Of a DNA stretch of 64,000 bases, positions 1 to 64,000 are shown piece after piece (positions within the stretch are counted from its first letter, which is position 1; every line of letters begins with the position of its first letter). Source of the stretch: Malacoraja senta (lineage: Eukaryota). Below the pieces are notes generated by a model that did no database searches, had not been told where the DNA came from, and was given only the letters and a program-made list of their open reading frames with translations. The position numbers and the translations under genes are program-made. The stretch lies in the NCBI GenBank assembly GCA_038087875.1, contig CM075994.1:2482001-2546000 (forward strand). Direction: 5' to 3'.

Positions 1-490
1 TGGGACGAACGCAGAGAACGAAGAGAGACGAGATGACTCCAATGTGTACTTTTGTAACTTTGTCGGCATCAGAAACGTGGTGACTCTTTTGTGTACTTTG
101 TATGCAAAAGCAAAGAATTGCACCGTACCTGGGTGCATGTGACAGTGAAGTATAATTGAATCATTGGACTCTTATCTGACTGCACATAATCCATATCTCT
201 CTGTTATCTGCATATCTCTATGCCTGCCCAAACTCTCTTAAATGTCATCTGCAATAGTGGGCTTCAGGCACTCATCACTCTCTGTGTAAAAATCTTGCAC
301 GGCACATCTCCTATAAACTTTGTCCCTCTTACCTTAAAGCCATGCCCTCTAGTATTTTATTTTTCCATCCTAGGAAAAAGGGTTCTGACTACCAATGCCT
401 CTCACTTCCATCTGCTCTCCCCTCACCTTTCCACATTCTGGAGAAAACAATCCAATTCTGCCCAACCACTCCCTGTAGCCAATACCCCCT

Positions 491-830
491 GATAGGCACA
501 AAAAGCTGGAGAAATTCAGCGGGACAGGCAGCATCTCTGGGGAGAAGGAATGGGTGACATTTCGAGTCAAGACCCTTCTTCTCGACCTGAAACATCACCC
601 ATTCCTTCTCTCCAGAGATGCTGCCAGTCCCGCTGAGTTACTCCAGTTTTTTGTGTCTATCTTCGGTTTAAACCAGCATCTGCAGTTCCTTCCTACACAG
701 CTAATAGCCCCTAATACAGGCATCATTCTATCAGTCTGAAGAAGGGTCCCAGCCGAAAACATCGCCTATCCTTGTTCTCCAGAGATGCTACCTGACCCGC
801 TGAGTTACTCCAGCACTTTGTTTCTGTTTG
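491..830. mobile_element. Non-autonomous Penelope pLTR-derived fold-back element plus adjacent copy
   Basis: Inverted arms (about 491-580 versus 580-665) of the agatgctgcc...ctgagttactccagc unit; degenerate hammerhead core near 737-763. Confidence 0.75.
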
Positions 831-1029
831 ATCATTTTGGTAACCCTCCTCTGCACCCTTTCCAAGGAGTGTTTCCTGTGGTGCAGCCAGTGGAATCTGC
901 AGTGGTGCAATGAGTGGGGAATGCAGTAGTGCAGCCAGTGGAGTGTAGAATCATGCAACCAGTGGAGTGTGCAGTGAAGCAGGGTGTGGTGTACAGTAGT
1001 GCAATCAGTGCTATGTGGAGCTCATGTTC

Positions 1030-1605
1030 TCGGAGCTGAATTAGACCATACGCCCATCATGTCTACTCCGCTATTCAAACATGGTTGATCTATCTTTCCC
1101 TTTCAACCCCATTCTCCTGCCTTCTCCCCATAACCCCTGACACCCGTACTAATCAAGAATATGTTAATCTCTGCCTTAAAAATATCCATTGACTTGGCCT
1201 CCACAGACGTCTGTGGCAATGAATTCCACAGATTCACCACCCTCTGACTAAATAATTCCTTCTCATCTACATTCTAAAGGTACTTCCTTTCATTCTGAGG
1301 CTATGGCCTATGGTCCTAGACTCTTCCACCAGTGGAAACATCCTCTCCACATCCAATCTATCCAGGCCTTGCACTAGTTGGTATGTTTCAATTAGGACCC
1401 CCTCATCCTTCTAAACTCCAGCGAGTACAGGCCCAGTGCCGTCAACAACTCATCATACTGTACGTTATGATGGGATCATTCTCGTAAACCTCCTCTGGAC
1501 CCTTTCCAACGGCAGCACATCCTTCCTCAGATATGGGGCCTAAACTGCTCACAGTACTCCATCTGTGGTCTGACCAGTGCCAAAAGGTACAGCAGTACAT
1601 CCCTG
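1030..1605 (-). mobile_element. Decayed CR1 3' fragment within a gtggtgcag degenerate repeat; other CR1-type 3' fragments near 28565-28990, 31050-31640, 50460-51100, 55345-55740, 56860-57860, 58330-58690, 63710-63975
   Basis: Recurrent gaattccacagattcacc / ccttctccccata motifs shared with the CR1 ends above. Confidence 0.75.
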
Positions 1606-2160
1606 TTTGGAGTGGTGCAGCTGGTGTGGTGTACAGCGAGTGTAGTGTGCAGTAAAGCAGTGGGTCTAGTCAGTGTACAGTAGTTCTACCAGTGTGGTAT
1701 AGAGTGGTGCAGATGATTTTGCTGCCGCCCTACAGTTCCAGCCACTCGGGTTCAATCCTGACCCTCTGTGTATACTCCATACAGGGCAGCACTGCTCTCC
1801 TGTGACTGCCTGGGTTTTCCCTAAATGTTCTGGATTCCTTGACATCCCATGTTTAGTTTAGGAAGGAACTGCAGATGCTGGTTTATACTGTAGACACAAA
1901 GTGCTGGAGTAACTCAGCAGGTCAGGCAGCATCTCTGGTGAAAAGGTGTGGGTTGCTTTTTGGGTCGGAATCCTTTTTCAGACTCACGTTTCGGGTCGGA
2001 ACCCTTTGTCAGACTCGTCCAAGTTTAGTTTAGTTTATTATTGTCACGTGAACCGAGTTTATAGTGAATTTTTTTAGTTGCATGTTATCCAGTCAGAGGA
2101 AAGATTACATGATTACAATCAAACCGTTTACAGAAACAGAATAAAGAGAATATCGTTTAG

Positions 2161-2360
2161 NNNNNNNNNNNNNNNNNNNNNNNNNNNNNNNNNNNNNNNN
2201 NNNNNNNNNNNNNNNNNNNNNNNNNNNNNNNNNNNNNNNNNNNNNNNNNNNNNNNNNNNNNNNNNNNNNNNNNNNNNNNNNNNNNNNNNNNNNNNNNNNN
2301 NNNNNNNNNNNNNNNNNNNNNNNNNNNNNNNNNNNNNNNNNNNNNNNNNNNNNNNNNNNN
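2161..2360. other. Assembly gap (200 N)
   Basis: Run of N. Confidence 1.
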
Positions 2361-3102
2361 CCCCCATGTCTGCCTTCCGCAAAGACCGCTCCCTCCGTAA
2401 CTCCCTTGTCAACTCTTCCTTCCCTCCCATACCACCCCCTCCCCTGGTACTTTCCCTTGCAACCGCAAGAGATGCAACACTTGTCCCTTCACCTCCCCCC
2501 TCGACTCCATTCAAGGACCCAAGCAGTCGTTCCAGGTGCGACAGAGGTTCACCTGCATCTCCTCCAACCTCATCTATTGCATCCGCTGCTCTAGATGCCA
2601 GCTGATCTACATCGGTGAGACCAAGCGGAGGCTTGGCGATCGTTTCGCCGAACACCTCCGGTCGGTCCGCATTAACCAACTTGACCTCCTGGTGGCTCAG
2701 CACTTCAACTCCCCCTCCATTCCGTATCTGACCTTTCTGTCCTGGGTCTCCTCCATGGCCACAGCGAGCAACACCGTAAATTGGAGGAAATGCACCTCAT
2801 ATTCCGCTTGGGCAGTCTACATCCTGGGGGCTTGAACATTGAATTCTCCCAATTCTGCTAGCCCTTGCTGTCCCCTCCCCTTCATCAGCCCTCTGGTTGT
2901 CTCCTCCCCTCCCCCAGCCCTCAGGCTCCTCCTCCGCCTTTTTCCTTTTTCCTTTCTCTCCCCACCCCCTATCAGTCTGAAGAAGGGTTTCGGCCCGAAA
3001 CGTTGCCTATTTCCTTCGCTCTATGATGCTGCTGCACCCGCTGAGTTTCTCCAGCATTTTTGTGTACCTTCGATTTTCCAGCATCTGCAGTTCCTTCTTT
3101 AA
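2361..3102 (+). mobile_element. Penelope-like element 3' part: GIY-YIG endonuclease and terminal repeat (pLTR) with hammerhead core
   Basis: FTCISSNLIYCIRCSRCQLIYIGETKRRLGDRFAEH with CxxC zinc motif; frameshifted; CTGAAGA..GAAACGTT at 2977-3004. Confidence 0.9.
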
Positions 3103-3290
3103 TACTATATTATAATCCTGATCCAGGATACAGTCGATCCCCCATGGTGCTCAGCGGTCCCGGAACTCCTCCATGATGCCCGTGGACACTGAGTGTTCTT
3201 TTTCCAAGGGACACCCGGGCACGGTCGTATCCCCAGAAAAGGGCAGGAAGTCGGCTCGGTCGGAGCCGTCGTCTGCCTGGCACAATAGGA
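3103..3290 (-). mobile_element. Tx1-like LINE ORF2 3' remnant (related copy at about 31645-31885 minus)
   Basis: Degenerate minus-strand peptide like GYxRARVSLExEHSVSTG..EEFRDRWAP.G..CILD; similar DNA at 31760-31870. Confidence 0.55.
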
Positions 3291-4884
3291 ATTTATTTTA
3301 GCCAGAGTTTAATTTAGTTTATTGTCACGTGTACTGAGGTACAGTGGAAAGCTTTTTTTGCATGCTAACCCAGCAGAAAACAATCAATCTATCCACAGTG
3401 TACAGTACATGATAAAGGGAATACGTTTAGTGCAAGATAATGTCAAGTCAGTCCAATTAAAGCTAGTGCAAGGGTCTCCAATGAGGTAAGTAATAGTTAG
3501 GGAGGTGGATGATAGATTGGGTGGTGAATCTGTGGAATACATTTCCACAGACGATGGTGGAGGCCTAGTCATTTGTTTTTTTCAAACCGGAAATTGACAG
3601 TTTTTGATTAACAAGGGTGTTAAATGTTATGGGGAGAAGGCAGGAGAATGGGGTTGAGAGGGAAAAATAAATCAGCCACGATTGAATGGTGGAGCAGACT
3701 CGATGGGCCTAATGGCCAAATTCTGCTCCTATGTTTTATGGTCTTATGTCTCTTGATAAGACTGAAGGAGACAGGAGAGAAAGCCTGAGTCCCAGACGAT
3801 GAAGGGGGCAGAGATAAGTCAGCGCGGTGGATGTAGGTGGTATTAGTATATTATTGTCTCGCACATCGAGATACAGTGAAAACAATGTTTTGTGTGCTAT
3901 CCAGGCAAATCATATCCTACAGGAGTACAATCAATCCATGAATACAACACTTTTAGATTTATTGAGACACAACAAAACAGCAGACACAAAGTGCTGATGT
4001 AACTCAGCAGGTCAGGCAGCATCCCTGGAGAACACAGTTGGGTGACGTTTCGGGTTAAGGTTCTTCCTCAGACTGATTATAGCGGGGGGTTTGGAGGGGT
4101 AGAAAGCTAGGAGGGGTAGGACAAAGCATAGCAGGGTATTAGGTGAACACCGGCAAGGCGGGGGTTTGATAGGCAGATGGTTGGACAGTTCCTACAAGGA
4201 ACTGCAGATGTTGATTTACAAAAAAAGACACAAAGTGCTGGAGTAACTCAGCAGGTCAGGCAGCATCCCTGGAGAATACTGATAGATGACGTTTTGGGAT
4301 TGTGACTTTTCGGTTTGTGACTTTTAGGTTTGTTATATTGTCACATGTGCCGAGGTACAGTGAAAAGATTTGTTTTGCCTGCTATCCAGGCAGATCTGAT
4401 ATACCACACATAAATACAATACGTCAAACTCAAGTACAATACGTAGCACAAAGGGGAAGGTACAGAGTGCAGAATATAGTTCTCAGCATTGTAGCACATC
4501 AGTTCCAGAGACAAAGTCCAATGTTTGCAATGGAGAAGAGGTGAATCGGACAGTACCTTAGCTGATGAAAAGACTGCCTGTTCAGAAGCCCGATAATGGA
4601 GGGGAAGCAGCCGTTCCTGTATCTGGTGGTGCACTTTCAAGGTGTTCCCAAGCCAAAATGTGTTGCCCCCTGACAGTATGTTTCCATGGTGTATCTGTAG
4701 GTGTTTGTAAGAATCACTGGAGACATGCTGAATTTCTTCAGTCTCCTCAGGAAATAGAGGTGTGTGTGTGTCTTTTGGGCTAACACCGTGTCACTAAGTT
4801 CTCTATTTCTTTTCCGTACTACATATGTAGTGCAAAATGAGATTGGAAACAGAGTGAAGATATAAGATTAGATAAGACTTCTCT

Positions 4885-5092
4885 AATTTCAGATAGCCCT
4901 TGCTTTCTCTCTCCATCCCCTCCCCTTCCCAGTTCTCCCACTACTCTTACTGTCTCCGACTACATTCCATCTTTGTCCCACCCCCTCCCCTGACATCAGT
5001 CTGAAGAAGGGTCTCGACCCGAAACGTCACCCATTCCTTCTCTGCAGAGATGCTACCTCACCCGCTGAGTTACTCCAGCATTTTGTGTCCAC
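4885..5092 (+). mobile_element. Penelope pLTR-derived short element with consensus hammerhead core
   Basis: CTGAAGA-A-GGGTCTCGACCC-GAAAC-GTC at 5001-5028. Confidence 0.8.
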
Positions 5093-5718
5093 CTGAAGAT
5101 AGGGTGTTACAGCTACAGGAATGCGTAATTTTTCTAAAGTGCAAGGGCCGCAATGAGTTCAGGAATACATTCTTGGTTTATGATAGGTCTGTACAAGTTA
5201 ACATCAGGGAAGAAGCTGTTCCGGTATCTGGTGGTACGTGCTTTTCTATCTTTTGCTCGATGGGAGTGGGGCGGAGAGTGAATAACCAAGGTCTTTGATG
5301 AAGTTGGCTACTTTCTCAAGGCAGCATAAAGTGTAGATGGCTTTTAGATAGGCATATGGTTTATGCAGAGAATGGAAGGATATGCATCACATGCAGGCAG
5401 AGGAGATTAGTTTAACGGGGCATCATGTTCGGCACAGACATTGTGGGCAGAAAGGCCTATTCCTGTTCTGTACTGTTCTACTATTCTATAGGTTTCGCGG
5501 AATATTAAAGTGCTGGGAGCGAGGATATCGTAGACAGAATCTGTTTGATTATATCTAAGAAATGAGAATACAAACACCACAGAGTGTATTCTGCAATTAG
5601 GTCAAAGATTGGGAGAGATAGAGGAGCAAATAATAGCAGATTGCAGACAAATGCAAAAACTATGGTTATAACGGGGACAATAATTATCTCAATGCCAACT
5701 GGCATAGTAAAAGGCTGG

Positions 5719-6730
5719 TAGACAAAAGTGCTGGAGAAACTCAGCGGGTGCGGCAGCATCTATGGAGCGAAGGAAATAGGCAACGTTTCGGGCCGAAACC
5801 CTTCTTCAGACTTATGTAGGGTGGGGGGGGGGGGGGGCGGAGGGAAGAAGAAAGGAAGAGGAGGAGCTAGAGGGCTGAGGGAGAGCTGAGAAGGGGAGGA
5901 GACAATAAGGGCTACCGGAAATTGGAGAAGTCGATGTTCATGCCGTTGGAGTATAAACTGCCCAAGCGAAATATGAGGTGCTGCTCCTCCAATTTCCGGT
6001 GGTGCTCACTTTGGCCATGCAGGAGGCCCAGGACAGAAAGGTCGGATTCGGAATGGGAGGGGGAGTTGAAGAGCTGAGCCACCGGGAGATCAGGTAGGTT
6101 ATTGCGGACCGAGCGGAGGTGTTCGGCGAAACGATCGCCAAGCCTACGCTTGGTCTCACCGATGTAGATCAGCTGACATCTAGAGCAGCGGATGCAATAG
6201 ATGAGGTTGGAGGAGATGCAGGTGAACCTCTGTCGCACCTGGAACGACTGCTTGGGTCCTTGAATTGAGTTGAGGGGGGAGGTAAAGCGGCAAGTGTAGC
6301 TTTACTTGCGGCTGCAAGGGAAAGTGCCCGGGAGGGGGTGGTTCGGGTGGGAAGGGAAGAATTGACCAGGGAGTTACGGAGGGAGCGGTCTTTGCGGAAA
6401 GCAGACAGGGGGGTGATGGGAAGATGTGGCGAGTGGTGGGGTCACGTTGGAGGTGGCGAAAATGACGGAGGACTATTTGTTGTATGTGACGGCTAGTAGG
6501 GTGGAAGGTGAGGACTAGGGGACTCTGCCCTTGTTACGAGTGGGGGGGATGGGGAGAGAGAGCAATGTTACGGGGTATTGAAGAAACCCTGGTGAGAGCC
6601 TGGTGAGAGTGGGGGAGGGGAACCCCCGTTCCCTGAAGAATGAGGACATTTCCGATGTCCTGGTGTGGAACACCTCATCCTGGGAGCAGATGCGGCGTAG
6701 ACGGAGGAGTTGGGAGTAGGGGATGGAGTC
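5719..6730 (-). mobile_element. 5'-truncated Penelope-like element (RT thumb, intact GIY-YIG, pLTR)
   Basis: ORF 5912-6238 is a GIY-YIG domain; hammerhead core 5782-5809; 9-bp TSD AAAGGCTGG at 5710-5718 and 6731-6739; inserted into an older CR1 fragment. Confidence 0.92.
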
Positions 6731-7711
6731 AAAGGCTGGAGAAGGTAGTTTCCAAACTGTGTCCTGGACAATTTTCTATAACGGTGTATTCAGTCTAACG
6801 AGGAAGGAGGCATCTGTTTTGGGAAATGAGATGGGTTAAATGCTCCAAGTTCCAGTATGGGAACAATTAACGAACAGTAAAGTAACAACATAAGACTTGG
6901 GTTAACTATAGAAAAGGAGCGACCCAAAGATTTTTTTTTTATTGGGGATGGCCACTTTCAGTGGGGATGAGAGTAGATCTGGTCTGGGTAAAACGGTGAA
7001 TTTTAAAATAGTGCCACAACAGAATGAACTCAGAGCACCAGAGACCCGGGTTTGATCCTGACCTCGGGTGCTATATATGTGACTTGTCACATTCTTCCTG
7101 TGACAGCATGAGTTTCCTCCAGATGCTCCAGCTTTTTCCCGCATTCCCAATGATATGCAGCATTGTGAGTTAATTGAACATTGTAAAAAGAAAATTTGCC
7201 CCAAGCGTGTAGGGGGTGGATGCAAAAGTAGGATAACACAGAACTAGTGTGAATGGATGATTGATGATTGGCATCTACAGTTCCTTGTGTCATGAGATTG
7301 CAGAGGCTGCATCCACTGTCTTATTTGGAGAAAAGAAGACCAAGGAGACAGCAGATAGAATATAAACTGAAGAGGGGTGTGGATGGGATGGAGAGTCAGA
7401 GCCGTTCATGTTGGTGGAGAGATCTAGCGGTAAAGGTCACAGGTGTAAAACAAAAGGAAAGGGGATTAAAAATGCCATGTGGAAAAACATCTCGCGCAAC
7501 ATCTGGTTGGCATCTGGAATCCTTTGGTAGCCAATGTGGTGGTGGCAGATTCCATTGTGGCTTTCAAGAGGGAACTGGATAAATTCAAAGTGGATCAAAA
7601 ACTTGAATGTTTGTGGAGATAGGACCAGTGGGAAGCAACTGCAGAGTTGCTCTGGTAGAGAGCCAGTGCAGGCATGATGGGCTGAATAGCCTCCTGTGCT
7701 GTAACCAGAGC

Positions 7712-8010
7712 AGTACAGTGGTGCAGAGGGAGAGTTGCTGCCTTATGTGCCAGAGACCCAGGTTCGATCATGACTATGGGTGTTGTCTGTACGGAGATTG
7801 CACGTTCTCCCTGTGACTGTGTGGATTTTCTCCGGGTGTTCCGGTTTCCTCCCACATTCCAAAGACGTGCAGGTTTGTAGGTTAATTGGCTTCTGTAAAT
7901 TGTCCTTAGGCTGTAGGATAGAACGCATGGGTGATCATTGGTCGGTGCGGACTTGGTGGGCCGAAGGCCTGTTTCCACATTGTATCTCTAAACGCTAAAC
8001 TGAACTAAAC
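7712..8010 (+). mobile_element. tRNA-derived SINE (HE1/V-SINE-like); further copies near 1700-1850, 7030-7270, 33710-34010(-), 48210-48465(-), 60770-60960(-)
   Basis: Pol III A/B-box-like head (gtggtgcag...ggttcgatc), central tttcctcccacattccaaagacgtg, 3' gggccgaaggcctgtttcc and (aaact)n tail. Confidence 0.8.
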
Positions 8011-9060
8011 ATTGTATGATTCTATCTCGAGCAGGCTCGAAAGTCCAAATGGCCTATTATTTGTAATTCATTCAAATTATCCCTGAAGGTGCCAAAATGT
8101 GGAATATTTTTTTAATGGAGTGGTTTCACGCTACGATCTGAAGGCTATAAAGAGTATTACACTTACAAACTATTGAAGTAATCTATTTGATTTCACAATT
8201 AACTCAATTTCAGAGATATGGTTCAATCTAAACCATATACCCGAACTGTACGTACAATCGGAGGTCCATTTTATACAATAATGAAGTATCAATGCACAAA
8301 AGCTAATAAATGGCTTGTTACCTCTTCAAGTAATTGAATCTGTTACGGCAAAGCCGATTAGAATACAACTTCAAAGCGCAGAAACATAATTACATTTTTT
8401 TTTCCTTTTTAATCCTTTAAATGCATTGACTACTTTTGTGGGAATGCCTTGATTTGGACTGTATAACTTTCTGGAGTAGACAAGAGACTGTAGAATGATG
8501 GATTCCTTCAAACTGATATGTTGACCATTCCTTTTCCTCCACAGATACTGCTTGACCCACTGAGTTCCCCTAGCAATTTTTTGGGGGGCATGTTTCCAAA
8601 GGTTCTGCAGAACCTTCACCAAACGAATAATTTCTTATCTCCGGTTATTTTGTCAGCACACCTTAAACCAGCATTTTCACAAGATTGGAAAAAAACGTTA
8701 TTTTATCAAGTCCAAAGTGTAGCAGAGACACGATAAGACAAAATTCCATCTAGCGTGTTGTCTAGGTCGACACAAAGTATCATTAAACTAAGATTGAACC
8801 ATTCAAAGTCTCCCAAGTGTCATTTCTCTTGCGTTTCACCAATTAGAGTCAAGTCTATACATCCCAAGAGACCGCTCATGATGAAGTTACTGATGTCACC
8901 TGTTACCTCCAGGTAAACAAATTACTTTAATCAAGAACCTTTAAAATGAGCAGAGAGCTATTACGAAAAGACTACAGAAATAAGTAAGACAGGGATGTTT
9001 CGAGCAACTGATGTTAGACTAGTTAGCACAACTGCCCTCTCAAACAAACTATGCGGAAGT

Positions 9061-9145
9061 TCTGAAGAAGGGTTCCGACCCGAAACGTCATCTCCAGAGA
9101 TGCTGCCTGACCCACTGAGTTACTCCAACATTTTGTGTCTACCTT
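9061..9145 (+). mobile_element. Penelope pLTR-derived short element with hammerhead core
   Basis: CTGAAGAAGGGTTCCGACCCGAAACGTC at 9062-9089. Confidence 0.75.
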
Positions 9146-9904
9146 CACATTAAACTACTTTCCTCATAGAGCATCCGTGAGACATGCCAACTAAGAATTA
9201 GTGACTACCATTTATTTTAAAGCAAAGTATAACATAATTTTTCACCATATTTGTTTGCTAAAGTATGAAATCCAACTTGTTACTCACACACAGAATGTCC
9301 TCCAAATATCTAGAGCCACATATTTCTGCGGAGAAGACTAACACCAGCCACGTACACAGAGGACACCATTGCTTCTCCTTCTCCCTGTGCAGTCTGGGTA
9401 ATAATCCCCAGACATACTGTAACTATGCAGTTTATTCTCTTCATGAGTTACTAAAAATTTTTTTTCCAAGTAAACAGACAATATAAGTTCTCACAGGGCT
9501 AATTAACTGCATCAAGTGCAATACATGTTATTGGGGAGGGACCTTAAAATGTTCCATTCACTGTTCCAGGACTCCACGCTGTTGTCTTTTCCCAGTGGAT
9601 TCTTCATTGGGCCAAATCCATGGTGTCAAAATATACAGCACCTGCTGCAGTGGGGTTAATGTTTCATTGCTGCCATTTTATTTACCACCTTGCCGCCATA
9701 AACATAGGAATTTACAGGAGTCACATTGATATTGCATTCAAGTGTAAGTTAAAAGACTCGCTACAATATGCACCAGATTGCACAATTTCAAGCTGAAAAA
9801 TGCGAAAGCTCCATACCAATGGGAGGGGGACATCCCCTTCCCCCCTCGGTCTTGGTCTCTCGCAATTTCTAACTCCCAACTCTCACCCAATGTTGGCAGC
9901 CCCG

Positions 9905-10375
9905 CTCTGTGCCCCTCTCTGTGCCTCCGTGCCCCTCTCTGTGGCTGTGTCCCTCTCTGTGCCTCCGTGTCCCTCTCTGTGCCTCCGTGCCCCTCTCTGT
10001 ACCTCCGTGCCCCTCTCTGTGCCTCCCTATCCCCCTTCTGTGCCTCCGTGCCCCTCTCTGTGCCTCAGTGTCCCTCTCTGTGCCCCTCTCTGTGCCTCAG
10101 TGTCCCTCTGTGTGCCTCCCTATCCCCCTCTGTACCTCTGTGCCCCTCTCTGTGCCTGTGTCCCTCTCTATGCCCCCGTGCCCCTCTCTGTGCCTCCCTA
10201 TCCCCCTCTGTGCCTCAGTTTCCCTCTCTGTGCCTCAGTATCCCTCTCTGTGCCTCCGTGCCCCTCTCTGTGCCTCCCTATCCCCCTCTGTGCCTCCGTG
10301 CCCCCTCTGTGCCTCAGTGTCCCTCTCTGTGCCTCCGTGTCCCTCTCTGTGCCTCTGTGTCCCTCTCTCTCTACC
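9905..10375. repeat. C/T-rich minisatellite, about 20-bp unit (cctctctgtgcctccgtgYc)
   Basis: Direct inspection; produces low-complexity ORFs in all three + frames. Confidence 0.95.
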
Positions 10376-10379
10376 CTCC

Positions 10380-10636
10380 TCCCTCTCTAGCCGCACCTGC
10401 AAGTTGGGGGGCAATGCGTGAGTGGATAGGGCGGGGAATGGGGTAAAAGAAGTGAATGAATAATATTAATATAATATCAATGGGGGTGGTTAGTGTGTGT
10501 GTGTGTGGAGGTGGTTAGTGTGTGTGTGTGTGTGCGTATTGGAGTTGGTAAGTGTGTGTGTGACGCCGCAGACCGCCCCCTCCCCCCGCAACTGCACATT
10601 AAGGGGACGGGACCCAACGGGTCCCACTTAGTCTAG
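10380..10636 (+). mobile_element. 3' end of a non-autonomous Helitron
   Basis: GGGACCC-AAC-GGGTCCC hairpin (10609-10625) followed 7 nt later by CTAG|T. Confidence 0.7.
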
Positions 10637-10638
10637 TA

Positions 10639-11224
10639 TCTATTAAAAGTCTGATCTTGGATGTGTATTTATTTATTTGTGTGATGTTCGTATGCGATTC
10701 ACATCTTCTCGAAAAAAACGACGCACTAAAGGTGACATTTTTATATTCCGATAGAGATTTATGTCTTGGCAAAATTTGCCTTATCTGAAAAATTCATGCA
10801 TTATTTCTCGAGTTATTAATGAAATGTTCAAAAGTCTCCAAAGACTTGGAAAAAAACAACTGTCTTTCGCTCATTCCCTGTGCTTAGCTCTGCTCGCAAC
10901 ATTGTTGCTATCCAAGTACACTGAGTCCTGCTAGCCCTAGCAAGTGCAAATGCATTTTTTTAAAGTCACAGTACACTGAGTTCTGCTAGCTAGCAAGTAC
11001 AATTGCATTTTTTTTTAAGTTTAAAAATGAGGGAGGGTGAATAAGGCGAAATGAGCAGCCCCTGCACAGTTGTCGGCTATGGGTGAGTGGTGGAATATTG
11101 CGTTGGGGGAATGGGTTGTGTTGGAGAAATGGATGAGTGGTGGAATATTGCCTTGGGGAACGGGTTGCTTTCGGGGACCAGGCCTCCCGTGCGACAGGGA
11201 CCCAATGGGCCCCACTTGGTCTAG
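10639..11224 (+). mobile_element. Non-autonomous Helitron (586 bp)
   Basis: A|TC...TATTAAAAGTCTGATCTTG 5' end; hairpin 11197-11213; CTAG|T 3' end; no TSD. Confidence 0.75.
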
Positions 11225-11254
11225 TATGTATATATATATCTGTGTATATAGATA

Positions 11255-12212
11255 GATACATAGAAAATAGGTGCAGGAGTAGGCCATTCGGCCCTTCGAG
11301 CCTGCACCGCCATTCAATATGATCATGGCTGATCATCCAACTCAGTATCCCATACCTGCCTTCTCTCCATACCCCCTGATCCCTTTAGCCACAAGGGCCA
11401 CATCTAACTCCCTCTTAAATATAGCCAATGAACTGGCCTCAACTACCCTCTGTGGCAGAGAGTTCCAGAGATTCACCACTCTCTGTGTGAAAAAGTTTTT
11501 CCTCATCTCGGTCTTAAAGGATTTCCCCCTTATCCTTAAGCTGTGACCCCTTGTCCTGGACTTCCCCAACATCGGGAACAATCTTCCTGCATCTAGCCTG
11601 TCCAACCCCATAAGAATTTTGTACGTTTCTATAAGATCCCCTCTCAATCTCCTAAATTCTAGCGAGTATAAGCCAAGTCTATCCAGTCTTTCTTCATATG
11701 AAAGTCCTGACATCCCAGGAATCAGTCTGGTGAACCTTCTCTGCACTCCCTCTATGGCTATAATGTCCTTCCTCAGATTTGGAGACCAAAACTGTACGCA
11801 ATACTCCAGGTGTGGTCTCACCAAGACCCTGTACAACTGCAGTAGAACCTCCCTGCTCCTATACTCAAATCCTCTTGCTATGAAGGCCAACATACCATTC
11901 GCTTTCTTCACTGCCTGCTGCACCTACATGCCTACTTTCAATGACTGGTGTACCATGACACCCAGGTCTCGCTGCACCTCCCCATTTCCTAATCGGCCAC
12001 CATTTAGATAATAGTCTGCCTTCCCGTTTTTGCCACCAAAGTGGATAACCTCACATTTATCCACATTATACTGCATCTGCCAAACATTTGCCCACTCACC
12101 CAGCCTATCCAAGTCACCTTGCAGTCTCCTAGCATCCTCCTCACAGCTAACACTGCCCCCCAGCTTAGTGTCATCCGCAAACTTGGAGATGTTGCTTTCA
12201 ATTCCCTCGTCC
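11255..12212 (-). mobile_element. CR1 LINE 3' portion (RT C-terminus and 3'UTR)
   Basis: [11 protein letters not shown]...QWYN-like RT motifs, RPHLEYCVQFWSP, FFTQRVVNLWNSLP; ctatgt-type tail. Confidence 0.93.
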
Positions 12213-12946
12213 TGGGTAAATATTTTTAGTATAATATCTAAAGTGACCAGCACACAAGTCGACCCGGATCCAAAATTTATAATACTCGGAACATTAGTAT
12301 TAAATCAAACATTTACAACAACACAAAGAAACTTTATTGATTATAGTATAATAACAGGAAAAAAATTAATTCTAAAATTTTGGAAAGGCCCTACGGCCCC
12401 CACAATCAAAATGTGGATTATAGAAATGACGGAGACCTTAAACGTGGAAAGAATCAGATTTTCCCTGTTGGACAAACAGGAATTATTCGTTGGAACATGG
12501 TCTCCCTTTATTGATTATTTAAAGGGTCAGAATGGTTCAGCACAGGAATCTGACTAATGCTCGGGCTAAAGAATGGATGAAATGCTATACTCTGAAATGT
12601 ACGAATATATCTCGAATGAAGTTTTTTATTTTAATAAATTTTTCCATTCTTCTTTAACCATCTTTTTCTTTTTTTTGTTGTTGTTTTTTTTTTGTTTTTT
12701 TTTGTTTTGTTTTTGTTTTTTTGTTTTCTCTTTTCTCTTTTTCTTCTCACTCTTTTCTTTCTTTACTTCATCTATCCTTTTAGTTCTATCTAGTTTAAAA
12801 AAAAAAAAAAGGCAAAAGGTATTGGAGACAATGTAATAATAATTGATAATATTATCAATTTAAAAATGTAAGACTGTAATGATGTTAATAGGTTGTGTAC
12901 TTTTCTCCAATAAAAAATATTTTAAAAAAAAAGAAAAAAGAAAAAA
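12213..12946 (+). mobile_element. L1 LINE 3' fragment (ORF2 C-terminus, T-rich 3'UTR, polyA)
   Basis: KKLILKFWKGPTAPTIKMW...WSPFIDYL; AATAAA and polyA at about 12909-12946. Confidence 0.85.
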
Positions 12947-15900
12947 CGGGACCGGTCCGCTGAAACTTACCGGCAGCTTTTAACGAGGGGTGAGTGACGT
13001 CATCAGACCAAGACTCCTGCCATTTAAATGTCGTTAACCCGTTCACCCCCGACGACGAAAACTTCTGCAAAACGAACAGCCAGGACAACGCCGCCGGAAG
13101 AAGAACTAGGCCAGACTGAAGCTTCGGCCTCAATTCCAGCGCCGACCCAAGAAGAAGCTCCCAGACAGTTCCGAAAGCCACAGCCTCAGCTACAGCCTAA
13201 AAAAATCGGACTGGATGAATTTCGAACTGTGGTTGGTGAGGAACTTTTAAGTATTAAGGAGGAATTTAAGGAAATGAAAGATGAATTAACGTCAGTGAAC
13301 GGACTGAAGGGAGAAATATCAACTATCATCACTGATAAGTTATCTTCAGTGAAGGAAGAAATATGTGACAGTATGGACGAACATATGGTGGAGGTAAACT
13401 CTAACCTACAAAAGTTGGAATCTGAATTTAGCAGTAAGTTGGAACCTATTATTGATGCGGTACAACAACATGATGTGGCTATACGCCACTTAGAAACACT
13501 AGCTGAGTCAAGTGCTGAAACAACAAAAAGAGTTTTAAACGAGACTCAGTGTCAATCTGATTTACTTGCTAAAGTAACCGAAAAATGTATTGATCTAGAG
13601 GGGCGCTCTAAACGTCAGAACTTAAGGATTGTTGGAGTTAAAGAAGGTAAAGAGAAAGGTAAAAACATACGTGACTTCACTGCTGAACTCCTACAAGAAG
13701 TTTTAAAACTGGATGAAAAACCTTTGCTGGACCGAGCCCACAGAGCACTGAGAGCTCGACCAGGTACTGGCGCCCCCTCAAGACATTTGATATAGAAGGT
13801 GCATTACTGTCATGTTTTAGAAGATATTTTGACGAGAATTGGTGCCAGCAAAAACTTAATATACCAAGGTGACAATATTTGTATTTTCAGAGATTATCCT
13901 GCGGAGGTTGTTAAGAGAAGAGCACTTTTTAACGAGACAAGAGCAATCCTGAGGAAGATTCCATCGCTCAGATATGGACTGCTGTATCCTGCCAAGCTGC
14001 GAGTCACCTACAAGGATAAAGAATCCTTCTTTACTGATCACAAAAAGGCATTTGAATTTGCTCGGGAGATTGAAAAGTCGTTGAAGGAGTGAATAACATC
14101 CCACGGCTTTAACAGCCGGCAGAGAACTGATTGGACTCTAAACTGGACTCTAAGGTGTTATAACTTAAAGATCTAACTTTGGTGAACAAGTTAGATAATT
14201 ATTAATTACTACTAATCATTACTAATATTTTTTTTAAATTAATTACTACTAATAAGAAGTTCAGGTAACACTTGACTTATGTAAACTTTACCTCTAATAC
14301 TTAACTAACAATCCCCAGGGGTGGAAATTGGCCTATTGTTGGATTAAACTCTTTTGGGCTTGTCCTGTTTACTTCCCCTTTCCTTTTCCTTTTTTAAAAA
14401 TTATAATTCTTTAAAACCGGAGCTAGTATTAATTTTATCAAAAGCTACGGAAGTTTTTGGATTTTTTGCCACAATAGGGTGGCTTTCACTAACTGCACCG
14501 TTTAAAGTTGTAGTTTTAGTCGCTTCTTTCTTTTTCCTGCACTCTTTTAACTCTTTACCTACTTATTTCATTTCTAATTTTTACCTCATTATTAAGAATT
14601 TATATATTTTTGGGAGACACCTTCGAGAGACAGATCAAACAGAACAAAAGCCATCCACCCTCTATTCAAGCAAAATGTTATGTCTAATGTGTTGAACCAT
14701 TTACTTTATCACAGACCATATAACTGATAAGATGCAAGACACTATCACGAAAATTGGGGGTAAAGGAATTACATTTTGTAGTTGGAATATCAAGGGCGTT
14801 GACGAACCAATTAAAAGAGGTAAAGTACTATCACACTAAAAATCAATTAATGCTGACATAATGTTCCTTCAGGAAACCCACCTTAAAAACGCAACACATA
14901 ATAGACTGAAAGGCAAATGGATTGATAAATTATATCATTCATCATTTCCCTTTAAGTCAAGAGGGGTAGCCATTTTAATTCGTAAGGGTATACCATTTAA
15001 ATATACCTCTTCTATTGTTGATACAGAAGGTAGATATGTTATACTAGTGGGTGAATTGCATTCAACAAGATTGATATTGGTGAATATTTATGCACCAAAC
15101 TTTGACAACCTGCAATTTTTAAAGAAAATATTGAAAACCATTCCAGAATTTGGACAATACAATTTGATAATTGGAGGAGATTTAAACTGTACACTAGATC
15201 CCTATTTGGATAGATCGTCAACTCAAAAGAAAACAAAATCCAAGTTGTCCGAATTATTAAATTCATATATAAACAGTGCAAATATAAAAGACATTTGGAG
15301 AATTGAAAACCCCTCAGGGCGAGAGTATTCATTTTATTCATCTTTATAAAACATATTCAAGAATTGATTATTTCTTAGTAGATTCCAAACATATTCCTTA
15401 TACGTATAACTCAAAATATCATAACATTATTATATCCAACCACTAACCTTTAGGGTAAAATTACAAGGAATATCGGAGAAACAGATAAATTGGAGATTTA
15501 ACCCACAAATCCTAAATGACAAGGCATGTTATGACTATCTTAAGTCGCAGATTAAAAACTTTTTTTCAGATAAATGACTTTCCAGAAATATCTGCTTCCC
15601 TGCTTTGGAAAACATTTAAAGCGTTTGTGAGAGGAGGAATTATTGCTTTTCAAGCTTCCCAAATAAGAAGAACCGAGCTGAACAATATGAGCTAGAAAGA
15701 CAGATAATACAGCTAGACATAGAAAATGCGATCGCCCCCTCTATTATAAAACATAATAAAATTGCTGCTCTCAAATATACTGTAGGTTAAATCATATACT
15801 TTCAGCTCAAATCTTAAGGCTTTTCCAGCATACTAAACAAACACACTTTGAATTTGGAGACAAACCATGGAAATTGTTAGCTCGTCAACTCCGTAAATTA

Positions 15901-16093
15901 GAAGACGAACGCACAATTTACAAAATCCATATCAGGCAAGGGAGACTTGCTTACACTACCCAAGGACATCAACGATAGATTTTTGCAATTCTATCAGACA
16001 TTATACTCATCAAAAACAACAGCCAGCTCTGCGAACATGCAATTTTTTTTTGCAGAAATGCAATCTCTCTGGTCTAAACGAGAGAGAGAGAGA

Positions 16094-19000
16094 ATTTTAC
16101 TTCGGAGTCACGTGAGTGACTACGTGAAGAAGAGCCCGTCCATCCGCACACGCGTCATATCGTCAGATGCATAACGCAGCGACCGTGTGTGGAGGAGCAA
16201 AGCACCTCCAAGCGGTGAGTAAGTAAAAACCTGAAGGTAAGTGGTTTCACTTTCGCTTTCAGGTCGCCTTCCTCGTTAGACTTGTAGTTGGAGTTAAACA
16301 CAAGTTAGTATGGAGAGAGGGCATAGAGGGAGGAGACGTACCGCAGGTAAACCTCAAGAAGACCGCGGGTCTGAGGGTAGCGGGCGTCCGTTTGAGGAGT
16401 CGGTGGCAGCGAGGCCATCAGATGCGGTAGAAAGTACCGTTACCGCGCCATTAGGGCGCAAGGCTGGGTAAAAGTCTGTGCGACCAGTAGACTCTGAGGA
16501 GTCAGACCTGGAGGTTAACCCTCCTCAGTCAGAAGTTATGGCTGCTCGGGTCGCTAGTTTAGAATTCCTCATGGGAAAGATGATATATCAGGACCCACAT
16601 CAGGAGGAATACAGTCCGCGTTGGCCTATGGGAGAGCCAGCGCAGGGAGTTCCTTGGATGGGTCGGGCACATCGTTGGCCTATAGGAGAGCCAGCGCCAG
16701 AAATGTCTGGAAAAAGGCAGTATATGTGTTGGCCTACAGAAGAGCCAGCGCCAGAAATGCCTGAACAAAGGCAGTATATGCGTTGGCCTACAGGTGTGCC
16801 AGCAGCAACAATGTCTGAAGGAAGACAGTATAAGCGTTGGCCTACAGGAGAGCCAGCGCCAGCAGCACCTGAAATAGGGCTGCCTATGCGTGGGCCTACA
16901 GGAGAGCCCGCGCGGGGAGATCCTGGTAAAGAATTTACTATGCGTAGGGCTATGGAAGAGCCAGTGCTCAAAACACCTGAAACAGGGATGCCAGATCTCC
17001 CCCCATCATGAGGAGGAACATCAAGATTCAGATGATGAATCATATGAGGACCAGAGCCCAATAACAGAGCCTAAAATACCAGGTCTGGCACAAAAGTTTG
17101 CTGTTCCCAGACTAACAGGGGAACCATTGGGAGATGAATTAGCAATGACTATAAATTACTTGCTCTCCCATCAGCTCCAGGAATTGACCATGGATGAGAC
17201 TGTCAAAAAATATGAAACCCCGCAGAATTGTGCACTTCTAGCAGTCCCAGCGGTGAATAAAGTAATATGGGGCTATTTGGGCATTGGTGCACAAGAAATG
17301 AAATTACAACGGGTGTTGAAATTGCTGGGGTCAGGCATTACGGCTTTCGCCAGAGGTTTGGATGAGGAGCATGTGTCTGCATCACAACAGGATGCCTTAG
17401 CACTCATGTGTAGTGCGCACTTTGAAATAAACTGTATTCGTAAAAGTGCCATAAGACCTAATATTCACCCTAAGTTTGCGGGGCTCTGTAAACCATCTAA
17501 TATTCAATTGCCTAACCTGCTTTTTGGAGAGAATCTAGCCAAAAGGGTAAAAGACCTGAATGAAGAAGCAAAAACCGTGGGAATGATGAAACCACCGGTG
17601 CTTGGCAGATCAACTCGAAGACAGTATCCCTACCGACGGATGTCTGGGGCCGGAGAAGGAACAAGTCGGTCTTTCCCATATACGCGTTATTGGCGCACTG
17701 CTCCTGGGATGCGTGGAGGTCACAGTATTCCCACTAAGAGCAGGGGACAACATTTGCCATCGGCAAACCTCGAGGTAGGTGGGTCTGGTCCGGTAAGAGA
17801 CATATTAAATGTTTCACACTCACAAGTTGGAGGAAGATTACAATTCTTCCTAAAAGAATGGCAACAAATAACAAATGATGCATTTATACTGTGCAGTATT
17901 GTGGGATTTAGAATTGAATTCTATCCACATTTGGATCCTCCTACTCAGCATATTTCATACCGGACACGTATTTTCTCAAAAGAAGAGAATATGCAGATTC
18001 AGGCAGAACTTGAAATATTGTGTAAAAAAGGTGTAATAGAGAAGTCAGTTGACCAACACCATAAATTTGTGTCAAGTATTTTTCCTAGACCAAAAAAGAC
18101 CAATTCTAGATCTGACAAGCCTTAACCCTTTTGTACAGTATAAACATTTTAAGATGGAGACATTTGCCAATGCCATTCAGCTAATTTCAAGAAAATGCTA
18201 TATGGCTAGCATAGATCTTCGAGATGCATATTACTCTGGCTGTGCATGGTAATGATTGGAGATACTTAAAATTTCGATGGATGAGTCAATTATGGCAATT
18301 TAAAGCAATTTAAAGCATTGCCTAATGGTTTAACTTCAGCTCCAAGACTATTTACAAAATTAATAAAACCAATTTTAGCACTACTAAGAGCATAGGGCCA
18401 TTTTTCTAATGGCCTATTTGGATGATATTCTGATTGCGGGAGACACTTTAATAATAATAATAATAATAGATTTTATTTATATAGCGCTTTTCAGGACTCA
18501 AAGTCGCTTGGCTACAGCAGAAGCGTCAGTGTCAAGAATTAAGCTCACTTTCGAGAGGCTGGGATTCATTATTCACCCAGTTAAATCCAAACTATTACCA
18601 TGCACAGAAATTGATTACTTGGGTTTTAACATTAATTCAGAACACATGGTAGTCACTTTGCCTAAAGATAAAAGGCTGCAGTTAATTGAAGGTTGTATTA
18701 GACTCATTACGCCAGCACCAACCCTCAATTAGGCAGGTAGCAAGCTTGCTGGGCAAATTAATTGCTTCTTTTCCAGCTGTACAGTTTGGACCACTGCATT
18801 ATTAGCATTTGCAGCGAGCAAAGGTACATGCATTAAGGATACATTTAGGGCATTTTGACAAGCCCATGCAATTGCCAATTGCAGCTATTACCGAAATAGA
18901 ATGGTGGATTAGCAATGTCTCTAAAGCTTCCAGACAAATTCTGGTTGAAACACCTTCCATTATTCTACAGACTGATGTAAGTGCTCTAGGTTGGGGTGCT

Positions 19001-21214
19001 ACTAATACTGTTTCCAGCTGTGGAGGTAGATGGAATGTGGAGGAAGTACCTTTGCTCCAAGAACAAGGTATCAATTACCTAGAGCTTTTAGGAACATTTT
19101 ATGGGCATAAAGCTTATGTTCTAATATGGAAAATTTGCATGTTCAGGTACAGATTGACAATACTACAGCTGTAGCGTATGTTAATCATATGGGTGGTATC
19201 ACGTCAGAATCTTGTGATAGATTAGCAAACGTGATCTGGACCTGCTGTATCAGCAGAAACATTTGGCTTTCAGCAATCTACCTACCAGGTAGATTCAACA
19301 TAGTTGCAGACACAAGGTCACGTAAATTCAATGACAATACAGAGTGGATGTTGGATCGTGAAAAATTTAATAAAATTGTTGCACGGTTCGGATGCCAGAG
19401 ATTGAATTGTTTGCATCCAGACTTAACCACCAATTGCCTAAGTATGTGTCATGGGAACCTGATCCTGGTGGCAGTAGCGGTGGATGCTTTCTCGTTGCAT
19501 TGGCGTAGTATGTTTCTGTATGCATTTCCTCCATTTTGCCTCATTAATCGGTGTATACAGAAAATCAAACAGGACTCAGCTGCAGGGGTTTTGGTGGTAC
19601 CAGACTGGCCTACACAGCCGTGGTACCCTCTGGTGTTAAAAATGATCACAAGGCCCCCTTATAATTATTCCTAAACAGGAAAACCTGCTTGTGAACCCTG
19701 TAACTGGTGATTCACATCCTTTACATGATCGTATTGGTTTATTGATTTGCAGATTCTAAGGAGGCCATATCTCGGAAGAGGATTATCAGATCGTACTGTG
19801 GATGTTATGGCGGCAGCCTGGAGGAATAGTACCCAGAAGCAGTACATTTCTTATATAAGGAAATGGGAGGTGTTTTGTTTACAACAGAATATTACATATC
19901 ACACTGCAGACATTTCAGATGTGTTAGAGTTCTGTCAACTCTTTATTTTGATTTACATTTAAGCTGTAGTGCGATCAATACTGCAAGGAGTGCTCTTTCT
20001 GCATATCTATGCAGGGAATCAGAACAAAATCCTGTAGGATCACACCCTTGGGACTGTAGGTTTATGAAGGGAATTTTTAATTCCAAGCCTCCTAGACGCA
20101 GGTATACAGAAATCTGGAATGTAAGAGATGTGCTTATGCTCCTTCGCCAATGGACGCCTATTGAAGCTCTGTGATTGGCCAAAATTACCTTGAAGATAGT
20201 TATGCTCATGGCACTAGTTTCAGCACAGAGAGTGCAAACATTGCAGAAATTACGAATAGACAGGATGAAAATGGCAGCAGATGCCATTACATTCTATGTC
20301 TATGATTTGATTAAACAGAGTAGGCCTGGATTCTCAGGATGTAAGTTGTTTTTTTCAGCATATCCTACGGATCCACGTCTATGTGTAGTAGCACATTTAC
20401 GATGTTACATTGAAGCCACCAGAACCGTAAGAGGTGCAGAATCAGCATTCTTTGTCAGCTATAAAAAACCGCATAAGAAAGTGTCGGTACAGACTATTTC
20501 AAGATGGCTGAAGCAGGTATTGATACTGACAAATTTAAATCTCATTCCACCAGGGCGGCATCAACATCGGCGGCCAAGGCTTTGGACGTTCCAATAGACC
20601 TTATCCTCGCGGCCGCAGGATGGGCAAGTAAACGGATGTTTCACAAGTATTACCATAAGGAGATTACAGATCCTGGGTTATTTGGTGGTGCTGTTTTTGA
20701 TTCACTATTAAGTCCCGCATTATGATAAAGGGGTTACTATTGTTGTGATAAATAAACCATTAACTGATTGCATCTATGCTGTGGTTATGCATTGTTGATT
20801 GCTTTACTTATTTAGAGTCAATCAATGCAGTGAGACGCCTGGATTTGAATCTACGGCGTGAAATCACAGAGCTTTGAAATCTTCACGTAGTCACTCACGT
20901 GACTCCGAAGTAAAATAGTAAGATTAAATGAGAACTTACCAGTTTGAAGTTTGATCTTTATTTTATGAGGAGTTACGATGAGGGACTACGTGCCCTCCGC
21001 TCCCACCCCTCATAAAGGTCAAGCTGGTAGTTCTAGTCTTTACGTATCTTACTATCATAGTTCAGTAATTGTTATCTGTGATTTCACACCGCTGCTTTGA
21101 AGATTGACGCGTGTGCGGCTGGACGGGCTCTTCTTCACGTGGTCCCTCATCATAACTCCTCATAAAATAAAGATCAAACTTCAAACTGGTAAGTTCTCGT
21201 TTAATCTTACTATT
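16094..21214 (+). mobile_element. Full-length DIRS1-like tyrosine-recombinase retrotransposon (degenerate ORFs)
   Basis: gag-like ORF1; RT (VGGRLQFF..W, IDLRDAY, YLDD); RNase H (TDVS..GWG, INYLEL, DNTTAVAY); methyltransferase-like (DAFSLHW..YAFPPF); recombinase (SAQRVQTL, HSTRAASTS); split ITRs and internal complementary region (ICR) at 20881-20992. Confidence 0.95.
16619..16990 (+). repeat. 54-bp (18-aa) tandem repeat, about 7 copies, in DIRS ORF1
   Basis: cgttggcctaYRggagagccagcg recurs at 16619, 16673, 16727, 16781, 16835, 16889, 16943 (RWPxGEPA). Confidence 0.9.
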
Positions 21215-22504
21215 ATTGGGCACAGAAATAACTATGATAGACATCGAACAGACCATTAATTCTCTGAAAAACGGGAAGACCCCTGGACCCGATGGCCTGA
21301 ACATTGAATTTTACAAAAAATTCAGTGACTTGGTCTCCCCACGCTTACAAACTCTATATAGCTATGCCTTTAAACAACAGATATTACCACCAACACTGAC
21401 TGAATCAACAATAATACTTATCCCAAAAAGAGATAAGGATCTTGAAGACCCTGGTTCGTATAGAGCCATAGCTCTTTTAAATACGGATCAGAAGATATTA
21501 GCTAAAATTTTAGCCCATAGATTAAGTTTAGTTATCGATAAATTAATACACCCTGACCAATCAGGTTTTATATCTAAACGATATTCATTTTTCAATTTGA
21601 GACGCCTGTTTAATATAATACATTCAAATAGAATACTAAATGAAGATTTAGCAATTATCTCGCTAGACGCTGAAAAAGCATTTGATCAAGTCCTATCTTT
21701 TTCCTGTGATGGAAAATTTTCAACGGTGAAAACTTTTGTTCATGGGTGAACCTCCTATATAAAACCCCAACAGCTAGAATACTGACAAACCAAATGTTGT
21801 CACCCAAATTTCACTTATCCAGAGGTTGTAGACAAGGATGTCCATTATCCCCGCTTTTATTTGCTCTCGTTATAGAACCACTCGCCGAGAGTATCAGATC
21901 TCACCCAGACATTCACGGGTACAATACTAAACATACAATTAATAAAATTTCTTTATACGCAGATGATGTATTATTATATATCACAAACCCCAAAATTAGC
22001 ATTCCGAGTTTATTAAATCTCATAACTCAATTTGGCTCATTCTCCTGATATAGAATTGGAATAAAAGCGAAATTATGCCAATAATGGAACAAAATCCATC
22101 TATACTTCAGCAATTTCCTTTTAAAATTGCCTACGAAAAGTTTAAATACTTTGGAATCTATGTGACCAGGAAATATACTTCTCTATTCAAATCAAATTTT
22201 CCTTGTTTAGTTACTAAATTACACAGAAACATCCAATTTTGGAAAACACTTCCCATCTCATTAGTTGGTAGAATTAATGCTATTAAGATGATCTTTCTCC
22301 CACAACTGTTATACTTATTCCAATCAATTCCGATATATCTTCCAAAATTGTTTTCAAACAAATTGATTCAATTATTACTAATTTTATTTGGGATTACAAG
22401 ACCCATAGAATAAACAAAAGACATCTATGTAAGTCTAAGGCTAATGATGGATTAGCTTTACCAAACTTTTTATTTTATTATATGAGCTAAACTCATATGT
22501 CAGG

Positions 22505-23659
22505 CTGTTATGCATTGATTACAGCTCGGCATTTAATACAATCATCCCCTCCAAGCTGGTTATCAAACTCTCAGAACTGGGTCTCTGCGTATCCCTCTGC
22601 AATTGGATCCTCGACTTCCTCATTCACAGACCACAGTGTTCGAATTGGTGGAAAAGTGTCCGCCTCGATAACAATCAGTACTGGAGCACCTCAGGGCTGC
22701 GTGCTCAGCCCCCTGCTGTACTCACTCTATACTCATGACTGCATAGCCGGTCATAGTGCGAACTCCATCATCAAGTTCGCTGACGACACCACTGTTGTGG
22801 GACGTATCACTGATGGGGACGAGTCAGAGTATAGAAGTGAGATCGACCGACTGACCAAATGGTGCCAGCACCAGCTCTCAACACCAGCAAAACCAAGGAA
22901 CTGATTGTGGACTTTGGAAGGGGTAGGATGGGGACCCACAGTCCCGTTTATATCAACGGGTCAATGGTGGAAAGGGTCAAGAGCTTCAAATTCCTGGGCG
23001 TGCACATCTCTGAAGATCTCTCCTGGTCCGAGAACACTGATGCTATTATAAAGAAAGCACATCAGCGTCTCTCCTTCCTGAGAAGATTACGGAGAGTCGG
23101 TATGTCAAGGAGTACTCTCTCTAACGTCTACAGGTGCACAGTAGAGAGCATGCTGACCGGTTGCATCGTGGCTTGGTTCAACAACTTGAGTGCCCAGGAG
23201 CGAAAAAGACTACAAACAGTAGTAAACACTGCCCAGTCCATCATCGACCTCCCTACCATCGAGGGGATTTATCACAGTCGCTGCCTCAAAAAGGCTGGCA
23301 GAATCATCAAGGACCCACATCATCCTGGCCACACACTCATCTCCCCGCATCCTTCAGGTAGAAGGTACAGGAGCCTGAAGACTGCAACGACCAGGTTCAG
23401 GAACAGCTACTTCCCCACAGCCATCAGGCCATTGAACTCAACTCAAACAAAACTCTGAACATTAATAGCCCATTATCAGTTTATTTGCACTTTATCTGTT
23501 TTATTTATTCATGTGTGTATATATTTATACAATGGTATATGGACACACTGATCCGTTCTTTATTCATGCCTTCTATATTCTGTTGTGCTGAAGCAAAGCA
23601 AGAATTTCATTGTCCTACCTGGGACACATGACAATAAACTCTCTTGAATCTTGAATCTT
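22505..23659 (+). mobile_element. Rex1/Babar LINE 3' portion
   Basis: TGAPQGCVLSPLLYSLYTHDC, IIKFADDTTVVG, LNTSKTKELIVDF, YRCTVES, TTRFRNSYFP; tail AATAAA + (cttgaat)n. Confidence 0.9.
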
Positions 23660-23847
23660 CTCCTTCTTGCTTTTTTTTCTCTCTTTCTCCTTTTTATTAG
23701 TTTATAGTCTCTTTTATTTCTTTTTTTCTCTACTTCTTTCCTTTAAAAAAACTTTAAACATTTAAGCTATGTAAGAACTCTGTAAGCAGTTTGTTGTTTA
23801 TTATCATTGGTACATATGCTTTTAATAAAAAAATAAAAAAATAAAAT

Positions 23848-24110
23848 AGTCCTGGCCCCCCCCCCCCGGAAGGGACGTTACCTTCATCATGGTGATTGAC
23901 AGGGGAGAGGACCAATCAGCTGATCTCAAGTTTTTTTAAACACTCATAACTTTTTTTATTTTTCATCGATCGGAAAAGTCCTCGGGGTTTGCTCAGCGGA
24001 GGAGGATTATGAGTAAGATGGCCAAAAATCACAGCGATACAGGGTAGCGTTTTTTCTAAAATCAATATACAGGGCAGACAGGTCAAGATGAGACTTTTAA
24101 TTATATAGAT
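23848..24110 (-). mobile_element. 5' part of a related non-autonomous Helitron
   Basis: Minus strand starts TCTATATAATTAAAAGTCTCATCTTG, similar to the 10639 terminus; 3' end not seen. Confidence 0.55.
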
Positions 24111-24127
24111 ATATAGACACACCCAAT

Positions 24128-24186
<59 letters not shown>

Positions 24187-24244
24187 TATATACACATACA
24201 TATATATATATACATATATAATATACATATACACACATATATAT

Positions 24245-24290
<46 letters not shown>

Positions 24291-24709
24291 GTATACATAT
24301 ATATATATATGTATATATACACACATATATATACATATACATGTATACACATATATATGTATACATATATACGGATACATATATGTATATGCGTATACAT
24401 ATATACGTATACATACATATACGTATACATATATATATATAAACATATATATGTATAAACATATATGTATGTATACATATATATATGTATACATATATAT
24501 GTGTGTATATATACACACACGTGTATATATATATGTATATGTATATATGTGTGTATACGTATATACATATATGTATCCATATATATGTATATATATATAT
24601 ATATGTAAACACACATATATATACATATATATATGTGTGTATACTCACATATATATATATATGTATACACACTTATATATATGTATACACACACATATAT
24701 ATATATATA
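24100..24709. repeat. Complex (TA/CA/TG) microsatellite; continues at 26312-26553 and 27070-27335
   Basis: Direct inspection. Confidence 0.95.
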
Positions 24710-26311
24710 CAGTGGCTTGCAAAAGTTTTCATACCCCTTGAACTTTTCCACATTTTGTCACGTTACAACCACAAACGTAAATGTATTTTATTGGGATTTT
24801 ATGTGATAGACCAACACAATGTGGTGCATAATTGTGAAGTGGAAGGAAAATGATACATGGTTTTCAAATTTTTTTACAAATAAAAAACTGAAAGGTGTCG
24901 TGTGCAAAAGTATTCAGCCCCCCTGAGTCAATACTTTGTAGAACCACCTTTCGCTGCAATTACAGCTGCAAATCTTTTGCGGTATGTCTCTACCAGCTTT
25001 GCATATCTAGAGACTCAGCTTTGCACATCTAGCTCAAGCTCAGTCAGATTGGATGGAGAGCGTCTGTGAACAGCAATTTTCAAGTCTTGCTAGAGATTCT
25101 CAATTGGATTTAGGTCTGGACTTTGACTGGGGCATTCTAACACATGAATATGCTTTGATCTAAACCATTCCATTGTAGCTCTGGCTGTATGTTTAGGGTC
25201 GTTGTCCTGCTGGAAGGTGAACCTCTGCCCCAGTCTCAAGTCTTTTGCAGACTCTAACAGGTTTTCTTCCAAGATTGCCCTGTATTTGGCTCCATCCATC
25301 TTCCCATCAACTCTGACCAGCTTCCCTGTCCCTGCTGAAGAAAAGCATCCCCACAGCATGATGCTGCCACCACCATGTTTCACAGTGGGGATGGTGTGTT
25401 CAGGGTGATGTGCAGTGTTAGGTTTCCGCCACACATAGCGTTTTGCATTTAGGCCAAAAACTTCAATTTTGGTCTCATCTGACCAGAGCACCTTCCTCCA
25501 CATGTTTGCTGTGTCCCCCACATGACTTGTGGCAAACTGCAAACGGGACTTCTTATGGCTTTTTTTCAACAATGGCTTTCTTCTTGCCACTCTTCCATAA
25601 AGGCCCGATTTGTGGAGTGCACGACTAATAGTTGTCCTGTGGACAGATTCTCCCACCTGAGCTATGGATCTCTGCAGCTCCTCCAGAGTTACCATGGGCC
25701 TTTTGGCTGCTTCTCTGATCAATGCTCTCCTTGCCCGGCCTGTCAGTTTAGGTGGACGGCCATGTCTTGGTAGGTTTGCAGTTGTGCCATACTCTTTCCA
25801 TTTTCGGATGATGGATTGAACAGTGCTCCGTGATATGTTCAAAGCTTGGGATATTTGTTTATAACCTAACCCTGCTTTAAACTTCTCCACAACTTTATCC
25901 CTGACCTGTCTGGTGTGTTCCTTGGGCTTCATGATGCTGTTTGTTCACTAATGTTCTCTAACAAACCTCTGAGGCCTTCACAGAACAGCTGTATTTATAC
26001 TGAGATTAGATTACACACAAGTGGACTCTATTTACTAATTAGGTGACTTCTGAAGGCAATCGGTTGCACTGGATTTTATTTAGGGGTATCAGAGTAAAGG
26101 GGGCTGAATACTTTTGCACGCGACACTTTTCAGTTTTTTATTTGTAAAAAAATTTGAAAACCATGTATCATTTTCCTTCCACTTCGCAATTATGCGCCAC
26201 GTTGTATTGGTCTATCACATAAAATCCCAATAAAATACATTTACGTTTGTGGTTGTAACGTGACAAAATGTGGAAAAGTTCAAGGGGTATGAATACTTTT
26301 GCAAGCCACTG
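24710..26311 (-). mobile_element. Tc1-family (IR/DR, Passport-like) DNA transposon, inactivated
   Basis: About 210-bp TIRs starting CAGTGGCTTGCAAAAG; TA on both sides; transposase 25090-25932 with paired-like HTH, WSDETK, FQQDNDPKH, SPDLNPIE; premature TAG and short 3' region. Confidence 0.95.
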
Positions 26312-26410
26312 TATATGTATACACATATATATTTATATGTATACACATATATATGTATACACATATATATATATATATATATATATGTATACACACATAT
26401 ATATACGTAT

Positions 26411-26449
<39 letters not shown>

Positions 26450-26554
26450 CGTATACACACACATATATATATATGTATACACCTTTATATATGTATACAC
26501 ACATTTATATGTATACATATATATATATATATGTATATACATATATATATGTAC

Positions 26555-27072
26555 TTACCTGGGATCACCGTGGAAGCTCTGGAGTGTTGGGCCTGCTGCA
26601 TCTACATCGGAGCTGTGGTCTGCAGAGCTTCCAGCGTGGCCGGCGCTGTCTTCAACATCACGGAGTCCTGGGGCCCTTTGCCGAGGGCCGCCAGCGTTGA
26701 ATCTCCGCCCAGCGTGGCCTGTGGACTTCGTGAGCCGTGGACTCTGGTAGGAGGTGGCCGTTTCGGATGTGCAAGTCGCGGAGGATGTCCTCCAGTCCCG
26801 ACATCGGACTTCCATCACCCGGGCGAGCGGGCCTGAACATCGGGCCGCTCATTGAGGCGACAGCGGGGGTTCGGGAGCCCCCCGGGAGGACAACGGAGGA
26901 GGATGACTGAATTTTGGAGCCTTCCCTCACAGTGGGAAACTTTGATCCCGCTGTGTGGGGATGTCCGTGTTAAAAATTATCGTGTTCTGTGATATTTATT
27001 ATTCGTATGGCTGTATGGCGACCACACATTTCACTGTACCAATTAGTACGTGACAAATAAATGTATCTTGTA
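26555..27072 (+). mobile_element. GC-rich non-autonomous retroposon with Rex1-like 3' tail (related sequences at 1-165 and 59850-60430 minus)
   Basis: Ends atttcactgtacc...gtgacaaataaa + short-repeat tail resembling the Rex1/Babar 3' ends in this window. Confidence 0.5.
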
Positions 27073-27449
27073 TCATATATATACATGTATATATATATAT
27101 ATATGTATACATTTATATACATGTATATATACACATATATATATACATATATATATATACAGTATTGCATTGTATATATATACGTATGTACATATATGTA
27201 TATGCATATATGTATATGTATACATATACACATATATACAGAGACAGAGACAGAGAGAGAGACAGAGAGATATATATAGTACACACACCCAGTGCCTATA
27301 TATATACTAGACCATATATGTATATATATATATACCCACACACTGAACTTTTTTTCATTTATTATGTTGTTTACAGAGTCATATGTTTACATATTCTGTG
27401 CTGCTGCAAGTAAGAATTCCATTGTTCTGTGAGGCATATGAAAATAAAA

Positions 27450-28075
27450 CACACTTGACTCTAAGAGATTCTCATAGACAGCAATAAAAATTAAGATAAA
27501 TGAGACTCAACAAGACGACTTTGAAGCTGGTATGACTTGGGTGGGAGAGGGAGGTATGACCCGAGTCATACCAGCTTCAAAGTCGTCTTGTTGAGTTTCA
27601 TTGTCTGTACCTGTTCTCACCTAACAGTCTGCTAACAATGGCCTGTTTCGTTTATCATCGTTATGTTTTTGCATATACTGTATCTTTCATTCATTTGTTC
27701 TATTTCTCTCTACTTTACCATCTATATCTCGTTTCCCTTTTCCCTGAATCTCTGTCGGAAAAAGGATCTCAACCTGAAACATCAGCTCTTACTTTTCTCC
27801 AGAGATGCTGTCTGGCCCGCTGAGTTACTCCAGCTTTTTGTGTCTATTTTCGGTTTAAACCAGCATCTGCAATTCCTTCCTACACTATAAGTGAGAGAAG
27901 GTATAAACAAGGAACAAGCAGATGCTTGTTTTATACCATTGGTAGATGCAAAGTGTTGGAGTAACAGTAGGACAGGCAGCATCTCTAGAGAAAAAGGATG
28001 GAAAAGCAAAAATACATTTTTCTCCAGAGATGCTGCCTGACCCACTGGCTTACTCCAGCACTCTGTGTCTATCTC
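27450..28075. mobile_element. Cluster of Penelope-derived fold-back short elements
   Basis: Inverted repeat 27500-27540 versus 27562-27602; pLTR units in both orientations at 27760-28075. Confidence 0.65.
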
Positions 28076-29559
28076 TGCTTTCAATGAGCTTGCCTTCCCA
28101 CTGAGCCCTGGTGAGTGGAAAGGGAACACTGGAATCAATGCCCCAGTGATTGGGAAAGGAGAACAGGAACCAGGGTCTTGATAAGTGGGGAGAGGTAACT
28201 GTGGCCCCAGTCTGTCATTTGTAAGCGTGGCAACGATTAGCTGGAGAAACAGGTCCTAAACCATCAGGATTTCTGAATGATTGCATATTGGATTATGGCT
28301 TTAGTAAATAAGATATAGAAGTGTAGTAAATAAGATAAGTAAATAAGATTCCATTTGTAATTCTGCAATGATTAATAATTTCATCATATGAGATTTGAGA
28401 TGAAAAGCTTATTCAAGGATTATAGTGTCTTCCCTTCAGCTTTCTAATTAGAGAGTAATGCAGTATTGCATGGGTAGACTTTCAAGGACTGTGGTACGAA
28501 GTTTTGTACTCCTGTTTGGGGGGAGTTGCTTAGTATGAGGAGCAGGGACTGCCGAGGCAGCTTATAGAATCATAGTGATACAGTGTGGAAACAGGCTCTT
28601 CGGCCCAACATGCCCACACCAGCCAACAATGTCCCAGCTACACTAGTCCCACTTGCCTCCGCTTGGTCCATATCCCTCCAACACTGTCCTATCCATGTAT
28701 CTGTCTGTTTCTTAAACAAAGGGATAGTCCCAGCCTCAACTACACCATCTGGCAGCTGGTTCCATACACCCACAACCCTTTGTGTGAAAAAGTTACCCCT
28801 CAAATTCCTATTAAATCTTTTCCCCTTCACCTTGAACCTATGTCCTCTGGTCCTCGATCCCCCTACTCTGGGCAAGAGACTGTGCATCTACCCGATCTAT
28901 TCCTCTCAAGATTTTGTATACCTCTATAAGATCTCCCCTCATCCTCCTATGCTCCATGGAATAGAGACCCAGCCTACTCAACCTCTCCCTCACACCACAA
29001 AAAGGAAACAAGCTCTTTGGGCCACCTTCATGCTGCACGCTCTTGCACTCAGTCATGCAGCACATAAAGACTCTTCAGCTCGCATGGATGAGTTGAGCCA
29101 CTTGCCCATGCTGACCAAGATGCCCCATCTATGCTAGTCCCATTTGCCTGTATTTGGCCCATATCCCTCTAAACCATTCCTATTCATACACATGTGCTAG
29201 TTTCGATTATTATCACATGTACTGAGGAACAGTGAAAATATTATTTTGTTGTGTGCTTCCCAGGCAGCAGATCGACAATACATGATTCCAAACAAGCTGT
29301 CCACAGTGCACAGATACATGATGAAGGAAATATCATTTAATGCAAGATAAAGTCCAATGAAGTAGGGTCTCCAAGGAAGTAGATGATAGTTTAGTTTAGT
29401 TTAGAGATGCAGCGCAGAAACAGGCCCTTCGGGCTTATTCAATGATTGGTTGGACAACTGTCAAACAGTTGGACAGGTACATGGATAGGACAGGTTTGGA
29501 GGGTTATGGACCAAGTGCAGACAATTGGGACTAGGGTAGCTGGTACATTGTTGGCCTGT

Positions 29560-30090
29560 GTGGACGAGTTGGGCCGAAGGGCCTGTTTCCACACTGTATT
29601 AATCTATAACTCTATGGTGCTTCGATGAGTGTAGGTAGGTGTAGCACACAGATGGTGAGCCAAAGGGCCCGATTCCATGCTGTGTGATTCAATAAGTGTA
29701 GGTGGATGCAACATGAAGAAGGTGGGCCGAAGAGCTTGTTTCCATGTTGTGGTGATTCAATGAGTGTAGGTGGGTGTAGCATAGAGACACAAAATGCTAG
29801 AGTAACTCAGCGGGACAAGCAGCATGTCTGGAGAGAACGAATGGGTGACGTTTCAGGTTGAGACCCTTCTCCATTTTGTGTCTATCTTTGGTTTAAACCA
29901 GCATCTGCAGTTCCTTCCTACACATGTAGCATCCAGAAGGTGGGGCGAAGAGCTTGTTTTCATGTTGTGGTGATTCAATGAAGTATACAGTTGTGGTGAT
30001 TCAAGTGTAGTATACAGAAAGTGGGCCGAAGGGCCTGTTTCCATGTTGTGGTGATGCAATGGGTGCAGCATGAAGGGCTTGTTTCGTGGT
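29560..30090 (+). repeat. Degenerate tandem array (about 70 bp) of SINE/LINE 3' tail, interrupted by a Penelope pLTR insertion
   Basis: Repeated gggccgaagggcctgtttccatgttgtggtgattcaat; insertion 29783-29924 flanked by TGTAGCAT duplication (29775-29782, 29925-29932). Confidence 0.7.
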
Positions 30091-30099
30091 GTAGGACTC

Positions 30100-30650
30100 T
30101 TGAGGGTAGCTGGGGGGGCAGCGTGGACCTCTTATTGTACGGTGGAGCCGGACCCACTTGCCTCCCTCTTGCACAGATGAAGGGAGTCCGCCGTAGATCT
30201 CCGCCCTCAATCGGCAGGGATCAAGGGAGGTGGCGGTGTGACCGGCGCGCCACAGGATCCAGTAAACCTGGGCCGTCATTACTGCCAGTGCGCCTGCGCG
30301 AAGCCGCCAGCACCGATCACAGCTCCGCCTCTGACCACCATCCCACCGCAACTCACGTGACGTCAGTGACCACGCCCCCTATAACGACGCCACTTTCTCA
30401 GCCTCGCCGTGCGTCAGCAGTCCCGGCCCCTGTGACGTACCTTTGCAGTCCTGCCCCTGTGACACGCCTTCAGCAGCCTCGCCCCCTGCGACGCGCGTTA
30501 GCAGCCCCGCCCCCGGTGACGTGTCCGTATGTAGCCCCGCCCCCTTTGACGAATGCACGCACGCAACCCCGCCCAGTTGACGCCGGGAGCCGCGAGCAAA
30601 GAAGGCGGTTGGAAAAATGGACGAATATCAAACCGGGGAGGAGGTGGGGA
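30100..30650. promoter_or_regulatory. CpG-island promoter of DYNLT1
   Basis: High GC/CpG density; TCACGTGACGTCA (overlapping E-box and CRE) at 30353-30365; GCGCCTGCGC NRF1-like motif near 30290; several GTGACG half-sites and GC boxes just upstream of the ATG. Confidence 0.8.
30617..30643 (+). CDS. DYNLT1: Dynein light chain Tctex-type 1, coding exon 1 (MDEYQTGEE)
   Basis: ATG at 30617 in AAAATGG context inside a CpG-rich region; 27 nt then GT donor at 30644; resembles the vertebrate Tctex-1 N-terminus MEDYQAAEE. Confidence 0.9.
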
Positions 30651-32177
30651 TGAAGGGAGTTGAAGTGTAATGATTGGGGGCTGGAGGGTTGATGTTTGCG
30701 GCGTTTAAGGGAGGGGCAATGAATGGGAGGGTCATGGGTGGGAGATCGAGGGCAAAGATCTGTGATCGAGGGGGTGAGGGTGGGTGAAGGAGGGAAGGTC
30801 AGGGGTGGGTGAGGAAGGGGGTCCGGGTGGGAGAAAGGAGGGTGGTTGAGGGAGTTTGGGGGGTGGTCAGGATGGGTTGTGGAGGAGTGGGAGAGTTGCC
30901 AGCAGGGAAGAGGGTATGTGAGGTGAGGGGTGTAAGGTACCGGTGCATTGGAGGGCAACAGGTAAGCAGATGGATAGGAGGATAGACTTGGTGCTGCTAG
31001 CAGCCTGATGTCAGTGTTGGATGAATTATGGAATCGGGATATGGTGAAAAAACAGGAACGGGGTCCTGATTTTGGGTGATCAGCCATGATATTAAATGGC
31101 GTTGCTGGCTCGAAGGGCCGATTGGCCTACTCCTGCACCTATTTTCTATGTTTCTGTGGATGAAAGTGTTTGATGGTCAATGTACTATCAGCCCTGGTTG
31201 ATGTTTTTTTTTAACCAAAAATAAATGTATTCAATTCTCAATGTATATTCTGGAATTTAGAAGGATGAGAGGGGATCTTATTGAAGCATATAAGATTATT
31301 AAGGGTTTGGATACACTAGAGGCAGGAAACATGTTCCCAATGTTGGGGGAGTCCAGAACCAGAGGCCATAGTTTAAGAATAAGTGGTAAGTGGTAACGGA
31401 GATGAGGAAAAACTTTTTCGCACAGAGAGTTGTGGGTGTGTGGAATTCTCTGCCTCAGAGGGCGGTGGAGGCTGGTTCTCTGGATGCTTTCAAGAAAGAG
31501 GTAGATAGAGCTCTTAGGGATAGCGGAGTTAAGGGATAAGGAAGGCAGGAACGGGGTACTGATTGTGGATGATCAGCCATGATCACATTGAATGGCGGTG
31601 CTAGCTCGAAGGGCCGAATGGCCTACTGCGTCTATTGTCAATTGTTCATAACAAAAATATTTACAAAACTAACAATAGCAAAACACCCACCACCAAATAC
31701 AAAAATTACCAAATATTTAAAATATTAAATATTAAATAACTATATTACATCGCTAATCTGGGATGTATTCAACCCTGTGGTGCCCAACAGACCCGGAAAT
31801 CCCTGTGGACAACGTGTGTTCCTTTCCGAGCGACACCCTGGCATGGACGTAACCCTGGAAAAAGGCCCGGTTGATGTTTCATGACATCAGTCCAGTCGGT
31901 GTAGAATAAAATGTTATCAGCAAAATCATTCAACAACGTGTTTTTCAAAATCATTCAACAACATTTAACAGCTTGCAATCAAAAGAAGTAAACATCGAAA
32001 GATACAGCACATAGACAGTTTTAATGTTCACTAAACATTTAATTGTTGCTGTTTAATATTTAATGCCCGTGGAAGGCCATCTGCCACGTGCCACCCAAGT
32101 GCTAATCAGTACTATGAATAAATTCCACATGGAAATCTTTTCAAAGGTAAAACTAACCTGTACTTTTTCTTTTTCAG

Positions 32178-32219
32178 ACTATATTTATTGTTGATGAAAT
32201 AAGTGGTATTATTAAAGAG
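32178..32219 (+). CDS. DYNLT1: DYNLT1 coding exon 2 (TIFIVDEISGIIKE)
   Basis: Polypyrimidine tract + CAG acceptor, 42 nt, GTAAGG donor; homologous to TAFVVDEVSNIVKE. Confidence 0.95.
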
Positions 32220-32305
32220 GTAAGGCAAGGTAGGACAATTCAAATCTTTTTAAACTCTCAAGGTTGTCAGCTGTTGAAATTCATTAAAGCTCTACTTTTT
32301 TCTAG

Positions 32306-32429
32306 TCAATAGAGACTGCAATCGGTGGAAATGCATATCAGCCAAACAGAGTTAACCAGTGGACAACTAATGTGGTCGAACTTTGTCTAAGCCAGCTCAC
32401 CAAACTGGGCAAACCCTTCAAGTATATTG
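32306..32429 (+). CDS. DYNLT1: DYNLT1 coding exon 3 ([41 protein letters not shown])
   Basis: TTTTTTCTAG acceptor, 124 nt, GTAAGT donor; highly conserved Tctex-1 core. Confidence 0.97.
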
Positions 32430-33488
32430 GTAAGTGCTCACCAAGACTGACTGAAGTATTTGCTGATCTGGGTTGATGTTGCTGTGAGTCAAGAGTGTTT
32501 TATTGTCATATGTTACTTGCAGCAGCACAACAGATATGTAAACATAGTACTCTAAAAAAAAAAAAAAAGTTCATAAACACATGACATTTTTACAGTTTTA
32601 TGTAATAATTTGTAATGACATGGGTGACCCAAAATCATGAGGACCATACATTTCCCCAGAGTGAAGGTCTAAAACCACATTGCACAGGTTTAGGATATTA
32701 ATTTAAAGGAGATTTGAGGAACATTTCTTTCCATCCAGAAGGTTTTTCAAATCTGGAACCCAGTGCATTTGGGGGAGGTATTCTCATAACATTTATGAAT
32801 TATCTAGACGAACACTTGAATGTAACTTTGGACCAAGTGCTGGTAAATGGGAATGGTGTTTGATGATCGGTACAGACATCTGCTTCCAGTCTGAAAAATC
32901 TAATGCAGGTCCTTAATGGCCTTGCTAAAATCAATGTCTACAGTCCTGCCCACGTCAATCTTCTTGGGGATATCTTCAACAAACTCAAATACTTGAAGGG
33001 TTTGCCCAGTTGAGAGACACAATGAACTGCAGATGCCAGAATTTTGAGCAAAACACAAAGTGTTGGGGTAACTGAGCGAGTCAGGCAGCACCTCTGAAGA
33101 GAATGGACAGGCAACGTTTTGGTCAGGTCATGACCTGATACCTTGCCTATCTAGAAGTCCTAAGTGGCAGAAAATCTGCATTGACTCAATTATTCCATTC
33201 TGTGAAATTGTCACATCCTAAGTAAATTATACAGAGGAAATTGATGTTGAAATTTGAAACATGCACCGTTTAAATCTAAAGGAGTGCTGGAATGATAGAT
33301 TTCTAATGTATCCTGTCATTATACTGATTCTTCAGCCAGAACATCCACCATCATTCTTTGCACGCAGCACATTTTATCCAGCTAATATATTAAAATTGTG
33401 GTCATTAGAATGTTGTAGTGGGAGTTAGAAGTTCTCCAAAGTACTTGCCTGTTGGGATATTCAACCTTTTAACTGTATTTGACTGCAG

Positions 33489-33566
33489 TGACCTCTGTGA
33501 TCATGCAGAAGAATGGAGCTGGTCTACACACAGCTAGTTCCTGTTACTGGGACAACAATGCTGATG
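33489..33566 (+). CDS. DYNLT1: DYNLT1 coding exon 4 ([26 protein letters not shown])
   Basis: CAG acceptor, 78 nt, GTAAGT donor, phase-consistent with neighbours. Confidence 0.97.
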
Positions 33567-36500
33567 GTAAGTCTCGCGCTGACAACTGTTAATCGGCCCT
33601 TCTGAAGAATCGCCACATGATTAGAATGGATGCTTTGTGTGGAACTTGGAAACATTTCAACATGAATGTATAAAGGCAAGACTGCCTCAGCAAGACTATA
33701 CCTTATTTTAGTTTAGTTAGAGTTGCAGCATGGAAAATGATCTTGGTCTACCAAGACCATGTTGACACTAGTTCTGTGTTATCCCACTTTTGCATCCACT
33801 CCCTGCATACTCGGGGCAATTTACAGAGAGCCAATTAACATACAAACCCGCATGTGTTTGGGATGCTGGAGGAAACTAGAGCACCCGGGGGAAACTCACA
33901 CAGTCACAGGGAGAATGTGTAAACTCCACACAGACAGCACCCGAGGTAGGGATTGAACCCGAGTCTCTGGCGCTGTGAGGCAGCCACTCTGTATTAGCTG
34001 CGCCATTGTGCCGCTTTCTGTTCTTTTCCTTATAGACAATGCAACACGAGTTGATTAAACTTTGTTTGATGTTCAGAAGCCAACAGTCCGGTAACACGTC
34101 ACTTTTAAGTACAAAGATGCCATTACCAATTTTAGATAATGAAATCCCTACATTAAGCATCCAAAAAGAAAACTGATGAATAGTCAACTGTTATTTAAAA
34201 GGTAAAATCTTCTTTAACAGCATAAACCTATTCTCTGAAGAGGTAACAGTAGCAGCAAAGGCAGACCACATCGCACCGTCTTCTATGGGTAGCCCAATTT
34301 TGAATCTAGTCTACCAAGTCTCCATGTATACCATGTGGATTAGTTTCACATTCATGTAGATAATGTCTACCACTCAACCCTCATCAATCACTTTCATCAT
34401 CTCCTTAGAAAGGTCAACTTCGAAAGTAATGCCAGATTCGCAGTACACTGATTAGATCACAATAATTCGGTGTACTGTTGTGGTCACTGTACAATAAGGA
34501 TGTTGAATAGAGAAGAGGACAGAATTTGCTAGAACACCTGAAGGGGTAATGAATTGATTTGACCAGAATGCACAAGCTCATTCTCCTTTCTATTCAAAAA
34601 GAGATGGCGGGGAGAGAACTAATGGAGATCTTTAAAATTTTATGAAATGTTTTGGTATGGCAGGCACATATTCCATTGGGGAAGAGGATACAAACTCTTC
34701 AGAATAAAATTTACACAGAATCAAATGGAGAATTTGTAAGAAATCCTTAGGGAGTGGGCAGGAATGCAAATATTGCTTTTGCAGAAAATAGTTGAACGAG
34801 ATGCAATAAATACACTTACAGATCCTCCCCATGTTACATGCCCGACATGTACAGCTCATACATACGAGCGAGTGTTTGGGAGATCAGGGAGATGGACTTG
34901 CTGTCTGTTGCAGATCTGCAGGCATCTGAACAGTTGAGATAAACATAGAAACATCGAATTTTAGGAGTAGGACATTCGGCCCATCGAGCCATTCAATATG
35001 ATCATGGCTGATCATCCAAAATCAGTACCCCCGTTCCTGCTTTCTCTCCATACCCCTTGATTCCGTTAGCCTGAAGTGCTATGTCTAACTCTCTCTTGAA
35101 TACATCCAGTGAATTGGCCTCCACTGCCTTCTGTGGCAGAGAATTCCACAGATTCACAACTCTCTGGGTGAAAAAGCTTTTGCTCATCTCAGTCCTAAAT
35201 GGCCTACCCATTCTTCTTAAACTGTGACCCCTGGTTCTGGACTCCCCAAACATCAGGAACATTTTTCCTGCATCTAGCCTGTCCAATCCCTTAAGAATTG
35301 TATATGTTTCTATAAGATCCTCTCTCATCCTTTTAAATTCCAGTGAATATAAGCCTAGTCAATCCATTCTTTCAACATATGTCAGTCCTGCCATCCCAGG
35401 AATTAACCTGGTGAACCTACGCTGCACTCCCTCAATAGCAAGAATATCCTTCCTCAAATTAAGAGAACAAAATTGCACACAATACACCAGGTGTGGTCTC
35501 ATCAGGGCCCTGTACAACTGCAGTATGACCTCCTTGTTCCTATACTCAAATTCTCTCACTACAAAGGTCAACATGCCATTTGCTTTCTTCACTGCCTGCT
35601 GTAGAAATGATTGATGTACAGGAACACCCAGGTCTCGTTGCACCTCCCCTTTTCCAAATCTGACACCATTCAGATAATAATGTCTTGTTCTTGCCACCAA
35701 AGTGGAAAACTTCACATTCATCCATCCATATTATACTGCATCTGGCCATTCACCCAACCTATCCAAGTCACCCCGCAGCCTCATTGCATCCGCCTCGCCG
35801 CTCACACTGCCACCCTGCTTGGTGTCATCTGCAAACTTGGAGATGTTACATTTAATTATTTTGTCTAAATCGTCAATATTGTAATTAATGGGTCCCAGCA
35901 CTGAGCCTTGCTGCACCCCACAAGTCACTTTCTGAAAAGGACCCGTTAATTCCTACTCTTTGCTTCCTGTCTGCCAACCAGTTATCTATCCATGTCAGTA
36001 CCCTATCCCAATACTCTCCCTTATCCATTCTACTTGTTACATCCTCAAAAAAATCCAGAGGATTAGTCAAGCATGATTTCCCCATCATAAATCCATGCTG
36101 ACTTTGACCGATCCTGCCACTGCTTTCCAAATGTGCTGCTACTACATCTTTGATAATCGACTCAAGCAACTTCTGCACTACCGATGTTAGGCTAACTGGT
36201 CTATAATCCGTTTTCTCTCTCCCTCCTTTCTTAAAAAGTGGGGTTACATTAGCTACCCTCCAGTCCACAGGAACTGATTCAGAGTCTGTAGAACATTGGA
36301 AAATGATCATCAATGCATCCACGATTTCTAGGACCACCTCCTTGAGTACTCTGGGATGCAGACCATCAGGCCCTGGGGATTTATCTGCCTTCAGTCCCAA
36401 CAGTTTACCGAATACTATTTCCTGACTAATGCGGATTTCGTTCAGTTCCTCCCTCCCGCTAGATCCTCGGTCCCCTAGTATTTCTGGGAGATTGATTCTG

Positions 36501-37015
36501 TCTTCACTAAGGGAGACACAAACAAAGTACTTGTTTAACTGGTCTGCCATTTCTTTGTTTCCCATTATAAATTCACCTGTTTCTGACTAAGGGACCTACA
36601 TTTGTCTTCACTAATCCTTTCCTCTTCACCTATCTATAGAAGCTTTTACAATCAGTTTTTATATTCCTCGCAAGCTTTCTTTCATGATCTATTTTCCCAT
36701 TCTCAATTAACCCCTTTGCCCTCTGTTGAATTCTAAATTTCCCCCAGTTCTCTGGTTTGCTGCTTCCTCTGGACAATGTATATGTCTCTTCCTTGGATTT
36801 AACACTATCTCTAATTTCCCCCTTTAGCCATGGTTGAGCCGTCTTCTCAGTTTTATTTTTACGCCAGACAGGGATGAACAATTATTGTTATTCATCCATG
36901 CGATCTTTAAATCTTTGCCATTGCATATGTACCGCCAACCCTTTAAGTATCATTTGCCAGTCTATCCTAGCCAATTCCCTTCTCATACCATCAAAGTTTC
37001 CTTTCTTTACGTTCA

Positions 37016-40000
37016 GACAATAGGCAATAGGTGCAGGAGTAGGCCATTCAGCCCTTCGAGCCAGCACCGCCATTCAATGAGATCATGGCTGATCATCCCC
37101 AATCAGTACCCCGTTCCTGCCTTTTCCCCATATCCCGACTCCGCTATCTTTAAGAGCCCTATCCAGCTCTCTCTTGAAAGCATCCAGAGAACCGACCTCC
37201 ACCGCCCTCTGAGGCAGAGAATTCCATAGACTCACAACTCTCTGTGAGAAAAAGTGTTTCCTCGTCTCCGTTCTAAATGGCTTACCCCTTATTCTTAAAC
37301 TGTGGCCCCTGGTTCTGGACTCTCCCAACATCGGGAACATGTTTCCTGCCTCTAGCGTGTCCAAACCCTTAGCAGTCTTATATGTTTCAATAAGATAACC
37401 TCTCATCCTTCTAAACTCCAGAGTGTACAAGCCCAGCTGCTCCATTCTCTCAGCATATGACAGTCCCGCCATCCTGGGAATTAACCTTGTAAACCTACGC
37501 TGCACCCCCTCAATAGCAAGAATGTCCTTACTCAAATTAGGGGACCAATACTGCACACAATACTCCAGGTGTGGGCTCACTAGGGCTCTGTACAACTGCA
37601 GAAGGACCTCTTTGCTCCTATACTCAACTCTTGTTATAAAGGCCAACATGCCATTCGCTTTCTTCATTGCCTGCTGTACCTGCAAGCTTACTTTCATAGA
37701 CTGATGAACAAGGACCCCCAGATCCTGTTGTACTTCCCCTTTTTCCAACTTGACGCCATTTAGATAGTAATCTGCCTTCCTGTTTTTGCTACCAAAGTGG
37801 ATAACCTCACATTTCTCCACATTAAACTTTCTGCCATGCATCTGCCCACTCCCCCAACCTGTCCAAGTCACCCTGCATTCTCATAGCATCCTCCTCACAG
37901 TTCACACTGCCATCCAGCTTTGTGTCATCTGCAAATTTGCTAATGTTACTTTGAATCCCTTCATCCAAATCATTGATGTATATTGTAAATAGCTGCGGTC
38001 CCAGCTCCGAGCCTTGCGGTACCCCATTAGTCACTGCCTGCCATTCTGAAAGGGACCCGTTAATCCCCTCTCTGTTTCCTGTCTGCCAACCAATTTTCTA
38101 TCCATGTCAGCACTCTACCCCCAATACCATGTGCCCTAATTTTGCCCACTAATCTCCTATGTGTGACCTTATCAAATGCTTTCTGAAAGTCCAGGTGCAC
38201 AACATCCTCTCTCTCTTGTCCATTTTCTTAGTTACATCTTCAAAAAATTCCAGAAGATTAGTCAAGCATGATTTCCCCTTCGTAAATCCATGCTGACTCG
38301 GACCAATCCTGATACTGCTATCCAAATGTGCGGCTATTTCATCTTTTATAATTGACTCCAGCATCTTCCCCACCACCGATGTCAGGCTAACTGGTCTATA
38401 ATTCCCTGTTTTCTCTCTCCCGCCTTAAAAAGTGGGATAACATTAGCTACCCTCCAATCCACAGGAACTGATCCTGAGTCTATAGAACATTGGAAAATTA
38501 TCACCAATGCATCCACGATTTCTAGAGCCACTTCCTTAAGTACCCTGGGATGTAGACCATCAGGCCCTGGGAAATTTATCAGCCTTCAGTCCCATCAGTC
38601 TACCCAACACCATTTCCTGTCTAATGTGGATTTCCTTCAGTTCCTCAGTCACCCCAGATCCTCTGGCCACTACTATATCAGGAAGATTGTTTGTGTCCTC
38701 CTTCGTGAAGATGGATCCAAAGTACGTGTTCAACTCATCTGCCATTTCCTTGTTCCCCATAATAAATTCTCCTTTTTCGGTCTTCAAGGGTCCACCTTTG
38801 GTCTTAACTATATTTTTTCTCTTCACATACCCAAAGAAGCTTTTACTGTCCTCCTTTATATTCTTGGCTAGCTTACCTTCGTACCTCTTCTTTTCTCCCT
38901 GTATTGTCTTTTTAGTTATCTTCTGTTGCTCTTTATACATTACCCAATCCTCTTGCTTCCTGCTCATTTTTGCTACGTTATATTTCTCTTTTATTTTTAT
39001 ACTGTCCCTGACGTCCCTTGTCAGCCACGGTCGCCCTTTACTCCCCTTGGAATCTTTATTCCTCCTAGGAATGAACTGATCCTGCACCTTCTGTATTATT
39101 CCTAGAAATATCTGCCATTGTTGTTCCACTGTCATCCCTGCTAGTGTATCTTTCCAGTCATCTTTGGCCAGCTCCTCCCTCATGGCCCCATAGTCCCCTT
39201 TATTCAACTGTAACACTGACACCTCCGATCTACCCTTCTCCCTCCCCAATTGTAGATTAAACCTGACCATGTTATGGTCACTACTTTCTATTGGCTCATT
39301 AACCTCGAGGTCCTTTTAACAAATCCGGTTGATTACATAACACTAAATCCAGAATTGCCTTCTCCCTGGTAGGCTCCAATACAAGCTGCTCTAAGAATCC
39401 ATCACGAAGGCACTCTACAAAGTCCCTTTCTTGGGGTCCAGTACCAATCTGATTTTCCCAATCTACCTGCATGTTGAAAACTTCCATAACAACCACAGCA
39501 TTACTTTTGCTACATGCCAATTTTAACTCCTGATTCAACTTGCACCCTATGTCCAGGCTACTTTGGGGGCCTGTAGATAAGTCCAATTCGTTTTTTTTTA
39601 CCCTAACAATTCCTTAGTTCTATCCATACTGACTCCACATCTGCAAGGGACTGAATTTCATTCCTCACCAACAGAGCAACCCCACCCCCTCTGCCCACCT
39701 GTCTGTCTTTTCAATAGGAGGTATACCCTTGAATATTCAGTTTCCAGCCCTGGCCTTCCTGCAGCCATGACTCTGTAATTCCCACAACATCATACTTGCC
39801 AATTTCTAACAGCCTCAAGCTTGTCCACTTTATTTCTTATACTTCGCGCATTCATATACAACACTTTGACCTCCGTATTCACGTCCCCCCTCGCACCGCT
39901 TGCAATTGTCCCTGACCTTACTCTTTTATCCCTTCTCGAAGTTTCCTTCCCATTAATTCGAGAATCTTTTGTAATTTTTCCTGTAGTCACTTCCCCTTCA

Positions 40001-40245
40001 ACTCCATCTTTATACTCCCAATTTGTCAATCCCTCCCCCCCCCACTATTTAGTTTAAACCCACACGTGTAGACCTAGCAAACCTGCCTGCCAGAATGTCA
40101 GTCCCCCTCCAGTTAAGGTGTAACCCGTCCCTTTTGTACAGGTCACCGCTACCCCAGAAGAGATCCCAGTGGTCTATAAATCTAAATCTTTGCTCCCTGC
40201 TCCAGCCCCTCAGCCATACATTCAGATCCCCTTGTCTTTGGTCCC
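37016..40245 (-). mobile_element. CR1 LINE (nearly complete ORF2) inserted in the older CR1
   Basis: YMNARSIRNKVD endonuclease start near 39860; RT ORFs 37083-39270; 3' tail at 37016-37040. Confidence 0.88.
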
Positions 40246-40894
40246 CTTCAGGACCTTTGTCTCTGAATTAACTGTGTCACTCCCCATCTTAATGCAGAAT
40301 TCTACCATATTATGGTCACTGTTGCTCAAGGGTCTTTGCACAACAAGATTGCTAACTCATCCTTCCTCATTACACAATACCCAGTCTAGGATGGCCTGCC
40401 CTCTAGTTGGTTCCTCTACATATTGACTTAGAAAACCATCCCCGTATACACTCCAGGAAATCCTCCTCAGTGTTGTTACCAATTAGGTTAGCCCAATCTA
40501 TATGTAGATTAAAGTCACCCATGATAACTGCTGTAACTTTGCTACACGTATCCCTAATTTCCAGTTTGATGCTATCCCCAACCTCACTACTGCTTTTTGG
40601 TGGTCTGTGCATAACTCCAACAAGCATTTTCTGCTCTTGGCTATTTCACAGTTCTACCCTTACAGATTCTACAGCATCCAAGCTAATGACTCTCCTTACT
40701 ATCCTTCCTGAACATTGAATACCCCTGCATGTTGAGCCACCAGCCTTAGTCACCCTGGAGCCATGTCTCCGTAATCCCAACTATATCATATCCTAACTAA
40801 CAACTAACTGCGCATACAATTCATCCACCTTATTATGAACGCTCTTCGCATTAAGGCACAAAGCTTTCAGGTTTGTTTTAACATTCTTAGCCCT

Positions 40895-42410
40895 TATTGA
40901 AATAGTGGACGCATTGGTGATCATTTTCCAATGTTCAATAGATTCAGGATCAGTTCCTGTGGATTTGAGGGTAGCTAATGTTATCCCACTTTCCAAGAAA
41001 GGAGCGAGAGAGAAAACGGGGAATTACAGACCAGTTAGCCTGACTTCGGTGGTGGGAAAGATGTTGGAGTCAATTATTAAAGAGGTAATAATGGGGCATT
41101 TGGATAGCAGTAAAAGGATTAGTCCAAGTCAACATGGATTTATGAATGGGAAATCATGCTTGACTAATCTTCTGGAATTTTTTGAGGATGTGACAAATAA
41201 AATGGATGAAGAGGAGCCAGTAGATGTAGTATATCTAGACTTTCAGAAAGCCTTTGATAAGGTCCCGCACGGGAGACTGGTGAATAAAATTAGAGCACAT
41301 GGTATTGGGGGTAGGGTGTTGACATGGATAGAAAATTGGTTGGCAGACAGGAAGCAAAGAGTAGGAGCGAACGGGTCCTTTTCAGAATGGCAGGCAGTGG
41401 CGAGTGGAGTACCGCAAAGTTCAGTGTTGGGGCCGCAACTGTTTACCATATATATTAATGATTTGGATGAGGGAATTAGGAGCAACACTAGCAAGTTTGC
41501 GGATGACACATAGCTGGGTGGCAGTGTGAACTGTGAAGAGGATGTTAGGAGGTTGCAGGGTGACCTGGACAGGTTGAGTGAGTGGGCAGATGCATGGCAG
41601 ATGCAGTATAATATAGATAAATGTGAGGTTATCCACTTTGGCAGCAAAAACAAGGGGGCAGATAATTATCTCAATGGGGTTAGGTTAGGTAAGGGGGAGG
41701 TGCAGCGAGACTTGGGTGTCCTTGTACACCAGTCACTGAAAGTTGGCGTGCAGGTACAGCAGGCAGTGAAGAAAGCTAATGGAATGTTGGCTTTCATAAC
41801 AAGAGGATTTCAGTAAAGGAGTAAGGTTCTTCTGCAGTTGTATAGGGCTCATCTGGAGTATTGTGTACAGTTTTGGTCTCCTAATTTGAGGAAGGACATC
41901 CTTGTGATTGAGGCAGTGCAGCGTAGGTTCACGAGATTGATCCCTGGGATGGCGGGACTGTCATATGAGGAAAGATTGAAAAGACTAGGCTTGTATTCAC
42001 TGGAGTTTAGAAGGATGATGGGGAATCTTATAGAAACATATAAAATTATAAAAGGACTGGACAAGCTAGATGCAGGAAAAATGTTCCCAATGTTGGGCAA
42101 GTCCAGAACCAGGGGCCAGTCTTAAAATAAAGGGGAGGCCATTTAAGACTGAGGTGAGAAAAAACGTTTTCACCCAGAGAGTTGTGAATTTGTGGAATTC
42201 CCTGCCACAGGGGGCAGTGGAGGCCAAATCACTGAATGGATTTAAAGGAGAGTTAGATAGAGCTCCAGGGGCTAGTGGAATCAAGGGATATGGGGAGAAG
42301 GCAGGCACGGGTTATTGATTGGGGACGATCAGCCATGATCACAATGAATGGCGGTGCTGGCTCGAAGGGCCGAATGGCCTCCTCCTGCACCTATTTTCTA
42401 TGTTTCTATA
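40895..42410 (+). mobile_element. CR1 LINE 3' half, opposite orientation, inserted in the older CR1
   Basis: [36 protein letters not shown]; tail ttctatgtttctat. Confidence 0.9.
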
Positions 42411-43763
42411 TTTCTTTGATGTAATGTGGCCCTTTTTGATTTTTGCCGTTGATCTCTCGGCCTTCCACTTCCATTTTTACTTTTCTCCCTTGTACCTTTT
42501 GCTTCTGCCCTCATTTTACGGCCCTCTGTCTTCCTGCATTGGTTCCCATCCCCCTGCAATATTAGTTTAAACTAGCAAACTAACTAGCAAACACTCCCCC
42601 GTGGACATCGGTTCCAGTCCAGCCCAGATGAAGACTGTCCGGTTTGTACTGCTCCCACCTCTCCCAGAACCGGTTCTAATGCCTCAGGAATATGAATCCC
42701 TCCCCCTTGCACCATCTCTCAAGCCACGTATTCATCTGAAATATCCTCTAATTTCTACTCTTACAAGCACGTGGCACTGGTAGTCCAGAGATTATTTCCT
42801 TTGAGGTCCTACTTTTTAATTTATCTCTCAACTCCCTAAATTCGCTTTGTAGGACCGCATCCCGTTGTTTACCTGTCGTTGATACCTACGTGCAGCACAA
42901 CAACTGGCTGTTCGTCCTCCCCCTGCAGAATGCCCTGCAGCCACTCAAGATAGCCTTGACTCTTGCACCAGGGAGGCAACATACCAGTCTGGAGTCTCTT
43001 TTGCACTGCAATTCCCCTTACAATGGAACCCCCTATCACTATAGCTCTCCCACTCTTTTTCCTGCCCACCTGTGCAGCAGAGCCCTCCATGGTGCCATGA
43101 ACTTGGTTGCTGCTGCCTTCCCCTGATAGGCCATTTCCCCCAACAGTATCCAATCTGTTTTGGAGGGAAATTGCTGTAGGGGACTCCTGCACTACCTGCC
43201 CTCTCTTGGGCTATCTGGTGGTCATCCATTCTCTCTGCCTGAGCAACCTTCACCTGCGGTGACCAACTCACTAAACGTGCTATCCACGAACCCTCAGCAT
43301 CGCGGACGCTCCAAAGTGGATGCATGCGCAGTTCCAGCACCGCATCGAGGCTTGCCAGGAGCTGCAGCTGGACACACTTCCCGCACACATAGTCGTCAGG
43401 GACACTGGAAGCATCTCTGATTTCCCACATTGCACAGGAGGAGCATACCACGGTGCTGTGCTGCCATGATATAACCTTTAATTTAAGTTAAATTAAATCA
43501 AACTAGTTTCACTGGGGATTTATTTTACTCAACACTTCTCACACGGCCCTATCTCTGCCTAGATCACTAAATTGCAAAGTAGTGTAAAAAGGAAAGGAAT
43601 TACATACATAAACCTACTTACCAATCAGCCGATCCCCCTTTGCGACTTAACCGTTAAATTTAAATCAAATCCCAGTAGTCTCCTCACCTCAGCCTCCTCG
43701 CTGAAGATTCCTGAGCCAAAGACTTACACTTTACCTCCAAGGACTCCTGAGCCAAAGACTAAT

Positions 43764-44370
43764 GCCCCTGTCCCACAAGCGATTTTTTTCAGCGACTACA
43801 GGCGACGGCTGTTTTCACACGGTCGCGGGGTGACGCCTGTATGGTCGTGAGTAGTCTCCTCAAGTCGCCTAAAGAGTCGTAACGTTTTTCTGGTCGCCGC
43901 TGGATTCTGAAATGTTCAAAACTTTTCGGCGACTGTGGGCTTGACGTAGCTTGTCATCTCCTGTTGTATGTGCTGTCGTAGGTTGTCGCCAGGATGACGC
44001 AGGTTGTCGCCAGGTGACGTTGGTTGTCGCCGGGTGCTGACTTCGGCGAATTCCATTGGCGACTACCTACGTCAACCTGCGACAGGTACCGGCGACTGAA
44101 TTATCTTTAGTTGCCGCCGACAGGGCCATTGCTTGCCGTAGCTTGTCGTGGGTGGACGTAGATTGACTTCGGTTGTCGCCTGTGTGGTCTTAGGTGTGGT
44201 CGTAGGTGGACGTCCTAAGTTGCGACGATTGGGTTGTCGGTAGCTTGACGTCGAATAGGTGGTAGGTTGTCGTAGACATTGTCGTAGGGGGAGGTCCTGT
44301 CACCGCTTTTTCGGCGACCTGCTACGACTGTGACAGTCGCCGAAAAAAATCGCCTAAGTGGGACGGGCCC
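43764..44370. mobile_element. Non-autonomous PIF/Harbinger-ISL2EU-like MITE (607 bp)
   Basis: About 35-bp imperfect TIRs (GCCCCTGTCCCAC..GCGATTTTTTTCAGCGAC / GTCGCCGAAAAAAATCGCCTAAGTGGGACGGGCCC); AT on both sides; CpG-rich internal gtcgcc/gtcgta repeats. Confidence 0.75.
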
Positions 44371-44768
44371 ATTAGTTTACCTCCCAAGGCACTTCACCTT
44401 AACAAGGCCACTCCCAACAGGCCACTCCACACGACCTAGCCCTACTTTTAATTGCTAATCAATGAACTAATTTAGATGTCCTAATCCCCGCACTCACTCC
44501 AACTGCTGCTCCTCTGCCGACCTTGAAATTAAGTGTTTCAGGCTGTCCCTGACTGGCTTTTTTAATTTCCCGCACTGAAAAACTCACCAAGGGATTACCT
44601 TGTTGCAGCCAATAAGGTTGCATCCTAGTTTAACTACATCCTGTCCAAAGTTGGCCACTGCTTTTATGTACGGTAAGTATATTGCCTGGCGATCACAGTT
44701 CTCGGGGAAAGAAACCTGTTGTAACCTGGGGACGATCTGTCAGGGTAAACTTGAAAAAAAAGAGGATT

Positions 44769-45042
44769 GTGTAGGAAGGAACTGCAGATGCTGGTTTAAA
44801 CTGAAGATAGACATAAAAGGCTGGAGTAACCTGGCGGGTCAGATAGCATTTCTGGAGAAAAGGAATAGGTGACTGCAGTCTGAAGAAGGATCTCGACCTG
44901 AAACATCACCTATTCCTTTTCTCCAGAGATGCTGCCTAACCCACTGAGTCTAAGAAGGGTCTCGGCCCGAAACGTCACCGATTCTTTTTCTCCAGAGATG
45001 CTGCCTGACCCACTGAGTTACTCCAGCTTTTTGTGTATATCT
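44769..45042. mobile_element. Penelope pLTR fold-back with two tandem hammerhead-like cores
   Basis: Inverted arm 44769-44873, then cores near 44880 and 44950, each with mismatches to consensus. Confidence 0.75.
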
Positions 45043-45565
45043 TGAATGTCTGAAATAAAGGACTACACTATCAGACCAAAATAAGGACAAACAGGGAGAG
45101 GTTTAAATGGAACCAGAACACCATGGACTGGTTGTTTCGAGCCTGAACATTCTACATTAGCAGCAAGCACGGTTAGATCTACTATTTTTAACCTCATGGA
45201 CACCAGCAGTGATTTTATAAAATAAATTCATTCCATTTCTTTTCAGGATGTATTGCAATTAAAGATCATGTTAAGTCCGTCTATATTCTCTCCAGGCTGG
45301 AACTACTGATTTTTGCATCACAGTCCTTAATATTTCTATTAAAAAGTTAGTTGAACAGAATTAGTTGAATAGTTATTACAGTAGATAACAGGATAAAGTA
45401 GTTTGGGTTTCATTCCACAATTGTGCCAATTTTGTGCAGGGTCTATAATTTTCAGTGTTGTAATATTGTATATTATTTTAGTATATTGGATGCGAGTTCA
45501 TTGCAACATCATGTGCGCTGGAGAATCAGAGCTTGGTTTCAGAAGTGGGATCGCATTTCATTTAA

Positions 45566-45781
<216 letters not shown>

Positions 45782-46008
45782 AATCTTGACTACTACCAGA
45801 TACCATATTCAACCTCCATTCAAAGACCATGACTGTGAAGCACGATATGGTGTATTGTGTGCACCTACAGTACACCTTTTGACCAATGCAACATCTCCAC
45901 TTCAGTATTACTTTGATGCCAACAATTTTAATTTTTTCGTGCCATTCTTTAATTCTATGTTGCATAAAAAGAAACAAGTAACATTGTTTTCATTGTATAT
46001 TATTTTAA

Positions 46009-46014
46009 AATAAA
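46009..46014 (+). terminator. Probable DYNLT1 polyadenylation signal AATAAA
   Basis: AATAAA about 230 nt after the stop codon in an AT-rich 3'UTR. Confidence 0.65.
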
Positions 46015-48737
46015 TATGGAATGTTTAACTTAAACCTTGTTTCATCTTTCAATGTGTTCAGTACAAACCTTCAGAAATTCTTTCTCTGCGCTACTTGGGA
46101 TCCTAAGTTCTACTTTGCTGTAGCTGTACATGAACAGTGCAGCTGAGGATTAGAGAAAGAATAGCTCACAAGAGCTTGAACAGGACTCGGATGATGAGTT
46201 TGTCAGTGTTTACTTATTCACTATACTCCTGCTAGAGACCATGCATGGCATTTCCAGTATAGGAGTGCTCAGCATTCCATTAACAGGGATGTCTCCCAAC
46301 TGTCTCCACAAAATATTTCAGTCACTGGCAGGTCAAACCAATGTCCATTCCTCAATCAATATTCCCAATGTTGAAACTTCAGTTACCTAGTAGCCAATTT
46401 CCAAAACCCACTATGCCTCATCCGCTGAGTTTCTCCAGCATTTTTGTCTACCTTCAATTTTCCAGCATCTGCAGTTCCTTCTTAAACTATTCCTTGCTCT
46501 GTCAATGGGAAGAGATTACCAGGCAAACAGAAAAAGTAGTGGTCAAAGTTTAAACAATCCAACAATTCTACTGGGAATTAATGGCTTGCAATCACTCAAA
46601 GTGGAGGAGTAGCTTTGTGATTGTACCGAGGACGTCAAGGCCATGCGCAAGGAGGGCACTACCATACAAATGGTCCAACTTTGTTTTCCATGGAAAAGGC
46701 AGACCAGAGGTTTGACAGAAATGTATATGAGGTGACTGCTAAAAGGACAATGAGAGCTTTAAAATGGTTGAGGACTAAAGGGAAAGTGAATCAAGTGACA
46801 AGGATAATCTTGAGTCTGGAAAGCACTGCTTGCAAATGTGATGGTGAAGTGTTCCTTGTGGCCAACAAGAATCTACCAGTATCTAAGGTACCTATTATTT
46901 GTAAACCAGCATCTGCAGTTCCTTGTTTTTACAATGCATCACATTCGTGCTCAATAATCTTACAGCATAGTAGGATCAACACTTCAGATGTCTCGATTAA
47001 TCATAGCACGACCTTTGTCATCATTAATAAATACTGATTCAAAAAGTACAAAAAAATTGAATGTTTATAATTGTCATTTTATTCATAACAATTTCTTACA
47101 TTATCCTCAATTGACAAATCAATAAAATCATGCTTGACTTTAAAATGAGTTACTTTTATTAGAATATCTCCATAGATCTGTACATTGACATTGGAATACT
47201 CACAGCTCCAGCTGATGTGCATTGGCATTATGATCTATTATAAATATCAAGTTCATATTTTTGCAAACACACAAACTGAAATTAAACAGTAAAACACCAT
47301 TAATTCGTAAAAACTTGTGCTAAAACGTAAGAGAGCATTTCAAGAAAAATTGTAAGGATGTTAAAAAAAAAATGTTTTGCAGATTTTGCAAAGTATGTAC
47401 TGGTCTCAAATGTCAAGTTTAAATTTTTTTTAAATAATTACATTAAGCTTTTACGATGACCCATAGGAATCCAAGGACAAGAAAAGAGGTTTAAAAAGTA
47501 GATGCAGAATTGCCAGTGTAATGAGGTAATGGAGGACTGAGACAATAGGAGATTCCCTAGATGTTGTTTATTCTGCTGCTCTTTTAACCTAGAAAAATCA
47601 GTGCTGATCCTCATTCATTACAGAGTATTTTAGCAGTGGATATGTTGAATAGGATAGTATCATTTGACACTAATCTTCTAATCAATATGTGATTCAACAG
47701 TTTACAACAATGGTAGAACTTTCACCTCAATCGGTAAGTTATAGTTTTAACCTTCGCCCCATGGCCAACTCAGTCTAATTGAGGGAGTTTGGCGTCATTT
47801 GGTCGCCTGTAGATGATTCTTTGAACTGAAGTGCAGAATGATTAAATGAGGACCAGTAGTGTATTGTCTTGGTCGTATCTCATTTGCTCAATGCAACTAC
47901 AACACATTCAGTGATTTAAACTTAATACTGTGGGAGGAATCAGAATGGTTATGGTGCAGGAGTGGGTCCATCACAACTCACTCAATGTCAGAGCTTGTGC
48001 CATCAACCCCGCCCCCCTCCCAAATTCTATCCTTTCAGATACCATTTGAACTCAAGAACCAAATCTACCTCCTTACTCCTCCAGAACTGCATTCAAACCC
48101 AGTCACTCAACGCACAAAAAAATATTCCTTTTGGCCCTCTTGGTTCTTTTGCCATTATCTTCATTCTATACCTCTCGTTCTTGATTCTTCGTCCATTAGT
48201 ACATATAAACTTTAGTTTAGTTTAGAGATAGAGCGGAAACAGGCCCTTTGGCCCACCAAGCACTATCCTACACATTAGGGACAATTTACAATTTTTAACC
48301 AAAGCCAATTAACTTACAAACCTCTTTGGAGTGTGGAAGGAAACCGGAGTGCCAGGAAAAAACCCCACAGAGAGAACTTACTAACTCCGTACAGACAGCA
48401 CCCGTAGTCGGATCGAACCCGGGTCTCTGGCACTGTAAGGCAGCAACTCTGCCGCTGCACCGCTCCCTACTGTTCCTTAGTCCGACATTTAATTATTTTT
48501 AACACCTTTATTGGATCTCCCGCTATCTCCTCTGATTCAAGAACAACCACAAAACCAAAGTCCCTCACACCTTTAATCATTCCACAGCTTCAGTGCCCAA
48601 AATGGATGTTGCATTAGCCCAATCAATAAATAATAGCCCAATAAGACATCTAAATGCAGTTTATAAAAACATCAGAGACCATCAAGGACTGCAAGAAAAA
48701 GGGAGGATTGTATCTACATATATTCCAGTAACTAAGC

Positions 48738-48850
48738 CAGGGCTGCCAACATTGGGTGAGAGTTGGGAGTGAGAAACTGTGAGAGACCAAGCCCGAGGGA
48801 GCGTAGCGTAGCGACCGAGGGTGGGGGGAGGGTGTGGGAGGGGGGTAACC
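48738..48850 (+). mobile_element. hAT-like element left terminus (homologous terminus at about 9770-9904 on minus)
   Basis: CAGGGCTGCCAACATTGGGTGAGAGTTGGGAGT...; near-identical reverse complement at 9840-9904. Confidence 0.6.
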
Positions 48851-51207
48851 TGGGTCTCACTGCACACCTGGTACTACTCCTGACCCTGACTCCAGTTGCA
48901 TACCTGCACTCATTCCTGACCCTGAGACCTACCTTACACCTGGCCCCCTATTCTACCCTGATCATAGCGGCTTACCTGCTTAGGTTCCCAGTGCTGAACA
49001 CTCCCATTGTCCCAGCTTTGACTGCACACCTAGTACTATTCCAGTCCTTGACTCTGGATGCACACTTGGACTTGCTCCTAGCCCCTCTGCACTGACAATA
49101 TATCTGGCCCACAAATAAAGCCCCATATCTGACCCCCTGGACTTAACCTATTACGTTCAAGTCCACAGGTGCTTATCTAATGCGGTAATCTTTTATGGGG
49201 CACTTCACAGACCAAATTTTGTATAACAAAATTTGCTACATCCATTGGCTTCCTTGTTATCTAACATGCTAGTTACTTTGTCAACAAAGTCATCAATTGG
49301 TTGAACACAATTTCTCATCCATAAAATTATACTCACTCAGCTGTATAAGTATTCTCTGAACATTTCCTTCATTTTCCTAACAAACTGTCCTGAAGTCATT
49401 CTCACCCCTAATATTTTCGGTATTTTGCTGTCTTCCTCTCAGCTGGGACTTTTCCAAAATGCAAAGTCCAATAACTATATATTTAAGCAATATTATTCTA
49501 CTAAATGTGATCTTGAGAGTACATAATATTTTCTGTGGTCTTCATAACACAACAATCATAAAAAAGATCTTTGTTTTGATTGCACCAACCAACATGCATA
49601 CATTATTATATTACAGTTAATATGTACCGAGTGCAAATTTTTGTTCCAATGCTCCCCATTCCCAATTACTTTTACATTGAAGTGATTGAAATCCAAATGA
49701 AGTTTAAATGGCATCAGAAAAATAAAACCTCCGGAATGGATGATATTCATTACGTGGTTGGTTGGAGTCAGTATCAGCACAATTACTATATTAAACTTTG
49801 AATCTTCAGATGTCCTGGTTCAAGCTAAAACTAAAGACAAATAATAACCTCCTCACACATTCCCCTGCAAGTATCTCTGTCACTCCTTTAAAATATGCCC
49901 CTTCTTTGAACAGGCTCTTTAACATCGCATCTGAATCAGTTTCCATCTGATTACACTCCTTGAGGATGTTCATCTGCGTGTTCAATTAATAAAACAACGA
50001 AATTGGGGACATTTCTATTCAACCTGTCAAAGGAATTTAGTGGGGGGGGGGGGTTTAGAAATAGTCAGTGAGGTAAACAAACATAATAGTTGAGTGGCAA
50101 ATGACAATAGTGCTACCTTCCCAATGTTTAACTGAAGGAAATAATGGGTTATCAGGGCTGTATGTTGTGTCAGACAGCCTGACACCTTGCATGTCATTTT
50201 AATATTACACTTATCCCATCCCCCTGGATATTCCAGATTAATAAATTAAGGTTTTGTCAACTAATTACAAATCAGGCTAATTACAAATCAATAACATTAG
50301 CCAACTCCGAAACACGAAGGGCTGAGCATTGGGATCCAGACATCACGGACAACTGGCCACAGTTCCCCCACCCACGGTAGGTACTTTTTGATATATTAAA
50401 ATCATCTTTCAGTGCATTGTAGAAGAATGATTTCAATGATTTTTGTTTGGAGTATTTTTAAGAGGTAACTTTTTAAGGGGTAACTTTTTCCCCCCAAAGG
50501 GTGGTGGGTGTATGGAACAAGCTGCCAGAGGAGGTAGTTGAGGCAGGGACTATCCCAACATTTAAGAAACAGTTAGACTGATACATGGATAGGACAGGTT
50601 TGGAGGGATATGGACCAAAAGCAGGTAGTGTAGCTGGGACATGTTGGCAGGTGTGGGCAAGTTGCGCCGAAAGGCCTATTTTCACACTGTATTATATGAC
50701 TACATTATACCTCCACCATGCATGAATGCTTCCAAATCAAGTGGTCAAGTTTTATTGCCATATACTCAAGCATAGAAACATAGAAAATAAGTGCAGGAAT
50801 AGGCCATTCGGCCCTTTGAGCCAGCACTGCCATTCAATATGATCATGGCTGTTCATCTAAAATCAGTACTTCTTTCCTGTTTTTTCCCCATATCCCTTGA
50901 TTTCGCTAGCCCCAAGAGCTAAATGTAACTATCTTTTGAAAATATCCAGTGAATTGGCCTCCACTGCCTTCTGTGGCAGAGAATTCCACAGATTCACAAC
51001 TCTCTGCGTGAAGAAAGTTTGTCCTCATCTCAGTCCTACCCTTTATTCTTAAACTGTGACCCCCTGGTTCTGAACTCCAACATCGGGAATTTTTTTCTTG
51101 CAGTTACAGTAAGTGAAAATCTAGCAGGCAAGCAGAATGCTTTCTCCAACCACCCCTATTTGAAGGCCACTATCTTCCACCGTTTATACCCAGTGCTTGG
51201 TACTTAC

Positions 51208-51459
51208 TTCCAGCAGCCACTGGTTGTCCTTCAGGATGCACCGAGCTGCAGCCTGATCCATGACTGTCACCTGGGCGAATTCGGCACAGAGACTCTCACA
51301 GCAGCGGCGCAACGCTTTTGACGCCTCCGTCGGCCCGGGACTCTTGCACTGAGGCTGCTCCATGGCCGGAGCTGCTGCAAGCGACTCGCCAGCCCGGCAA
51401 ACACTCGCCAACCCCGGCTCCCCGTCCGCATCTGTCCCCGCCGCTGCTTCTGCTTCCAT
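51208..51459 (-). pseudogene. Isolated TDP2 (TTRAP)-like first coding exon, UBA-like N-terminal region
   Basis: MEAEAAAG...RRCCESLCAEFAQVTVMDQAAARCILKDNQWLLE followed by a phase-0 GTAAGTA donor; resembles TDP2 LCVEFASVASCDAAVAQCFLAENDWEME; GC-rich; no downstream TDP2 exons seen. Confidence 0.65.
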
Positions 51460-51499
51460 CCCTCCCTCAGCCCCGGCTCTCCAACACCCACGGACAATT

Positions 51500-51633
51500 C
51501 AATTGATATGAATTTTGAAATTGTCGTTGATCACAGAATTTCTCACGACAGAGCGTGAGAAATTTGTGATCAGCGTGAGAATTTGGTGAAATGCGTGATT
51601 CTCACGCTCAATGCGTGAGATTTGGCAGCCCTG
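51500..51633 (+). mobile_element. hAT-like element right terminus with subterminal GCGTGAGA repeats
   Basis: Ends TTGGCAGCCCTG, the inverse of the 48738 terminus; several direct and inverted gcgtgaga/tctcacg motifs. Confidence 0.6.
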
Positions 51634-53793
51634 CAAAGCAATTATTTAATCCTTCAATTCACATGGATACATTACCTTGTTCAGGCACTGTCCGCATCAC
51701 GTCAACACACAAGGGCACTCGCTCTAGTTGTCTTCATTGTCACAGATGTGGAATGGCTGAAGATTGGTAGTTTAGAGCTGGAGGCAATTTGGTTGGTTTG
51801 TCACCAAGTTTGCTGGGAACAATTTATATGAGGAAATGGGAATGCAATTCATATGATGGCTAGAACATATATTGATGTTGTACAGGGTGACACCACTGTT
51901 GGGGAAATCAGAGTCACCCAGTAATTGGTGAGGTATAGAGTTTGAAGCATGGGCCTTTATGACACATCAAGGGTTTGGAAGTGTTATTATAAGAATTATG
52001 CCCAATCATGCAGTTATATGTAGGGTTTTACTTTTAAGATCTAACGAATATTCGATTAAAATAACATTGCAATTGCTGGACCAGATATGATTAAACCCTG
52101 TTTGAGATGTGGATCTGCAGTGGAGACAGTAGGCCTCACTTTGTCTCCCTGAAGCGATTAGACACCGCAAGCTGATTTTGAATCTTTTATGTCCCTTTCA
52201 TACAGCAAAATAATTTTGAGCTGGTAAACTTGAAAAAATGTAGGTAAATCGCATTGGAAACTAATTAGACTTCCCGAGTGTACACTGCAACGATCATGTA
52301 CAGAGCATGTGTTACAGTTCCTCAGTGCAGCCACAAATACACCTTGCTCTACTTGAATCAACCCAAAGATGAGATTCTGCCAGAATCCTGCCTTTATTCT
52401 CTTCTCAATCAGCTGCTCATTCTTTTGAGCTTTGTAGGACCCACACATAGATATGAGACCAAGGTGGCAGATGTGTCTACTTTGCAAATTTGCTTCAATT
52501 AATAAACTATTTTATGTTCCTGAGGGATACAAGTTTATTCCTTCTCATGAAAGGAGTAAAAAAAGTAAATTTAAAATTACTTGCATCCTCCTTGTATTGC
52601 ACTATATTTACAAGTCCAAAATCTGGAATGTCGAATAACCATATTTGAGTGGCACAGGAATGTTTTCAAAATAAATATTTTCAGTTCTGTTAGATGTTTA
52701 TTGCCTGGAACATTGGAAAATACTGATTTTCAATCAGACCAAAGCTTAAATACTTTTGCAAGATAAAAATAAATAAGGAAAAATAGAATATATTTAGCTA
52801 GGTAGGATTAGGGCAAGGATAGTTAGAGATAGCAATAGTGAGAAAGATTAATTACAAATGGTTATTATCCTAATTTAGGGCAGGTATTTAGATGTTACGG
52901 CAATTATACTCTCTAAAGCAGAACTAAATGCCCTTTCATGATACCAAGAAAAGCAAGTCAGACCATGACGAAAGAAACATCCAAAGAAATGTCTGTATGG
53001 TTTCAAGTACAGGGCAGTTGAGGGTAATTTACTGGTGAGAAATAACTCCTGTAAACAATAATGCTTTAGTAGTCTGAACAGAGCTAACTTCCCTTTCTGA
53101 CATTAGCTCTTAAATTGTAGTGCCAGGTATTACTTACATAAGTATCTAAAATTGTATCATGTTCTAAAAGAAAGAGATTGAAATTTCAATCTTGATTTAT
53201 ACTAGATTTTTTGTTTAGAGAGTAGCTTTAACTTTATAAAGTACAACATTGTCATAGTGCTAATTCCAGGAGAGTCGAGAATGTCAATCTCCGGCCCACA
53301 GCTTAATTTATTTATTAGACACTTGATTTTAAAACACCATCATAAGCACCATCCAAAATGTTGCTTTAAAAAGTTACCTCATTACCCCACTCTAGGGTTT
53401 GAATCACCTTGTGTATGGCATCAAGTCTAAAAACAGGCTCACAACACAAACATTCATATCATTACACTTGTTCATAAGGTATAAATGACTTTAGAAGCTA
53501 CATGATTTGTTTTCTGATAAAACTGTACACACCAATTAATCCCCATTGAAGGAAGAAAAATGCTCATCTTCAACACAGTGATCTGATCCTTCAAGATATC
53601 GATGAGGAAAGAACAACTAGGTGAGGTGGCAGAGTGTGAAATAATTAAATATTTACAGATGGAGTTACCAGTGAGAGATCTCAGCTAAGAAGATGCCGAC
53701 ATGAAAATCAGTTCAAAGAAAATTTGGTTCCATCATCCATTCTCAGAATTTAACAAGATGTCCTTGGAATCGATGAGTCCTCTAAGATGTACT

Positions 53794-53872
53794 TCAATCA
53801 CTATCAGACTCATCCTGATACTTGGATTTATTGGCACGGCCATTTTGTAGAGGCATCTCTTCATAATCACTC
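53794..53872 (-). CDS. TMEM181: TMEM181 last coding exon (SDYEEMPLQNGRANKSKYQDESDSD*)
   Basis: TTTCTTTACAAG acceptor, 79 nt to TGA; acidic C-terminal tail typical of TMEM181; upstream exons presumably lie beyond the window. Confidence 0.93.
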
Positions 53873-54699
53873 CTTGTAAAGAAAATTCCAAAGTTACGAA
53901 CCAAAACACAATTTTCAAAAGATCTGGTTTAAACAATCAAGGTAGATTAATTGTACATTTTGTACGATCTCAATAAACTGTGAAATACTAGCAAATGTTA
54001 TTTTAGTAATTCAAACCCCAAACTACATTTGCCTAGAGAGATTTAGTTGCACATTTGCCATATGCAGAAATCGTTTACGCTCGACTATTCCAGACAAAAT
54101 TACAGATAATAGGCCAAATGCATGGTTCAATGTGTGCAACCTTCCTACCAAGAGCTGATAAACCAATATTGACCACTGTGCTTTTGTTGGTAGAGCTAGC
54201 TGTTGCTGAAGAAAATCCTAGTTTTATGACAATCTACAAACTACCAATCCAAATGCCAATTATTATTTAAAAAATTGACACTAAATGGCACCACTTTATT
54301 TTGCCAAAACCCATAAAAAATCTCTTGCTTCTTCTATAACAACATTTAAAAGACATTTGGACCAGTACAGGGATAGGAAACGTTTAGAGGGATATGGGGC
54401 AAATACGGGCAGGTGAGACTAGTGTAGATGGGGCATCTTTGTCGGCATGGGCAAGTTGTGCCAAAGGGCCTGTTTCCATGCTTCTGACTATGATATTATG
54501 ATTTTTTTCTTTCAATGGCTGACTTATCAAATACTATTCACCATTAATATGAAAGATCACCTTCCCAATCATTCACTGCCATCACTATGTTCAATTCTGC
54601 TAGCATACTTTAGGAAACATTGAAAATAGGTGCAGGAGGAGGCCATTCAGCCCTTCGAGGAAGGATGGTGATTAAACTAGAAACAGTGCAAAAATTATT

Positions 54700-55330
54700 C
54701 ACAAAATGTTCACAGGAGTAACTCAGCGGGTAGTATCTCTCGAGAGAAGGAATGGGTGATGTTTCAGGTCGAGACTATTGAGTCAGGGGAGAGGAAAATT
54801 AGAGATATGGAAGGGTACAAAGAGAATGTAAGGTATGAAAAGGACAGATCAAAGTAGACGATGATCAAGGAAATGTAGAATAGTTCATTGTTGGCTATGG
54901 CGAAGGTGACAACGAGCCATACAAACTAAAATTAATCAGGACAGTGAAACTAGTTGGAGAACTAGGGTGGGTGAGGGATGGAATGAGAGGGAAAACATGA
55001 AGTTAAAAAAAAAGTCAATTATCATACCGCTGGGTTGTAAGCTGCCAGAGCGAAATATAAGGTGCTGTTCCTCCAATTTGCATTTGGCCTCACTCTGACA
55101 GTGGAGGGGGCCCTGGATAGAAAGGTCAGTATGGGAATGGGAGGGGGAGTTAAAGTGTTTGGCAACCGGGAGATCGCGTGGGCCCAGGCGGACAGAGCGA
55201 AGGTGTTCAGCAAAACAATCGCCGAGTCTGTGTTTGGCCACACCGATAATATAGGAGTCAACATCTAGAACATCGGATACATTAGATGAGGTTGGAGGAG
55301 GTGCAAGTGAACCTCTGCCTCACCTGAAAT
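54700..55330 (-). mobile_element. Decayed Penelope-like element (GIY-YIG remnant and pLTR)
   Basis: AKHRLGDCFAEHLRSV...KHFNSPSHSHTDLS...LEEQHLIFR. Confidence 0.85.
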
Positions 55331-56202
55331 GACTGTGGGGATCCTGACAAGATGTTGTTGGGACTGGAGGGCTTGAAATACGAGGAGAAATTGGAGAGGC
55401 TGCGACTGTTTTCCCTGCAGCAAAGGAAGTTGTAGACCGACGTTGTTGAGGGTTATAAAATCATGAGGGGCATAGATACTCATGGTCACTATCTAGTTTA
55501 AAACTAGAGGGCATAGCTTTAAGGTGAAAGGGGAAAGGTTTAAAGGAGACCCAAGGGACACGTTTTTCCACACAGAGGATAATGGATAAATGCAATAAGC
55601 TGCGATAGCAAGACATAGAGGTGGCTACAAATATTTTAAAGACATTTGAACAGGTTCATGCCGAGAAAACATTTACAGGGATATAGGCAAGCAAATGGGG
55701 CCCGCTCAGGAAGGCTTTTTAATTGGTCTGGACAAGTTGGACATTCAACCAAGCCCACTCCAACCTCTGCAAACTTAAAATATCCACATGCTTACAAATC
55801 ATCACATGTGTTGTGCAATCCTACAAGTGTGTACACTACAATAGTGAACCTTTATCTCAGACAATACCTCAGATCAAGTGGTGCAAACAAACAAGAGCGA
55901 TGTACTTGCAGGCATTCATTTAGTTATCCCACAGGCTGATATACTTGCTCAAATACATCATCGGGAAATTTGCAAAACAATACATAGGCATGTGAAGAGT
56001 ACAAATCCTCTAGAGGATAGTAAAATGTTAAATACTTTATCAAAGATGCTAAACTGGAAATTAATAACTTTCCTCTTAGTGAGAGCTACCAAAATAAAAA
56101 CCTTTCATTACTGGATGAAATTTTCTTAGAAAACAACAGGACAATTTGTGAAAAAACAAAGCATGGTGATAAAACTGTAAATCACAGCAGCACTTCACTC
56201 AC

Positions 56203-56269
56203 CCGTAAATAACATCATCATCAGAATCATTTAACATGGAAAAGGCTGGGTTATCCTTTAGCTGGGATT
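56203..56269 (-). CDS. TMEM181: TMEM181 penultimate coding exon (ESQLKDNPAFSMLNDSDDDVIYG)
   Basis: CTTTCCTAG acceptor, 67 nt, GTGAGT donor; near-identical to the recalled vertebrate TMEM181 sequence. Confidence 0.95.
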
Positions 56270-58127
56270 CTAGGAAAGGTAAGAAAGAGCGTTTGCTGAC
56301 AATGAGAACATTTTCAGAAAATGAATAAATGTACTTCAAATTGGACAGCCAGGTTTGACAGGCTTCTCAATTGATCCCACTTCCTACAATACTTCTACAC
56401 CCCATCACAAGGTTTTAATTTCCATTATTGACGATGAAAGAAATTTTAGATGTAAAGGATGCATCATCTGTCTGCACAATCCATCCCAGACCAAGAAATG
56501 CTGTCAATGAAGGCTGGATAATGGGCTATTGACTGATTCTATTTCATTTACTTTCTAATGCTCTCTTATCAGCTGCCCACTGTCATTAGACCCTTGGATC
56601 CCCACCATTTCTGCGTGAATGATTGTGTTCTCCAAGTGGAGAAAATATCCATATCAAAGCTGCCTTTGTTTTCCATTATTTTTGATGCTCTCCTCCTGTA
56701 ATTCTTTTTATTTACATTCTTTGGCAATTTACTTGCAACCTTCTCTCTTTTCCAGCTTTTGGCCTTTTATAATCAGAGAAACAAAGATCACAGAAACAAG
56801 CCTATCAGCTAACCACATTGATATAACTAACATAGCCATCTATATTAATCTCACTGACCAGCAGTTGATCTATAAACTTCTCTTCCAGGCAGTGTGTTCC
56901 AGATTCCAACCAGCCTCTGGTTAAAGAGTTCTTCCTTGGTTCCCTTCCAAACCTCTTAACTTCATTTTATGCCCTTTTTAAAGATCTCTGTTGTGGGGTA
57001 AAGTTTTGTACTATCTACTTCATCTATGCCTCTTGTAATTTTTGTGGACCACTATCAGGTTTCCCCTTCAGCCTCCTGTGTTCTAAGGAAAACTAACCCC
57101 CCCTATCCAATCTCCCCCCATAATTGAAAAGTCCCATCCCAGCCAACATCCTGAGGAATCTCCTTTGCATCCTCTCTAACGTAATCATGTTGTTCTTATA
57201 ACGTGGAGACCAGAATGATGCATATTATCCTAGCCCTGGCCAAACCAATGTTTTATAAACTTGTATCATGCTCTTCCATCTCTAACACTCTGGGTCCAAG
57301 GTACTTTGAGCCAGAGTCAGTTATATATAATAGAAAAAAGCCCTTCGCCCCATTTTGCCTATGTCGACCAAGATCCCCCATTTATACTCGTCCCACATCC
57401 TCTAAACCTTTCCTATTCATGTACCTGTCCCAAATGTCTTTTAAATGTTGTCATAGTACCTGCCACAACTACCTTCTTTGTTAGCTTGTTCCATTTACCC
57501 ACTACCCTCCATGTGAAATCATTTTCCCTCAGGTTCCTATTAAATCATTCTCCTCTCTCCTTAAACCCACGTCCTCTGGTTCTTGATTCTCCTACTCTGG
57601 GTAACATACTCCATACATTCACCCTATCTGTTCCCCTCATTCTCTAATACACCTCAAAAAGATCACCTATCAGCCTCCTGCACTTTAAGAGATAAAGTCC
57701 TACCCTACCCAATGCTCTTCCTATAGCTCAGCTCCTCAAATCCTGGCAACATCCTCATAAATCTTCTCTGCACTCTTTCCAGCTAAACAACAGGTGACCA
57801 AAACCAAACACAATGCTCCAAATGTGGTCTCACCAACGTCTTGCATAACTGAATATGTCCTGTGCCCCTATCCTCTTTACTACATTTTATAGATTTATCT
57901 CATCTGCAAACTTTAACACAAGGCCAGGAACAGCAAAACAAACGTACAAATTGTTCTTTATCGTGCTGGTTAATCTCTATTTAGCCAACTGTTGAAAAAT
58001 GTTCTTAGTGTTTCATTTGATACACGTTGTCAGTGAGTAATCTGGTAAACCCTTAGCATTGAGTCTGTGGCGATGTTCACTCCAAGGCTACCCGAGCACA
58101 AATGAACACATTTTAAGTTACACCTAC

Positions 58128-58217
58128 CATACACAGCATTCTTCGAAGGGGAGTAAACGTATGCCAGCGTGTACAGATAGAAGTTCAGCAGGCCGTAGAA
58201 GGACAGAAATTCAGCTG
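58128..58217 (-). CDS. TMEM181: TMEM181 coding exon (SAEFLSFYGLLNFYLYTLAYVYSPSKNAVY)
   Basis: 90 nt, AC acceptor, GTAGGT donor; conserved final transmembrane segment. Confidence 0.93.
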
Positions 58218-59595
58218 GTAGTCTTCGTAAAGGAAGAGAACCCAATGCACAAAAAACTTGTTCTTCCAAACACTGAATTCTCCAACAATAACCTACTGGA
58301 TTAAAGTAATCTGATAATTGTAAATAAAAACAATTAAGCACAGGAACAGGCACTTCAGCCCACCATATCTGTGCCGAACATGATACCAAAGTAAACTACT
58401 CCCTTCTGCCCATTCGTACTCCATTTCCCTCAAATCCTTGCAGATTCATGTGCCTACTTAAAATCTTCTCAAACACAACCTGCATATCTGTTTCCACTAC
58501 CACCCGGCAGCAGATTTCAGGCACTCACCACATTGTCTAAAAAATACTTTCCCCATGCATCTCTTTTAAACTTTCCTCCTTTGACCTCAAAGCTATGCCC
58601 TCTAATCTTTGACATTTCCACCCTGGGAAAAAGGTTCTGACTCTCTACCTTATCCATGCCTCATATAAAGTTTGATTAGATCTCTCCTCACCCAAATAGC
58701 TTCCCTTTCTATCCCCTCTGTTATCAAGCTTCTGAACAGTCCTTCCATAAGCTAGGGCACTGCTCAATTCACCTCCATCCCACATTGGACTTTGTCTATG
58801 GAGAACTATATTCTGCACTCTGTATCTTCCCCTTCGCTCTTTCCATTGTACTTGATTTTGAACTGATTGCATCTATGTATGGTATATCTGATCTGTTCAG
58901 ATAGCATACAAAACACAAAGCTTTTCACTGTACCTCGGATAATAATAACCCTAAACCCCAGTCTCCAGGTACCTCAACAATTCTGTATCCTTTACTTTAT
59001 CCAATTAACATTGACATATCCCCTTCCCATTTCACTTTTCCTGTAAATCACATGCCAGGCTCACAGAGTCCATGCAGACAGGACAAAGCATAATCTCTGT
59101 ACAGGAAGGAACTGCAGATGATGGTTTACACCGAAGATAGACAAAATGCTGGAGTAACTCTGCGGGTCAGGCAGCATCACTGGAGAAAAGGAATAGCTCA
59201 CATTTCGGGTCGAAACACTTATTCAGACTTAAAGATAGATGAAAGATAGATTTGTTCTGGCTTTCTCTATCTTTCAGTCTGAAAAATAGTTCCAATCCAA
59301 AACATCACCTATTCCTTTTCTCCACATATGTTGCTTGACCCGCAGGCTAGGAAAAGAGTGGTTCTCCTTAGGGACTAAAGGGGTAATCCATTTGTGTAGA
59401 CAGGCGATGTGGGCAAGGATTAGGTAACGTTTCGTGTTGAGATCCTTCTTTAGACTGAGAGCCAGGGAAAGGGAAACTAAAGATATGAAGAGGTACAAAG
59501 AACAAATGAATGAAAGCAAGCCAAAAGGACAAATCAAAACAATCTCCTTTTTTTTACTTCTATCACACATCCAGATGAAGCACAGTGAAGGATAT
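58218..59595 (-). other. TMEM181: U12-type (minor spliceosome) AT-AC intron of TMEM181
   Basis: 5' end ATATCCTTC; branch-like TTCCTTTAC at 58227-58235; terminal AC; splicing restores HYQN-S-AEFL in frame. Confidence 0.88.
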
Positions 59596-59678
59596 AGTTC
59601 TGGTAGTGAGTGGAGAGCTCAGCCACAAAGTTATCTTGCAGGATGTTTGCTCCAAACCTCAGATATATTATGATAATG
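59596..59678 (-). CDS. TMEM181: TMEM181 internal coding exon (IIIIYLRFGANILQDNFVAELSTHYQN)
   Basis: TTTTTTCAG acceptor, 83 nt; ends at a U12-type ATATCCTT donor; matches the TMEM181 C-terminal region. Confidence 0.9.
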
Positions 59679-61074
59679 CTGAAAAAACAAACAGATTTAA
59701 GCCAAAACTTTACCTTTTGTATTGTGATAAACAACAAAGAAATTGAGAGAAAACACTAAATTATGTTAACACTAAATTAACTCTAAGTTACTGAGAAAAT
59801 ATGTGGCTGTAACGATCCCTCTTGTGGGCCAATTAACAAAGTTTTAAAGTGTTAACAATCAACAATCAGTTTTATTCGTCACATTGCACATAAAGTGCAA
59901 GTGAAATTAATTTGCCAGCAGCGGTACAATGACAAAGAACACACAAAAACACACAAAAAAATTTAACACAAACATCCACCACAGCATTCATCACTGTGGT
60001 GGAGGGCACAAAATTTGGCCAGTCCTCCTCCATTTCCCCCCGTGGTCGGGACCTTAACCCTCCGCTGCGGGCGTCCAGATGTACAGACAGGTAAAAGTCC
60101 AGGTAAGTCCAGAATCGGCTCTTCCCCACCGGAGACCGCGGCTTCAGGTTGGTGTAGGCCGCAGGCAGGCAGTCGAAGATTTAAAGTCTCCGCCGCGCCG
60201 CAGCCAGAAGCACCGCAGACCACGGGGCCGGCAGTCGAAGCTCCCCTCCAGGGGTCCCCGGCGAGGGACCCCGCTCCTGATGGTAAGTCGCCACCACACC
60301 CGCGGTAGAAGCTGGCCGCGGGCCGGCGGTGGAAGCTTCTTCATCTCCCGGGTCCCCCACAAGGGATCCCAGGCTGCAGACGCCGCGCCAGCTGGAGCTC
60401 CGCAGACCGCGACTTCAGGAGCGCTCCCGTGATGTGAAGAGTTTCAGCAAAATAATTTAAAAATCTAGTTTAGTTAGGATTTCAAAAGGAAATCGCTGGA
60501 GAAATATGGTCAGAAATCTAATACTCAACTTTTCTTTATATTAAGTAATCCATTTTGTCTCTGGTTAGATCAGTCTTGAAAATGGATGCAAAGTTTACCT
60601 GCAAATAATCACCCCAGCTCTAACCTGCCTGTCACCCTGAACTCTTACTAACATGAGTTTGAGGAAGACCACCCCATCTTCTGACTGCGCACACTGCAGC
60701 TTTCCTCACTCAATACCAAATTCTACACCGTTGGACTACTCCCTTTCTCCATCCGTATGTGTACTTTACTTTAGTACTTTAGAGATACAGCACGGAAATA
60801 GGCCCTTTGGCCCACCGAGTCCGTGGCAACTAGCGATCACCCCATACACCAATCTACACACAATTTGGGACAATTTAACAACTTTCCGAAGCTAATTAAC
60901 CTACAAACCTGTACTCCTTTGAAGTGTGGGAGGAAACCGGATCACCTGGAGAAAAACCTCAACCAAGGATGGAGTAAATGGAGTCTTTCCCGTTATTGTA
61001 AGTGGAGTCTCATTAGACAAGTGTACTAAGTCAGACATCATTTACAGTAATTAGAAAACCATACAACACCAACA

Positions 61075-63530
61075 CCTGTGACTGCAGCCTATATTCCTCC
61101 TGATGCTAATGCCAAGCTTGCAATGAAAGATCTGCATACTGCCATTAGCAAACAACAGACTCACAACCCCGAGGCAGCCTTCATTGTTGCGGGTGACTTC
61201 AATCACTCCAACCTGAAGACTGTACTCCCCAAATTCCACCAACATTTCTCCTTCGCCACTAGAGAAGACAAGACACTGGACAAAGTCCACACCAACATGG
61301 CTGAAGCTTACAAAGCCGTCCCCCTCCCCCACCTTGGACAGTCTGATCACCTCTCATTGTTCCTGCTCCCAAAGTACTCCCCACTCATCAGACGGGTTAA
61401 ACCCACTGTGAGGACAGTTAAAGTCTGGTCAGAGGAGGCGGACTCCACACTTCAGCAGTGTTTTGGAAACACTGACTGGAAGGCGTTTGCAGCCCAGGCC
61501 ACCCTTGACTCCCACACGGACATTGACTCCTATACATCCTCTGTTCTGGACTTTTATAAACGCCACCATCAACAGTGTCACCTCCCTCAAACGGGTGACC
61601 ATATTCCCGAATCAGAAGCCATGGATGGACAGCGAGGTCAGGCTACTGCTGAAAGCACGGGACACCGCTTTCAGGTCAGGCGATGCCCGAGCCTATAGTT
61701 CATCCAGGGCTAACCTGAAGAAGGGCATAAAGAAGGCCAAGCACTGCCATAAGCTCAGGATTGAGGAGCACTTCAACAACAACTCCGACCCCCGACGCAT
61801 GTGGCAAGGCATCCAGGCCATCACGGACTTTAGACCCAACACCACCCCCACATCCAGCAATACCTCCTTCCTCGAGGAGCTTAACCACTTCTATGGCCGC
61901 TTCGATAGGGACAATTGGCAGTTGGCCATCAAGGCGGTGCTCCCTGCTGATCACCAGCCCCTCTCACTCACCCCCTACGACGTGTACGTGGCACTGAGTA
62001 GGACTAATGCACGTAAGGCTGCTGGCCCCGCCGGCATCCCCGGGCGCGTCCTCAGGGCCTGTGCTGCGCAGCTGACAGACGTCTGGACTGACATCTTCAA
62101 CCTGTCACTTGCCCAAGCAGTTGTGCCCACGTGCCTTAAATCCACCTCCATCGTGCCGGTGCCAAAACACTCCACTGCGGCAAGCCTCAACGACTTCCGC
62201 CCAGTTGCACTTACTCCCATCATCGCCAAGTGCTTCGAGAGGCTGGTCCTGGCACACCTCAAAGGCTGCCTACCCCCCACATTGGATTCCTATCAGTTTG
62301 CCTACCGCAAGAACAGGAATACGGAGGATGCCATCTCAACGGCACTTCACTCCGCCCTCTCCCACCTCGACAACAGAGACACTTACGTAAGAATGCTGTT
62401 CATCGATTACAGCTCAGCATTCAACACCATCATACCCTCTAAACTGATCACCAAACTCGGTGACCTGGGCATCGACCCCTCCCTCTGCTGGATACTGGAC
62501 TTTCTAACCAACAGACCCCAGTCTGTTAGGTTAGACAAGCACACCTCTTCAACCCTCACCCTGAACACCGGCGTTCCACAGGGCTGTGTGCTGAGCCCCC
62601 TCCTCTACTCCTTCTTCACCTACGACTGTACACCTGTACATGGTACTAACACCATCATCAAGTATGCAGATGATACAACGGTGATTGGCCTCATCAGCAA
62701 CAACGATGAGTCGGCCTATAGGGAGGAGGTCCAGCTCCTAAGCAGCATGGTGCGCTGACAACAACCTGGTCCTTAACTCCAAGAAGACCAAGGAGCTCAT
62801 TGTAGACTTCAGGAAGTCTAGGGGCGGCACGTACACCCCCATCCACATTAACGGGACGGAGGTGGAACGTGTTTCCAGCTTCAGGTTCCTGGGGGTCAAC
62901 ATCTCCGATGACCTCTCTTGGACCCACAATACCTCAACTCTGGTCAAGAAGGCTCATCAGCGTCTTTTCTTCCTGAGGAGACTAAAGAAGGTCCATCTGT
63001 CTCCTCAGATTCTGGTGAACTTCTACCGCTGCACCATCGAGAGCATCCTTACCAACTGCATCACAGTATGGTATGGCAACTGCTCTGTCTCCGACCGGAA
63101 AGCACTGCAGAGGGTGGTGAAAATTGCCCAACGCATCACCGGTTCCTCACTCCCCACCATTGAGTCTGTCCAAAGCAAGCGTTGTCTGCGAAGGGCGCTC
63201 AGCATCGCCAAGGACTGCTCTCACCCCAACCACAGACTGTTTACCCTCCTACCATCCGGGAGGAACTACAGGTCTCTCCGTTGCCGGACCAGCAGGTCCA
63301 GGAACAGCTTCTTCCCTGCGGCTGTTACACTACTCAACACTGTACCTCGGTGACTGCCAATCACCCCCCTCCCCCCCCCCCGGACACTCCTCCCACCAGG
63401 ATTTATTAGATTTATTTATTTACTGCTCATATTTATGTCGCTCTTCTAGGGAGATGCTAACTGCATTTCGTTGTCTCTGTACTGTACACTGCACAATGAC
63501 AATAAAGTTGAATCTGAATCTGAATCTGAA
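61075..63530 (+). mobile_element. Rex1/Babar LINE, 5'-truncated, endonuclease end plus RT with few frameshifts
   Basis: AYIPP..AGDFNH..SDH endonuclease; [35 protein letters not shown]; (tgaatc)n tail. Confidence 0.93.
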
Positions 63531-64000
63531 AAGAGCAGGTGCTCCAGAGAGACCCATTGTTCTCTATTGTATTATTATTTAACAGGCTCAGCCGCAGATG
63601 CCATTTACCTTATTATTAGAACAATAAATGTTAGCCCAGTCAAAAATTTCAGGCGGAGATCTGAAATAAAAAATACAAACATAGAGTTATTTGTACAGTA
63701 TATATCAGATATATACATTGAACATAGAATAATGGCCCTTCGGTCCACAATGTTCATGCCAAATATGATGTCAAGTTAAACTAATCTCCTCTGCCTGTAA
63801 GTAATCCATATCCCACCATTCCCTGGATATCCATGTGCCTATCTAAAAGCTTCTTAAATGCCTCTGTCATATCTGCCTCCACCACTATCGCTAGCAGCGC
63901 ATGCCATGAACTGTGGGAAAAAAAACTTGCCCCACACATCTGCTTTGAACTTTGCTCCTCTCACATTACAGCTATAGATACATAGATACATAGAAAATAG

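Follow-up and report, generated by a model that had tools for sequence, protein, structure and literature searches.

Gene capture by cut-and-paste transposons in animals has been reported as mostly a single-copy affair, against about 1,500 copies for the element described here. In a survey of 100 animal genomes, Tan et al. (2021) describe four multicopy Pack-TIR cases, with the example given there being present in three copies (PMC8277862). The filters outlined in that paper, a unique best hit and at least 90% identity (PMC8277862), are likely to miss cargo of such high copy number. Nearest to the present element in scale and cargo is the bat Helitron HelibatN3, which by its published account carries the promoter, first exon and partial intron of NUBPL at thousand-copy scale, with a bias to gene 5′ ends and stepwise capture (PMC4224331).

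The window, the 64,000-nucleotide stretch of Malacoraja senta DNA analysed here, very probably contains a copy of the TDP2 5′ end (leader, exon 1 and the start of intron 1), a fragment dispersed through the genome in an estimated 1,500 copies and carried here by a non-autonomous cut-and-paste transposon, likely of hAT type, with the remains of a second transposon inside it; the fragment itself is likely a decaying passenger. The features of this copy, which spans 48738-51633, are collected in Table 1. Across the whole window the 12-mer terminus occurs exactly only at 48738 (plus strand) and 51633 (minus strand), and the flanks form a 6-bp target duplication with one mismatch, which bears out the paired inverse termini and imperfect duplication proposed in an earlier sequence-only reading. 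The terminus which that reading placed beside the 5′ flank of the exon is indeed an element end, corrected here in that the TIR of the family is 13 bp long and that 174 bp separate the ATG from the terminus. The right end contains five short subterminal repeats, CGTGAGA in either orientation. About 270 bp held by most copies are deleted after 48846, and the inner TIR and insertion junction are deleted at the left arm of the inner element. For the older cargo, all 40 source candidates scored were element-like copies. The longest stop-to-stop frame of the window copy is 122 aa and no transposase is coded.

Table 1. Features of the TDP2-carrying element copy and its flanks (window positions).
Feature	Position	Strand	Remarks
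Left target-site duplication CTAAGC	48732..48737	+	flank reading; 6-7-bp duplications family-wide
Outer element, left end	48738..48846	+	13-bp TIR 48738-48750; 948 exact 25-mer matches genome-wide
Outer element's older cargo, 1.5 kb	48847..50368	.	also in the TDP2-less precursors L157 and L162
Inner element, left-arm remnant	50362..50463	+	matches standalone inner elements L036 and L190
Captured TDP2 intron 1, ~720 bp	50476..51207	-	two old repeat fragments in parental order
Captured TDP2 coding exon 1, 84 codons	51208..51459	-	GT donor 51207-51206
Captured TDP2 5′ leader	51460..51492	-	longer variants retain more upstream sequence and the inner right end
Outer element, right end	51500..51633	+	TIR 51621-51633, identical at 12 of 13 bases; family 27-mer matched exactly 541 times
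Right target-site duplication CAAAGC	51634..51639	+	flank reading

The copy sits between two convergent gene 3′ ends, with a last exon that we take to be of DYNLT1 type (plus strand, ending at 45781) on one side and a last coding exon presumably of TMEM181 type (minus strand, ending at 53794) on the other; the C-terminal peptide assignment is likewise our presumption, while the Pfam families were computed. The window also holds two LINE remnants on the plus strand, one at 61051-62755 with a reverse-transcriptase frame of 448 aa and one at 14768-15187 whose endonuclease-like sequence gives a weak match to the catalytic domain of TDP2.

The open TDP2-like exon with ATG and donor that had been proposed was recovered as an open frame of 84 codons with the ATG context GGGATGG and the donor GTAAGT. 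Its peptide is 73% and 80% identical to TDP2 of two skates (E 3e-22 and 9e-16) and also matches the human TDP2 UBA structure 6q00. The Pfam UBA_4 score of 17.4 bits lies under the cut-off of 21.8, with profile positions 2-29 of 43 covered; relative to the parent the exon carries a 24-bp in-frame deletion, and the UBA domain is truncated. A search for TDP2 exons 2-7, in which all 77 candidates were scored, gave 12 matches, all on contig C19 and none on the window contig, and the possibility that the window contains the true TDP2 gene was rejected. The parent locus, for which a search had been proposed, was thereby found as a tandem pair of TDP2 genes (A and B) whose first exons both end at the same donor. 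None of the three results that the sequence-only reading had named as counting against it (absence of a TDP2 match, unrelated termini, remaining exons nearby) was encountered; unrelated termini were rejected on the grounds that the same ends and target duplications recur across family copies.

The TDP2 fragment was captured at the DNA level, because intron 1 is retained and is colinear with the parent. The load of the window element amounts to about 1 kb (5′ leader, coding exon 1 and part of intron 1), and the element follows the parents through the leader, exon 1, about 720 bp of intron 1 and two repeat fragments in order, with intron 1 at the place claimed earlier. A processed pseudogene or retroposed copy was rejected on account of the same intron, and the previous view of DNA-level capture as opposed to retroposition is sustained. 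The element consensus is 90% identical to the parents in the exon and 92% (A) and 88% (B) in the intron, the corresponding intron values of the window copy being 89% and 85%. Some element residues are common to TDP2 of other skates and absent from the TDP2 genes of this genome, as expected of an old copy. At the parent breakpoints neither the outer end nor the inner left arm is present. Derivation from a gene of 5′-phosphotyrosyl repair, as the sequence-only reading put it, is correct as to the TDP2 parent, while the link to repair is incidental because the captured piece contains no catalytic sequence.

Within the TDP2 pair itself (C19:4603402-4712640), exon 1 is 96% alike between the copies, while the later exons of copy B have diverged much further from TDP2 of other skates; this combination suggests that exon 1 may have undergone gene conversion. 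Copy B has AAG in place of the first ATG.

The exon query (401 bp) gave 2029 first-look candidates genome-wide, and all 39 non-self matches scored were 91-94% identical over nearly the whole query and spread over many contigs. A 24-mer spanning the donor is found without mismatch at 541 places in the genome, its backward control at none, and among 87 loci examined 17 of the 49 covering the motif and not picked by the exon match it exactly. The calibrated copy number is about 1,500 (estimate ~1,560; range 1,090-2,500), a figure that counts tandem exon repeats inside elements and possible assembly duplicates and may be inflated. The proposed copy count thus returned many dispersed copies; such copies can confuse both the annotation of skate TDP2 and read mapping. 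Fourteen full-length copies are 94.5-97.1% identical to their own 3,344-bp consensus. The suggestion that other copies would share the TIRs and target duplications was confirmed on 31 end pairs, one segmental duplicate having been dropped and five pairs with an internal right end set aside: the duplication is exact at 6 bp in ten, 7 bp in nine and 8 bp in one, has one mismatch in eight and is absent from three, compared with 1 exact and 13 one-mismatch cases among 930 mismatched pairs. When 18 elements were picked by both ends only, TDP2 exon was present in seven (one partial) and other sequence in 11, which indicates that one set of ends carries several cargos. With the ends of one TIR family, target duplications, a host parent, a retained intron and no transposase, the outer element has the features of a multicopy Pack-TIR. 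In five TDP2-less outer copies (L071, L074, L076, L079 and L080) another element is nested, and this contains a GC-rich segment with a donor.

The outer ends are probably of hAT type, although the superfamily is unproven because none of the 70 hAT and 30 P loci inspected links a transposase to either end set. Short TIRs starting with CAGGG together with subterminal repeats are typical of hATs, and the 13-bp TIR and five short right-end repeats of the outer element are hAT-like in this sense. The duplications are 6 bp (10) and 7 bp (9) for the outer element and 5 bp for the inner one (exact in three of six standalones and near in a fourth, with TGAAC in the composites as well), whereas hATs usually make 8-bp duplications (PMC12730594); with an 8-bp length in one of 20 exact duplications, the element was not filed as a canonical hAT. 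The animal Blackjack lineage, as described in the same source, includes a hAT5 group (5 bp) and a hAT6 group (6 bp) (PMC12730594), whose duplications fit the inner and outer elements, respectively; the outer element differs from hAT6 in that its duplications are 6 bp and 7 bp long about equally often. The initial hAT assignment therefore stands as far as a real transposon is concerned and is weakened in its label, given the want of a linked transposase and duplications of 6-7 bp in place of the usual 8. Less probable, though still a serious competitor, is that the ends belong to another superfamily, P-like or other, that makes 6-7-bp duplications. This would agree with the unusual duplication length, with the abundance of P-type transposases in this genome and with the finding that none of 70 hAT loci examined (150 scored, 1648 candidates) has a transposase between these ends, four loci merely containing or adjoining inserted copies of the element. 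It is opposed by the fit of the hAT5 and hAT6 groups to both elements, by the hAT-typical termini, and by the absence of shared ends from 30 P loci inspected with 1.5-kb flanks, nearly all of one young family. That family of P-superfamily transposases (L121-L150, e.g., C1:237360382-237363726) is mostly 96-99% identical, and its open frames reach about 790 aa. Close to a hAT transposase remnant is a 0.9-kb element whose termini are related, CAGAGCTGCCAAG (L255:1599-2490).

The captor of TDP2 is the inner element, which makes a 5-bp duplication and of which one copy then inserted in the outer element. The TIR that closes six exon-bearing loci without outer ends is a different one, and the TDP2 piece of longer composites is still enclosed by these inner ends. 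The inner-left end has 217 exact matches, and among 40 loci taken in list order 30 place it at one identical junction inside the outer element, the other ten being standalone elements, four with TDP2 and six with other sequence. Six standalones with both ends show an exact 5-bp duplication in three cases, one mismatch in one and no clear duplication in two, and TGAAC stands on both sides of the inner element in the composites L086, L174, L177, L189 and L218. The segment to the right of the inner element recovered 30 loci, namely 19 composites, four with an uninterrupted site and seven of a third family; in two of the uninterrupted loci, L157 and L162, the older cargo and the outer right end are present, which makes them empty outer precursors.

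Characters scored on 94 exon-bearing loci (a few fetched twice) nest cleanly. A parent-length exon is found only in the standalones L203 and L213, the 24-bp exon deletion is common to the other standalones and the composites, a 560-bp inner segment survives in standalones and in a single composite, and the short class, to which the window copy belongs, has lost the inner right end. A parent-length flag on L184 was rejected as an alignment artefact of an internal duplication. Capture happened once, because all standalones share both TDP2 breakpoints. The tree, from which L174 was left out as too short, is star-like and weakly places the parents beside L203 and L213, with two of 42 branches starred; it is too star-like to order the subfamilies alone.

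The third family, which we take to be Tc2-like, has TA-flanked CCGTATTTCC ends (L152, L154, L159, L161, L164, L176 and L179, at about 1000-2240) and carries a scrap of the outer family's right end as well as a GC-rich exon-like segment that also serves as insertion target of the TDP2 element. This second exon-like cargo has one unnamed read-through protein as its sole match and may be an exon in its own right. Standalone inner elements at L190:400-1939 (reverse), L204 and L198 hold other sequence that is in part GC-rich and promoter-like, L190 with several CCAAT-box-like words.

These observations give the following history, in which parent-like standalones, empty outer precursors, and long and short composites are the surviving stages; since each intermediate is preserved, the order of events can be read directly. 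Briefly, the inner element first took up about 1.2 kb of TDP2 DNA, once, as the shared breakpoints and colinear intron show, probably by template switching during break repair, and then transposed alone. One subfamily next lost 24 bp of the exon, and one inner copy entered an outer element that already existed and had 13-bp TIRs, with TGAAC duplicated in the process. The outer ends, presumably mobilised in trans by a hAT-type transposase, amplified the composite with 6-7-bp duplications, while successive deletions, in an order suggested by the nested characters, stripped the inner arms down to the short form of the window. Finally, the copies would have been methylated and mutated near-neutrally, as CpG loss, frameshifts and dN/dS suggest.

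Template switching has been proposed for multicopy Pack-TIRs in the animal survey (PMC8277862). Less likely for the first capture is that, without template switching, two insertions on either side of the TDP2 5′ end were excised together, for which the published Arabidopsis account of Pack-CACTA offers a precedent (PMC6379663). The sister outer element in an intron of TDP2 copy A (L065/L066, C19:4687337-4691275), with one left and three stacked right ends, also speaks for it, since the stacked ends show that borrowing of ends occurs in this family; it is bounded by an exact ACTAAA duplication, and the same internal right end also terminates five other loci. Against joint excision, however, the inner left arm, the arm compared, is unmatched in 13 stretches of the parent locus, and both breakpoints lie well inside the inner element.

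The TDP2 cargo is likely a decaying passenger that mutates near-neutrally. In a set of 46 copies, 40 of them chosen by likeness to the window copy, the full exon is present in 44 and open in 28. One of 18 indels preserves the frame, CpG transitions are about six times as frequent as other transitions, and dN/dS is 0.75-0.84 by class. Synonymous changes number 175 against 152 expected (naive p 0.02, for copies that are not independent), a slight excess that is not decisive because the copies share history. Protein searches, covering long and short proteins, gave no chimeric protein with the captured exon: the longer matches are two true TDP2s, the short ones are three unnamed exon-only or unspliced read-through frames, and the Amblyraja match is a TDP2-like paralogue. 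Exon shuffling of the Pack-MULE kind, as claimed earlier, is not demonstrated: neither the catalytic domain nor the last part of the UBA domain is in the cargo, its decay is near-neutral, and no chimeric protein containing it was found.

The family is present at high depth in contigs of three runs (organisms A, D and F, of which D may be the source organism). These contigs also include flanks of the window locus that extend into the termini by 25-38 bases and differ by 0-4%; of the six flank pieces, two reach the 31-base bar. From these contigs the window insertion appears likely to be common to related species.

A broader scheme, in which a hAT5/hAT6-like skate relay repeatedly harvests CpG-island first exons, passes them between families and thereby supplies a portable first exon that drives or splices new transcripts at some of more than 1,000 sites, is speculative and rather unlikely. 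Still less credit is given to the proposal that the cargo is useful as such, its GC-rich leader, ATG and donor forming a portable promoter and first exon that aids spread or host splicing. The GT donor is kept in 42 of 44 copies, and ATG, frame and donor together in 27, so that exonisation of individual copies is possible; the slight synonymous excess, the other GC-rich sequences carried by both families and the higher copy numbers reported for bat Helitrons with gene 5′ ends (PMC4224331) point the same way. However, frameshifting indels accumulate freely, the protein searches give only true TDP2s and unspliced read-throughs, and the window copy lies where two genes converge with their 3′ ends. 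In a polyA run of a related organism, about 6% of which was read, repeats dominated to the point that donor junctions could not be seen; exon depth was 7-23 per strand, possibly including true TDP2 reads, and on neither strand exceeded that in other parts of the element, with zero reads in the right flank (51648-52000).

A one-step capture, in which the outer CAGGGCTGCCAAC element took TDP2 directly as the sequence-only reading had claimed for the named termini, is scarcely tenable: in the window copy alone the TDP2 leader adjoins the outer right end with no inner TIR left, whereas longer copies keep a second end pair around TDP2 with the TGAAC duplication (L086), standalone inner elements have an exon closer to the parent (L203, L213), and outer elements without an inner one occur (L157, L162). 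When a cargo-bearing element inserts in another, the outer ends come to look like those of the captor, and such nested capture sits in a blind spot of published screens. The composite family also provides more than 1,000 natural replicates for asking how often hosts adopt a ready-made first exon.

A search of the published literature for TDP2 fragment capture or skate cases found none; Repbase and Dfam, which lay outside its scope, may catalogue the element. Among animal Pack-TIRs, Pack-hAT-N8_XT with the CAPSL 5′ UTR is, as described, likewise a non-autonomous TIR element holding a DNA-level copy of a GC-rich gene 5′ part, with its parent on another contig and distinct target duplications (PMC8277862); the present case differs from that description in its roughly 1,500 copies, in its coding exon with donor and in the hand-over between two elements. 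The plant Pack-MULE, Pack-CACTA and Pack-TYPE elements share with it, in the accounts consulted, one end set with many cargos and fragments of several loci per element (PMC6379663, PMC8903248), while here the host is a vertebrate and cargo is passed on by Pack-into-Pack insertion. The turtle REP-21_CPB is reported as a hybrid that arose by insertion into a DNA transposon and reached thousands of copies (bioRxiv 10.1101/2021.11.26.470093), its passenger by that report being a LINE fragment in contrast to the host exon inside a second DNA transposon seen here. HelibatN3 differs, on its published description, in being a rolling-circle element (PMC4224331), whereas the skate family has cut-and-paste ends and target duplications. 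Taken together, the TDP2 element is a new form of animal Pack-TIR, one of high copy number that arose in two stages.
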